A stretch of 64,000 nucleotides of DNA, from positions 57,226,001-57,290,000 of the forward strand of contig OX597827.1 in the NCBI GenBank assembly GCA_951406725.2, given 5' to 3'. The notes under the pieces were generated by a model. It saw nothing but the letters and a program-made list of their open reading frames with translations, searched no databases and was not told the origin of the DNA. The first letter of the stretch is position 1; the number at the start of each line of letters is the position of its first letter. A program made the translations under genes and the position numbers. This stretch comes from Octopus vulgaris (lineage: Eukaryota). Shown piece by piece: positions 1 through 64,000 of this stretch.

Positions 1-385
1 AAACTGAACCGGACTTGCTTCGAAGGGTCGACCCGGAAACCACGCGTCAGCACTGTCAGTGAAATTCTCTGACGTCGCCAAGGCTTAAGAAAGTAAGACA
101 GTCAGTCAAAAATCAGAATCATGTTGACCACGTTCTTCGAAGTGAGAAGCATTGTCCACGGTGAGCGCTCACCACAGGGCCAGACAATCAGTCAGCAAGC
201 TTACAATGTGATCCTGCGGCGTTTTACTTCGCTCAGTGCGCGAGAAGAGACGAGAGTTGTAGCAAGACAAATCGTAGCTGCTTCACCATGACGACGCACT
301 TGCTCTTAACGCCCTGAGCAACCGGCAGTTCCTGGCTGAGAAGAACATTGCCGTATGTAACAACCTCCCTATTCACTTATCTCGC
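1..385 (+). mobile_element. Decayed mariner (Tc1/mariner) transposase fragment, catalytic region
   Basis: Manual translation across frameshifts gives IMLTTFFEVRSIVH...GQTISQQAY...LRSVREKRR...LLHHDDALALNALSNRQFLAEKNIAVCKQPPYSL. This matches the mariner HDNAPAH and HPPYSPDL motifs. Truncated by the window edge and by a SINE at ~390. Confidence 0.85.
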
Positions 386-389
386 TGTC

Positions 390-501
390 TTTTACTCTCT
401 TACTTGTTTCAGTCATTTGACTGTGGCCATGCTGGAACAAACACAGACACACAAACATATACACACACATACATACATACATACATACATACATACATAC
501 A

Positions 502-532
<31 letters not shown>

Positions 533-667
533 CAAATCCACTCACAAGGCTTTGGTCGGCCCAAGGCTATAGTAGAAGACACTTGCCCAAGATGCCACGC
601 AGTGGGACTGAACCCGGAACCATGTAGTTCGTAAGCAAGCTACTTACCACACAGCCACTCCTACGCC
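390..667 (-). mobile_element. SINE family A (tRNA-like head), internally deleted, with (TACA)n
   Basis: Reverse complement of the head ggcgtaggagtggctgtgtggtaagtagcttgc...ggttccgggttcagtcccactgcgtggc, plus the tail aaatgactgaaacaagtaa. Near-identical to the full copy at 62399-62817. Confidence 0.9.
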
Positions 668-1394
668 TGTGTAAGAGTGTGTGTCAGAGTGTGTATGTGT
701 GTTGTGCATGTGTGTGAATGAGTGTGCCTGTGAATATGTTTGTGCGTGCGTGCATGTGTGCGTGCGTGTGTGCGTGTGTGTGTGTTGTGTGTTTGTGAGT
801 GTGAATGTGAATATGTGTGTGTATGTGTGTTCTGATGCAACGTGGATTGTATTGTGTATTACCACCTCTTTAGTTTTTTCCTTTTTTCCCGTTTTTTTAT
901 ACTTTTCCTGTTCATCTGAAATTATCTGCTGCTTGTTGTTGTTTTTTTCCCCCTAAATATCCTTCCTTACGTTCCATTGTTTTACGCTATTTATTTGACC
1001 ATAACTACAGAGACTGATTATTCGCCAGATTGCGGAGATGATTCTGTGATGTTTAACTGCGAAGTTTAATTTGGTGGGAAGAAGACTTTTATAAGCTCGA
1101 AACACTCTCTGCTCATAGCTTTGTTTTTATTTTCGCCTTGAATTAATAACAAACCGAGAGTAAAAGGTAAATCTAATGTTTTATCGAATTTATACCGTAT
1201 GTCATCTATACGAAAGATTTACTCTTATCATTTTCTATATTTTATTGCATTTAAAGCAGAACTGATTTTTTTCTTCTCGCTGCCGCTTCATATAGATTGG
1301 CTGATCAACTTCTGCCTCTTTTCCTTGATCATGTATTTGTTGTGGTTGCTGTTGTTGTGGTTGTTGTGCTTACTGTTGTTGTTGCTGTCTTTCT

Positions 1395-1827
1395 TCTTCG
1401 CCTTCTAATCAGGACTCACGCCATTAGCCACAAAGAATAATCTCTAATTCGAGCCTACTCTAAGCTACTAAGAATGTGTGTGACAACTTGAATATCCACC
1501 CACCACACGCGATAGACTGGCGGTTGCACGGGCGCCAAAGCTACGTTGTTATCCTCATTCCGTAAACGGTGGCTTTTTTAACGGGTGGATAGCTGAACCA
1601 TCCTGGGGTACAGAGGATTCGCAATCTAGACTAGGGTCTGAAAATTTACCACACCATAGTGGGTTACACCATGGTTCCTCTGCTTTGTGGTAGAAGTAGG
1701 AAGAAAGAGTGAAAGAGTACAGCGGGGTTCCCCATCCCTCCCCACCGGAGACTCGTGGTGGTAATCGAAACCGCGTTCTTACGACCCAGAGTCCACTGCC
1801 CTAACTACTGGGCCATTGCGCCACCAC
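1395..1827 (-). mobile_element. SINE family R (tRNA-Arg-like head), tail type b
   Basis: Head ggcgcaatggcccagtagttagggcagtggactc on the minus strand. The 3' half is homologous to 42000-42295. Confidence 0.85.
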
Positions 1828-2004
1828 TGTTGTTGTTGCTGTTGTTGCTTTGAGGCATTCATTCTGGCTCTTTACATTCTAGGTTCAAATCCACTGTTCT
1901 TAACTTTGCTTTTCATCCCTTCAAGGTCGACAAAATAAGGCAACTGTCAAGTGCTCAGATGAATGGTTTCGACTAATCCCTCTCTCTGCTGGCGCTGCAG
2001 TACA

Positions 2005-2410
2005 AATATACGAAGCCCAATATACCCATCATGACTACCCGTCTCATGAGGGCACACCAGACACATGCATCACAACCATATATGCGTGACATAGTAAAAT
2101 CTTATCAAGATAAACGGAGCATGACCCTTCAGATAGAGCCCAGTTAGAATTTTCTTCAGGTCGAGCAGCCCATCCCACTCAAAAGGTCCCTGAATAAGAT
2201 TTGTTTAATAATTATGAGCGAAACACCCATGTTTCCAGAGGTGAATTTCTCAAGCCCCAAATAGCACGTGGCTATAATGCTACCCCACTACTTCTGCTCG
2301 TGATCAGATATTCACATATTGTCAGCCACTAAGGGACATGCTGAATTGGTCAAACTGGTTAAGGTTAAGTAAATCTGTGATATAGAGCAGAATCTTTGCT
2401 TCAGCCCATG
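2005..2410 (-). mobile_element. Non-coding dispersed repeat, family C (5'-truncated)
   Basis: Homologous to 3862-4439 and 63659-64000. Abuts an (ATT)n tract at ~2412. Confidence 0.8.
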
Positions 2411-2447
2411 ATATTATTATTATTATTATCATCACTATTGTTATTAA

Positions 2448-2662
2448 GGCGGCATGGTGACAGAATTATTACCGTGCGGACAAAATACTTGACTACATTT
2501 CTTCCGTATTTATGCTCTGAATTCAAATGCGGCCAAAGTCGACTAAGCCTTTTATGCCTCCTGGGTCGATAAAATAAGTACAAGTTGAGCAGGGGAGTCG
2601 TTGTAATCGATTATAGCCCTCCCCACAAATTCCAGGACTTGAGCCTATAGTTGAAAGAATTA
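2448..2662 (+). mobile_element. SINE family B (diverged)
   Basis: ggcggcatggtgacagaatt...ttcaaatgcggcc...gggtcgataaaataagtac...; homologous to the other B copies. Confidence 0.75.
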
Positions 2663-2686
2663 TTATTGTCGTTGTTGTTCTGCTTT

Positions 2687-3730
2687 AGAAGTTTATAGAG
2701 GATTGGGGGGCGGGGAACTGCGACGACGTTCTCGGGGAAACTTCGGGCGCCGACGAGAACGAACTGTTCCGGAGGACTTTCCGGTCGGGAACTATCGTGG
2801 ATAATTTCCGGATGTCCTTGGTTTGGCAGTGCTTCGGGGGGGGGGGGGCGCTACCGGTTCGAGACAAGCTCTGCAGGCACAGATGCGCTGTCAGACGCGA
2901 CGTGGAAATAAAACCACGAACAAGTTTTTGACGGATCAGGACGGGCGCGTGCTACTCGGTTCTGATCAGATGTGTGCGGCTTTGCTGCAGCACTTTGCGT
3001 GGCTGTTTGGAGACGGTGATAGGTCAGCGATGGTAGCGGACTATACTTCGTACCTGGACGGCCTACCACGGCTCTCGGTAACGGTTGTGAGATTCTGCGA
3101 AATGCCGATTACAGCCACAGAAAAATGGGAGGCGATGAGCGATTGCACGAGTTGCAAATCACCTGGTTTGGATAGTCTGTTGTACGAATTCTATTGTATT
3201 CATGTCAGATTTGTTTGGCAGCTTCTAGGCAGTCATCAACAGTAACTGGCAGTAGAATAGAAGAATTCCTAGTGCTGTTAGCCGGAGTGTGGTTACGCTG
3301 CTGAGAAAGGATAAGACAATGAAGACGTGCTAGGGAATTTTCGCCCCATAACTCTGCTAAACACAAAGTTTAAGATTCTCACCAAAGTGTAAGCGAAAAT
3401 GTTGGCGCTTGTCGTCAGTAGTCTGGTTGGGGAGGTGCAAACGTGTACAATCCCGAGCAGGTATATTTACGACAACCTCCACTTTGTGCTATACATTGTA
3501 GAGAGGGCGAGGATTAAAGCTGGCTTCGGTGAGGCCCTGATCAATTTAGATCAGTCGAAAGCTTTCGATTGGGTCGATCATCCCTACTTGGAAGACATCC
3601 TTAAAGTGGACGATTTCGGACCCGTTTTCAGAAGCTGGATTGCTGCAATGCATTGCGGCACCTGCTCGGGGGTCAACGTAAATGGCCACCTACCGGAATC
3701 GTTTAGTATCACACGTTCGGTCAGTCAACA
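2687..3730 (+). pseudogene. Tx1/L1-clade LINE reverse transcriptase fragment (disrupted)
   Basis: GC-rich block. ORFs 2823-3245 and 3399-4040 plus intervening sequence give KSPGLDSLLYEFY, NFRPITLLNTKFKILTKV, LINLDQSKAFDWVDHPYL and FSITRSVSQ, i.e. early RT motifs in L1/Tx1 style. Contains stops and frameshifts. Confidence 0.85.
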
Positions 3731-3861
3731 GGAGAATTTCATCATGTTTACACATTCAACCAATAAACTATCTATTGCAATCGCATCGCGCTCTTCGTAT
3801 TGTCTATTATTATTGTTGTTGTTGTTATTATCGTTATTGTTGTTATTGTTGCTGTTGAGTG

Positions 3862-4439
3862 AGAATGTAGCGCATAACATCAAAGTGATACTTGGGTACA
3901 ATTATACGAAGTTCAATATACATCATGACTACCCATCTGATAAGGATACATCAGGCACATGCATCACAACCATATGTGCGCGACATGGTGATCTTATATC
4001 AAGATATTCAGCGCATGACCTTGCAAGTGGGGCTCACTAAGAATTTTCTTCAGGTTGAGTAGCCCATTTTGCTCAAAAGGTCCCTGAATAAGGTTTGTTT
4101 AAGGATGATGAACGAAATGTTTCCAGAGGTAAACTATTGAAACCCCAAAGAATTCCTTTCAACACATGGCTATGATGCTCCGCCACTACTTCTGCTCGTG
4201 ACCAGAGATGCACATATCGCCAGCCACTAAAGGACATGCTCAACTGGTTACGGTCAAACAACTGACAAGCAAATCTGTGATATTGAGCAGAATATTTGCA
4301 GTAGCCCATTTTTTATACCAAGACAAAACAATGTACATGATAACACTTCGAATCAGTTAAGCTCAGAAGCCATGAGAGCCGCTGTCTGATACTACATCAG
4401 GACATTGAGAGACACTGCCTGGTATTGCATCGGGGCATT
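3862..4439 (-). mobile_element. Non-coding dispersed repeat, family C (near full length)
   Basis: Homologous to 2005-2410 and 63659-64000. On the minus strand it is followed by an (AAC/AAT)n tract. Its terminal 33 bp are tandemly duplicated (4374-4406 and 4407-4439). Confidence 0.8.
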
Positions 4440-4449
4440 GGAGGTTTAA

Positions 4450-4662
4450 GGCGGCGAGCTGGTAGAATCGTTAGCACGCTGGACGAAATGTTTAATGGCA
4501 TTTCGCACGTCGCTACGTTCTGAGTTCAAATTCCGTCGAGGTCGACATTGCCTTTCATCCTTTCAGAGTCGATAAAATAAGTACCAGTTGAGCACTGGGG
4601 TCGATCTAATCGACTGCCCTCCCTACCCCCAAATTTCAGGCCTTCTGCCAATGGTAGAAAGG
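4450..4662 (+). mobile_element. SINE family B
   Basis: ggcggcgagctggtagaatcgttagcac (A-box-like), gttcaaattcc (B-box-like), and the core gcctttcatcctttc...gtcgataaaataagtaccag. Followed by (ATT)n. Confidence 0.9.
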
Positions 4663-4845
<183 letters not shown>

Positions 4846-6030
4846 GTCATTATAGATTATCGGTGTTGACTGAAGAAACAACAAACCAGAACTACATACT
4901 TTATACTCTCAATTCCGAATTCTTTGTATACTCCACCAAGGAGGAGCATTGCCTCTCTATTTTCTTTCATTACCCCCCCTCCCACACACACACACACACT
5001 CATCTTCCAACGCCCCACTCCGATGGAAGCGATCGAAAGACTAATTTCTAGTAATGAAATTCCTTGGACATATTTAATTTATCTCCAGATTCCGATCTGT
5101 GTGAAAACGTATTATTGTTATTTATAAGGTTTCGAGTATCAAAGTAAACCGAACAAATGTTATTTCTTTCACTCTCTCTTTTTTTTCTTCTGTTTAGTTG
5201 TTTATCTATCTGTCCATCTATCTGTCTGTATGTATGTCTCTCTCTTTCTTTCTCTCTGTCCGTCCCTCCACAACTCTTTCCTTTTCTGCCTGTATGTCTC
5301 TCTTTCTCTCTGATTTATTCTTTGTTTTGATTATGTTTATACTTTTTGTCAACGAATACATAGCTTGACGGACAGCCGTGATCAATCTCGTCCGCACGGT
5401 CATCCATTCGCTCATCATCTTCATTTGCCAGACTTTTCACAAAAATCAAATTCAAGAACAAAGAGCCAATGGAAATGAATTAATTGGCAAGTATATAATT
5501 TGGTTACGAAGAAGTTAGCGTTCACAGTAGAGTTGCAAACATCCGTCTACCTTCTCCGTAAATTGTATTTTTTTTTAAAATAAATTCTTACAGTATTTTT
5601 TGTTCTTTTTTTTCAGTTTATAGTATTCCGATTTTGTTTAGATTCCAGAAAGAAGTTTTCAAAGTTGTATTTCTGATTAAATGTTTCATTACAAGCTTGA
5701 ATATGTTTAGTTGTTTGTCGGTCAGCCAAACAACAAACAGCCTGTATTTCCACTTTCATATATTATTAGGGGCGGGAAGCTTGTGGCCAAGTGGTTAGAG
5801 TGTTGCACGCAAGGTCGCGGTTTCGATTTCCGAACTAGGCAGGGTGTTGTGCTCATGAGTAAAATACTTCATTTCTCGTTGGTCCAGTCCACTCACCTGT
5901 AAAATAAGTGACCCTACGACGGTGGAATTTTGTGAATTTGGTCACTTAAACGTCAAAGAAATCGAGAAAGCGGCCTTATGAGTACACGTACTCAAGACAA
6001 ATAAAAATATATATATTATTAGAGCGGTGA

Positions 6031-6370
6031 TTTGAGTTCAAATTCCGCCGGGGTCGACTTTGCCTTTCATCCTTTCGGAATCAATGAAACAATTACCATT
6101 TGGGCACTGGGGTCGATGAAACCGACTAGTCCCCTCCCACAAAATTTTAGTCCTTGTGCCTATAGTAGAAAGGATTATAAAGGCGGTGAGCTATTAGAAT
6201 CATTAAAGCGTCGGAGAAAATGCCACGTGGTATTTCTTTTGAGTCTTTACGTTCTGAGTTCAAATCCCGTCGAGGTCAACTTTGCCATTAATCCTTTCAG
6301 GCTGATAAAATAAAGTACCAGTCGTGTATTCATGCCGATGGTATCGACCAATCTCTATCCCTCAAAGCTG
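6031..6370 (+). mobile_element. Two adjacent SINE family B copies
   Basis: Two B-box/core units, starting at ~6031 and ~6181. Confidence 0.8.
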
Positions 6371-6549
6371 CTGTTTGTGTTCCATAAACTGTTCCGTGTC
6401 CCATAAACTATAGGTATCGGTTACCTGTGCTATCCCTGGGAATGGGTATGTAGGCACACTGTATTCGTAGGGTACAGGTAACAACAGAATAATCAAAAGT
6501 TTATCAGGAATCAAGTTTAAAAAGAAAATGGAGAAAACTTTTGATCAAC

Positions 6550-7251
6550 AAACAAATTGGACCACATCTATAGATTATTTTTTAATACAAAACATAACAT
6601 AACATTTCTATGACATAACATTTCTTACAGCCGTTTCCGCTTCCAATGCCTGTTGGTGCTTACGAAAGAATTTCCAAAATAATATTTGTCGTCTTCATAG
6701 GACATTCGATCTAGTACATGGAGCTTCGTCAGAGTGAATACAAATGCGTAAAATAAAATAAACGAAAGGAAGAGAGAATAGGAAAGAACAGAGCCTCGAG
6801 AAGAAGCCAGAAGGATCAATATATTAATATCATACCATCTTCCAGCGTGGAGCTTTGAACTCGATAGGTAAAAGAATGATCTAGCAGTAGCCTAGGGAAA
6901 TATTTACGGGATATTTCTATATAAAGGGGGAACCAGGATGTTAGAAAAGTAGTGAAAGGAAGTTAGCACTCAAATAAAACAAGAAATTACCAATATGTCT
7001 AGGAAGATAATAGCACTTATGCTTTCGTAAATTGCGCTAGTTGATATTTATCCCAAAACAAAACCATAGGGTTCTTAATGTACTTAATGAAAGATTGTAG
7101 AGACCTCCACCTGTTGCCCGCAGTGGAATTGACCAAAGTCTATCCATCACTACAGTTAGTCAATTATATTTGAACCAAGGGCAAAAGTTAAAACCGTTTC
7201 AGGGGATATGTAAAAAAAAAAAATGATCTACAGATGTGGTCCAATTTGTTT
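6550..7251. mobile_element. Putative non-autonomous DNA transposon bounded by ~34-bp inverted repeats
   Basis: aaacaaattggaccacatctatagattattt (from 6550) versus aaatgatctacagatgtggtccaatttgttt (to 7251), two mismatches. No clear TSD. Confidence 0.55.
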
Positions 7252-7276
7252 ATATCTATCTATCTATCTATCTATC

Positions 7277-7573
7277 AATGGCCCAGTGGTTACGGCAGCG
7301 GACTCGCGGTCGTAGGATCGCGGTTTCGATCCCCAGACCGGGCGTTGTGAGTGTTTATTGAGCGGAAACACCTAATGCTCCACGATGCTCTGGCAGGGGT
7401 GGAGGCGATCCCTGCTGTACTCTTTCGCCACAACTCTCATTCTTTCTTCTGTTGGCCTGCTCGCTTAGCCAGCGGGGTGGCGTCATTTGAAGGCTAAAAC
7501 AATGCGAAGCGCATTGTGACCAGCGATGTGTAACAACATCTGATAGCCTGGTCGGTCACGGTGATCATGGTGA
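7277..7573 (+). mobile_element. SINE family R, tail type c
   Basis: tggcccagtggttacggcagcggactcgcggtcgtaggatcgcggtttcgatccc head. Tail ...gatagcctggtcggtcacggtgat is shared with 14013-14262 and 13592-13633. Confidence 0.9.
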
Positions 7574-9027
7574 TATATATATATATATATGGTTATTTTG
7601 TAAGAAGTTTACTCCACACCACATGGCTCCGAGTTTATAGTCCCCCTGCGAGGCAACCTGGGCAAGTCTTTTCTACTATAGCAACGGGCCAACTGAACTC
7701 TTGTGAGTGGATTTGATAGAAGAAAACTGAAAGAAGTCTGTTGTATATGTGTGCGTGTGTGTGTGTGCATGAATATGTATGTATTTATCTTTGTATGAAG
7801 GCGCGTGGCGTAGTGGTTAGGCTATTCCACTCACGATCGTAAGGTCGCGAGTTCGATTCCTGGTGACACGTCGTGTCCTTGAGCAAGACGCTTTATCTCA
7901 CGTTGCTCCAGTTCACGTAGCTGTTCTTTAAAAGGCCAGTTTTGTCATATTCTGTGTCCCGCTGAATCTCCCTGAGAACTACGATTCAGCCTTTTATTTG
8001 CTAGTTTGCTTTTCAGACACGGAGTATCTTGGACTACATTATTTAATGGAGTGTGTCAATCTTCAATTTTTTAAGTGGTACAGTGAAATTTGCGGGAGAT
8101 TTGACTACTATTTCTTGCAGTTCAAGTGAATTTATATAACTCTACACTCCGTCACTGACTCAGTATTGTACGTTTATCTGTGATGTTCATACCTAAGTAT
8201 GCACATATTATTGATTGTTTACTATATGCAATTTATGCTTGTACCATTGTATGTTTGTTCGACGAGCGATGTCTGTGCTTTATGCATGTTTAATTGAGGT
8301 TTTGTGTTGTTTTCTTTTCATTTCCTTTTTGTAGGAAGTGGCTCCGTACGCGTGCACGTTTGTACTTAATTTTCTACGTGTATCCATGTGTAAATATATG
8401 TGAGTCACTTAGGTTTCTTACGAAAACTACCGTGTCATTATTATCAATTCGGACTTTGAAACACAACTAATGCATCACTACACACATATTATTTGGCAAT
8501 CACACGCTAGTCTAATTATAAGGATGGTTTTTCCGAGTAAGTTCAACCCTTCTCCATTATACCTGAAACTTTCGGTCCAGTATTTATGTTAAAACTATAA
8601 TAGATTTAGCAACTGTCTTCACACCGTCCATCTAACATGTTTCTTATTATAACCGAGCGTACATGATTTTGTAATTCAGTTGTTTAAGCAAATGGATCGA
8701 TAGACGATTCCTGGAGTCTTGCTGCTTTGGATCTGTGATTATATTTCCCACGCTCATCTTGAAGTTTCTTCTGTCAGCTTTCTTACATCCTAAACCTTAT
8801 CATTGCTATCAACTCCGTTTGAAGTTATTTCAGCTTCACCAAAAATTTAATGTAATTATGATCTAATCAGCGTTCAATAAATTATATTTTATACTTGATG
8901 TTGTACAGACGCGGGGGAATTGGGTGCTACGTCATTGCTGTTTCCTGGTGCTGAGATGTCTAATATTGTGTTTAAAGGTGGTGAAGTTGTAGAGCGGTAC
9001 ACTGCATTACAATACTCAAACTCCTAA

Positions 9028-9645
9028 AGGTGGCGAGCTGGCAGAATCATTAGCACGCCGGGAGAAATGCTTAGCGGTATTTCGTCTGCCGCTACGTTCT
9101 GAGTTCAAATTCCGCTGAGGTCGACTTTGCCTTTCATCCTTTCGGGTCGATTAAATAAGTACTAGTTACGCACTGGGATCGATATAATCGACTTAATACC
9201 TATGTCTATCCTTGTTTGTCCCCTCTGTGTTTAGCCCCTTGTGGGTAGTAAAGAAATAGGTATTTCGTCTGCGGTTACGTTCTGAGTTCAAATTCCACCG
9301 AGGTCGACTTTGCCTTTCATCCTTTCGGGGTCGATTAAATAAGTACTAGTTACGCACTGGGATCGATATAATTGACTTAATCCCTTTGTCTGTCCTTGTT
9401 TGTCCTCTCTATGTTTAGCCTCTTGTGGGCAATAAAGAAATAAGAATCGTTAGCACGCCAGGCAAAATGCTTCGCGGCATTTTGTCTATTTTTACATTCT
9501 GAGTTCGATTTCCGTTGATGTCAGCTTTACCTTTCATCCTTTCGGGTTCGATAAAGTAATTACCAGTTGAGCTATGGGGTTGATGTAATTGACTTAATCC
9601 CTTTCCTGAACTTGCTGGTCTTGTGCCAAAACTTGAAACCAATAT
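9028..9645 (+). mobile_element. SINE family B multimer (three units)
   Basis: Head at 9028, repeated core units starting near 9259 and 9445. Confidence 0.9.
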
Positions 9646-10639
9646 TTTATTAAGTTTAATTATGACATCAATTAAATAAATATCAAGCAATATAGTCAAA
9701 GAAGGTCGTCGACTAATGCAGTTATTTTTCTAGCACATTGTGTTCTAAGCTCAAATTCCAACGAGGTCGAGTTTGTTTTACATATTTGGTGATCGATAAT
9801 AAAATACCAATCAAGTACTGGAATCGCTTCTCTCTCTCTCACTCGCTCGCTCACTCACTCACACGCATACACACACTCTCTCTCTCTCACCTTCTCTCTC
9901 AGCTCTCTCTTAGTATCATTATGGGAAAGATCATGGAGGCCACTTATTATGTCCTTCCCTCCAAGAAATGAAGAATGCTGCTAACAATTTCTTCCCATGT
10001 AGGATGCTTCGTAACCTATTCAAAGGATCCATAGAACGTAGTGGGCATGGATGTACCGACGTGCTGCACAGCGCAGAACAATGAAAATGCATTCGACTAT
10101 ATTGATCATAAGCTCCCTACAACTCGAACAAACCGGCTCTGTAAATCAATATTGTATTTAACTGGCAGAAAATCGTTATCGTGTAGTCCCAAATGCTTAA
10201 GGGCATTTCTTGCGATTCTTTATGTTCTGAACCCAAATTCCACCGAGGTCAACTTTGCTTTCCATCTTTTCAGGGTCGATACACTATGCTTCTGTAAAAT
10301 ATTTTAGGTACCTATGTACTCGCAAGCGGACAAATACACCTTCTCAGTCCACTCACTCTTGATCCAGGGAATATCCAGGGCATGAAAGATGGAAGGGAAA
10401 AGGAGGGAGAAAGAGAGAGAACTACACCAGCTATAGGCTGGTATTCGTTTTCAGTAGTTTGGCGCAACGTGAAGTAAAGTGCCTTGCTCAAGAACACAGT
10501 GCACTGCCTGAACTAGGAATTGAACCCATCACCTTATGGTGTGTGTGTGTGTGTATGATTGAAGTGTCTTTCATTATTCCACTGAACTGGGCCAACATCC
10601 TCCCGTAGACTACAATAGAAAAGTAACTACCAGTAGTAT

Positions 10640-10958
10640 TATTATTCAAGGTATATATTGGTTCCTTCTTGAGCCACGTCTGGCTCATAAGGGCCGGTTT
10701 CCCGGTTTCCTTGGCGTATAGGTTCCCCACCTGGACGAGACGCCGGTCCGTCGCAGGTGAGCTGCAAGATGCAGGAGGAAAGAGTGAGAGAAAGTTGTGG
10801 CGAAAGAGTCAGCAGAAATTCGCCATTACCTTCTGCCGGAGCCGCGTGGAGCTTAGGTGTTTCGCTCATAAACACACACATAGCCCGGTCAGTGATTCGA
10901 ACCCGCAATCCCTCGACCGCGAGTCCGCTGCTCTAACCACTCGGTCATGTGCCTCCAC
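10640..10958 (-). mobile_element. SINE family R, tail type d
   Basis: Minus-strand head gtggaggcacatgaccgagtggttagagcagcggactcgcgg. Tail gaaaccgggaaaccggcccttatgagcc is shared with 29170-29423. Confidence 0.85.
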
Positions 10959-11210
10959 TATTCAGAGTATAGGACCGGTTTAATACTATAAAACTATTCC
11001 TTGAATTCCTTTAGCGGATTCCATTCTATTGTAAACGTACGGAAGAAGTCACTGGCCTGAGAATACTTTACACACAAGTATAAGACTGGATACTGGCCTC
11101 CAACCCCTTCTGTGAAAGCAATAAAACACTGAAAAGGACATTCCAGTAAGTCCTCTACCATTCCACATTATTTACAAAAAGCAAATCAATCTTAGTCATT
11201 AATGTGCAAA

Positions 11211-11414
11211 TACGTGGTGGTTTTGAGTAAAAGAAAACACAGGCGGATTAGTTAATTATGATTTTATTCAACATATTCTCCTCTCAGATTCACACACTCA
11301 TTGCAGCAGTCCTTCAGATTTTGTAAGCCCTGTAAAAGAACTCGGAAAGTTGGGCCTACAATCAGGCCTTTCGTGATACACTTAAAGCCAGTAACTTTTC
11401 AGCACCCTGTTGTA
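11211..11414 (-). mobile_element. Short mariner-like non-autonomous remnant
   Basis: Minus-strand end gggtgctgaaaagttactggcttt resembles a mariner TIR, and an internal segment resembles a mariner transposase C-terminus. The partner TIR is poorly conserved. Confidence 0.45.
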
Positions 11415-12144
11415 TATGCACGGAAACTCGAACAGCTATTACACGAAGCAAAGGAATTGGATGTATGTTAGCATCCTATTTATACTGTTTACATCGTTAA
11501 GATATCACGGATCTCTTTATATTCTCAACGAGAGTGTCCATTGTATACGCCCCAATTGAAGGAGCTTCTATTTGACAAGCAATAAAACATTGTTCAATTG
11601 TATTAACACTAGCAGCCCTTTCACACAGAAAATGTTCTCTTTCGGTAATCTAATTTGATATGATCAACTTCGCAAATAACCATCCACCACTGTGTCTGTT
11701 TACTCTTCTGTATTCCTTATTTCGGAAGCATATTGCCGTCCAACGATTTTTCCGCTTCGCCACGGAACATCTACCAGGCGAGAAATCGTCTTGTACAGAA
11801 TATTTAACCTTTATGTTGTTACTGTTAATTGAATTGAGTTTTTCATTGATTTCCATTAACATTTCAAGTTTTCATTTCACTCGTGAAGACCATACGTGCA
11901 TCAATGCCTTTATTATCAATTCAATGTTTAAATGCTTTACACTGTTCGGATAATAATTATTTATTATCGAAACTTACTTAACTGAAAAGATTTAGATAGT
12001 GATATATCAGATCATCAAACTTTGCTTAGCTTTGCAACATCAACAGCTGGGTAAGTTGATTCTTGCTCTGGTAAACGATGGCGATAATAATAATGTAAAA
12101 GCTGTTGATCATGCCAATATGGCGGCTGTAATATATTTCGACTA

Positions 12145-12508
12145 GGCGAAATGCTTAGCGGTATTTCGTCTGCCGTTACGTTCTGAGTTCAAATTCCACC
12201 GAGGTCGACTTTGCCTTTCATCCTTTCGGGGTCGATAAATTTAGTACCAGTTACGTACTGGGGTCGATATAATCGACTTAATCCGTTTGTCTGTCCTTGA
12301 TTGTCCTCTCTGTGTTTAGCCCCTTGTGGGTAGTAAAGAAATAGGTATTTCGTCTATCTTCACGTTCTGAGTTCAAATTCCGCCGAGGTCGACTTTGCCT
12401 TTCATCCTTTCGGGGTCGATAAATTAAGTACCAGTTGTGTACTGGGGTCAATCTAATCGACTGGCCCTCTCCCCCATTATTTCGGGCCTTTTGCCTAGAG
12501 TAGAAAAG
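12145..12508 (+). mobile_element. SINE family B dimer with 15-bp TSD
   Basis: TSD aatatatttcgacta at 12130-12144 and 12509-12523. Two core units with different 3' tails. Confidence 0.92.
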
Positions 12509-13522
12509 AATATATTTCGACTAAGTTTTAGCTGTCGTCTCTTTCCTCTGCCTCAAATATTTAAAGGATATTAGTATTCTTCTGGTGTAATTACATAACT
12601 GATAAATCAAGATTCTAATACACTTGTGATAAAATAGCTAATGTATACACACTATCAATAGGCCATTTACTGCAGGATTTGTACTGAAATAACATGCCTT
12701 ATGAACTTACTGTGTTAAAAATATAATATATATATATATATATATATCAGGGAGGGACAAAGAATTCATTCCAGCCGTTGCCAGTGACAGCGCATGCACA
12801 TTGAACACGTAGCGAGGTTAGTTATACAGCTTTAAGTAGCCAAATAATTGGTAAGTAACCTCTAAGATTGACTTTAACTTAAAATATCCTAGCTATCTGA
12901 AAAGCAATCTATATACTTTATTTGTGTTCAAATGAAAGATCTCCACCAGATGTATCCTTTCCTGCTAACCCCATAAAAATATATTAAAGAGAAAAAAAGT
13001 TATACAGCTTTCAATAATTGCCAGTTGTAAATATGTGTGTTGTAATTACATAAATACTTAAATGACAACTTGTCAATAGAAGGCAAACAGAAAATCCATT
13101 CTATAATTGTTTTATTTTTAGTCGACCTTCTCTCCTAATTCGACTCTTCATTGCTCATAGTTAGTGCTTTATATATTTTTTTTTATTATTGCTCCCTTTT
13201 TAAAAAAAATTTATTTCTGATAAATATTAATTAAAAAATTAATTCTAAATAGGCAGATTTCATAATATCTAATGTAAAGAAAGTGCTATTCAATTTAGAA
13301 TTTCTAACAAAAATGAATAGACATCAATTATTGATCAATAAGAAATGAAATAGTATTAAAAAGTAAGCTAAATTTGTTATTAGAATAAAATTTATTAATT
13401 TTTCTGCATCGCCTGTAAAAGAAAAGTGGACTAGAATGAAAAATGCGAGCAAGGGATAACAATATTCTTAGGTATTTAATAAACTTGAAAAATACAGGAT
13501 AACATCAGGATCAGGATAGACT

Positions 13523-13576
<54 letters not shown>

Positions 13577-13733
13577 CATACAGATATATATCACCGTCAC
13601 CGTGACCAACCAGGATATCAGATGTTGCTACACATACACACATACATATACAAAGAATGTTCTGAAACTAATGCAAAAGTTGGTATAATTTTTCTTTAAT
13701 TATCTGACATAAATCGTTCAAATTACGCATGTA

Positions 13734-13916
13734 GGCGTAGGAGTGGCTGTGTGGTAAGTAGCTTGCTTACCAACCACATGGTTCTGGGTTCAGTCCCACT
13801 GCGTGGCACCTTGGGCAAACCTCTTCTGCTATAACCTCGGGCCAACCAAAGCCTTTTGAGTGGATTTGGTAGAAGGAAACTGAAAGAAGCCCGTCGTACA
13901 TATATATATATATATA
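13734..13916 (+). mobile_element. SINE family A, head half
   Basis: ggcgtaggagtggctgtgtggtaagtagc...gaaactgaaagaagcccgtcgta followed by (TA)n. Confidence 0.9.
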
Positions 13917-14012
13917 TTGTGTGTAGTGATTAAAACCTGTTCATTTCATCCTTTTGCTTTGTAAATTTACACACACACGCACACACGCACACACACATAT
14001 ACATATGTATAT

Positions 14013-14262
14013 CACGTGGTCACATGACCGACCAGGCTATCAGATGTTACTACACATTGCTGGTCACAATGCGTTTCTCATTGTTTTAGCCTTCAAATTA
14101 CGCCACCCCGCGAGCAGGCCAACAGAAGAATGAGTGAGACACTCCCTGCCGGAACCTCGTGTTTTCGCTCAATAAACACTCGCAACGCCCGGTCTGGGAA
14201 TCGAAACCGCGATCGTACGACCGCTAGTCCTCTGCCCTAACCACTAGGCCATTGCGCCTCCA
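14013..14262 (-). mobile_element. SINE family R, tail type c
   Basis: Reverse-complement homolog of 7277-7573. Confidence 0.85.
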
Positions 14263-14295
14263 CGGCGCTCCACATATGTATATATAAGTACGTAA

Positions 14296-14388
<93 letters not shown>

Positions 14389-14770
14389 CGTGTGTGTAAA
14401 TACGTATTCATGGCTACATATACAGAGAGAAAGACAGAGAGAGTGTGAGTAAATAGGGGAGTGAGTGAGAAGGAGAGAGGGAATGAGAGAGAGACAAACA
14501 GACAGGACTTTTAAAAATTACTAACGACGGTAATGTATGGTGGCATGAAATAATTAAGCAATATTTATTAAACTAGCCCTAAACCTGTGTAAATAAATAA
14601 TATTTATTGAGTATAAACATATAAACGCTTGCAGTTTCGACCGCAAAATGTTTTCACTTCGTCAAAAATTTTATTTGTGTTTACCAGAAGTATAAAATCC
14701 AAATTGTTCACTCTTGTGAAACCTACAATAATTAATGAGTAGCTATAGTGTGTCATGCTTTTATCTATCT

Positions 14771-14804
<34 letters not shown>

Positions 14805-14815
14805 CTGTCTGTCCG

Positions 14816-14866
<51 letters not shown>

Positions 14867-14939
14867 GTGACCGCGTGTGTATCGTTGGCAATTTTCTTTC
14901 TCCGTCTTCCCTTTAGACTTTTTCTATATTTCTGATGAA

Positions 14940-16041
14940 CCAATATGGTGGCAAAGCTGAGACCATTGCAGAAGGATTGAAAAGCATCTTGGACGAATTT
15001 CACTTGTGGGGCGCGATCTCAATGATTATTGCTGATACGACTAGTGTGAATACAGGACAAAAGAGTGGGGTAGTGGTAAAACTGCAGAGAATGCTCTTGA
15101 GCAAAGGCTATGACAAGCTACCATTCATCAACTGTTAACACTATGTCTTGGGCAGAATCCTGCGCGTTATTATGGATGAGGAGCTAGCAGGCGCATGCAA
15201 TTCACCCAACATCGAATATTTTTTTGTCAAAGAACTCATGGCAAGTTATTGAGAACTCCAAGGCTCCTTCCCGAATGTCTTCGAAGATCAAGCTCGCTGG
15301 AGAGATGATATGAAGGTTTTGTTCCACTTAACCCATGCCTTTCGGTTTTTCCATTAAAACGGAGACATACCTTTCATCAAGTTTACGAAAATTCCGAACA
15401 TCGGTAATGTCAGATGGAATTAACGAGCAATCCTAGCTTTTCTTGCACTTTTCCTCATGCCACATGTGAGGGGAAGATTGCAGATAGTCTGCCAGTTCAT
15501 CTCATACGATTGAGTGGACCACTGGTTCAGTGACAAAATGTATAGAGCTGAAGGTTATGCAGAGCTATTGTAAGCCTTAACCTTACAAGACTGCTTTTAA
15601 ATGCTTGACAAATCACTGGAAACAAGAGCCAACAAGACTAAACATCTGCAGAAGTAATCAATGCTGTGAGTGTGTAATTAAGGTCATGCCAAAAACTACA
15701 TGCGACATGCAAGAACAAAGCCAACCTGCCATGCGTTTCACTCTTTCTAACAACTTACCGCAACTTGACTATTGACTAATTTGACTTTATATGACTTACC
15801 TTCTTTTTATTGTTCTGGAATGCAGAATACAGTTCTTTTTTTTTTTTTTATTCAACTAGGGTTCTAGTTTTTGGAAATCCACCCAAATGCAACCCGAGTA
15901 TAAAAATTTCAAAGTTCGTCATGGGTGAACTTTTCTGATCAAATACATAAAAAAAAGACCATTGATTTTCATTGTTTTCTAGCAAAAGCTCGTCAAAATT
16001 TTATACAGGGCTATGGAGTCGCAAAAAAAATTGTAACCCTC
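14940..16041 (+). pseudogene. Decayed hAT-superfamily transposase (resembles the hATm group) with 3' end
   Basis: Read-through translation gives IIADTTSVNTG...C*HYVLGRIL (CxxH-like)...WRDDMKVL...NVRWN*RAI..., then after a frameshift RSNQCCECVIK. Multiple stops. Possible TIR end ttgtaaccctca at ~16041. Confidence 0.7.
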
Positions 16042-16060
16042 ATATACATGCTTACATATA

Positions 16061-16200
16061 TACATACATACATACATACATACATACATACATACATACA
16101 TACATACATACATACATACATACATACATACATACATACATACATACATACATACATACATACATACATACATACATACATACATACATACATACATACA

Positions 16201-16230
<30 letters not shown>
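16061..16230. repeat. (TACA)n microsatellite
   Basis: Perfect tetranucleotide run of ~170 bp. Confidence 0.97.
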
Positions 16231-16232
<2 letters not shown>

Positions 16233-16416
16233 AATATACATACATACATAAATACAGACAGACAGGCATACAAGCATGGTGACTGTCAGCTCGTAGGCGA
16301 GTATGACCATCCTTAACAAATTAGCGTATTTTAGGATCTTAAAGACAATGGCTGTCAGCAATGCTAGTGCTGAATACTGAAGTTAATAACATCTTGCACC
16401 ACATGGCTAAAACGCT

Positions 16417-16486
<70 letters not shown>

Positions 16487-16542
16487 CGTATGCGTTCGTG
16501 CGTCTTTGTGTGTGCTTGCAGTATTTTTACTTTTAGTTTCAA

Positions 16543-17700
16543 GATGAGCGACTCAAGCTAAAGACCTAAAGAATGGAGAATTTTCACAATTTTCACACTG
16601 AGTGGGAAGAAACTAAATAGTTTCATCAAAATGTTTATTTAATATGCGGAGGCAGTGCAGCAATAATGCTGAACGTCATTTCCAGTCTAGTCACACGTCT
16701 CTTAATAATAGCCACCCAATTAAATCTGAAATAAGAAAACAAAAAATAAACGTATGAAAATCAAGTTTATCTAACTAGGAGCTTGTTTTCGCTAGAAACG
16801 TAAAAGAAACTGAAGATGCTACAATTTTTTTCTTTCAAATATAATTTGACTACCAAAAGAAAACAATTCTAAGATGGGCATTTTGTTTAAAGAAGTGTTT
16901 CTCAGTTGTGGTGGTTGATTTATGTGATATTTAACACGATTTATAGAAAAAAAATAGTGATTATTGATTCAGGGTAGAAACACCCTCAAATCTCTTTTTA
17001 AAGTGTTCCTGAAGCCCTTGAACGTAGTTAATGAATGGTGATGAATTAAAGTCACTGTTACATCATTTTCTTTATATTTACTAAAACGTTCGACAGATTT
17101 CATTGCCAACTGGAAAATTCACAAAATTATATCAGAAATTATATATCAAAATTATATCAGAAATAAAGCACTGATTAAACAACAGTTTTGCAAGAATACA
17201 TGGAATGTATGCAAATTCAACAGCGACTTGGTAATATGTGGTTAGTTCTCGCTACGGTTTGATGAATCAAAAGATGTATCAGACACAATACCGCCTATTT
17301 GGCACTCCGTCGGTTTCAACGATGAGGTTTCCAGTTAATCCGATCAACGGAAAAGCCAGCTCGTGGAATTAACGTGCAAGTAACTGAGCACTCCACGAAC
17401 ACGTTTATCCTTGACATTGTTCTCAAGGAGATTCAGCGGGACACAGAATAAGACAAGGTCGGTCCTTTGAAATACAGGTACAATTCATTTTTGCCAGTTG
17501 AGGAGACTGGAGCAACGTGAAATAAAGTGTCTTGCACAAGAACACAACGCATCGCCAGGAAGCGAACTCACTACCTTACGATAGCGAGCCGAATGCCCTA
17601 ACCACTAAGCCTTCACAATACAGCCTATATTTCCGGGGAAACTATTGAAAATGTTGCCTATGAAACGGTGAACAGCAGGTGACGGTGTTTATTACATATT
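16543..17700 (+). pseudogene. Decayed hAT (Charlie/SPIN-like) transposase N-terminal half
   Basis: Fragments FHTEWEE, AERHFQSSH, FSLRFDESKDVSDT (hAT first-Asp motif SLxxDESTD) and LLKMLPMK. Interrupted by a SINE at 17299-17613. Confidence 0.65.
17299..17613 (-). mobile_element. SINE family R, tail type a, with 15-bp TSD
   Basis: TSD cacaatac(c/a)gcctat at 17284-17298 and 17614-17628. The tail matches the 3' end of 57646-58026. Confidence 0.85.
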
Positions 17701-17732
17701 GAAGCTATACGTAATGTTAATATATACGCCAA

Positions 17733-17940
17733 GGCGGTGAGCTAGCAGAATTATTACCGCCCTGGGCTAAATGCTTTGTGGAATTTCTTCTGTCTCTATG
17801 TTCTGAGTTCAAATTACGCCGAGGTTGACTTTGTCTTTCTTCTTTTCAGGTTTGATAAAATAAGTACCAGCTAAACACTGAGATCGATGTCTAATCCCCT
17901 CCCACGAAATTTCTGGTCTTGTGCTAAAATTACAAATCAA
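17733..17940 (+). mobile_element. SINE family B
   Basis: ggcggtgagctagcagaatt...gttcaaattacgccgagg... Confidence 0.8.
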
Positions 17941-17944
17941 TATC

Positions 17945-20320
17945 TTTCTTCTTCGCTTCGTTTCGCTGACGAAGATTAGGAAGGCTGTTGTCCACATCAT
18001 CTGCACGCTCGTTCGTGGCTGATGTGAGATCGACATATTCGATCGCAATGAGGACAGAGGTATGATTGTCGAAAGTCTTATGATGCAGCTGCATTATTCT
18101 TTCGCCTCTGATGTTTGTCTTCGAGAGAGACACTGCGAGAGATCTCAAAAGAAGGAAACAGCATCGCTAATGGTATGGTGCCAAGCAGCACGGTCAGTTG
18201 CTAGAGTGGACCACTCACGATAATCAGTGTCACAAACGCTAAGAGACTGCTTCAGGCAGTCCTTGTAGCACTTCTGTGGTACCCTTCTGTTGTGGTGGCC
18301 AGTGGTGAGCTCGCTGTACACGATGATCTTGGGTAGGCGGTGGTATTTAATCCGTCAACGTGTCTTTCCCAACGTAGACGTGTCTCAAGTAAAATTACTT
18401 CCAGGCTGGTGACCTTTGCTCGCTTGAGGACTCAGTGTTGGTGATGTAGTCGCTCCAGTAGATGCTGAGGATGGTACAAAGCAGCGTTTGTGAAAACGTT
18501 CCAGGAGTCTGAGATGATAGTGGTTGGGGACCCAAGACTCAGAGCCATATAGGAGCGTCGTGAGAACGACGGCCATATAGACACTGACTTTTGTGCTGAT
18601 CTTAAGATGTTTATTATTCCACACACGCTTGTGCAGTCTGCCAAATGCGTTGTTTGCCTTTGCATGTCAGTTGTCAATTTCTTTATCGATGCTCGCATCT
18701 GATGAACTGGTTCATCCAAGATAAGAGAACTGCAGTACCGACCTCAGTTCTGATTCGCCAATGGTGATATGGGACATCCTGTACTCTTCTTGAGGAACTG
18801 GTTAGTGTAGGACTTCCGTCTTTTCCAAGCTTACTTTCAGCCTGAAGAGCTGGGCGGTGTCTGCAAAGCAGGATGTGATGCGCTGCAGGGCTCTTTCTGT
18901 GTGTGCGACAAGTGCGGCATCATCTGCAAAGAGGTGGTCCTGGATCACGTGCTCTTGAGTATTGGTGTGGGCCAGTAAGCGCCGGAAGTTGAAAAGACTG
19001 CCGTCCAGACGGCACCTGATGTAAACGCGTCGAAATCTACAGTGGCCTGCTTCAGCGTCGAAGTGTGCAGTGGCCTGCTTGAGCATCATGCTGAAGAAGA
19101 GAGTTGGTGCCAGGACACAGCCCTGCTTCACGCCGTTGTTGATGGGGAATGGCTCTGATATGTCGCTATTCAGGTGGACTTGTCCATACTGGTCTTCGTG
19201 AAGCTGGATGATCATGGGTTAGGAATTTTGGGGGCCACCCAAGTCAGTTTAGGATCTGCCACAGATCTTTCCTGCTCACAGTGTCGAACGCTTTCGTCAG
19301 ATCGACAAATGTTACATAAAGTGGTTTGTTTTGCCTCCGGCACTTTTCCTGTAGCTGCCTGAGAACGAAAACCATATCTGTTGCGCTCCTGTTTGTTCTG
19401 AAACCACATTGGCTTTCTGGAAGATGATTTTCGGCAATGGTCAGAACAAGTCTGTTGAGGAGTAGTCTTGCTAGAACTTTTCCTGCAGTGGAAAGTAGGG
19501 TGATCGCCCGGTAGTTTGAGCAGTCTGACTTTTCCCCTTTCTTTTTGTATAGTGTAATGATGATAGCATTACAGAGATCTTGTGGCAGTTTGCCCTGTTC
19601 CCAGCATGCAACGAGGAGCTCATGGAGTTTAGCATATATGACAGGGCCCCCCACGCTTCCATATCTTTGATGGTATGCCATCAACTCCTGCTGTCTTTCT
19701 ACTCTCCAGCCAGCCTATGGCAACTGTGGTCTCTCTCAGGGTTGGAGGCTCATCAAATTCCACTCTGACTGGTTGCTTCCAGATGTGGAGGATTGCATTT
19801 TCGTGGACAACTCAGTTTGCACTGACGAGGACTTTAAATTATCCAGACCAGCGGTTGAGGATGGATGCTGTGCCTGTGAGAAGCACCTGGCCATTTGAGC
19901 AGCGCAGGGCACCCCAGACTTGATGTGCTGGGCCGTAGACTGCTTTGAGAGCTTCATAGAACCCCCTGTATTCGCCAGAGTTAGTGCACAGCTGGGTTCT
20001 CCGTAAAAGGTTGGTCCACCGTTCATTCTGAACTTCACGGAGCTTGCGCTGCAGAAAGCTGCAAGCTTCGCGAAAGGTCGCTTTCTGCTCAAGGCAGATC
20101 GGTTATGCCAGGTGTGCTTGGTGGACAGACGTGTGAGTTCCTGGATCAGCACATCGTTTTCGTCAAACCAATCCTTGTTCTTTTCCTTCGTAAACCCAAG
20201 GATTTCTGCAGTGATCTGTAGGATGGCGGCTTTCAGTTGTTCCCATAGGATTTCTGGAGAGGGATCTGAGGGGTGATTGGATTTATCAAGCTTTGCCTGT
20301 TGTCCTTCCTGGAAGTTTAT
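17945..20320 (-). pseudogene. RTE-clade LINE, 5'-truncated, disrupted ORF
   Basis: ORFs 19736-20326, 19244-19684 (KKGEKSDCSNYRAITLLS, QCGFR, FVDLTKAFDTV), 18802-19215 (GVKQGCVLAPTLF, LFADDAAL) and 18385-18624 (LLYGSESW). C-terminal Cys/His motif and a short (GAA)n-like tail near 17945. Confidence 0.93.
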
Positions 20321-20849
20321 TTTCACTTCTTTTACTTGTAGATCTCTAGTTTTGATTTTCTTGTTGTATGAAGGCTCACTAAAGGCAAAGTTCTGAATAG
20401 ATTGTCAAGCTTAAATGAGTAGATGGAAAAAAAACATGTTCTCAAATACTCAAAAGTAAAATATCGGTTTAAAATTTTGGCACATACGAATTTTACCACA
20501 GGCATTATGAACAAATTGAATTGTTTAGATTTTGGAGCTTCAGAGAAAAGGCAATCATATTATTTGTAATTTTATAATTATTTAAAGCAAAACTATATTT
20601 TAAAAAAATTTTTCATCTGATAAAGAAGTCTATTGTATATTTTATAAATATGAAAAAAATGATTGATGATAGTGATTTTAATCCATCTTCATTCATTATC
20701 TACCTTCAAGGGCTTCAGAAACAGTTTTAAAAGAGATTTGAGAATGTTTCTGTGAAAGGCAATGATTACTGTTTTATAAATCGTGTTACATATCACATAA
20801 ATCTCATAGATACAAAATTATTAAAGCAACAGAAGCAGTACTATTACCA

Positions 20850-21070
20850 ATAGGTAAAATGTATCACCACTTAGAATTGGATGTTCAGTTAGAACACACA
20901 ATACTGCAATATTTACCATGAGAAAAATCTCTCATATAAGCACTCATATGCACAAGTGTGCATATATACACCGCAAAACCATGTGAGAGATCCTCTTATG
21001 GCGAATATCGCAGTATTGCGTATTCTAGCAGAACACCTTCTTTTAAGTGGGGATAAATTATATCCAATAT
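20850..21070. repeat. Imperfect palindrome of ~200 bp (MITE or fold-back-like)
   Basis: ccacttagaattggatgttcagttagaac..aatactgcaatatttaccatgaga pairs with tcttatggcgaatatcgcagtattgcgtattctagcagaacacc..taagtgg. Central hairpin atatgcaca-ag-tgtgcatat. Confidence 0.8.
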
Positions 21071-21134
21071 GTCGTATTTGTTGTGGAAGACTTATTCAAA
21101 TTAAAAGAAATTATCTCGAACTCTGGAATATATA

Positions 21135-21528
21135 GCAGCTGTGTGGTAAGTAGCTTGTTTACCAACCACATGGTTCCGGGTTCAGTCCCACTACGTGGCT
21201 ACTTGGGCAAGTGTCTTCTACTATAGCCTCGGGCCGACCAAAGCCTTGTGAGTGGATTTCGTAGACGGAAACTGAAAGAAGCCCATCGAATATATGTATA
21301 TATGTGTGCATGTTTGTATATATGTTTGTGTGTCTGTGTTTGTCCCCCCCCCCAACATCTCTTGACAACCGATGGTGATGTGTTTACGACCCCGTAACTT
21401 AGTGGGTCAGCAAAAGAGACCGATAGAATAAGTACTAGGCTTACAAAGAATAAGTCCTGGGGTCGATTAGTACGACTAAAGGCGGTGCTCCAGCATGGCC
21501 GCAATTAAATGACTGAAACAAGTAAAAG
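21135..21528 (+). mobile_element. SINE family A, near full length
   Basis: Head, internal (TA/TG) tract and tail ...gactgaaacaagtaaaag. Confidence 0.92.
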
Positions 21529-21854
21529 CGTATATATGTATATATCTTTAATCTATTACCTGTTTTAGTCATTAGACTGCGGTCATACTGGGGCACTGCC
21601 TTGGATTTTTAGTCGAATGAATCGACCTCAGTACTCATTTTTTAAGCCTGGCACTTATTTAATCGGTCTGTTTTGTCGAAACGATAAGTTACAGGGGTGC
21701 AAACACACCAACACCGAATATCAAGTGGTGCGGAAGGGGACAAATTCGATGCTTTGGAATATTTAATTCTCGGCTCAGCTTTACATCTGGATTACCTCCC
21801 TAAATTATGCTATGATTTTGAATTCTCTTAGAGTATGTCAATTCTTTATAACTG

Positions 21855-21921
<67 letters not shown>

Positions 21922-22067
21922 GAAGATTAAGTTCGATTAAGTTCGAACTCAGCACATTGCTCTAGAGAGCTGAAAGGCGAAAGCCATCCTCAGCGGGATT
22001 TGAACTCAAAACGTAAAATGGTGATTTTGTATCGGTTTTTCACATTCGTTATTAATTCTATTAGAAA

Positions 22068-23520
22068 GGCGCTGAGCTGGCAAAATCGCTAAAGCGTAGG
22101 GTGCAATTCTTAACTATATATATATTTTTAACGTTTTGAGTTCAACTTCCGTTGAGGTCGACTTTGCTCTCATTCTTTCGGAGTCGTTAAAATAAAGTAC
22201 AAATCAAATACTTGGGTCGATCAACCCTCTCCCTCTAAAACTGCTGTCCATGTCCCAAAACTTGAAACAAATATTCTTTTTTACTCTAAGTACAAGGCCA
22301 GAAATTTATTGGGTGGGGGCTAGTCGATTAGATCGACCCCAGTATGCAGCTGGTACTTCAGTTATCGACCGCGAAAGGATGAAAGGCAAAGTCGACCTCG
22401 GCAGTATTTTAACTCAGAACGTATAGACAAACAAAATACCTGTTTCTTTACTACCCACAAGGGGCTAAACACAGAGAGGACAAACAAGGACAGACAAAGG
22501 GATTAAGTCGATTATATCGACCCCAGTGCGTAACTGGTATCTAATTTATCGACCCAGAAAGGATGAAAGGCAAAGTCGGTCTCGGCGGAATTTGAACTCA
22601 GAACGTAACGGCAGACAAAATACGGCCATGCATTTCGCCAGGCATGCTAGCGTTTCTGCCAGCTCACCGCCTTATTTGAAACAAATATTGTTGTTTTTTA
22701 CAGCGTAACTGACAAATTCATGTAAGCGCCAGGCAAAATACTTAGCGTCATTTCTTCCAGATCCTTACATCCTGAGTTCAAATTCCGTCGAGGTCGACTT
22801 TGCCTTTCCTCCTTTCGGAGCCGATAAAACAGGTTCCAGTTGAAAACTGAGGTCGATGTAATTGGCTAGCCCCTACCCCAAAATTTCAGGTCTTGTGCCT
22901 ACATTATTGTTTATACGGCGGCGAGCTGGTAGATTCGTTACCAAAAATACTTAGCCGAATTTTTCTGGTTCTTCTTTACATTCCAAGTTCAAATCCCTCC
23001 GTGGATGACTTTGTCTTTCAGCTTTTGCGGAGTCGATAAAATAAGTACCAGTTAAGCAATGGGGTTGATACAATTGATTTGCCCTTTCCCTCGTAAAATG
23101 ACTACTCTACACCAGAAATTAGAAATGATAATTACTGTTCATTATTTACATTATTTACATTTGACGGATATTTGTCCTCATTTTGTTTATTAACAACAAA
23201 GAAGATGAGAACAACTATCCGTCAACTGTAAATAATGTAAATAATGTACATAATTCCTCATCTCTTAAATATAGAACTGGATAATTATCGTTGTTTGTAA
23301 TAAAGGTTTCTGATTGTGGTACAACGCAGACAATTTTTTGAGAGGAGGGAGGAGGCTAGTCGATACCATTCATCCGAGTACTTGACTGGCACCTTATTTT
23401 ATCAACTCCAGAGGGATGAATAACAAAGTCGACCCAAGCGCAATTTGAACTCGGAGCATAAGAGTCCAAAGAAAATTTCGTAAAACTTTTCCTTCGGGGC
23501 TCTGACCACTCTGCAAGCTT
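22068..23520. mobile_element. Cluster of SINE family B copies in both orientations
   Basis: Copies at 22068-22272 (+), 22285-22671 (-, dimer), 22705-22900 (+), 22917-23125 (+) and 23310-23520 (-). Confidence 0.85.
23135..23279. mobile_element. Short insertion containing a ~115-bp hairpin, flanked by gataatta direct repeats
   Basis: Arms cattatttacattatttacatttgacggatatttgtcctcat and atgagaacaactatccgtcaactgtaaataatgtaaataatg. gataatta at 23127-23134 and 23280-23287. Confidence 0.7.
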
Positions 23521-23638
23521 TCCTTCTTGTTATTGTTTGTGATAACAGTTTTCTAATGTTGACCCCCCACCCCGGGACTACAAATTCGACATTCTACATG
23601 GGAGAAAGGGATGGAAGTTCAGTAAATTAACTCCAGCA

Positions 23639-23807
23639 GGCGCAGGAGTGGCTGTGTGGTAGGAAGTATGCTTCCCCACCACATAGTTCCAGGTTCAATC
23701 CCACTGCGTGGCACCTTGAGCAGGTGTCTTCTACTATAGCCTTGGGCTGACCAAAGCCTTGTGGGCGGATTTGGTGAACAGAAACTGAATGGAACCGTCG
23801 TATAGTC

Positions 23808-23847
<40 letters not shown>

Positions 23848-24283
23848 TTGTGTGTGTGTGTATTTGTGGCTGTTGTCCACCACCACCACCAGCAGTTGAC
23901 GCCGTTCAAGAATTTGGACCTGGAGATCTCCATTTCCAGCGACTTCGAGGGCCACCTCCCAGTGGTGTCGGACGTCAACGAAGAGCCCTCGACTACAAGA
24001 CGACCAAAGTTTTTTTTTTCCACGGTCTGGGGTCTCCTGCCCCTAAGCCCTAGACCATCACCTAATCGACCTTACCCGTCTTGTTGATTAACAACAACAA
24101 CAACAACAACAACAACCAGCAGTTGACAACAGATGTTGGTGTGTTTACATCTCCATAACTTGGCGGTTCGGCAAAGGAGTTCGATATATGTAAATAAGTA
24201 CGTGGGTTAAAATAAAAGTCCTGGAGTCGCCTTCAAGGCGGTGTCCTAGCATGACCACAATTAAAATAACTGAGACAAGTGAA
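23639..24283 (+). mobile_element. SINE family A carrying a nested retroposon
   Basis: Head at 23639; the tail resumes after 24127. Confidence 0.85.
23901..24114 (+). mobile_element. 5'-truncated retroposon 3' end with (AAC)n tail and 13-bp TSD
   Basis: TSD accagcagttgac at 23888-23900 and 24115-24127. (AAC)n tail immediately before the second copy. Confidence 0.85.
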
Positions 24284-24549
24284 AAGGTGTTTAATTTTAT
24301 CGCCCACTTTCCATGGAAGGGACGAAGCGCAGACTTGACCTCGGGTGGGATTTCAACACTTTGGAACAATAAAAGAACCAGAACAAATAATCGCAAAACA
24401 GTTCTCCGACGCTTCTAACAATTCTGCCAAATCCATTCGCTCACGTAGTAATAATAACAAATATAATAAATAATATTTGTCGTTGCTGCTACCGCTGTTG
24501 CTGCTGCTGCTGCAGGTATTGCAGCTGCTGCTACTGATGATGATGATGG

Positions 24550-24588
<39 letters not shown>

Positions 24589-25289
24589 CGAATGAATGAA
24601 TGAAGTAAATAATAATCATAAAACGAAATGAGCAAAGTGCGTTGGTCTGTGCAAAAGCTGAAAAGCCGGCGGAGAGTTGGCGGAGAGCGACGACGGAGGA
24701 CGACGAAGAAAAGGCGTGGCTTAACGTTTACGCCAATTTATAGGCGGTGTCACTTTACTCTTTTTTTTCTCAGACAGAATAAGTTTCGTTTTTCTGCTTC
24801 CTTCCTTCCTTGCCTAACCCTCCCTCCCCCCCCCCGCCGTTGCTGTTCTTGCTTGTTTGTTTACTGTTGTTGTTTATGATGTAGCATTATCATTATTTCT
24901 TTTGTTTTTTTTTTAATATATTTTTTTTTCTATGGTGTAAGTTGTTGTTTTTATTGAGTAGGTGTTATATAGTATTTCGATGTTGTTTTTCGTTTTTGTT
25001 GTTCCCACAACCTCTTCTCTGCGTGACTGAGTGGATGTGTTTGGCTGCATGCGTGCGTGCGTGCGTGCGTGCATACATGCATATATGTACGTGTATGTAT
25101 GTGTGTGTGCGTGTGTGTGCGTGTGTGTGTGTGTATGTGTATGTTGTAAGAGTGCGTAAGAGTGGCTGTTCTAGTTAGTTTGGAAATGTTCAGCGAAGCT
25201 TATTTAGAGAAAGGCAATACAAAACGATGTTTGTTCATTAGAGTGAAGTTGTGGGCGGTAGCTGTACTGATTGCGTTGGATGTGAATCG

Positions 25290-25968
25290 TAACGGTAGTG
25301 GTGGTGATAACGGCGGCGATGGTGGTGGTGGTGGTGGTGGTGGTGGTGGTGGTGGTGGTGGTGGTGGTGGTGGTGGTGGTGGTGGTGGTGGTGGTGGTGG
25401 TAGTGGTGGTGGTGGTGACGGTGGTGTCCATTGTGATTGTGGTTGCGGCGCTTGTAGTGATGGTGGTGACGGTAGCTGTGGTTTATGGTGGCGGTGGTAG
25501 CAGTCAAGGAGTAAAAGTGATGGTGATGGTGGTGGTGGTGGTGGTGGTGATGGTTGTGGTTGTGGAGGTGATGGCAGCAGTGACAGAACGGTAGTGGTGA
25601 TGGTGGTGGTGGTGGTGACGGTGGTCGTGGTTATGGTGGTAGTGATGGTGGTGGTGGTGGCGGCAGCAGCAGTGATAGAAAGGTAGTGGTGATGGTGGTA
25701 GTGATGGTGATGGTGGTAGTGGTGATGGTGGGGGTTGGTGGTGACGGTGGTCGTGGCCGAGGTGATAGTGATGGTAGTGGTGGTGGTGGTGATAGTGATT
25801 GTGGTTGCAGTGGTGGTGGCAGTAACGGTGGTGCTTGTAGTGGCGGTGGTAGTGGCAGTTGTAGCGGTGGTTGTGATGGTAGTGACCATTGTGGTTGTGT
25901 TAGTAGTAGAATAGCGGTGGCGATAACTATGTGATGGTGATGACGATGGTAGTGATGAGGATGTTTGT

Positions 25969-26013
<45 letters not shown>

Positions 26014-26179
26014 AGGTGGTGATGGTAGTGGAATAATAATCAGAAACTGTTGTTGTTCTTGCTGTCGCTGATGTTTAGGCACAGGTCAACCCTGGTCCAA
26101 CAGACCTATGCTTAGAGACATTCCAACCGTGACATAACCATTTTTTTTTGCTAAAAGGGGTGGAGTGGAGGTAAGGCCT

Positions 26180-26216
<37 letters not shown>

Positions 26217-26970
26217 GTGAGATTTACCTGCTGTTTTTAGCTGGTCGAGAGAGCGACCGACCGACCACGTAGAGACTCACTCTTCTACAAGGGTTCCAAA
26301 GGTGACTGAACTGGTAATTATGGTGGTGGTAGTGGTGGTGGTGGTGGTGGTGGTGGTGGTGGTGATGCTGCTGCTGCTGCTAGTACCAGTGGTGGTGGGA
26401 TGGGATGGTGACATTAGGTGCTGCTCCTCTTAGTGATGAGTGGGAGAGACTGTGATGGTGGTAGTAGTGGTGGTGGTAGTAATGGTGGTGGTGGTGGTGG
26501 TTGTGTTGATGGTGGTGTAGTATTGTTGATGATGTTAATTGTTGTTGTTGTTGATTTTGGTGGTGGTGGTGGAGGTAATGGTGGTGGTGAGCATGCAATC
26601 CTTATAATCGGACCGTAATAAAGCGGGTTCTGGGGAAATGTTGATGTTGGTAAAGATGGTTTGTCGGTAGCTATTTGCATTATTTAAGGTGGTGGTGGTC
26701 ATCGTGATGGTGGTTGCGGTGATGGTGGTGGTGGTGGTTGCGGTGATGGTGGTGGTGTTAGTTGCGGTGATGGTAGTTGTGGTGATGGTGGTTGCGGTGA
26801 TGGTGGTTGCGGTGATGGTGGTGGTGGTGGTTTTGGATGCGGTGGTGGTGGTTTGGGCAGTGATGGTAATGATCAGACTCTTGTGGTGGTGGTGGCGTCG
26901 GTTTCGGCGGTGGCGGTGGTGTTGGTGGTGGTGTTTGTTTTGGTGTTGGTGTTGGTGGTGGTCACGGTAG
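25290..26970. repeat. GGT/GAT/AGT-rich low-complexity trinucleotide region
   Basis: Pure (GGT)n at 25321-25400 and degenerate GGT variants throughout. Confidence 0.95.
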
Positions 26971-27310
26971 GAAGATAGTAATCGAATAGTGGAGATATAT
27001 GCATATATATATGACGGGTTTCGTTCAGTTTCCATCTTCCGAATACACTCAGAGGCTTTGGTTGGCCCGAGGCTATAGAAGAAGACACTTGGCGAAGGTG
27101 CCACGCAGTGGGACTGAACTCGGAACCATGTGGATGGGCTATGCATATCTATCTATCTATCTAATAAGAATTGTTATTGTTGTCGTCGTCGTCGTCGTCG
27201 TCGTAGTCATTCTTGTTAGTTAGCCCCAGGTCAGTCTATAATATGAAGCCTACTTACGATCAAGGATATCACAACATCGATTGATCATATGTCTAAGTGG
27301 GTTGTCAGTA

Positions 27311-27745
27311 GTGGAGGCGCATGGCTTAGTGGTTAGAGCGTTGGATTCATGATAATAAGATTTTGGTTTCGATTCCTAGATCGGGCGATGCGTTGTGTTC
27401 TTCGTTTCAGGTTGCTCCAGACCACTCCGTTTGGTAAAAATGAGTAATCCTGCAATGGAACAGAGTCCCATCCAGGGCTGAGTTATATATATGCCAGAGA
27501 AACCGGAGAAAACGGCCTTATGTTCCTTAAAGGAGTAATGTGGACTAGGCGCAGGATCATTAACGTAGGTGGGTGGCGGTCCGCCCCGGGCAGCACTTTT
27601 AAAGGGGTGGGCCTTTTCATCCTGTTGTAGACTATTGCTGTAGGCAATGTGTTTTTTTGTGCGGTCTGGGGGCGGCAAACGGAAGGGCCGCCTCGGGCGG
27701 CACACACTCTACGCTAATGCGTAGGATATCATCCGTGTGCCACTT
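27311..27745 (+). mobile_element. SINE family R-related copy interrupted by a MITE
   Basis: gtggaggcgcatggcttagtggttagagcg head and a gaaaccggagaaaacggccttatg tail. Confidence 0.7.
27558..27719. mobile_element. 162-bp hAT-type MITE
   Basis: TIRs cattaacgtag and ctacgctaatg. 8-bp TSD cgcaggat (27550-27557) / cgtaggat (27720-27727). GC-rich subterminal ccgccccggg motifs. Confidence 0.75.
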
Positions 27746-27943
27746 TCTTCTTTAGGGCTGTGGCCCGTGATTTGGAGTTGATTTAACTGCTATATTTAGC
27801 AGATTCAGGTGACCATGTAGATAATCCAGTGGTGGTTTGGATAGCTGTTGTTGTTTGGTCCCCTTGTCAGCTCTGCCTGGTTTGGTGTATCCACGATCGA
27901 AGGGTTTTGAGCCATACCAATCCCTAAATTTTAAACACACACG

Positions 27944-27990
<47 letters not shown>

Positions 27991-28347
27991 ATACACACAT
28001 GTGCGCACACATACACACATACACACATTATTTTATTCTTTTACTTGTTTCAGTCATTTGTCTGAAGGATTTTAGTCGAACAAATCGACTCCAGGGTTTA
28101 TTTTTTAAGCCAAGTACTTATTCTATAGGTGTCTTTTGCTATGGGGACGTAAACACACAAACAAGCGGTGATGGGCGGACAAACACAGACACATAGATAT
28201 ATACATATATATATGACGGGCTTCTTTCAGTTTCCATCTTCCAAATCCACTCAGAGGCTTAGGTTGGACCGAGCCTATAGTAGAAGACACTTGACGAAGG
28301 TGCCACGCAGTAGAACTGAACCCGGAACCATGTGGATGGGCTATGCA

Positions 28348-28446
<99 letters not shown>

Positions 28447-28448
28447 AT

Positions 28449-28484
<36 letters not shown>

Positions 28485-29169
28485 TTGCTTACATACATAC
28501 GTACGTACATACCTTGGATCTAGAAACCGGTTCTTTCTCTATTAGCAAGAAATCTTGAAATAAACTGTATAATGTCATACATACATACATACATACATAC
28601 ATACATACATACATACATACATACATACATACATGCATGCATGTATGCAAGCATGGTGATTGCCCCATCTTCACAGATGCCGTCTCTTAGTGCTCACTCT
28701 ATGTCAATGGCATTCCATCCATGACTACTCAAACGAATTTTCAGTCCGGTTGCAAATCTGCTTGGTTTGAAGAATACGTGACAGACGAAAGTTGTGACCG
28801 ACTGCGCACTTCCAACCAGTCAGGTGTGCACTTTTTCATCACCACAGGACTTTCAGTAGTTGGAATGACAAATAAGGTCATCATAAAGAGACACCTGTAC
28901 GTCATTGGACTTCAGAGATAAATACTCATACAACACAAGTACCACTCTCTGAGATTTAGTAATTAGTGTCTCGCAACGAACCGAATCGAGATGACCAATA
29001 ATAACATGAAACTGCAGGTTTTACATTTGTATCCCTCTCCTAGAAGGGTGTTGTGACAATAGATAGGATACCCTCAAAATCGGTGGTTTTCCTGCGCGCC
29101 TTAACACCAACCAAAGGTATTCCTATGTCCTCGTGTTCAGATGGATTGCCATCACATATAAATAAAACA

Positions 29170-29423
29170 ATAAATGTTCATTCTCGAGCCATGCCAGGCT
29201 CATAAGGGTCGGTTTCCCGGTTTCAGTGGGGTAGAAATTCCCCACCGGGACGGGACACCGGTCCGTCGCAGGATTACTCATTTTTATCAGCTGAATGGAC
29301 TGGAGCAACGTGAAAATGAAGTGTTTTGCTCAAGAACACAACACATCGCCCGGTCCAGGAATCGAAACCACAACCTTACGATCATGAGTTCAACACCCTA
29401 ACCACTAATCCACGCGCCTCCAC
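29170..29423 (-). mobile_element. SINE family R-related copy, tail type d, with TSD
   Basis: TSD catcacatata at 29150-29160 and 29426-29436. tRNA-like head on the minus strand. Confidence 0.85.
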
Positions 29424-29658
29424 GTCATCACATATACTAGTTAGCTAATAGATGGGACCCTGGCAATTGCTACTAATACGGGTCAGAGTAGACCTGGGAA
29501 CAACGGTGGTTAAGAAGTGGGTCGTTACTCCTCGAAACACAGGATCTCTCAAACAAGAGTCCCACCAGTGGATACAGTTTCGTTACGTCTAGGACACATA
29601 TATACATACATGTATGTATGTATGTATGTATGTATGTATGTATGTATGTATGCATGTA

Positions 29659-29706
<48 letters not shown>

Positions 29707-30007
29707 TACACACACCTATATGTGTATGTGTATGTGTGTGTGTATCTTATATTATCTATCTATGTCTTTATAAAAAGCAACCATTGTACGTTGACCGCTG
29801 AAAAACACTAAGTAAAATTGATAATATTTCAGGATTTTCGTGTCAGTTAAATTAATTTGACCATTCCGCAGATAACTGTGCACATATTTTCGGAAAAGGA
29901 AATGGCGAGCGAGTTGGTGTTGTATTGGCTCCTATTTCTAGTATATATATATGTAATCACTTACTTGTGAACAAAATAAGAGTATGTGGCGTTTCATTAA
30001 ATAAAAT

Positions 30008-30191
30008 GTTAAAGAAAAACATAACAAATGTACAAACAAACGGGAAACAGATACAGAAGGTCACCAAATTGTCATGAGTTATCGATCAAGGCGCAAAATT
30101 GCGTTTGACCCTCTGGTTGATAACTGATGAGTATTTGGCGACCTTCTGTGTCTAGTTCTCGTTTGTTTGAGCATTTATTATGATTTTTAAC
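30008..30191. repeat. Imperfect inverted repeat with ~80-bp arms
   Basis: caaacaaacgggaaacagatacagaaggtcaccaaattgtcatgagttatc pairs with gataactgatgagtatttggcgaccttctgtgtctagttctcgtttgtttg. Spacer ~25 nt. Confidence 0.85.
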
Positions 30192-30195
30192 TCAT

Positions 30196-30279
<84 letters not shown>

Positions 30280-30379
30280 CATGTGTGTGTGGAAAACGTA
30301 AATGAATAAGGGTTTAAAATCCGGGCAGGTACCTTATCAACATTGATACAATTCAGATATGACTATCCACATCAAATGA

Positions 30380-30469
30380 TAGGGACCGGTTGTCAAGCGA
30401 TGTTGGGAGTGGGGACAAACACAGACACACAAATATATACACACATGCACACACACACACACAGATATA

Positions 30470-30523
<54 letters not shown>

Positions 30524-30673
30524 TACGACGGGCATTTTTCAGTTTCCGTCTGCAAAATCCACTCACAAGGCTTTGGTCGGCCCGAGGCTATTGTAGAAGA
30601 TACTTGCCCAAGGTGCCACGCAGTGGGACAGAACCCGGAACCATGCGGTTCGTAAGCAAGCTACTTAACACAC

Positions 30674-30707
<34 letters not shown>

Positions 30708-30913
30708 CTCTTTTACTCTTTTACTGGTTTCAGTCATTTGACTGCGGCCATGCTGGAGCACCGCCTTTAGTCAAGCAAATCGACCCCGGGACTTATTCTT
30801 TGTAAGCCCAGTACTTATTCTATCGGTCTCTTTTGCCGAACCGCGAAGTGACGGGGACGTAAACACACCAGCATCGGTTGTCAAACGATGCTAGGGGGAC
30901 AAACACAGACACA

Positions 30914-30950
<37 letters not shown>

Positions 30951-31132
30951 TATATATATATACATACATATATACGACAGGCTTCTTTCAGTTTCCGTCT
31001 ACCAAATCCACTCACAAGGCATTGGTCGGCCCGGGGCTATAGCAGAAGACACTTGCCCAAGATGCCACGCAGTGGGACTGAACCCGGAACCATGTGGTTG
31101 GTAAGCAAGCTACTTACCACACAGCTACTCCT
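30380..31132 (-). mobile_element. Two tandem SINE family A copies
   Basis: 30380-30672 (partial) and 30707-31132 (near full), each with internal (CA)n/(TA)n. Confidence 0.9.
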
Positions 31133-31723
31133 TACATACGTAATTATTACATACGTAGATGCGTGTGCTTTTGTACTCTTGTGTGTATGTGTGTATGTTC
31201 GCAATGAGGGGTGTATGCGTTTGCGTGTGTGCGTGGGTGTAAGCGTATAATGTGATGATACGTGTGTATGTGTTTCTGAATTCGCGTGGGTGGATGCAGA
31301 TTTTAAGTAGACACGCAATCAAGAAACAAATATAAAACAAAACAAAACAAGAAAAAAACAAAAAAAGGGAAACAAGAACGCACACGCATCAACACGCATA
31401 ATACGTATTATAATAATATATAGAACACCCACTCACGCAGATAACCAGCTCATTGCACGGACTGTGTGCACTCTTCCTTGAACCCATACACGCTTTAACG
31501 CGCGCGCACGCACTCACACATTTGAGTATGTGCGTGCATATATCTATCAATCTAGCTAAATCGGTTTGTCTATACATGTGTGCGTGTATATGTATACATA
31601 CGTATACATATGTGTAAACACATATACACACACATACATATATGTATGTATACATATATATATATATCTATACACACATACATGTTTACATACATATATA
31701 TGTACACATAAACTTATATATAA

Positions 31724-31807
<84 letters not shown>

Positions 31808-31923
31808 GTATATAAATGTATATATAAATATATATATACGTATATATGTACATGTATGTATATATATATATATATATACACACACACATGTCTATCAACA
31901 TATCTATATATATAATGAATTTG

Positions 31924-31971
<48 letters not shown>

Positions 31972-32102
31972 GCACACGTATACATATGTGTGTTTGTATA
32001 AGCATCCCGACTTTTGTTAACGGTAAGTTTTTATATATATGTATATATGCATGCATGTATGTATGTATTTATCTATGTATGACGGTACGTATATATGTAT
32101 GT

Positions 32103-32950
32103 CTCTTCCATTTTTAATTACTATAAATCTTCCACTGAGGAGGGAGCTGGTTTCCAACAAAGAGACGAGGCTCCATCTTTGTGATGTACTTAACGGACAA
32201 ATTCACATTTGGAACTTGAGAAAAGACTTGCGTATTTTTACTGTTTCACCCACAGATTGCACTTGTACGGATTAGCCGGTCGTTTTCTCTTTCTGAAAAT
32301 CACAGTTTATCCAGATTCTCCTTTAAGCATTTACTAACAAAACCTCGTGCTCCAATTATTATTGGTATGAATATGAATTCGTAGTCTGGACATAGATGCT
32401 GGAAATTTCAAAACGGTTGTTCATAGATATCCTCTTTTTCTTTGATTTTCAAAGAGATATTTATATCTAGAGGCAGCCGACCTCTATGACGGTATATATA
32501 TTTGTTCCCGTTGTCCCAAACGTCAATATCCGGCCTGTTATGCTTACATTTGACAAGATTTTTTTTTTTTGAGGGAATATACCACCAGTATTCCTTAAGT
32601 TGGTGTTTATGAATGTATTCCATAACAGAGGGATTTTCTAAGTTTATTTCAGGACAGTTTTTCTTGCGGATGGCATTGTAAATTGTTTTAGCAACAACAT
32701 CGTGCCACATAGGGAGGTAGTACTGTGACGACATTTTAGGACAGCTGCTAATCACATGCGTGATATCTTCTACAGAAACATGGCATAGCCTACACATGCA
32801 GTTGCACCTTGGGATTACAAGAGCGTCACTGTCTCTGTTGTTCGCCAAGTACTTTGTAGCAATCTCCTGTTTCTGTGTTGCAAACGCATAGCCTTCAAAC
32901 TGTGATGTGATGTAGTGCTCTTGTGTCCAAGAGAGCGCTTTGTGTCAATT
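32103..32950 (-). pseudogene. 3' part of an R4/Dong-like LINE (restriction-like endonuclease)
   Basis: ORF 32408-32848 shows the CRLC...EDITHVISSC zinc knuckle, a WHDVVAK (RHD-like) motif and KHNRPDIDVWD (PD-D/ExK nuclease). The 3' UTR ends ...gaagagacatacat. Confidence 0.85.
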
Positions 32951-32966
32951 CTACTGTCTTCTTCTG

Positions 32967-33320
32967 TGTGGCACCTTGGGCAAGTGTCTTCTACTATAGC
33001 CTCGGGCCGACCAAAGCCTTGTGAGTGGATTTCGTAGACGGAAACTGAAAGAAGCCCGTCGTCTATATGTATATTTATGTGTGTGTGTGTGTGTGTGCGT
33101 ACGCTCGCGCGTGTGTTTGTGTGTCTGTGTCTGTCCCCCCAACATCGCTTGACAACCGATGCTGGTGTGTTTATGTCTCCGTAACTTAGCGGTTCGGCAA
33201 AAGAGACCGATAGAATAAGTACTAGGCTTACAAAGAATTAGTCCTCCGGTCGATTTGCTCGACTAAAGGCAGTGCTCCAGCACGGCCACAATCACATGAC
33301 TGAAACAAATAAAAGAGTAA
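32967..33320 (+). mobile_element. SINE family A (5'-truncated)
   Basis: gtggcaccttgggcaagtgtcttc...gactgaaacaaataaaagagtaa. Confidence 0.9.
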
Positions 33321-34011
33321 ATTGCAAGTATAACAGGCCAGATATAATTATTTGGGACAGACAAGAAAGAGAGAAGTATGTCCCGTCGTAGAAATTAGCT
33401 GCTCTGTTGATGTGAATATCACATCGAAAATCAGACAGAAAAGCGATACCTATGAACTATTGCTTCGAAACTTCCGACTTCTATACACAGATTATAAATT
33501 CACATTTATACCAAGAATAATTGGTACACTCGGTTTTGTTCGAGCTGGCAGAACCATTAGCACGCCGGGCGAAATGCGTAGCCGTATTTCGTCTGCCGTT
33601 ACGTTCTAGGTTCAAATCCGCCGAGGTCGACTTTGCCTTTCAGCCTTTCGGGGTCGATAAATTAAGTACCAGTTACGCACTTGGGTCGATGTAATCGACT
33701 TAATCCGTTTGTATGTCCTTGTTTGTCCCTTCTATGTTTAGCTCCTTGTGGGTAATAAAGAAACAGGTTTTGTTAGTAAATGCTAAAGTGACAATTTGGA
33801 AAAGCTAGGGTTTTTTAAGGAAAAAAATTAATCAGCTAGCTTAGAAATACGATCTGTATGTGGAACATTAAAAATATTCAAAACTTTCCTCAAGTTTAAA
33901 ACGAGATGTTGATTTTGTTATCTACAACCGAACGACAATGCTTTGCATCTTTGTTAGAAACCAGCTCCATTCTTACTGGAAGGATTTCAAATAATTAAAA
34001 CTAGAAGCGAA
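33321..34011 (+). pseudogene. Second 3' fragment of the same R4-like LINE, interrupted by SINE B
   Basis: CKYNRPDIIIWD...VVEISCSVDVNI...IIGTLGFV. SINE B at 33541-33765 has a ggttttgtt TSD. The 3' UTR is homologous to 32103-32170 and is followed by (CATA)n. Confidence 0.85.
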
Positions 34012-34372
34012 CATACATACGTACATACATACATACATACATACGTACGTACATACATACATACATACATACATACATACATACATACATACATACATAC
34101 ATACGTACGTACGTACGTACGTACGTACATACATGCACGTAGTTATTACACTTACACAACCATAGTTATACGCAGAGAAACGCACAGACAGACAGGTGTG
34201 CAATCATGCATGCACACGCGCGCACGCATGCACACATACACACGTTCGCAAACACTGTACACACACACAAAATCTCGACCTAATAAACATGAATTCAGTA
34301 ACTGTCAGTGAACTGAATGAGCGTAGGTGGTCGGTCGGCAGTTAGAAGAAGAGAGTGAGCAAGAGGGGAAGG

Positions 34373-34424
<52 letters not shown>

Positions 34425-34590
34425 TGATGAGGGAGTGGGGGGAGGAGGGAGAAGACATGAGAGAGAGACCATCATCATAGTTGTAAAAAAAGGTGGGGGA
34501 GTTAGAATGGTTCAGTGAAAAATGTGCGTTTAGTGCTCAGGAGCGTAGGTCGAAAACTTCGATAAGTTCATTATCGAAATGGGGAGCTCA

Positions 34591-34639
<49 letters not shown>

Positions 34640-34644
34640 TTACA

Positions 34645-35437
34645 GCGAGCTGGCAGAAACGTTAGCACGCCGGGCTAAAATGCCTAGCGGTATCTCGTCT
34701 GCCGTTACGTTCTGAGTTCAAATTCCGCCGAGGTCAACTTTACCTTTCATCCTTTCGGGGTCGATTAAATAAGTACCAGTTACGTACTGGGGTCGATATG
34801 ACCGACTTAACCCGTTTGTCTCTCCTTGTTTGTCCTCTGTGTGTTTAGCCCCTTGTGGGTAGTAAAGAAATAGGTATCTCGTCTGCCGTTACGTTCTGAG
34901 TTCAAATTCCGCCGAGGTCAACTTTGCCTTTCATCCTTTCGGGGTCGATTAAATAAGTACCAGTTACGTACTGGGGTCGATATGACCGACTTAACCCGTT
35001 TGTCTCTCCTTGTTTGTCCTCTCTGTGTTTAGCCCCTTGTGGGTAATAAAGAAATAGAAATAGGTATCTCGTCTGCCGTTACGTTCTGAGTTCAAATTCC
35101 GCCGAGGTCAACTTTGCCTTTCATCCTTTCGGGGTCGATTAAATAAGTACCAGTTACGCACTGGTGTCGATATAATCGACTTAACCCGTCTGTCTGTCCT
35201 TGTTTGTCTCATCTGTGTTTAGCCCCTTGTGGGTAATAAAGAAATAGAAATAGGTATCTCGTCTGCCGTTACGTTCTGAGTTCAAATTCCGCCGAGGTCA
35301 ACTTTGCCTTTCATCCTTTCGGGGTCGATTAAATAAGTACCAGTTACGCACTGGGGTCGATGTAATCGACTTAATCCGTCTGTCTGCCCTTGTTTGTCCC
35401 CTCTATGTTTAGCCCCTTGTGGACAATAAAGAAATGG
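34645..35437 (+). repeat. Tandem tetramer of SINE family B (units of 184-190 bp) within one 12-bp TSD
   Basis: Units start at 34689, 34873, 35063 and 35253. TSD gtatttacagcg at 34636-34647 and 35438-35449. Confidence 0.93.
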
Positions 35438-35571
35438 GTATTTACAGCGTGTTTGTCCGAATGATTGAAACGTTCGCTAATGAAGTTTCACTTTCGAACA
35501 AGTGTTCAACTAAACAGTCATCTTATTGTATCATAACATCTCGTACCACTTTTCTGCACTGTGAACAACTC

Positions 35572-36043
35572 TACTCTTTTTTACTCTTTTACTCGTTTCA
35601 GTCATTTGACTGCGGCCATGCTGGAGCACCGGCTTTTAATCGAGCAAATCGACCGGAGGACTTATTCTTTGCAAGCCTAGTAACTTATTGTATCGGTCGC
35701 TTTTGCCGAACCGCTAAGTTACGGGGCGGAATTTGTTAATTTCGTTCCTGACACTGATCCATTTTCTTTTTTAAATCAAAACATGATATCAAGCATGGCA
35801 GAAACACACCAGCATCGGTTGTCAAGCGATGTTGGGGGGACAAGCACAGAAACACAAACACACACACACATATACCTTCGAAACACGCATTGAGTCGAAC
35901 CGGGGGCAGCTGATGAAGGGGAATATTCCTTGTATTCTTTGTCTTGTACCCTGTTTTTTCGTTGTCAAAAAAAGTCCGTTTCCCTGTTTGTTTTTATGTT
36001 TTCGTTTCTCGTTGTGTTCTACGTTTATTTGTGGTGTCCTGTA

Positions 36044-36109
<66 letters not shown>

Positions 36110-36374
36110 TGTATATATACATATAGATGTAAGTATGTACATATATGTATGTATGCATATGTTTTATTTGTTAAATTGTTATTATACATATATATATATA
36201 TACATATATACGACATGCTTCTTTCAGTTTCCGTCTACCAAATCCGCTCACAAGGCTTTGATCGGCCCGAGGCTATAGTAGAAGACACTTGCCCAAGGTG
36301 CCACGCAGTGGGACTGAACCCGGAACCATGTGGCTTGTAAGCAAGCTACTCACCACACATCCACTCCTGCGCCT
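35572..36374 (-). mobile_element. SINE family A with two internal insertions
   Basis: Tail 35572-35726, templated insert 35722-35792, insert 35875-36046, head 36210-36374. Confidence 0.85.
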
Positions 36375-37467
36375 ACTCTGTTGAGTTCGATAACGAATTC
36401 ACTTCGTCAGCTTCATCTCTCGATCGGTTTATCCTCCGCCCGGATACTATGGATTCTTTTAGCAGAGCATAATTCAATTACAAGCGACAGGATCATATGT
36501 GAAGGTAACTCGATATCTTAACGTGCAACAGTCGCAAAACAACAGCCACAGTTTCTGATTTCCTGTCCATCCTCAAATAGAGAATTCGTGGGGTTACAAG
36601 TGTTCCTGGGGTTATATTCTGCCTCCTCCTCTAAGCTATAAAATCATACAAATGCAGTTTCATTAAAACCTCCAAGTTTTATCAGTGATTTCTGCACAAT
36701 TAAAATAAAGCAAATTTCCTACAGTATTTCGTTTTGATACTCCTGTATCAAATGTAATTCATAAGATGCTTCTACATTCTAATTGGTTTTTCAATTTTTA
36801 TCCTTTTTAAGGAGTCTTCTAGAACAGAAATCCTATCTTCTTAAAATGCTGGTCTTCAAATTCAATGGCTTTTGTGAAGCCTTTCAATATTTTTTCAAAA
36901 TATTTACTTCGGTGTGTTGTGTTAACTTTGACTGAAAATATGAAAACTAGGAAAATATGACAAATAACTGGCTCTTCTTGAAAGCATGCATTGCTGCTTT
37001 GTCAAGTCACTGAAATCCTTATGATAATATAACCGGAAAGGCGATGAATGGCAAAATTGATACAGTGCCGCATAAAAGCTTTACACTTGCTCGTTATGTC
37101 TGAGTTCAAATCCAGTTGGTGCCAAATTTGATTTTTATCCTTTCAGGTCAAGTACAGGAATTTACTCAACTAAATTTGCTACCCCGTCTAAATCCCTAGG
37201 CCTTACATTGTAGTCTTAGAAATTATTACAATAATAAAATTGAACAAATTTCATTTTTGCATTTAAGCTTATATTTGTTCTACTGCTAAGATGCATCAAA
37301 AGGATTGGTACAAATATAAAGCTAGAACACCTATAGAAATCAGCTTCGTTTGCATCTACAAGAATTCTTCGTAAGGGCCTTGAAGCATGACAAGTAAACA
37401 AGTTTCACCTGAAGACAGCTAACACTTCCCTTTATACCCAGCAAAATAAGTTGAGAGTTTTCATTAA

Positions 37468-37543
<76 letters not shown>

Positions 37544-37851
37544 TGATGATTATTATTATTGTGATTATTATTATTATTATTATTATTATGTCTTATTTTG
37601 TTTTGTATCGGCAAGATGGTCCTTCAGATCACTCACAATGTTTTGCTTGATTGAGTTCTAAAAATCCTATTGTAACAATGTTTGGCGCTGTATTGTTGCC
37701 AAATTGACCAGGATTCTGAGGAACTGGTCGGTTATATCTTATGGTGTTGGTAGTGTTGTTGTTGTTGTTGTGGTGGTGGTGGTGGTGGTGATGGTGATGG
37801 TGATGGTGATGGTGGGTTGGGGTAGGGCTGTTGGTGATGTTTTTGTTGTTG

Positions 37852-37883
<32 letters not shown>

Positions 37884-38269
37884 GGTAGTGTGACCTTGCC
37901 GGGGCGGAATTTGTTAATTTCGTTCCTGACACTGATCCATTTTCTCTTTTAAATCAAAACATGATATCAAACTTTTTATAGGATACCGGCAAGTGATAAA
38001 TAGTATTTGTCTTTTCCATCTTAAATGAAAGATTATACCATTATACCATTACCAATGCATACTTAAAAGGTAAAGGCAATACAAACAACAACAACAGCAA
38101 CAACGGCAAAAAAAAAACGAATGGACTGTAACAGTGACACCCACCATTATGACCACCACCATCACCATCTGTACCACTATGACACGCACTACCGGTGTCG
38201 CTGCAATAAAAGGCGGTGATGACGATGACGATAAAGATAATGAAAAGACCATCAACAGCAACAATATAT

Positions 38270-38680
38270 ATCTTTATTGCCCACAAGGGGCTAAACACAG
38301 AGAGGACAAACAAGGACAGACAAGCGGATTAAGTCGATTACATCGACCCCAGTGCATAACTAGTACTTTATTTATCGACTCCGAAAGGATGAAAGGCAAA
38401 GTCGATCTCGGCGGAATTTGAACTCAGAACGTAACGGCAGACGAATTACCTATTTCTTTACTACCCACAAGGGGCTAAACACAGAGGGGACAAACAAGGA
38501 CAGACAAACGGTCAAGTTGATTACATCGACCCCCCAGTGCGTAACTGGTACTTAATTTATCGACCCCGAAAGGATGAAAGGCAAAGTCGATCTCGGCGGA
38601 ATTTGAACTCAGAACGTAACGGCAGACGAATTACCGCTAAGCATTTCGCCCGGCGCGCTAACCTTTCTGCCGGCTCACTA
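38270..38680 (-). mobile_element. SINE family B dimer
   Basis: Two reverse-complement core units. Confidence 0.9.
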
Positions 38681-38789
38681 CCAACAGCAACAATAATACT
38701 AACAACAACAGTGGTAACAAGAACAGCATAAATAGGTAAGTAAAAGCATAAACTCACCTGCCAATACTATCCGTATAAAAGAGTAATGA

Positions 38790-39115
38790 CACCCTTCAGT
38801 CTTGAATCCCCATGGGATTGCACCTAGAATGTTACCTTTCGAGGAACAAATCCGGGCAAGGTCGATTATGAAAGCCCAGCAGTTGCCCATGCATACCAGC
38901 CTCCTCTCTCCACGACACCGATGTCATTCAAGGGAAAGGCGAAGTCCAATAAAGCTTCGCATCAGTGACGTGGCAACTCATTTCTACAGCTGAGTGAAAG
39001 TGAAATAAAGTATCTTGCTCAAGAACACAACACACAGGCCGATCCGGGAATCTAAATCCCCCCCCCCACGTGATTGTGAACCCGACGCTTTATCCACTGT
39101 GCTATGCGCCCTCAC
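38790..39115 (-). mobile_element. Diverged tRNA-headed SINE with a distinct tail
   Basis: Minus-strand gggcgcatagcacagtggataaagcg head and gtgttcttgagcaagatacttt (CORE-like) segment. Confidence 0.65.
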
Positions 39116-39386
39116 TATATCAATAATATCCGCACAACCACTAATACCACCAGCTCAACCAGTATTAACACTACCATAATCAATGAGTTAGAAAACCAAC
39201 CGTTAACCGTTTCGCTAACGCGGCTCGAATGCAAGAATTAATATATTTGAAAAATGTCAAAAATTTCCTAACCAAGATCGGAAAAAATAATATTCTTAAG
39301 TACACTGCACCAGATGCAAGAGGGTACACAAAATAAAAGTATTATATACAGGTGTATGAGACTGAAGCGCAGTAAAATAAAGTAAG

Positions 39387-39667
39387 TGACGGAAACTGAA
39401 AGAAGCTTGTCGTATATATGTATATATATATTTGTATGTGTGTGTGTTTGTGTGTCTGTGTTTGTCCCCCTAGCATTGCTTGACAACCGATGCTGGTGTG
39501 TTTACGTCCCTGTCAATTAGCGGTTCGGCAAAAGAGACTGATAGAATAAGTACTGGGCTTACAAAGAATAAGTCCCGGGGTCGATTTGCTCGACTAAAGG
39601 CGGTGCTCCAGCATGGCCGCAGTCAAATGACTGAAACAAGTAAAAGAGAAAAAGAGAGTAAAGAGTA
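39387..39667 (+). mobile_element. SINE family A (3' part)
   Basis: gacggaaactgaaagaagc...aaacaagtaaaagagaaaaagagag. Confidence 0.9.
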
Positions 39668-40139
39668 AACCAGTTTTAAAACAGTCTTAAACTAATCTGG
39701 AGCACAAAAATGTACGATGCTCCGACGAGGAGACCAGGAAGTATTCTGTAGTAGCCCTAAAGTGTGGAAAAACTGGTCCTCATACCAATCTATCTCAGCC
39801 CGAGAGTGGTGAAAGTAAAAGCGGGAGATGTGCTAGAAGAAGTGGCTACCTGTTGCTTAGCAGCGACCGTTTTGCTCGATATCGAACGGAAAACGAATAT
39901 ATTCCAGAAAAAATTGGACAGAAACTGGGATGGAAATATTGATTTAAGCTGATCATGATAGTATGGAAGCTATCCCAGATCTGATCAAACTGTAAGGTTA
40001 CGAGCAGAAAGCTGAGTTATTTATGTGGTAACATAAGCCATCTTTCGGTTCGCAGCAAAGGAGAGGAAAATGAAAATCATCCCACTGCTACCGATACCAT
40101 AGCCACAACGACAACAACAAAAGCAACAGCGACGTCAAT

Positions 40140-40525
40140 TATCATCATCATCATTGTTCGACCGTGGTCGAGACAATGGAATTTACCATGCTACGCCAGA
40201 CTTCACTGTTCCATCATGGCATTACGGAGGTCCTGTTGATGGATGCCTGTATCCCTAGAGATTACATCAGGGTAGGAGAGTGTGCGCCCTCTGGTATTGC
40301 GAGTAGATGGCTTCCAGAGGAGAAGAGTAGAAATTACTTCTTTTTCAGCTCTACAACAATGTCCAGCAAACTGGACTCTCCTACCTTTCACAAGAGATGA
40401 CACAGGTGGTAGTTTCCCATATATTTGCATTTTGGTTGGATGACGCTTCCACGAGAGATTTTGAGCTCTCATAAGGAGGCGAGTGTATGTCCCATCCAAC
40501 CGCCTCTCAAGCTTCTTTGATAACG
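40140..40525 (-). pseudogene. RTE-like LINE 3' fragment
   Basis: ORF 40203-40499 (DGTYTRLLMRAQNLSW...RRVQFAGHC...RGR) resembles RTE C-termini. (GAT)n tail at ~40142-40154. Confidence 0.75.
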
Positions 40526-40977
40526 TCTATTATAGTTTTCACTTCTAACATGTGTAACAGCTGCTAAGACACCAACACCAATGCCAGTAAAACAAACAGC
40601 AGTAACGGGGATTAAAATAACAGTAACAGCAGCAACAGCACCACGACACCACAAAACTTACTCCTCCTCCTCCCTCTTTTAGGTCAGTCAGATATGTCGT
40701 GCAATGAGGGGCGACAAAGAGGACCAATGGAAAACTATCTATATAAGAAGCAACAGAAAAAAGGAAATCAACAAAACAAATTTGCCCTCGCAGAAAAGGT
40801 GGGAGATTGAAGGAATACAATATCAACTCAACTCCAGCACCCCCCACCATCATCACCACCATCATCACCACCATCACTACCTCCACAGACTAAATCAAAA
40901 CTGCAAGCGCCACAATAAAAAAAATATAACCTACTCTACACTCAAACCAACAAGAATGACACTCACAAGGAATCATT

Positions 40978-41362
40978 GTGGAAGCACTCCGTCGGTTACG
41001 ACGACGAGGGTTCCGGTTGATTCGATCAACGGAACAGCCTGCTCGTGAAATTAACGTGTAAGTGGCTGAGCACTCCACAGACACGTGTACCCTTAACGTA
41101 GTTCTCGGGGATATTCAGCGTGACACAGAGTGTGACAAGGCCGGCCCTTTGAAATACAGGTACAACAGAAACAGGAAGTAAGAGTGAGAGAAAGTTGTGG
41201 TGAAAGAGTACAGCAGGGATCACCACAATCCCCTGCCGGAGCCTCGTGGAGCTTTAGGTGTTTTCGCTCAATAAACACTCACAATGCCCGGTCTGAGAAT
41301 CGAAACCGCGATCCTACGACCGCGAGTCCGCTGCCCTAACCACTGGGCCATTGCGCCTCCAC
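40978..41362 (-). mobile_element. SINE family R, full length, tail type a, 12-bp TSD
   Basis: TSD caaggaatcatt at 40966-40977 and 41363-41374. Near-identical to 57646-58026. Confidence 0.95.
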
Positions 41363-41827
41363 CAAGGAATCATTATAAACTACGCGGCCATAGACACAAA
41401 CAAGGACTTAATGATCCACATGCAACAATGTACAAACATTTTCTTGCCTTGACCTATTTTCCATTTCAACTTTAAACTAATCTGCTCCACTGTTGTACGA
41501 ACACCTTTGATCCAAATACTTGACCAAAAGCTCCTTGCTAATACAGCATTTGGTCTGACATTTTCCTGATGTTCATTGTCATTGTTCAGCTGTTGCCTAA
41601 AAAAATTCTTTTCGTTGTTTCTGAAGCGTTCGTTCCTCTGATACCGATTTATTCTTTGCTTGTATCCAATAGTTTATCCCACTGTTATTCTCCGTGTCTA
41701 ATGTTATACTTCCTTTGGAGCTTATCCATATGACTTATCTTCACCATGTTTTCTCTTATTATATATATATCTTTCCAAGATCTTTATTGAGCTGCTCAAA
41801 TATCAAAAATGTTAACAACAACAACAG

Positions 41828-42295
41828 TGGAGGCGCAATGGCCCAGCGGACTCGAAGCCATGAGAACGCGGTTTCGATTCCCAGACCGGGCATTGAGTGT
41901 TTATTGAACAAAAACACCTAAGCTCCACGATGGTCCGGCGGAGGTTGGTGGTGAAACCAGCTGTACTCTTTCACCACAACTTTCTCTCACTCTTTTACTT
42001 CTGCCACAAAGCAGAGGAACCATGGTGTAACCCACTATGGTTGGTAAACTTTCAGGCCCTAGTCTAGATTGCGAATCCTCTGTACCCCAGGATGGTTCAG
42101 CTATCCACCCGTTAAAAATCCACCGTTTACGGAATGAGGATAACAACGTAGCTTTCGCGCCCGTGCAACCGCCAGTCTGTCGCGTGTGGTAGGTGGATCT
42201 TCAAGTTGCCGCACGCATTCTTTGTAGCTTAGAGTAGGCTCGAATTAGAGATTATTCTTTGTGGCTAATGGCGTGAGTCCTGATTAGAAGAAGAC
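41828..42295 (+). mobile_element. SINE family R, tail type b
   Basis: Homolog of 1395-1827. Flanked on both sides by (AAC)n. Confidence 0.88.
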
Positions 42296-42321
42296 AACAA
42301 CAACAACAACAACAACAACAA

Positions 42322-42418
<97 letters not shown>

Positions 42419-42493
42419 TATAATAATAATAATTATAATAATGATAATAATCGTTTCTACTGGAGGCGGAAGGCTCCAGGCTGTTAATACAAA

Positions 42494-42838
42494 GTTCTGA
42501 GTTCAAATTCCGCCGAAGTCGACTTTGCCTTTGATCCTTTCGGGGGTCAATAAATTAAGTACCAGTTACGCACTGAGGTCGATGTAATCGACTTAATCCC
42601 TTTGTGTCCTTGTTTAGCCCCTTGTGGGCAATAAAGAAATAAGAAACGTTAGCCAGGCGAAATGCTTAGCAGTATTTCGTCTGTCTGTACGTTCTGAGTT
42701 CAAATTCCGCTGAAGTCGACTTTGCCTTTGATCCCTTTCAGGATCGATAGATTAAGTACTAGTTGCTTACTTGGATCGATCTAATCGTCTAGCCTCCTCA
42801 CCCAAAATTTCGGGCCTTGTGCCTAATGTAGAAAAGAA
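42494..42838 (+). mobile_element. SINE family B dimer
   Basis: Two core units, long tail then short tail. Confidence 0.85.
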
Positions 42839-43340
42839 TATGTGGTTGCCAAGAGCCAACATAATATAAAATAATTATGGTGGTCGTGGTGGTAGTAGTG
42901 GTACCGTTAGCGAGCGTGGTAGTTTTGGTGGCGGTAGTGGCGGTTGTGTTAGTCGAAGGGCAAACTGTAAAGTGACGAAACAAATTAGAAGTAGTATTTA
43001 TTTCGAAATCCTTTGCGCTCCGAAATGAAATTCTGCCTCGTTTACCCTCGTCGTCTTACTCTTTTGCTGCAGTCGATAAAATAATACCGGTTATGTACTG
43101 AGGTCGACCTAATCGACTATACAGCTCCTTCTTCTTACGAGTAAACAATGCCAGGGAAAATTCACAAAGAGCATTTAGTGCTTGTCACGGAATTTTCCAG
43201 AGATAACACAAAGGAAGTTACCTGTTGTACTTTTCGTGTATTTTTTCTTTTCTTTCCTTTTACTATAAAGACATCATCTTATTGCCTGTCGTTTAGGCTG
43301 AGAGAATGAGAGAGAAAAATAGAGAAAGAGAGAGCGAGAA

Positions 43341-43408
<68 letters not shown>

Positions 43409-43532
43409 GATACAGAAACAAGGAAGAATCGATCCTAGTGCTTCATTGCTACTTTATTTATCGATTCCGAAACGATAAAACGCAAAGCTGACTTCTATGC
43501 AGTATTTGAATTGTGAGAGATGGGGGAGAGAA

Positions 43533-43585
<53 letters not shown>

Positions 43586-43710
43586 GAAGCCGAATTTCAT
43601 GACTCACTTGTGCATGTTTGTGTGCGCGCATGCGTATGCATGTATATCTGTGAGTTATGTGTGTGTGTGAGCATATGCTTGTATATGTATTTTTATGTAT
43701 ATGTGTACGT

Positions 43711-43751
<41 letters not shown>

Positions 43752-43753
<2 letters not shown>

Positions 43754-43974
43754 GTTAATCTAAACATGAAAACACAAAGAGAAAACACAACAACGCGAGG
43801 ACGTGGAACAAGTATAGTGTTATTGGACGCTCAGGAAAGGAAGAAAGAAGGAGGATTTAACGTTTCGAGCGGAACTCTTCGTCAGAAACATAGGAAAAGG
43901 AAAGATCCAATGAAGGGAAGACGGAGGAAAACAAATTGTCAACGATACACACGCGGTCACATTTTGAATGACCG
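43752..43974 (-). mobile_element. (TA)n-embedded non-coding element with a hammerhead-like core
   Basis: Minus strand CTGACGA-A-GAG-ttccg-CTC-GAAA-CGTT (43859-43885). Stem I is only 3-4 bp. Homologous fragment at 14867-14939 (+). Confidence 0.55.
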
Positions 43975-44013
<39 letters not shown>

Positions 44014-44050
44014 CATATATATATATACATATATATACATATATATATAC

Positions 44051-44130
<80 letters not shown>

Positions 44131-44215
44131 TCTAATATAGGATAGAATTTTTCGAAAAAAATTCTATCAATGGCCAGCATATTAAAAAATACCTTTAAAG
44201 GTTAAATTTATAAAC

Positions 44216-44285
44216 AATTTATAAGTAAGGGCAAAAGAAAAAATTTGGCAATAGGAATTTTTTCTTTTGCCCTTACTTATAAATT
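44216..44285. repeat. Perfect 30-bp inverted repeat with a 10-nt loop
   Basis: aatttataagtaagggcaaaagaaaaaatt / tggcaatagg / aattttttcttttgcccttacttataaatt. Confidence 0.95.
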
Positions 44286-44497
44286 TTATACAGATATCTT
44301 TGTTTTAGTCATTGGACTGTGGTCATGCTGGGATACCGTTTTGAAGACTTTTAACTGAACAAATCAACCCCAGTCCTTATCTGTTAAAGTCTGGTACTTC
44401 TTTACTGTCTTTTGTCGAACCGGTAACGTAGCGGGATATGAACAAACCAACACCAGATGTCGAGCAGTGGGGCAGGACGACAAACACAAACACGCTC

Positions 44498-44534
<37 letters not shown>

Positions 44535-45275
44535 TACATGACGGGCTTCCACACAGTTTCCGACTACCACTCAAAAGACATTGGTCCGTCCGGGGCTTTA
44601 CTAGAAGACACGATACGGCGCATCACCAAGGATTGAACTAGAAACCATGAGGTTTCGAATGAAATTTCTTGACTGCCATAATCACTATCTTCGGTATTAT
44701 CACAAACAAAAATTTTTTTACTGACCTCAAAATAATGTATTCTTACATCGGCACAAGACTAACCAAACTATTTTTCAACATTATTAGTGACAGAAGCAGT
44801 GTTAGTACCAAAAGTCAATCCTTATATCCAACAGAACGTGGACGTCTTGTTCGAATGTCGAACACAGCGCTATTAGCCTCATATCCTCTCATATAGGCGC
44901 ATAGATCGGAGCTGACGAAAATCGTTTGTTATGGACACCAGAACATCCATATCAACTGATTTCAGTGGGAGGCGTCCGGTGACAGCATACCAGCCAAATC
45001 TCGCCCCCACGATATTTAGAATGTCAGCAATATTTTTAGAGGTTAATAACTCAGTATTCAGCGTTCTAACAAGACATTCATGTTAAGTTGGATATAAAGA
45101 TTATTTTGCAAGCGATGTATGGGTATATATATCCGAAGGCAGTATATTTGCACACTCGTCAAAGCAGCATTACCCAACCAAAGTTTCCTGGAACCCTAGT
45201 GACCTGTGAGAGTCGACTGGAGTTTTGCGAATAATAGAGATAAATAGACTAATTATATACAAGTGTGTGAGTTTT

Positions 45276-45686
45276 TCCCCTCTGTGTTTAGCCCCTTGTG
45301 GGTAGTAAAGAAATAGGTATTTCGTCTGCCGCTACGTTCTGAGTTCAAATTCCGCCGAGGTTGACTTTGCCTTTCATCCTTTCGGGGTCGATTAAATCAG
45401 TAGCACTTACGCACTGGGATCAATATAATCGATTTAATCCGTTTGTCTGTCCTTGTTTGTCCTGTCTGTGTTTAGCCTCTTGTGGGTAGTAAAGAAATAT
45501 GTATTTCGTCTGCCGCTACGTTCTGAGTTCCAATCCCGCCGAAGTCGACTTTGTCTTTCATTTTTCGGGATCGATAAATCAAGTACCAGTTACGCACTGG
45601 GGTCAAGATGTAATCGACTTAATCCGTTCGTTTGTCCTTGTTTGTCCCCTCTATGTTTAGCCCCTTGTGGGCAATAAAGAAATAAG
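45276..45686 (+). mobile_element. SINE family B multimer (headless)
   Basis: A tail fragment followed by two core units. Confidence 0.85.
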
Positions 45687-45808
45687 AAGCTTTCTTCGCA
45701 ACCACATGGTCCCGGATTCAGTCCCACTGCGGGACACCTCGGGCAAGCGTCTTCTACTATAGCATCGGGCCGACCAAAGCCTTGCCAGGGCACTTGTAGA
45801 CACCCGTC

Positions 45809-45853
<45 letters not shown>

Positions 45854-45980
45854 ATAGTAGAAGACACTTGCTCGATGTGCCCCGCAGTGGGACTGAATCC
45901 GGGAACATGTGGTTGGGAAGAAAGCTTCTTTTTTCTTTATTGCCCATTGCCCACAAGGGGCTAAACATAGAGGGGACATG

Positions 45981-46066
<86 letters not shown>

Positions 46067-46344
46067 TAATATATATAAAGATATATATACATATGTCTGT
46101 GTATGTGTTTGTGTGTGTGTGTATTTGTCCCCAACAACGCTTGACAACCGATGCTGGTGTGTTTACGTCCCCATAACTTAGCGGTTTGGCAAAAGAGACC
46201 GATACAATAAGAACTAGGCTTACAAAGAATAAGTCCTGGGTTCGATTTTCTCAACTGAAGGCGGTGCTTCAGCATGGCCGCAGTCAAAATGACTGAAACA
46301 AGTTAAAGAGTAAAGATATATGTGTGTGTATATATATATATATA

Positions 46345-46531
46345 GGGAGAATTCACAAAAAAAAAAACGACGAAGACAGGTGGTGTAAACAACAAACAGC
46401 TATATTAGTATAATGCTCGGGAAGTGAAAAGGTCTTTAAGATTTCGAGCCTACGCTCTTCCACAGAAAAAGGAATAGAGAAAGAAACAACGAAAAAAAAT
46501 TAAGAATGTGTAGTCGCTATCGATCTATCAT
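46345..46531 (-). mobile_element. (TA)n-embedded element with a degenerate hammerhead-like core
   Basis: Minus strand CTGTGGA-A-GAG-cgtagg-CTC-GAAA-tctta (46437-46465). Same layout as 43752-43974. Confidence 0.4.
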
Positions 46532-46717
46532 GATATATATGTATATATATATATGTCTGTATGTCTGTGTTGACCCCCCCACACACACACACACACACCA
46601 TCGCTTGACAATCGATGTTGGTGTGTTTACGCCCTCGTAACTTAACGGTTCGGCAATTGTAACCGATTGAATAATTACTAGGCTTACAAAAATAAGCTCT
46701 GGGGTCAACAAAAGCAT

Positions 46718-46765
<48 letters not shown>

Positions 46766-46856
46766 ATACACGTCGTGTATATATACACACACACACACAC
46801 ACACACATATATACGTCGAGATAGCTAGACGGACAGACAGATAGAGAGAGAGAGAG

Positions 46857-46928
<72 letters not shown>

Positions 46929-47164
46929 GGATGGATTGATAGATAATGTGCATGGTAGGCGTGAGAACGTGTGTATGAATGCATATGCGCTGATTCCTTC
47001 TACCAGGTATCATCCCAGGGCTGTAGGAGTAACGCTCAAGATACTACGTAGTGGGACCGAACCCGAAACAAGGTACTTACGAAGCGAACTTTCTAACCGT
47101 ACACCCACTGCCTACGCTCATGGATGTTTATGCATAAATAAGTAAATAAATATATATATTATTC

Positions 47165-47324
47165 TATTCTTTTACTTGTTTCAGTCATTTGACTGTGGCC
47201 TTGCTGGAGCACCGCCCTTTTAGTCGAGCAAATCGATCCCAGGACTTATTCTTTGTAAGCCTAGTACTTATTCTATCGGGGACGTAAACACACCAGCATC
47301 GGTTGTTAAGGGATGGTGGGGGCA

Positions 47325-47365
<41 letters not shown>

Positions 47366-47520
47366 GATGGGCTTCTTTCAGTTTCCGTTTACCAAATCCA
47401 CTCACAAGCCTTTGGTCGGCCCGAGACTATAGTAGAAGACACTAGCTAAAAGTTGTCACTCAGTGAGACTGAACTCGGAACCATGTGGTTGGTAAGCAAG
47501 CTACATACCACACAGCCACT
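47165..47520 (-). mobile_element. SINE family A
   Basis: Tail, (CA)n and head present. Confidence 0.9.
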
Positions 47521-47521
47521 C

Positions 47522-47576
<55 letters not shown>

Positions 47577-47780
47577 TACTTACTGGTAATGGACAGAGTG
47601 ACAATTAAGGTGTCAGTAGTGGCGGTTGTAGAAGTGGTGGTAGCGGTGATGGCGGTGGTTATAGGTGACGATTCTGCTTTGCAAAACGTAGGTGGCGTTG
47701 TGAGATGTTTCTATAAATATCTGTATTTTGAAATTGCATAAAAGAAAATCAAAAGCAACGACTACAACCACAACTACAAT

Positions 47781-47812
<32 letters not shown>

Positions 47813-48412
47813 TCAATACTTTTGAAAGGCGTTGTTGTTGTTGTTGTTGTTCTGGTGGTGGTAGCGGTGGTGGTGGTGGTGGTTTTGGTGGTGGTGCGTG
47901 GAAGGATCGATATTATGAGAGGAACGATGACTATTAAATCTGTAGTGACGGAATGAGTGATTATAAGGAAGAGAAAAAAGTTCGTTTGTGATATAGTGGC
48001 TGTGTTAGGATGATGATGATGATGAGGAGGAGGAGGAGGAGGAGGAGGTGGCGGTGGTTGTGGTGGTTGTGGTCGTGGTGGAGGTGTGGCACTGTTAATG
48101 TCATGGACAGGGCGATTCCGACTGGTAAAAGATTAAAAACAAAAACCAAAAAAAAAAAAAAAATCAAAAAGAAGTGGTTTAGTGGTGGTGGTGGTGGTGG
48201 TGGTGGTGGTGGTGGTGGTGGTGGGGATGTGACGACACCCTGGGTGGAAAGAAAGGTGGGCGGTGAACTCGATGGATACTTACTTGGGGTGGCTGACGAA
48301 GGAAATCGGGACGACGGAGGCGGTGGCGACGGTGACTGACTGCAATGACCGCGATGTGGTGGTAGTAGTAGTATTAGTAGTAGTAGTAGTGGTGGTGGTG
48401 GTGGTGGTGGTG

Positions 48413-48473
<61 letters not shown>

Positions 48474-48763
48474 GGGTGATGGTTGCGGTGGTGGTGGTGG
48501 TGGTGGTGGAAGTGGTTGTGGAGGCGGTTGTGGTGGTTGTGGTGGTATCAGTGACAGATTTAGTGTTCAGGCTATTTATAGAAACATCGGCCAAGCAAAA
48601 GAGAAGGAATTGTTTATTATAGAGAGGGAAAGAAGGAAAGGGGGAAGAAATAACGCAAGTTTTGAGTGAGAGGGGGAGAAGGAGAGAGGGAGTGCAAGAG
48701 AGAAAGATAGAAGACGATGAAGAAGAGAAAGAAAGAGAGTGAGCGAGAGAGAGATAGGGAGTT

Positions 48764-48801
<38 letters not shown>

Positions 48802-48916
48802 CATATGTTCGTTAATGCAATTATAGCTCTCTTCTGCATGCTTCTACCCCCACGGCTCCACCTCTCTCAAAATTGTTATGTTTGTATGTACCTATGTACA
48901 TATATGTGTGTACGTA

Positions 48917-48947
<31 letters not shown>

Positions 48948-48958
48948 TTATATGTATG

Positions 48959-48992
<34 letters not shown>

Positions 48993-49217
48993 ACTTTGTA
49001 TGTATGCGCACTTTTACGCAAGTTTATTTATCCATTTATTGCGTGCGTGTGTTTTGTGTGAAGCAGAAGACCGAAAAGCGAAGACGGATGGTGAGAGAGG
49101 AAGAGAGCAAGAGAAGTAAAGAGAAAGACAAGTAAGTTATGGAAGAGGGGGTGTGAGTTAACGAAAGAGAATGAGGCGGCGGCGATAATCGGTTATATGA
49201 ATGGCTGACAGAACTGT

Positions 49218-49310
49218 CCAATGAAATGTAGTTTACAACACAGGGACGGAAAGAACGCGTAACAAACACTATACTATATAAAGAGACCCGGGGAAAACAT
49301 TAGGCAGTGA
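49218..49310 (+). promoter_or_regulatory. Candidate Pol II core promoter (CCAAT - TATA - Inr)
   Basis: CCAAT at 49218, TATATAAAG at 49275-49283, and Inr-like gCAGTg with its A at 49306 (31 nt from the TATA start), in non-repetitive sequence. Confidence 0.4.
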
Positions 49311-50392
49311 AACAACGCACTACGTACTACACCCTACACATGCATAAACTGTGTGTTCCGCTTATATATGTGACTCTCGTATGATAAAAAGACACAGAAA
49401 GAGAGTGACAGAGAGGAAGAAGAAAAGAGGCATCCAGTTGTTTTCTTTTATATATACCTGTATATATATGTGCACGGTTTCATTGAAAAGTTATCTAAGA
49501 CTATTAAAGCGAACGGCCATAACACAAAAACTCAGTTGATTGATTTATAAGTTAATACAGAACTAAAATAATACTAATAGTAATAATAATAATAATAATA
49601 ACAACAACAACAACAACAACAACAATAAAGATAATTTTGATTTGGCCTTGTAATTCGCGAAGAAACATTTCAGAGAAGGAATTTTTTTAAAAAAAGGCAA
49701 TCAGGAAAAAAATATAAATAAAAGAGAGAGAAAGAAAGAGCGAAAGAAGAAAGATAAGGCAAAAAAAATAATAATATATATATATATATATATATACAAA
49801 AGCAAAACGAAGAAACATTAGAAAATATACATTAAAAAGGGTATTTTGCGAGTGAGAGGTGTTAATGTCTTTCTTGAGTACCAAAAGTGGAGCGAAAACC
49901 GGTAAGGATAAAAGTGTTTCTTTGTGATAAGTTTTGGAAGTTTTAGAAGTTTACCATTGAAATCTATTAAAAAGAAGTAAAAAAAAACAAACAAAAAACA
50001 AAAAAAAGAAACGATAAAAACTAAAAGAAATATATTTACTGATTTACTGAGCAAGAATATCAGCCTCAATATTTATACGTGTCTGTGTGTTTGCGAGTAT
50101 GAGTGCATGCGTGTATGTATGAGTATACAAACATATAGACGTATATAACGAATTTAAACAGTAATAAGATATAAGATATAAGAATAAGATATAAAGTTTG
50201 TATACTGCCTCATTTTTTTTTTTTTTCGTGTTTTTTACGTCGTCCGCATTGGAAATCTTTACTTTCTAAATTACCCGGTGAAAGAGATAGACACTTGAAA
50301 CAGGTAGGAATTTTCTTCGGTTATCACAATCATCATTCTTGACATCCTCCTCCTCATCATCATTATCACCAACATTCTTCTTCTTCTTCTTC

Positions 50393-50460
<68 letters not shown>

Positions 50461-50463
50461 ATT

Positions 50464-50495
<32 letters not shown>

Positions 50496-50721
50496 TATTA
50501 TTATTGTTATTATAATTATTGTTGTTGTTGGTGTTGTTGTTATTATCATTATTATTATTATTATTATTATTATCATTATTATTGCTATCTGCAACAACAA
50601 CAGCAATCAGCATCATGATGAAAATCATACTCAAAAAGATATCTACATCATCGTCATAACTATATTGCATTTTATGCTCAAATGCCCAGCGAAGCCTATA
50701 GATACATTTTTATGAGTGTTC

Positions 50722-50794
<73 letters not shown>

Positions 50795-50799
50795 TATAT

Positions 50800-50947
50800 T
50801 TTATTCTTTTATTTGTTTGAGTTATTTGACTGCGGCCATGCTAGAGCACCGCTAAGTTACGAGGACGTAAACACACCGACATCGGTTGTCAAGTGACGGT
50901 GGGGGCGGGGACAAACACAGACACAAATATATACATATATATGTGTG

Positions 50948-50983
<36 letters not shown>

Positions 50984-51128
50984 ACAGGCTTCTTTCAGTT
51001 TCCATCTACCTAATCCACTCACAAGGCTTTGGTTGGCCCGAAGTTATAGTAGAAGAAACTAGCCCAAGGTGCCACCCAGTGGGACTGAACCAAGAACCAT
51101 GTGGTTGGTAAGCAAGCTACATACCACA
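50800..51128 (-). mobile_element. SINE family A (internally deleted)
   Basis: Homology to 62399-62817. Confidence 0.85.
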
Positions 51129-51199
51129 CTCACACACATACACACACAAACACACACACACATATAATTGTAAATATACATATATTACCTACCTACAAA

Positions 51200-51590
51200 T
51201 ATCCTCATTGCAGAGAGTGAGGGTCAGCAACCATAGATTTATGTATCATATTCATCCGTCCTGTATCTGTCTTTCTCTATGGTTAAGCATTCTGCCAGAG
51301 GTCTTGCAGACCATTCTTTGATGTCTTCAAACCTAGCATCTTCAAAGCCTCCTCCTTCCATGTTTCCCATTTGCTCTCACTTCTTGGATGCGACAACTAA
51401 GCTTTTGGGAGTTGACGATAAGCCCAAAACTATAACTTTCTCTTCGTAAGAGTTGCCAATAACAGTACGACGGTTTACCCAGCTGATCATCAGTACTTTT
51501 CGGTAACACGTGTTACAAATGCATTCAGTGTGTCAGTGTCATTTGCTGTTAGGCTCCAGTTTTCACATCAATACAGTGCAACAGGTCAAT
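51200..51590 (-). pseudogene. Decayed RTE-like LINE 3' fragment
   Basis: Minus-strand translation PVALY*CENWSLT...TLNAF...YRKVLMISWVNRRT matches the RTE LYGxExW...ISW motif. Confidence 0.65.
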
Positions 51591-51620
51591 TCATATATGT
51601 ATACACATAAACATATGCAC

Positions 51621-51669
<49 letters not shown>

Positions 51670-51749
51670 ATATAAGATTATATAGATATAAGATTATCGC
51701 CATGGGCTCCTTGAGAGCGGTCAGCTAAAAGTTTTTTGTGCATTTTGAT

Positions 51750-51868
51750 GTCGACATAAGTTCCTTGATTTTCTGATGAGAAATCTGCATAATGTACTCC
51801 TTATTCCTTCGGAATTAGGAATATGCAGCCTTCGAAACATATGTCGAGAATAAAGGATATTTGTTAAC
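51750..51868 (+). ncRNA. Type-I hammerhead ribozyme-like motif with a long stem II
   Basis: CTGATGA at 51773-51779; stem II ctgcata..tcct-t-attcc-ttc-ggaat-t-agga..tatgcag; GAAA at 51834-51837; palindromic ACATATGT; GTC triplet; imperfect stem I tccttgatttt / gagaataaagga. Inside a (TA)n-flanked insert at 51668-51890. Confidence 0.6.
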
Positions 51869-51886
51869 TAGTCGTTCAACTCCATT

Positions 51887-51938
<52 letters not shown>

Positions 51939-52211
51939 GGGTTTGTATGATTGTGTACAGAGGGATATATATTATTCAAAGAAATTCCAACTCTGTTTTT
52001 TATGTTTTATTTATATTCTTTATAATATTAATGTAGAATATAGAATATATAGTATAAATAGTATATATAGTAGTATAATGAAATGAAGTATTGATTGTCT
52101 TATTGAATAGATGAAGTATTGAATATCAAATATTAAGGGATTAGTATACTTTCTTGCATTAAAGCAGTCTTCAAGGTCCCAGGTTGTGACAGGAGTGTTT
52201 CAACTGTGTGA

Positions 52212-52253
<42 letters not shown>

Positions 52254-52470
52254 ATATATACAGGCCTATATACTGGAATATGATCACATATATGTACATA
52301 TATACATATTTTATATATAAAATACATACCTATATAAATCTAAATATAATTCTCACGTGAATATTTCTTATAACTACATGTACACACACACACATATATA
52401 TTCTGTCAAATACATATATATATATATATGTGTGTATGTATACATGTTCATCTACATATATATGAATGTG

Positions 52471-52559
<89 letters not shown>

Positions 52560-52734
52560 TTAATATAGAAACATGTGCATACATACGTATTGAATACATC
52601 TGTATTTAAATGTACATACATATGTATTCATATATATATATATATATATTAGAAGAAATGATGTACTCAGAAATTCGGATGGTTTTATATTTAAAGATAT
52701 TTATTTGTATATTACATGTTTTTATACATCATAT

Positions 52735-52796
52735 AACTTAGATCATATATTAGCGCTTTCTCCCATTCTAGTGGGGTTTTCAAATCGATCTAAGTT
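52735..52796 (-). ncRNA. Degenerate hammerhead ribozyme-like motif
   Basis: Minus strand aacttagatc-gat-TTGAAAA-cccca-ctagaa-tggga-GAAA-gcgc-TA-atatat-gatctaagtt. The 10-bp distal stem I and palindromic AGCGCT are intact, but the core is mutated. Insert 52650-52843 is flanked by (TA)n. Confidence 0.45.
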
Positions 52797-52908
52797 CCTG
52801 TGAAAATGTTTTGACCATTTTATAGCGTTATTGAGTGTGTATTATATATATTTATATATATATATATAAAGAGAGAGAAATATATATATATATGTATGTA
52901 TATATATT

Positions 52909-52968
<60 letters not shown>

Positions 52969-53048
52969 TATTTAAATGTATAAGCATGTATACATATATA
53001 TATGTGTGTGTGTGTGTATGTGTGCGCGCGTGTGTACACACACACATA

Positions 53049-53209
53049 GGCGCAAGAGTGGCTTCTTGCTAAGAAGTATCCTTCGCAACCACATGGTTCC
53101 GTGTTCAGTCCCACTGTGTTGCACTTTGGACAAGTATCTTCTGGCATATCCTCGGGCTAAACAAAGCCTTGTGAGCGGATTTGATAGACGGAAACTAAAA
53201 GAAGCACGT

Positions 53210-53253
<44 letters not shown>

Positions 53254-53462
53254 GTATGTATTCGTGTGTCAGTGTTTGTCCCCCCCCACCTACGCTTGAC
53301 AACGGATGTTGGTATGTTTATGTCCCAGTAACTTAGCTGTTCGGCAAAAGAGACCGATATGATAAGTTCGAGGCTGTCAAAGAATAGGATCAATTTATTC
53401 GACTGAAGGCGGTGATCCAGCATGGCCTCAGTCAAATGACTGAAACAAGTAAAAAAATAAAA
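53049..53462 (+). mobile_element. SINE family A
   Basis: ggcgcaagagtggc head through the gactgaaacaagtaaaa tail. Confidence 0.88.
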
Positions 53463-53631
53463 GTTCATATATATCTTGACTATTGAGTAATTGTAACATA
53501 TTATTTTATAGATAAATTTCCTCTATTTACATAATATTGAGGTCTCTTTCTTTCTTTTGTTATCTTACCGTTTTTACCAATATATATATATATATATAAT
53601 ATTAATGAACAGGAGATGGATTCCGTATTAA

Positions 53632-53699
53632 ATCTTAATTGGGTACAACATATGTTTCGACCCATCAGCCTGGGTCTCTTCAGGTGCATCGATAAAGAT
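53632..53699 (-). ncRNA. Minimal type-I hammerhead ribozyme
   Basis: Minus strand gcac-CTGAAGA-GACCCA-ggctga-TGGGTC-GAAA-CATATG-TT-gtac: intact core, perfect 6-bp stem II, palindromic stem III, GUU triplet, and distal stem I atctt/aagat. Insert 53598-53851 is flanked by (TA)n. Confidence 0.72.
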
Positions 53700-54004
53700 A
53701 TATCACACTACTAACCTTTAGCGTCGGCTGACTTGTTGTTATATGTCCATCAAGTTAGAAAATGAATAAAAGCAAATAATATTACAGAAACTATGCCGAT
53801 GCTCTACTCAATATTTAAACACAATTATCGACTTATATTTATTGTCCACACTATATATATATATATATATATGTGTGTACGTGTGTGTGTTTGTGCGTGT
53901 GTGTGTGTGTGTGTGTGTGTCATTATACAGTTTTATTTCAAGATTTCTTGCGAATAGAGAAAGAGCCGGTTTCTAACCTTGATCCAAGGATCCTCTATGT
54001 ATGA

Positions 54005-54037
<33 letters not shown>

Positions 54038-54064
54038 TGTATGTATGCGTGCGTGTGTGTGTAT

Positions 54065-54095
<31 letters not shown>

Positions 54096-54176
54096 CACGC
54101 GTTCGTGCGTATGGTGGTTTAAAGGTTTAAATCTATGTATGCATATATATATATATACATACATACATACATACAT

Positions 54177-54285
<109 letters not shown>

Positions 54286-54516
54286 CATATAAGAGGGATG
54301 TATGTATGTAATATAATTTTTCAGTATCATCAGATTTTAATATGCTGGCCCACTGGTTTTAAATTGATATTAATCAAATTAATATTCAATTTTTCACCCT
54401 TGAATTACAGGGTCTGTCATGCCCGGAGTCCAACTTTGATAGAAATTAGCATTCTTGACTGCTATTTCTATTTTTTCGGTATGCGGTCAAGCAACCTGTT
54501 TTGCCTGTCCCTTTTT

Positions 54517-54547
<31 letters not shown>

Positions 54548-54551
<4 letters not shown>

Positions 54552-54777
54552 CTTTACTGCCCTCAAGGGGCTAAACACAGAGGGGACAAACAAGGGCAGA
54601 CAAACGGATCAAGTGGTTTACATCGACCCCAGTGCGTAACTGGTACTTAATTTATCGACCCCGAAAGGATGAAAGGCAAAGTCGACCTCGGCGGAATTTG
54701 AACTCAGGACGTAATGGCAAACGAAATACGGCTACGCATTTCGCCCGGCGTTCTAACGTTTCTGCCAGCTCGCCGCC
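54548..54777 (-). mobile_element. SINE family B, full length
   Basis: Reverse complement of ggcggcgagctggcagaaacgttagaacgccgggcgaaatgc... Confidence 0.92.
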
Positions 54778-55114
54778 ATGCTTGCATATCTACTTTGTAC
54801 CGGACAAGCGGTGATATGGTCAGTGCTGTTTACGTCAGTCAAAGTATCAGATGGTCTCTATTTTGCCGTCTATTTCTCCCTCTCTCCCTCTCTCCCTCTC
54901 TCACAATCCATGTTTTCTTTTTCTCTGCATGTGAACATGTGCTAATGTGTGTGTGCATCAGGATATGTAAATGTGTGTGGATATATATAATGGATCACCG
55001 TTGCACAAAAACTTGGCCTAAAAATGACTTAACAGCACCTATCAGGTGGTACTGCTAAGTTACACATGGCCTGGGCCAATTTTTGGGAAAACATATCTAA
55101 GTTTATATATATCA

Positions 55115-55152
<38 letters not shown>

Positions 55153-55362
55153 GTATGTATGTATGTATGTATGTATGTATGTATACACACACATATATAT
55201 ATGTGTATATATATATACGTATATATATACATATATATATGTATATATATATATACGTATGTATATATGTATACATATATGTATATATGCATGTATATGT
55301 AAATGTGTTTGTGTGTGTGTATACACAGACACACGCACACACGCATACAAACAAACACACAT

Positions 55363-55397
<35 letters not shown>

Positions 55398-55973
55398 ATC
55401 TTCTTTCACTTGTTTCAGTCATTAGACTGCAACCATGGTGGAACACCTCCTTCAAGGGTTTAGTCGAACAATTTGCCCCAACTTCTTTTTTAAAGTCTGG
55501 TAATTATTCTGTCAGCCTTATTATCGAACCGCTAGGTTGTGGAGCCTTGAATAAACTGTAACTGATTGTTAAGTGGTGTGAGAGCAAACACAGACACAAA
55601 GACGCGATACACACATAAATACATATATACATAAATATATACATTGATGCACTCACACACATATACATATATGTATATGTTTGTGTGTATACACATACAT
55701 ATGTATATATGTATACAGATATACATGTATGTATATATATTTGTATATGCAAATATATGTATATATATATATCTATGTGTATATATACACACATATATAT
55801 ATATACACGTAAATACACATATATAAATAAATATATATGTGTGTGTGCGCGCGCGTGTGTGTTGTGTGTACATAAGTCTTGGGATCGATTTCTTCGACTA
55901 AATCCCTTGAAGGCGGTGCCCCATTATGATCACCGTCAAATGACTGAAACAAGTAAAAGAATAAAAGAACACA

Positions 55974-56075
<102 letters not shown>

Positions 56076-56265
56076 ACCAACAACCTACTGTCAGTTTCCT
56101 TCTCCCGAATCAAATCACATGTCTTTTTTTTATCTTATCGGCCCGGAGTTTTGTAGAAGATGCTTGGCCAAGACCCACTTAGGGAACTGAGTCCAGGACT
56201 GTGCAGTTTGGGAGCAAGCGTCTTACCTCCCTCTCTCTTTCTCTTTCTCTCTCTCTATCTCTCTC

Positions 56266-56333
<68 letters not shown>

Positions 56334-56417
56334 AATATATATATAATATGTGTGTGTATGTGTGTGTGTGTATATACACACACACACACACATATATATA
56401 TATAATGTATGTATGTG

Positions 56418-56448
<31 letters not shown>

Positions 56449-56449
56449 G

Positions 56450-56481
<32 letters not shown>

Positions 56482-56599
56482 TGTATGTATACATGCATGT
56501 ATGTATGTACGTATGTATGTATGTATGTATGTATGTATGTATGTATGTATGTATGTATGTATGTATGTATGTATGTATGTGTGTATAATGTGCATTGCA

Positions 56600-57645
56600 G
56601 ACGATCTTGGACTATTTCTGAAGAGACATTCAGCAATTTCCCAAGCTGAGACAAAATTTCAATGACATTTTTTTAAGATGAAGAAAGCTATGGCATGGGT
56701 CATGGACACCGTTGCTTTGGAGAAATTCCGTGGAGTTTTCACGAAGTTAGAGAATCCTATTTCGAAGGAGATCAAAGATTTTTACAAAGGTGTAAAATCT
56801 TTGATCTCCTTCTAAGTAGAATCTTCTTACTGCAATTCATTTGTATTCCTCCAGGCACTTCATGAAGACTCCACGGAATTCCCCCAAAGCGACGGTGTCC
56901 AAAACTTGTCACACATTCCATCTTAAAAAAGTGCTCTGGAAGCGTTCCTTCAGCTAGGGAAACCAATAAAAATGGTAGGGACCAGTGTCAGGACTGTAAG
57001 AGGAGTGATGGACAATTTTGATGCCCAGCTCTGTCAAGTTGTTTTCACCAGAATGCTCGTCTTGGAACACCATGGGAAGAAACTTTGCATAAATTTTGCG
57101 CATATTCAGATCTTCATGAATAAATCTGTGTGCAGTTGTCACACCAACTCCAAACGGTATCTTATTGTCTTTATAGATAAATGACGGTCTTCGCTCAGAA
57201 GAATGCGAATTTTCTCAACCAGTTCTGATGTTCTAACGTCCCTCTCTTTCCAATACCTCTCATCGTCTCTGACATCCTCTCTACCGTTCTTGAACCTCTT
57301 GCGTTAGCTAAAAAGTTAATCCGTAAGCTGTTTGAGGCATTTCATAAGTTTCAGAGACGACGGGAGATATGGGAAGGAGGAGGCATGTCAGAACATCAGA
57401 ACTGGTTGAAAAAATTTTTCATTCTTCTCGATGATGACCATCATGTGTCTATAAAGGCAACAAGCATTACGTTTGGAGTTTGTGTAACAACTGCACACAG
57501 AATTCTGCATAAAGGTCTGAATATGCAGAAAATTTGTGCAAAGTGTGTTTCCAGAGTGTTCAGTGACGAGCATGCTGGTAAAAAAGAAGACACTACTTGA
57601 CAGAGAAGGGCTTCAAAACTGTCCATCACTCTTCTAACAGTCCAG
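56600..57645. mobile_element. Three mariner-derived fragments in alternating orientation (+, -, +)
   Basis: ORF 56954-57142 (-) reads IHEDLNMRKIYAKFLP...KIVHHSSYSPD. ORF 57385-57600 (+) reads LHKGLNMQKICAKCVSRV. Tail-to-tail junction at ~56788. Confidence 0.8.
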
Positions 57646-58026
57646 GGAGGTGCAATGGCCCAGTGGTTAGGGCAGCGGACTCGCGGTCGTAGGATCGCGG
57701 TTTCGATTCCCAGACCGGGCGTTGTGAGTGTTTATTGAGCGAAAACACCTAAAGCTCCACGAGGCTCCGGCAGGGGATGGTGGTGATCCCTGCTGTACTC
57801 TTTCACCACAACTTTCTCTCACTCTTACTTCCTGTTTCTGTTGTACCTGTATTTCAAAGGGCCGGCCTTGTCACTCTCTGTGTCACGCTGAATATCCCCG
57901 AGAACTACGGTAAGGGTACACGTGTCTGTGGAGTGCTCAGCCACTTACACGTTAATTTCACGAGCAGGCTGTTCAGTTGATCGGATCAACCGGAACCCTC
58001 GTCGTCGTAACCGATGGAGTGCTTCC
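57646..58026 (+). mobile_element. SINE family R, full length, tail type a, 12-bp TSD
   Basis: A box tggcccagtgg, B box gtttcgattcc, TCG (Arg)-like anticodon loop. TSD ctaacagtccag at 57634-57645 and 58027-58038. Confidence 0.95.
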
Positions 58027-58288
58027 CTAACAGTCCAGACAGCTTAAACAGAAAACTTAATTGCATAGTGAGTTTCCAAATTGTCTTCACATCTCGAATG
58101 CATTCTGCAGACTAGTTAACTGTATAAGCAGTGTTAAAAGTGCTGTCACAGCCGTCTCTTTCGATCTGGAATAGCAAAAGTCGGCAGGTCAGGTTATTAG
58201 ATGTTTAATAATGATACCCTAAAATTACAATATTTTAAAAGTTATAACTGCTTCTCTTTATTAAGTCTTAAGCATTCTGGAATACACG

Positions 58289-58394
<106 letters not shown>

Positions 58395-58559
58395 TATACA
58401 TACATACATAATACGTACATACATACGTACATACGTACATACATACATACATACATACATACATACATACATACATACATACATACATAGAATGATAGAA
58501 AGAGTGAGAATGAGGCGGTGAGAGTTAGATACACATGTCTATATATTTTTATTCACTCT

Positions 58560-59600
58560 CGTTTAAATTGACCATAGTTTTAGAGTAACTCTTTCCCTAT
58601 CCAACATTGTCTCCAACACAAACTACACAATTTGACCATCGTTGAAGCCACTGTTGAATTCGTTTTAAAAATTCTAGGTGAGCACTCTTTTCCCCATTAC
58701 TTCACAGTACCTTCACCTTATCTGTGACATTTTGTGCTGAAGAGTGTTCTTGATTGGACTGAACAATTGGAAATCATGAAGAGTACATCTATGCTCTACG
58801 GTTGATGGGGGACCACTGATCAGCCTAATTTCCCGATTGCTTGATTTGATCTCATATTATCATAGTGAATATTAATCGTTTTTGACTCCTGTACAATTTC
58901 TCCTTCTCAATGACTTCTCTAAGCTTTTTTAATATCTCAATATTCTGCTTTTGTTCACGACACATCCACGTTCCAGAAAATAAAAGAGAATGATTCCTTG
59001 GTCATCTCAAAGAACACTCACCACCACTTTTTGAACCAATCGTTGTCTCATGAATTTCTCAGTCCTAGGAGAAGCGGTGTAACACCACTCCGTAGAGAGT
59101 CTTTGTTTCTGGATCTTAAAGCTACATACCTACATTTCTTCCATTGTCACCAGATAAGAAAGGCGTCCAGATCAAAACAGATTTCTTCTCTTCTCTCCTT
59201 TAATTCGAGCGTCAAATAGCGAGGTAGTTACATTTTCCGATCCCCAAAATCTTCCATTATTTTCTGTAATGCATTGTGATCACAGTCTAGCTGTGCAGGA
59301 AGCTCAAGGATTATGACTCATCTGTCCGTACAAATCAATCCGTTCATTCGCTGGCTATTCTTATCAGTAGTCACAGTTTATGGTCTCCCACTGAGTGGTT
59401 TATATTCGATTGTGTTTTCCCTTTCTTTAACCTTCGTCTTTCTGTTCACATTGCTCTTTTTAATGGTGTCATCTCCATAAACAACTTGTAGTGAATGTTG
59501 GATAGTCTGGATCCCCAATTTCAGTATATACTCAACGGCAGCTTCTTATTGGAACTCATTGTTTGTTTGCAATGAAGAACAGAAAGAAATGATGCAACAG
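58560..59600 (-). pseudogene. Heavily decayed mariner transposase
   Basis: Minus-strand remnants LVTMEEM*V...STEW (VTxDExW-like) near 59150 and AAVEYILKLG near 59540. Confidence 0.5.
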
Positions 59601-59721
59601 AGTAAGAGTTACTCTTTAACATGTGCAAATAAAGCGACCTTTACCAGTTAAAAAAAAGTATATCTCACTTTTGTTTTCAGTGCACAGAAACTGTACGGTA
59701 GCCTGGCGTATGTGTGTCTCT

Positions 59722-59786
<65 letters not shown>

Positions 59787-60342
59787 ATTAAGGACAAAAA
59801 TTTGTAATAATGACAATAAAGGAAATAGAAAGAATGCAAATTTCGTATATACTATGAAATACATTTATGCTATCGTAAATGGACTGGCCTGATGTTCCGA
59901 CGTCCTTCTCCTTCCCACACCTCTCATCATCCCTCATCTCTCCTCAATAAAAGAAATGTAAACCAGGCCATCCCCAAATAAATTAAGACAGACACGAAAC
60001 GCCAATATTCCCAGGTTAAGCGAAATAATATATGCTGTAGCTATGCTAATTACAAAGAAGCGTGAACGCTGCCTCAGATCTACTTTGAAACTCAGACGAA
60101 TGACATGGAAAACAATTATACCGAAAAGTAATGAAAATAAAAGATAAAAGCCTTCAGTACTTACCAAATGAAATCAATATCCAAAAGATACAACTGAAAA
60201 GATAAGGAGAAATGTATAGGAATATAGTGTTAGCGAAAAGAGTGTGTAAAACTGACGTGGATTTGAAAAAAGAGAAACTTGCTAAATCGTGGTAAAAAAA
60301 AAACAGTATGAAAAGCGACGATTATCTAACAAAATGAGTATT

Positions 60343-60565
60343 CTTATTTCTTTACTGCCCACAAGGGGCTACACACAGAGGGGACAAACAAGGACAGACA
60401 AACGGATTAACTCGATTATATCGACCCCAGTGGTACTTATTTAATCGACCCCGAAAGGATGAAAGGTAAAGTCGATCTCGGCGGAATTTGAACTCAGAAC
60501 GTAACAGCAGACGAAATACCGCTAAGCATTTCGCCCGGCGTGCTAACGATTCTGCCAGCTCGCCG
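60343..60565 (-). mobile_element. SINE family B
   Basis: Full reverse-complement copy nested in the R4-like LINE. Confidence 0.92.
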
Positions 60566-61209
60566 ATGCCACGGAGGATAAATAGAGGCAATGCAAGAAA
60601 AGCTCATATGGTAGTGAACATGGCAGCAAAGATCAGTTGCTGTTCAACTAAGCTATAACCGAAGAATGGTTTAAACTTAGAGTGGATAGACTACCTGAAA
60701 GTGTTTTGTATCCTGCAAACATTAGAATAAATGAACAATAACAAGCAGATAGCTTAAACATGTAACGAATAAATGGCAAACAATTTTGTAGCAGACGAGG
60801 ACAAGAGGAAGGAATTATAAAATTTCATTTCACTTCTACTCCAGGGAAACGCCTTCTCTCTTGGCGATTGTTCAGTCATAGAAAGTTTCTTTCCTGTGAA
60901 TGCAGGGATGTAGGGTCTTAAGCAAGTAGAAAATTATTAAAGAATAATCACTTTTGATGTAGAAAACATACCTGGTGAAGTACTGCGAAAAACTAGCAAA
61001 AATAACTACCGAATACGGACAAAACAAAAATTGTTTTCTGTGTTGAAGGAAGCCAATAAGTACAAAACAAATGCTGAAGAGACATACGGTTATGAAAGGA
61101 AGAAGAAGCAACAGATATTGTGAAAAAGCTAGAAACGAGTCTACATGTTTTGCTGAAATGACGCCATTTATATAACCAATACGAGAAAAACTGAACGGGA
61201 ACAGAAATA

Positions 61210-62095
61210 CGAGAGAGTACCCAAAGGTAACCGGAAACGTTCGCTGTGGGACAAACCAGGCTTCTGCCGCTAGAATCCACTTATGTGACCCTTAGGCATC
61301 AGTTTACCGACTGGCAACGTTCGGTAAAGTCGTACTGCCACACGGTGCATCTTTGTATTGCAGTGCTTCTCCCCTGTGCCTCTATTTTTGCGATAGCTAG
61401 AAACGAAGGAACAGCGAGCTTCCGTGAAAGTCTGTTTTCTGCAGGGGAAAATGGCGACCGAAACAGTTATCATGCTTCAAACAGCTTACAAGGACGCAGC
61501 ATGAGCAAAACGCAAGTTAACGAGTGGTCTCCATGTTTTAGAAATGGTCACTTCTCGCTTGAAGACCAGCCTCGACCAGGACGACCGTCGACCTTCCGAA
61601 CGAATGAAAACATCATGAAAATTCATGAAGTGACCCGTCACCGAGCAATTGACGAATTTGTTGATATGATTGGTGTGTCCTAGAGCTTCTGCCAATGATT
61701 TTTGAGCGAGGAATTGTGAATGAAAAGAGTTTGCAGCAAAATTTGTGTCTCGTTTGCTCACGGATGAACAAAAGCAGTCACGAGTGAATGCGCGTTGTGA
61801 ACTGAAAGAACAGTGGGAAGTTGATCCGTATCTTTTCTCGAAGGGCATCACTGGTGATGAAAGCTGGTACTACGAAATGTGCAGATGTGGAAGAGGTGAA
61901 GAAAAAAACGATGAAGGCATTAAAAGGCATCACTTCGTCAGAGTTCCAGCACTGTTTCGAATAATGGAAAACGCATCTAGACTGATGCATTGCTTGAAAT
62001 GGAGAATACTTTGAAGGCGATAAAAGTGTAAACATGTAAAACTAAGTGAATAAAATAATACTGCAAAACTCCGGTTTCTTTTGGGCAACCCCTCG
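61210..62095 (+). mobile_element. Internally deleted mariner element with TIRs and TA TSD
   Basis: TA-cgagagagtacccaaaggtaaccgga ... tccggtttcttttgggcaacccctcg-TA. Encodes MSKTQVNEW...EDQPRPGRPS, ITGDESWYY and the C-terminal NGEYFEGD. The middle of the catalytic domain is deleted. Confidence 0.92.
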
Positions 62096-62398
62096 TAAAA
62101 CAAAAAACAATTGCAACATTGGCTGAGAAAAACAGCGCTCAAAATCCAAAGCTGAAAAGTTTTTCGTTGTAGCACAAGAGAAAATTTTTCCTTCTAGAAA
62201 CTACATAAGTATGTGATGAAACAGAATACGTGAATATGTGAAGGTTGGAAAATAGGAAATATCCACATTGTCACTTGTTGCCAAGTCTTAGTCAAGAGAG
62301 GATACATCTCAGGCCTGTTGGAGTTGGTAGTTTTATACACTGAAAATTATGTCAGCGAAAAGAAACACTTGCGTTAAAAATTGGAAGAAACATATACA

Positions 62399-62569
62399 GG
62401 CGCAGGAGTGGCTGTGTGGTAAGTAGCTTGCTAACCAACCACATGGTTCCGGGTTCAGTCCCACTGCGTGGCATCTTGGGCAAGTGTCTTCTGCTATAGC
62501 CTCGGGCCGACCAATGCCTTGTGAGTGGATTTGGTAGACGGAAACTGAAAGAAGCCTGTCGTATATATG

Positions 62570-62600
<31 letters not shown>

Positions 62601-62817
62601 TTGTGTGTCTGTGTTTGTTCCCCTAGCATTGCTTGACAACCGATGCTGGTGTGTTTACGTCCCCGTCACTTAGTGGTTCGGCAAAAGAGACCGATAGAAT
62701 AAGTACTGGGCTTACAAAAGAATAAGTCCCGGGATCGAGTTGCTCGATTAAAGGCGGTGCTCCAGCATGGCCGCAGTCAAATGACTGAAACAAGTAAAAG
62801 AGTAAAAGAGTAAAGAG
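62399..62817 (+). mobile_element. SINE family A, full-length reference copy
   Basis: A-box-like tggctgtgtgg, B-box-like ggttcagtccc, CORE-like atcttgggcaagtgtctt, internal (TA)(TG) tract and (gtaaaaga)n tail. Confidence 0.95.
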
Positions 62818-62860
62818 TAGAACAGGTTTCATAGAATCACAAAGCAATCATACTTTAGGA

Positions 62861-63201
62861 CGGTGGTTCTCAGCCATTTTTTACTAACGAACCCCTTTGA
62901 TTACTATTTTATTCAGGTGGACACCCATAATCATTCGCTGTTTAAAAACTGGTTTTATACATACTTCTTTCAAAATTCCTATTTTGTTCATCACACACTC
63001 ACTTGAGTAGTTTAAACTACATAAAATGTTAGACAATGAAACTGAGCTGCTTCTTGCAATAAATACATCTGAAGTAAAACGTTTTTCATGGATTCTTAAA
63101 ATACTACCATGGATCCCCAATTTAATATTTTGCTGGCATGGACCCCACAAATTCTTATATGGACCCTCAGGGGTTGTATGGACTCCGGTTGAGAACCACT
63201 G
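62861..63201. mobile_element. hAT/Charlie-type MITE
   Basis: TIRs cggtggttctcagcc and ggttgagaaccactg. 8-bp TSD ctttagga / ctttagaa. Confidence 0.85.
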
Positions 63202-63658
63202 CTTTAGAATACCCTTTTCTACTCAAAGAAATCAAAAACAGTTGATGTGTTATTGTTGCCAAGAACACGCAAGAAAGAAAGTGTTCTCCAATCAAATATG
63301 TAACAGACGATCTCTTGACAAAATGGAGATACAAATATAACGATCTGAAAACAGATATTTAGAATGTGGGAACTAGAAATAAAAACAATTTCTATAATAA
63401 TAGATGACTTGGGAAAGATTTGAAAAATACGCTGACTTATACATAAGCCAAACTCTGGGACTTCAAATTGTCAGATAGATACAATATATAGAAAACACTA
63501 CGGCCAGATACTGTAAACATATATAGAGCATTTCACTGTGATCAACCATACAAAATCAAAACAAAACATCACACGTGCGCAAAGTTCATAGGGCTGCACT
63601 CAGTAATGCAGTGAAAACATGCAATAAAACTAAAACTACCGAATAATAATAATAATAA

Positions 63659-64000
63659 TGCCCTGATGCAGTACCAGGCAGTGGCTCTCATGGCTTCTGA
63701 TCTTAACTGATTGGAAGTGTTATCATGTACATTGTTTCGTCTTGGTATAAAAGATGGGCTACAGCAAATATTCTGCTCAATACCACAGATTTGCTTGTCA
63801 GTTGTTTGACCATAACCAGTTGAGCATGTCCCTTAGTGGCTGACGATATGTGCATCTCTGATCACGAGCAGAAGTAGTGGGGGAGCATCATAGTCATATG
63901 TTGAGAGGGATTGTTTGGGGTTTAAATAATTCACCTCTGGAAACATGGGTGTTTCATTTAACATCCTTAAATAACTCTTATTCAAGGACCTTTTGAGTGG
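63659..64000 (+). mobile_element. Family C repeat, starting directly after the (AAT)n tract
   Basis: Reverse-complement homolog of ~4070-4439. Runs off the window end. Confidence 0.85.

Follow-up and report, generated by a model that had tools for sequence, protein, structure and literature searches.

Hammerhead-bearing inserts in (TA)n tracts of Octopus vulgaris: probable truncated ends of coding Penelope-like families, some with altered ribozyme cores

The window analysed here is a stretch of 64,000 nucleotides from Octopus vulgaris (assembly GCA_951406725.2, contig OX597827.1, positions 57,226,001 to 57,290,000 of the forward strand), in which an earlier, sequence-only reading had recognized five short inserts with TA runs on both sides. 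All five (hereafter E1–E5) are present at about the positions proposed, and TA runs comparable to that of E1, whose (TA)n target lies at its 3' end (43733..43751, no strand), occur on both sides of each. E1 itself (43752..43974, reverse strand) appears to be the 5'-truncated 3' end (pseudo-LTR) of a Neptune-type Penelope-like element and carries a minimal type I hammerhead (CUGACGA-A-stem II-GAAA-CGU), with core position 3 at 43885 and predicted cleavage after 43859. E2 (46345..46531, reverse strand), attributed to the 3' end of a second Neptune-type family, bears a hammerhead-like motif with the core CUGUGGA (A6U; position 3 at 46465) and a stem III that is broken in the window copy (ATCT), whereas the family majority has ACGT. 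E3 (51693..51890, forward strand), the putative 3' end of a young Hydra-type family, has a canonical core at 51773, a long stem II, the stem III ACAUAUGU and predicted cleavage after 51845, one C of stem I being missing from this copy; it starts at about 51693, as positions 51668-51692 have no match to the family. E4 (52650..52841, reverse strand), assigned to the 3' end of a third Neptune-type family, shows the core UUGAAAA (a U3:A8 swap) at 52783, a C-A mismatch at the base of stem II, the stem III AGCGCU and position 17 at 52751. Finally, the segment 53598-53851, originally taken as one insert, consists of two arms joined head to head: a sense arm (53598..53791, reverse strand), probably the 3' end of an older Hydra-type family, with the canonical core CUGAAGA at 53683, the stem III ACAUAUGU and predicted cleavage after 53647, and an inverted arm (53788..53851, forward strand), a reversed copy of the distal part (~nt 85-168) of the optional 3' tail of the E5 family. 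The minimal or small-stem-III type I layout described earlier is thus found in the inserts, with a palindromic stem III in four of them (ACGT at 43752, ACATATGT at 51668 and again at 53598, AGCGCT at 52650), and sequence is indeed shared only between 43752 and 46345 (74% over 61 nt, E 6e-4). The CUGANGA core, which had been claimed for all five, holds for three, but not for 46345 (CUGUGGA) and 52650 (UUGAAAA).

All five inserts belong to dispersed multi-copy families, with hundreds to thousands of first-look candidates each (E1: 1993; E2: 2462; E3: 1604; E4: 2126; E5: 553), out of which 40 copies per family were scored. The 3' end of every family is fixed at (TA)n, while the 5' ends vary, copies extending from ~150 nt to >1 kb. 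A TA run follows the 3' end in 28/29 (E1), 25/29 (E2), 28/29 (E3), 25/29 (E4) and 17/29 (E5) copies, above a background of 1001/6000 windows, so that the suggested targeting of (TA)n is upheld family-wide. Mean divergence among the best matches is 0.3% for the E3 family; the E5 family has a mean divergence of 13%. Optional 3' tails, probed in E3–E5, are carried by 13/29, 10/29 and 11/29 copies, respectively, and the E3 tail corresponds to the first part of the element body, which leads up to the start codon of the ORF. Inverted arms located ≤1.5 kb away were counted in 13/30 copies of E5, 12/30 of E3, 3/30 of E4, 1/30 of E1 and 0/30 of E2. Units in which an ORF is framed by two pseudo-LTRs, as well as full tandems, occur in sister families (tandem or pseudo-LTR loci L200, L201, L202-203 and L208 for the E1 sister, L299, L300 and L302 for the E2 sister, L255 for the E3 sister), and no partial or full tandem was seen for E4 or E5.

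Longer copies of all five families reach 5' into a frame encoding a GIY-YIG endonuclease, with reverse transcriptase (RT) motifs farther upstream in four of them (E1–E4), which confirms the suspected link to Penelope-like elements. For E1, a Neptune-type endonuclease lies upstream in 7/30 long copies and RT motifs were found farther upstream at three loci (L204, L205, L209); for E2, a Neptune-type frame lies upstream in 11/30 long copies, and in a sister family two pseudo-LTRs enclose an open frame of 1119 aa (L300). RT and GIY-YIG precede E3 at L151, L253 and other loci (longest E3 frame found: 713 aa), while E4 is preceded at L152 by GIY-YIG (Pfam 1e-5) and RT (Pfam 3e-5), its end being present in 7/12 endonuclease-selected loci. 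A decayed Hydra-type endonuclease stands upstream of E5 in 3 independent loci of 29 (L044, L049, L052), and no linked RT was found. Hence, a C-terminal GIY-YIG after the RT and upstream of the 3' repeat was observed for E1–E4, and the endonuclease only for E5. For the exact families of E1, E2, E4 and E5, no single frame that is both complete and open was found; intact frames sit in sister families, the pseudo-LTRs of which are 72-79% identical. Since these ORF links recur at similar spacing in independent loci, chance nesting is argued against. A Neptune-type frame upstream of two E3 copies (L086/L087) was considered as E3's own and rejected, as it belongs to a different element into which E3 has inserted.

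Judging from protein motifs, three families are Neptune-type (E1, E2, E4) and two Hydra-type (E3, E5). A motif scan of sister-family frames revealed the DKG motif, a CX2-5CxxC linker and the GIY-YIG cysteines in the E1, E2 and E4 lineages, and CCHH-type residues are present in the endonuclease of the Neptune-type sister-family frames; the Neptune assignment is a motif match to published alignment rows (supplement of PMC8557442). The E3 lineage displays DKT, RW[L/K] (as RWL rather than RWK) and Hydra-like RT motifs, along with CxxC and CxH, no CCHH, a canonical hammerhead and a (TA)n target. The scan found no CxCX5C linker in E3-lineage frames, for which reason E3 is named Hydra-type and not a strict Hydra member. 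The Hydra traits of E5 concern its endonuclease end only, a CxC remnant being visible in a decayed E5-linked frame. At E<0.01, Pfam returned no match for two long Hydra-type frames, and an isolated Hydra-type endonuclease piece matched GIY-YIG at 6e-4.

Across 30 aligned copies per family, the variant cores are family-wide, with CUGUGGA in 30/30 copies of E2 and UUGAAAA in 28/30 of E4, and CUGANGA is found in 27/30 (E1), 30/30 (E3) and 23/30 (E5) copies. A type I hammerhead core is therefore recognizable in E1, E3 and E5, as well as in E4 through its U3:A8 pair, but not in E2 (U6). The possibility that the canonical E1 core results from CpG decay of CCGA was discarded, because an unbiased E1 set has CUGANGA in 21/30 motifs and C4 in 6, a majority that makes CUGA the likely family state. 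The window contains 3 occurrences of the strict type I pattern, compared with 0.17 on average and 2 at most in 30 local dinucleotide shuffles. Moreover, in six related sequences of the lineage of E3 (51668), 8/27 stem pairs are altered on both sides, which was reached in 0/500 shuffles, and 89% of cells are paired vs 29-50% when the stems are slid; for this lineage, the view that structure is kept more than sequence is corroborated by covariation. No hammerhead figures among the best 150 Rfam matches listed for the window (178 lower ones lie beyond) and the five loci yield 0 hammerhead matches at gathering level, results which make Rfam uninformative for such minimal motifs. Folding by minimum free energy (MFE) favours dimers by 3-13 kcal/mol, but such a preference is inherent in palindromes, and most MFE folds differ from the active one; dimer energies are therefore not used as support. 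At the RNA level, four contig sets aligned to one E3 copy contain no circular joint; several E3 contigs stop 3-4 nt before the predicted cleavage site, others span it, and one starts where graph convergence predicts, a pattern that is taken as evidence neither for nor against cleavage.

Altogether, fixed 3' ends, variable 5' ends, upstream coding frames and the lack of abutting arrays in 150 loci designate truncated pseudo-LTR ends rather than separate retrozyme families, and we consider it very probable that the five inserts are the 5'-truncated pseudo-LTR ends of five coding Penelope-like families inserted into (TA)n. The inserts are indeed non-coding in themselves, as first described, but they are ends of coding elements, and the proposal of several non-autonomous families mobilized in trans does not agree with families that each continue 5' into a GIY-YIG frame and have varying 5' ends. 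Mechanistically, the element's GIY-YIG endonuclease would likely nick the (TA)n tract, after which the RT would copy only ~200 nt of element RNA. Reverse transcription may start at either of two internal positions immediately downstream of the pseudo-LTR and thereby produce ends with or without a tail (by analogy with anole Poseidon in the account of PMC11167929), and inverted arms may stem from copying of both nicked strands. The accumulation of 5' ends at a distance of 180-230 nt from the 3' end could reflect run-off where the transcript begins, within the upstream pseudo-LTR, and such run-off would account for the similar length of all five inserts. The hammerhead would be a passenger of the pseudo-LTR, with cleavage that likely requires a dimer or assistance from protein and that may be weak or absent in lineages with a variant core.

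At face value, the same 5' ends might suggest short non-autonomous solo-pseudo-LTR subfamilies, most plausibly of E2 and E1, self-transcribed and moved in trans by a related Penelope-like enzyme. Such ends do cluster (E2: 23/29 at 182-194 nt; E1: 17/29 at 210-231 nt), two sites separate short from long E2 copies, a solo copy could be expressed given the promoter described for Drosophila Penelope pseudo-LTRs (PMC2377424), and retrozymes are derived from pseudo-LTRs in the account of bioRxiv 10.64898/2026.07.22.740005. Yet the ends form clusters without being exact, no diagnostic site exists in E1, the E2 sites amount to one G/A difference found in both groups and one in a T run, and the same pseudo-LTR is borne by long, ORF-linked copies, so that we regard such subfamilies as unlikely. 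Far less probable still are non-LTR retrozyme monomers, i.e., tandem-array, circular-RNA elements processed by hammerhead cleavage: a size of 190-250 nt and type I hammerheads fit the metazoan retrozymes presented in PMC7229834, and the cores of E3 and E5 are canonical, but none of 150 loci holds an abutting head-to-tail array (a second same-strand copy lies 400-950 nt away in 5 of them), the predicted cleavage site is 45-115 nt inside the inserts and not at their ends, and upstream sequence runs on into RT and endonuclease frames. This reading, also entertained from the sequence alone, is largely refuted. As for chance matches in AT-rich repeats, the Rfam nulls and two non-canonical cores can be cited in favour, but the excess of strict matches, the covariation of the E3 lineage and a position in the pseudo-LTR, where such ribozymes are published, deprive the idea of practically all credence and refute it for E1, E3 and E5 as motifs, activity being a separate matter.

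The occurrence in (TA)n of truncated, hammerhead-bearing ends of Penelope-like elements is thus already known biology; more unusual is the retention, in some related families that are likely still mobile, of the hammerhead fold with a changed catalytic core. Young families with long open frames exist in three Neptune lineages with an altered core: A6U in the E2 lineage (where N7 and H17 still vary), U3:A8 with A13C in a young E4 sister, and U4C with a stem I collapsed to 1 bp in a young E1 sister. Measurements in two of these lineages show stronger conservation of the motif than of its flanks. These core changes are predicted to weaken self-cleavage, which is doubtful in the variant-core families. 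Tentatively, with the fold kept despite fixed changes that would cripple catalysis, the hammerhead of the young Neptune families might now serve as a non-cleaving RNA signal for the retroelement ribonucleoprotein, with retrotransposition proceeding without self-cleavage; alternatively, U6 may represent an undescribed active core. If true, this would be natural in vivo evidence for Penelope-like retrotransposition independent of self-cleavage, and it touches on the purpose of the pseudo-LTR hammerhead, for which published work reports low activity, cleavage being dispensable in one in vitro system. Because sister families span several core states (canonical, A6U, U3:A8, A13C, U4C), with long open frames in a number of them, they provide a small panel of natural RNAs that makes this question directly testable. 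There is also value for annotation, as fragments of this sort readily end up classified as SINEs, unknown repeats or retrozymes.

Among known systems, the metazoan Penelope-like pseudo-LTR hammerheads, as described in the text of Cervera and de la Pena 2014 (PMC4209133), share the type I layout, the palindromic stem III, the extra nucleotide between A9 and stem II (as in E1 and E2), the prevalence of dispersed solitary copies left by truncated elements, and the U3-A8 variant of E4. A6U, A13C, and U4C with a collapsed stem I are absent from that text, the Fig. 2 of which marks 'exceptional core changes' with contents outside this comparison; likewise, the texts searched yielded nothing relevant on an A6U or CUGUNGA core, figures and some supplements being outside that scope. 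Neptune elements (rows such as Neptune1_Ap in the supplement of PMC8557442) resemble the E1, E2 and E4 lineages in DKG, the CX2-5CxxC linker, a GIY-YIG with internal cysteines and histidines and microsatellite targeting, but the lineages studied here depart from them in having long 3' UTRs rich in CA (up to ~2.9 kb in the E1 sister) and non-canonical cores that are fixed. The Hydra clade, including Hydra-1_Obim as listed in Craig et al. 2021 (PMC8557442), is similar to the E3 lineage in DKT, RW[L/K], a divergent RT4, CxxC and CxH around the endonuclease end, a canonical hammerhead and (TA)n insertion, and the E5 endonuclease is of the same type; unlike this clade, E3 has an N/S-rich segment in place of the CxCX5C linker, and the motif listed for Hydra-1_Obim is not that of the E3 and E5 hammerheads, which indicates other families. 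Metazoan non-LTR retrozymes, in the accounts of PMC7229834 and bioRxiv 10.64898/2026.07.22.740005, are comparable in short size, type I hammerhead and pseudo-LTR ancestry, whereas the insert families lack head-to-tail arrays and a unit of constant length, and their longer copies have coding sequence upstream. Finally, green anole Poseidon, as reported in Frangieh et al. 2024 (PMC11167929), also terminates at its 3' side either with or without a tail, inserts into AT-rich targets and has a tail corresponding to the start of the downstream body, but it belongs to another clade, while here the E3 ORF begins downstream of the hammerhead and the tails of Hydra-type families reach ~150-170 nt; in that system, hammerhead mutants left in vitro insertion unimpaired.

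In the microsatellite-rich genome of Octopus vulgaris (2.8 Gb, 227 contigs), the five inserts E1 to E5 (at window positions 43752, 46345, 51668, 52650 and 53598, respectively) are genuine features of an already known kind, and the sequence-only reading, which had taken them for non-autonomous hammerhead families mobilised in trans into (TA)n, was partly right. TA runs do flank all five inserts on both sides and, as had been noted, sequence kinship is limited to the E1–E2 pair. The claimed CUGANGA layout holds for E1, E3 and E5, the sole matches of the window to a strict type I hammerhead pattern that demands a palindromic stem III (three matches vs. 0.17 on average over 30 shuffles), but not for E2 and E4, where the core reads CUGUGGA and UUGAAAA, respectively. 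An Rfam search of the window returned no hammerhead among the 150 matches listed. A sixth, E1-like piece (14860–14939, + strand; 81% over 89 nt) ends within the hammerhead core and adjoins a (TCTA)n run. Amid abundant SINE-like repeats, the window also contains a repeat of 184–190 nt in two to four tandem copies (9076–9442, 34689–35435, 38267–38635, 45271–45684), as well as SINE-like sequence forming a near-perfect inverted repeat with a (TA)n tract at its centre (45718–45896).

Behind each insert stands a dispersed, multi-copy family. First-look candidates amounted to 1993, 2462, 1604, 2126 and 553 for E1 to E5, figures that are not copy numbers; 40 were scored and 30 fetched per family. The expected (TA)n association was recovered, a TA run following the 3′ end in 28, 25, 28, 25 and 17 of the 29 non-window copies per family, above the 17% of background windows. 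The 3′ ends are fixed, and the 5′ extents go from about 150 nt to more than 1 kb. Tandem copies, which had also been envisaged, did not turn up as abutting head-to-tail units in any of the 150 loci. Regarding the proposed link to GIY-YIG/RT frames, an endonuclease lies upstream in all five families and RT in E1 to E4. About 680 nt upstream, longer E3 copies run into a GIY-YIG frame, with RT beyond, and the E3 end (at least 87% identity) is found downstream of RT in 6 of 12 RT-selected loci. For E4, the endonuclease is about 1 kb upstream in 3/29 copies, RT being farther upstream, and the E4 end is present in 7/12 endonuclease-selected loci. A Neptune-type endonuclease upstream of a CA-rich UTR characterises 7/30 long copies of E1 (RT motifs in three extended loci) and 11/30 of E2. 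Finally, E5 has a decayed Hydra-type endonuclease upstream in three independent loci out of 29, and no linked RT was found in those 29 loci.

By motifs, the E1, E2 and E4 lineages would belong to Neptune; the motifs of E3 and E5 point to Hydra-type elements. Open frames of 1008, 1119, 775 and 896–934 aa occur in sister families (relatives with pseudo-LTRs 72–79% identical), several within pseudo-LTR–ORF–pseudo-LTR or full tandem units; near-identical copies and open frames suggest that these families are mobile today. In a locus of the young E1 sister (L200), the 2.9-kb CA-rich 3′ UTR includes two structured-looking GC-rich islands (around 4900–5100 and 6600–6800). Another locus (L155) shows a tandem duplication, 2.9 kb in size, of a Neptune-type fragment plus a truncated E3 copy whose inverted arm is short; next to it, the same Neptune-type element recurs in inverted orientation.

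The main interest of the finding lies in the variant-core lineages. The canonical core is retained in 30/30 E3 and 23/30 E5 copies, and the covariation sought in the stems is observed in the E3 lineage, with 8/27 pairs changed on both sides, stem III palindrome included (0/500 shuffles; six related sequences, whose kinship inflates the signal). E2 has U6 in 30/30 query-selected copies; among endonuclease-chosen loci of its lineage, the motif occurs in 18/20, all 18 with U6; N7 takes any of the four nucleotides and H17 either U or A, and these loci include units with long open frames. U3:A8 is found in 28/30 E4 copies, and the young 775-aa E4 sister has GCAA in place of GAAA as well (4 fetched loci); A13 is required for cleavage. 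C4 is read in 10/10 motifs of the young E1 sister (5 loci), whose stem I has a single pair. Within subfamilies selected by ORF, identity is 88% for the motif block of the E2 lineage (9 representatives) and 94% for that of the E4 lineage (11), vs. 59–73% for the rest of the pseudo-LTR, flank figures being lowered by ragged alignment ends. U3:A8 has been published for schistosome elements (PMC4209133), and the natural variants on record include A6C, of low activity, and U4C, of reduced activity (PMC3088659); an A6U core was not found in the article text searched. The variant cores would cleave weakly or not at all. Since many unrelated type I motifs with palindromic stem III occur in the flanks of fetched loci (L006, L026, L034, L035, L058, L074, L154, L159, L242), the genome holds many more such families; U3:A8 is seen again in the L159 flank.

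The 5′ ends of E1, E2 and E3 cluster without exact coincidence (17/29 at 210–231 nt, 23/29 at 182–194 nt and 7/30 at 198–205 nt, respectively), and lengths of about 200 nt would reflect run-off at the 5′ end of the transcript. Short and long copies show no diagnostic difference in E1 and two weak ones in E2, for which a short subfamily mobilised in trans is a less likely possibility. Near the pile-up of 5′ ends, some 190–200 nt upstream of the 3′ end, a CGCCATG word is shared by the Neptune-type E2 lineage and the Hydra-type E3 lineage (L255, L300, L122–L150, L063), and E1, E3 and E5 have initiator-like TCAT words in that position. These words possibly belong to a pseudo-LTR promoter; in Drosophila Penelope, such a promoter drives transcription (PMC2377424). 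The endonuclease would nick (TA)n, priming would be internal, and the predicted hammerhead would cleave as a dimer or with protein help.

Pseudo-LTR hammerheads have been published before, as have single dispersed copies and the targeting of (TA)n. An O. vulgaris repeat annotation reports 31 recently active Penelope-like families (PMC13282606), so that curated libraries may include the E families already. Three E3-lineage Hydra-type frames (L253, L254, L255) have an N/S-rich segment instead of the zinc-finger linker from the thumb region to the endonuclease; for rotifer Penelope elements, N-rich inserts have been described (PMC3846280). Unlike Hydra, E3 lacks the CxCX5C linker. Two alternative 3′ ends exist in E3, E4 and E5, with tails of about 170, 36 and 150 nt in 13/29, 10/29 and 11/29 copies, the E3 tail being the start of the element body and leading on to the ORF start codon. 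Inverted upstream arms occur in 13/30 E5 (53788–53851 for the window copy), 12/30 E3, 3/30 E4, 1/30 E1 and 0/30 E2 loci. Both tails and arms have the same structure as in published Penelope-like elements (PMC8557442, PMC3846280), and the two internal priming sites used in vitro by an anole element (PMC11167929) fit the two 3′ ends seen here.
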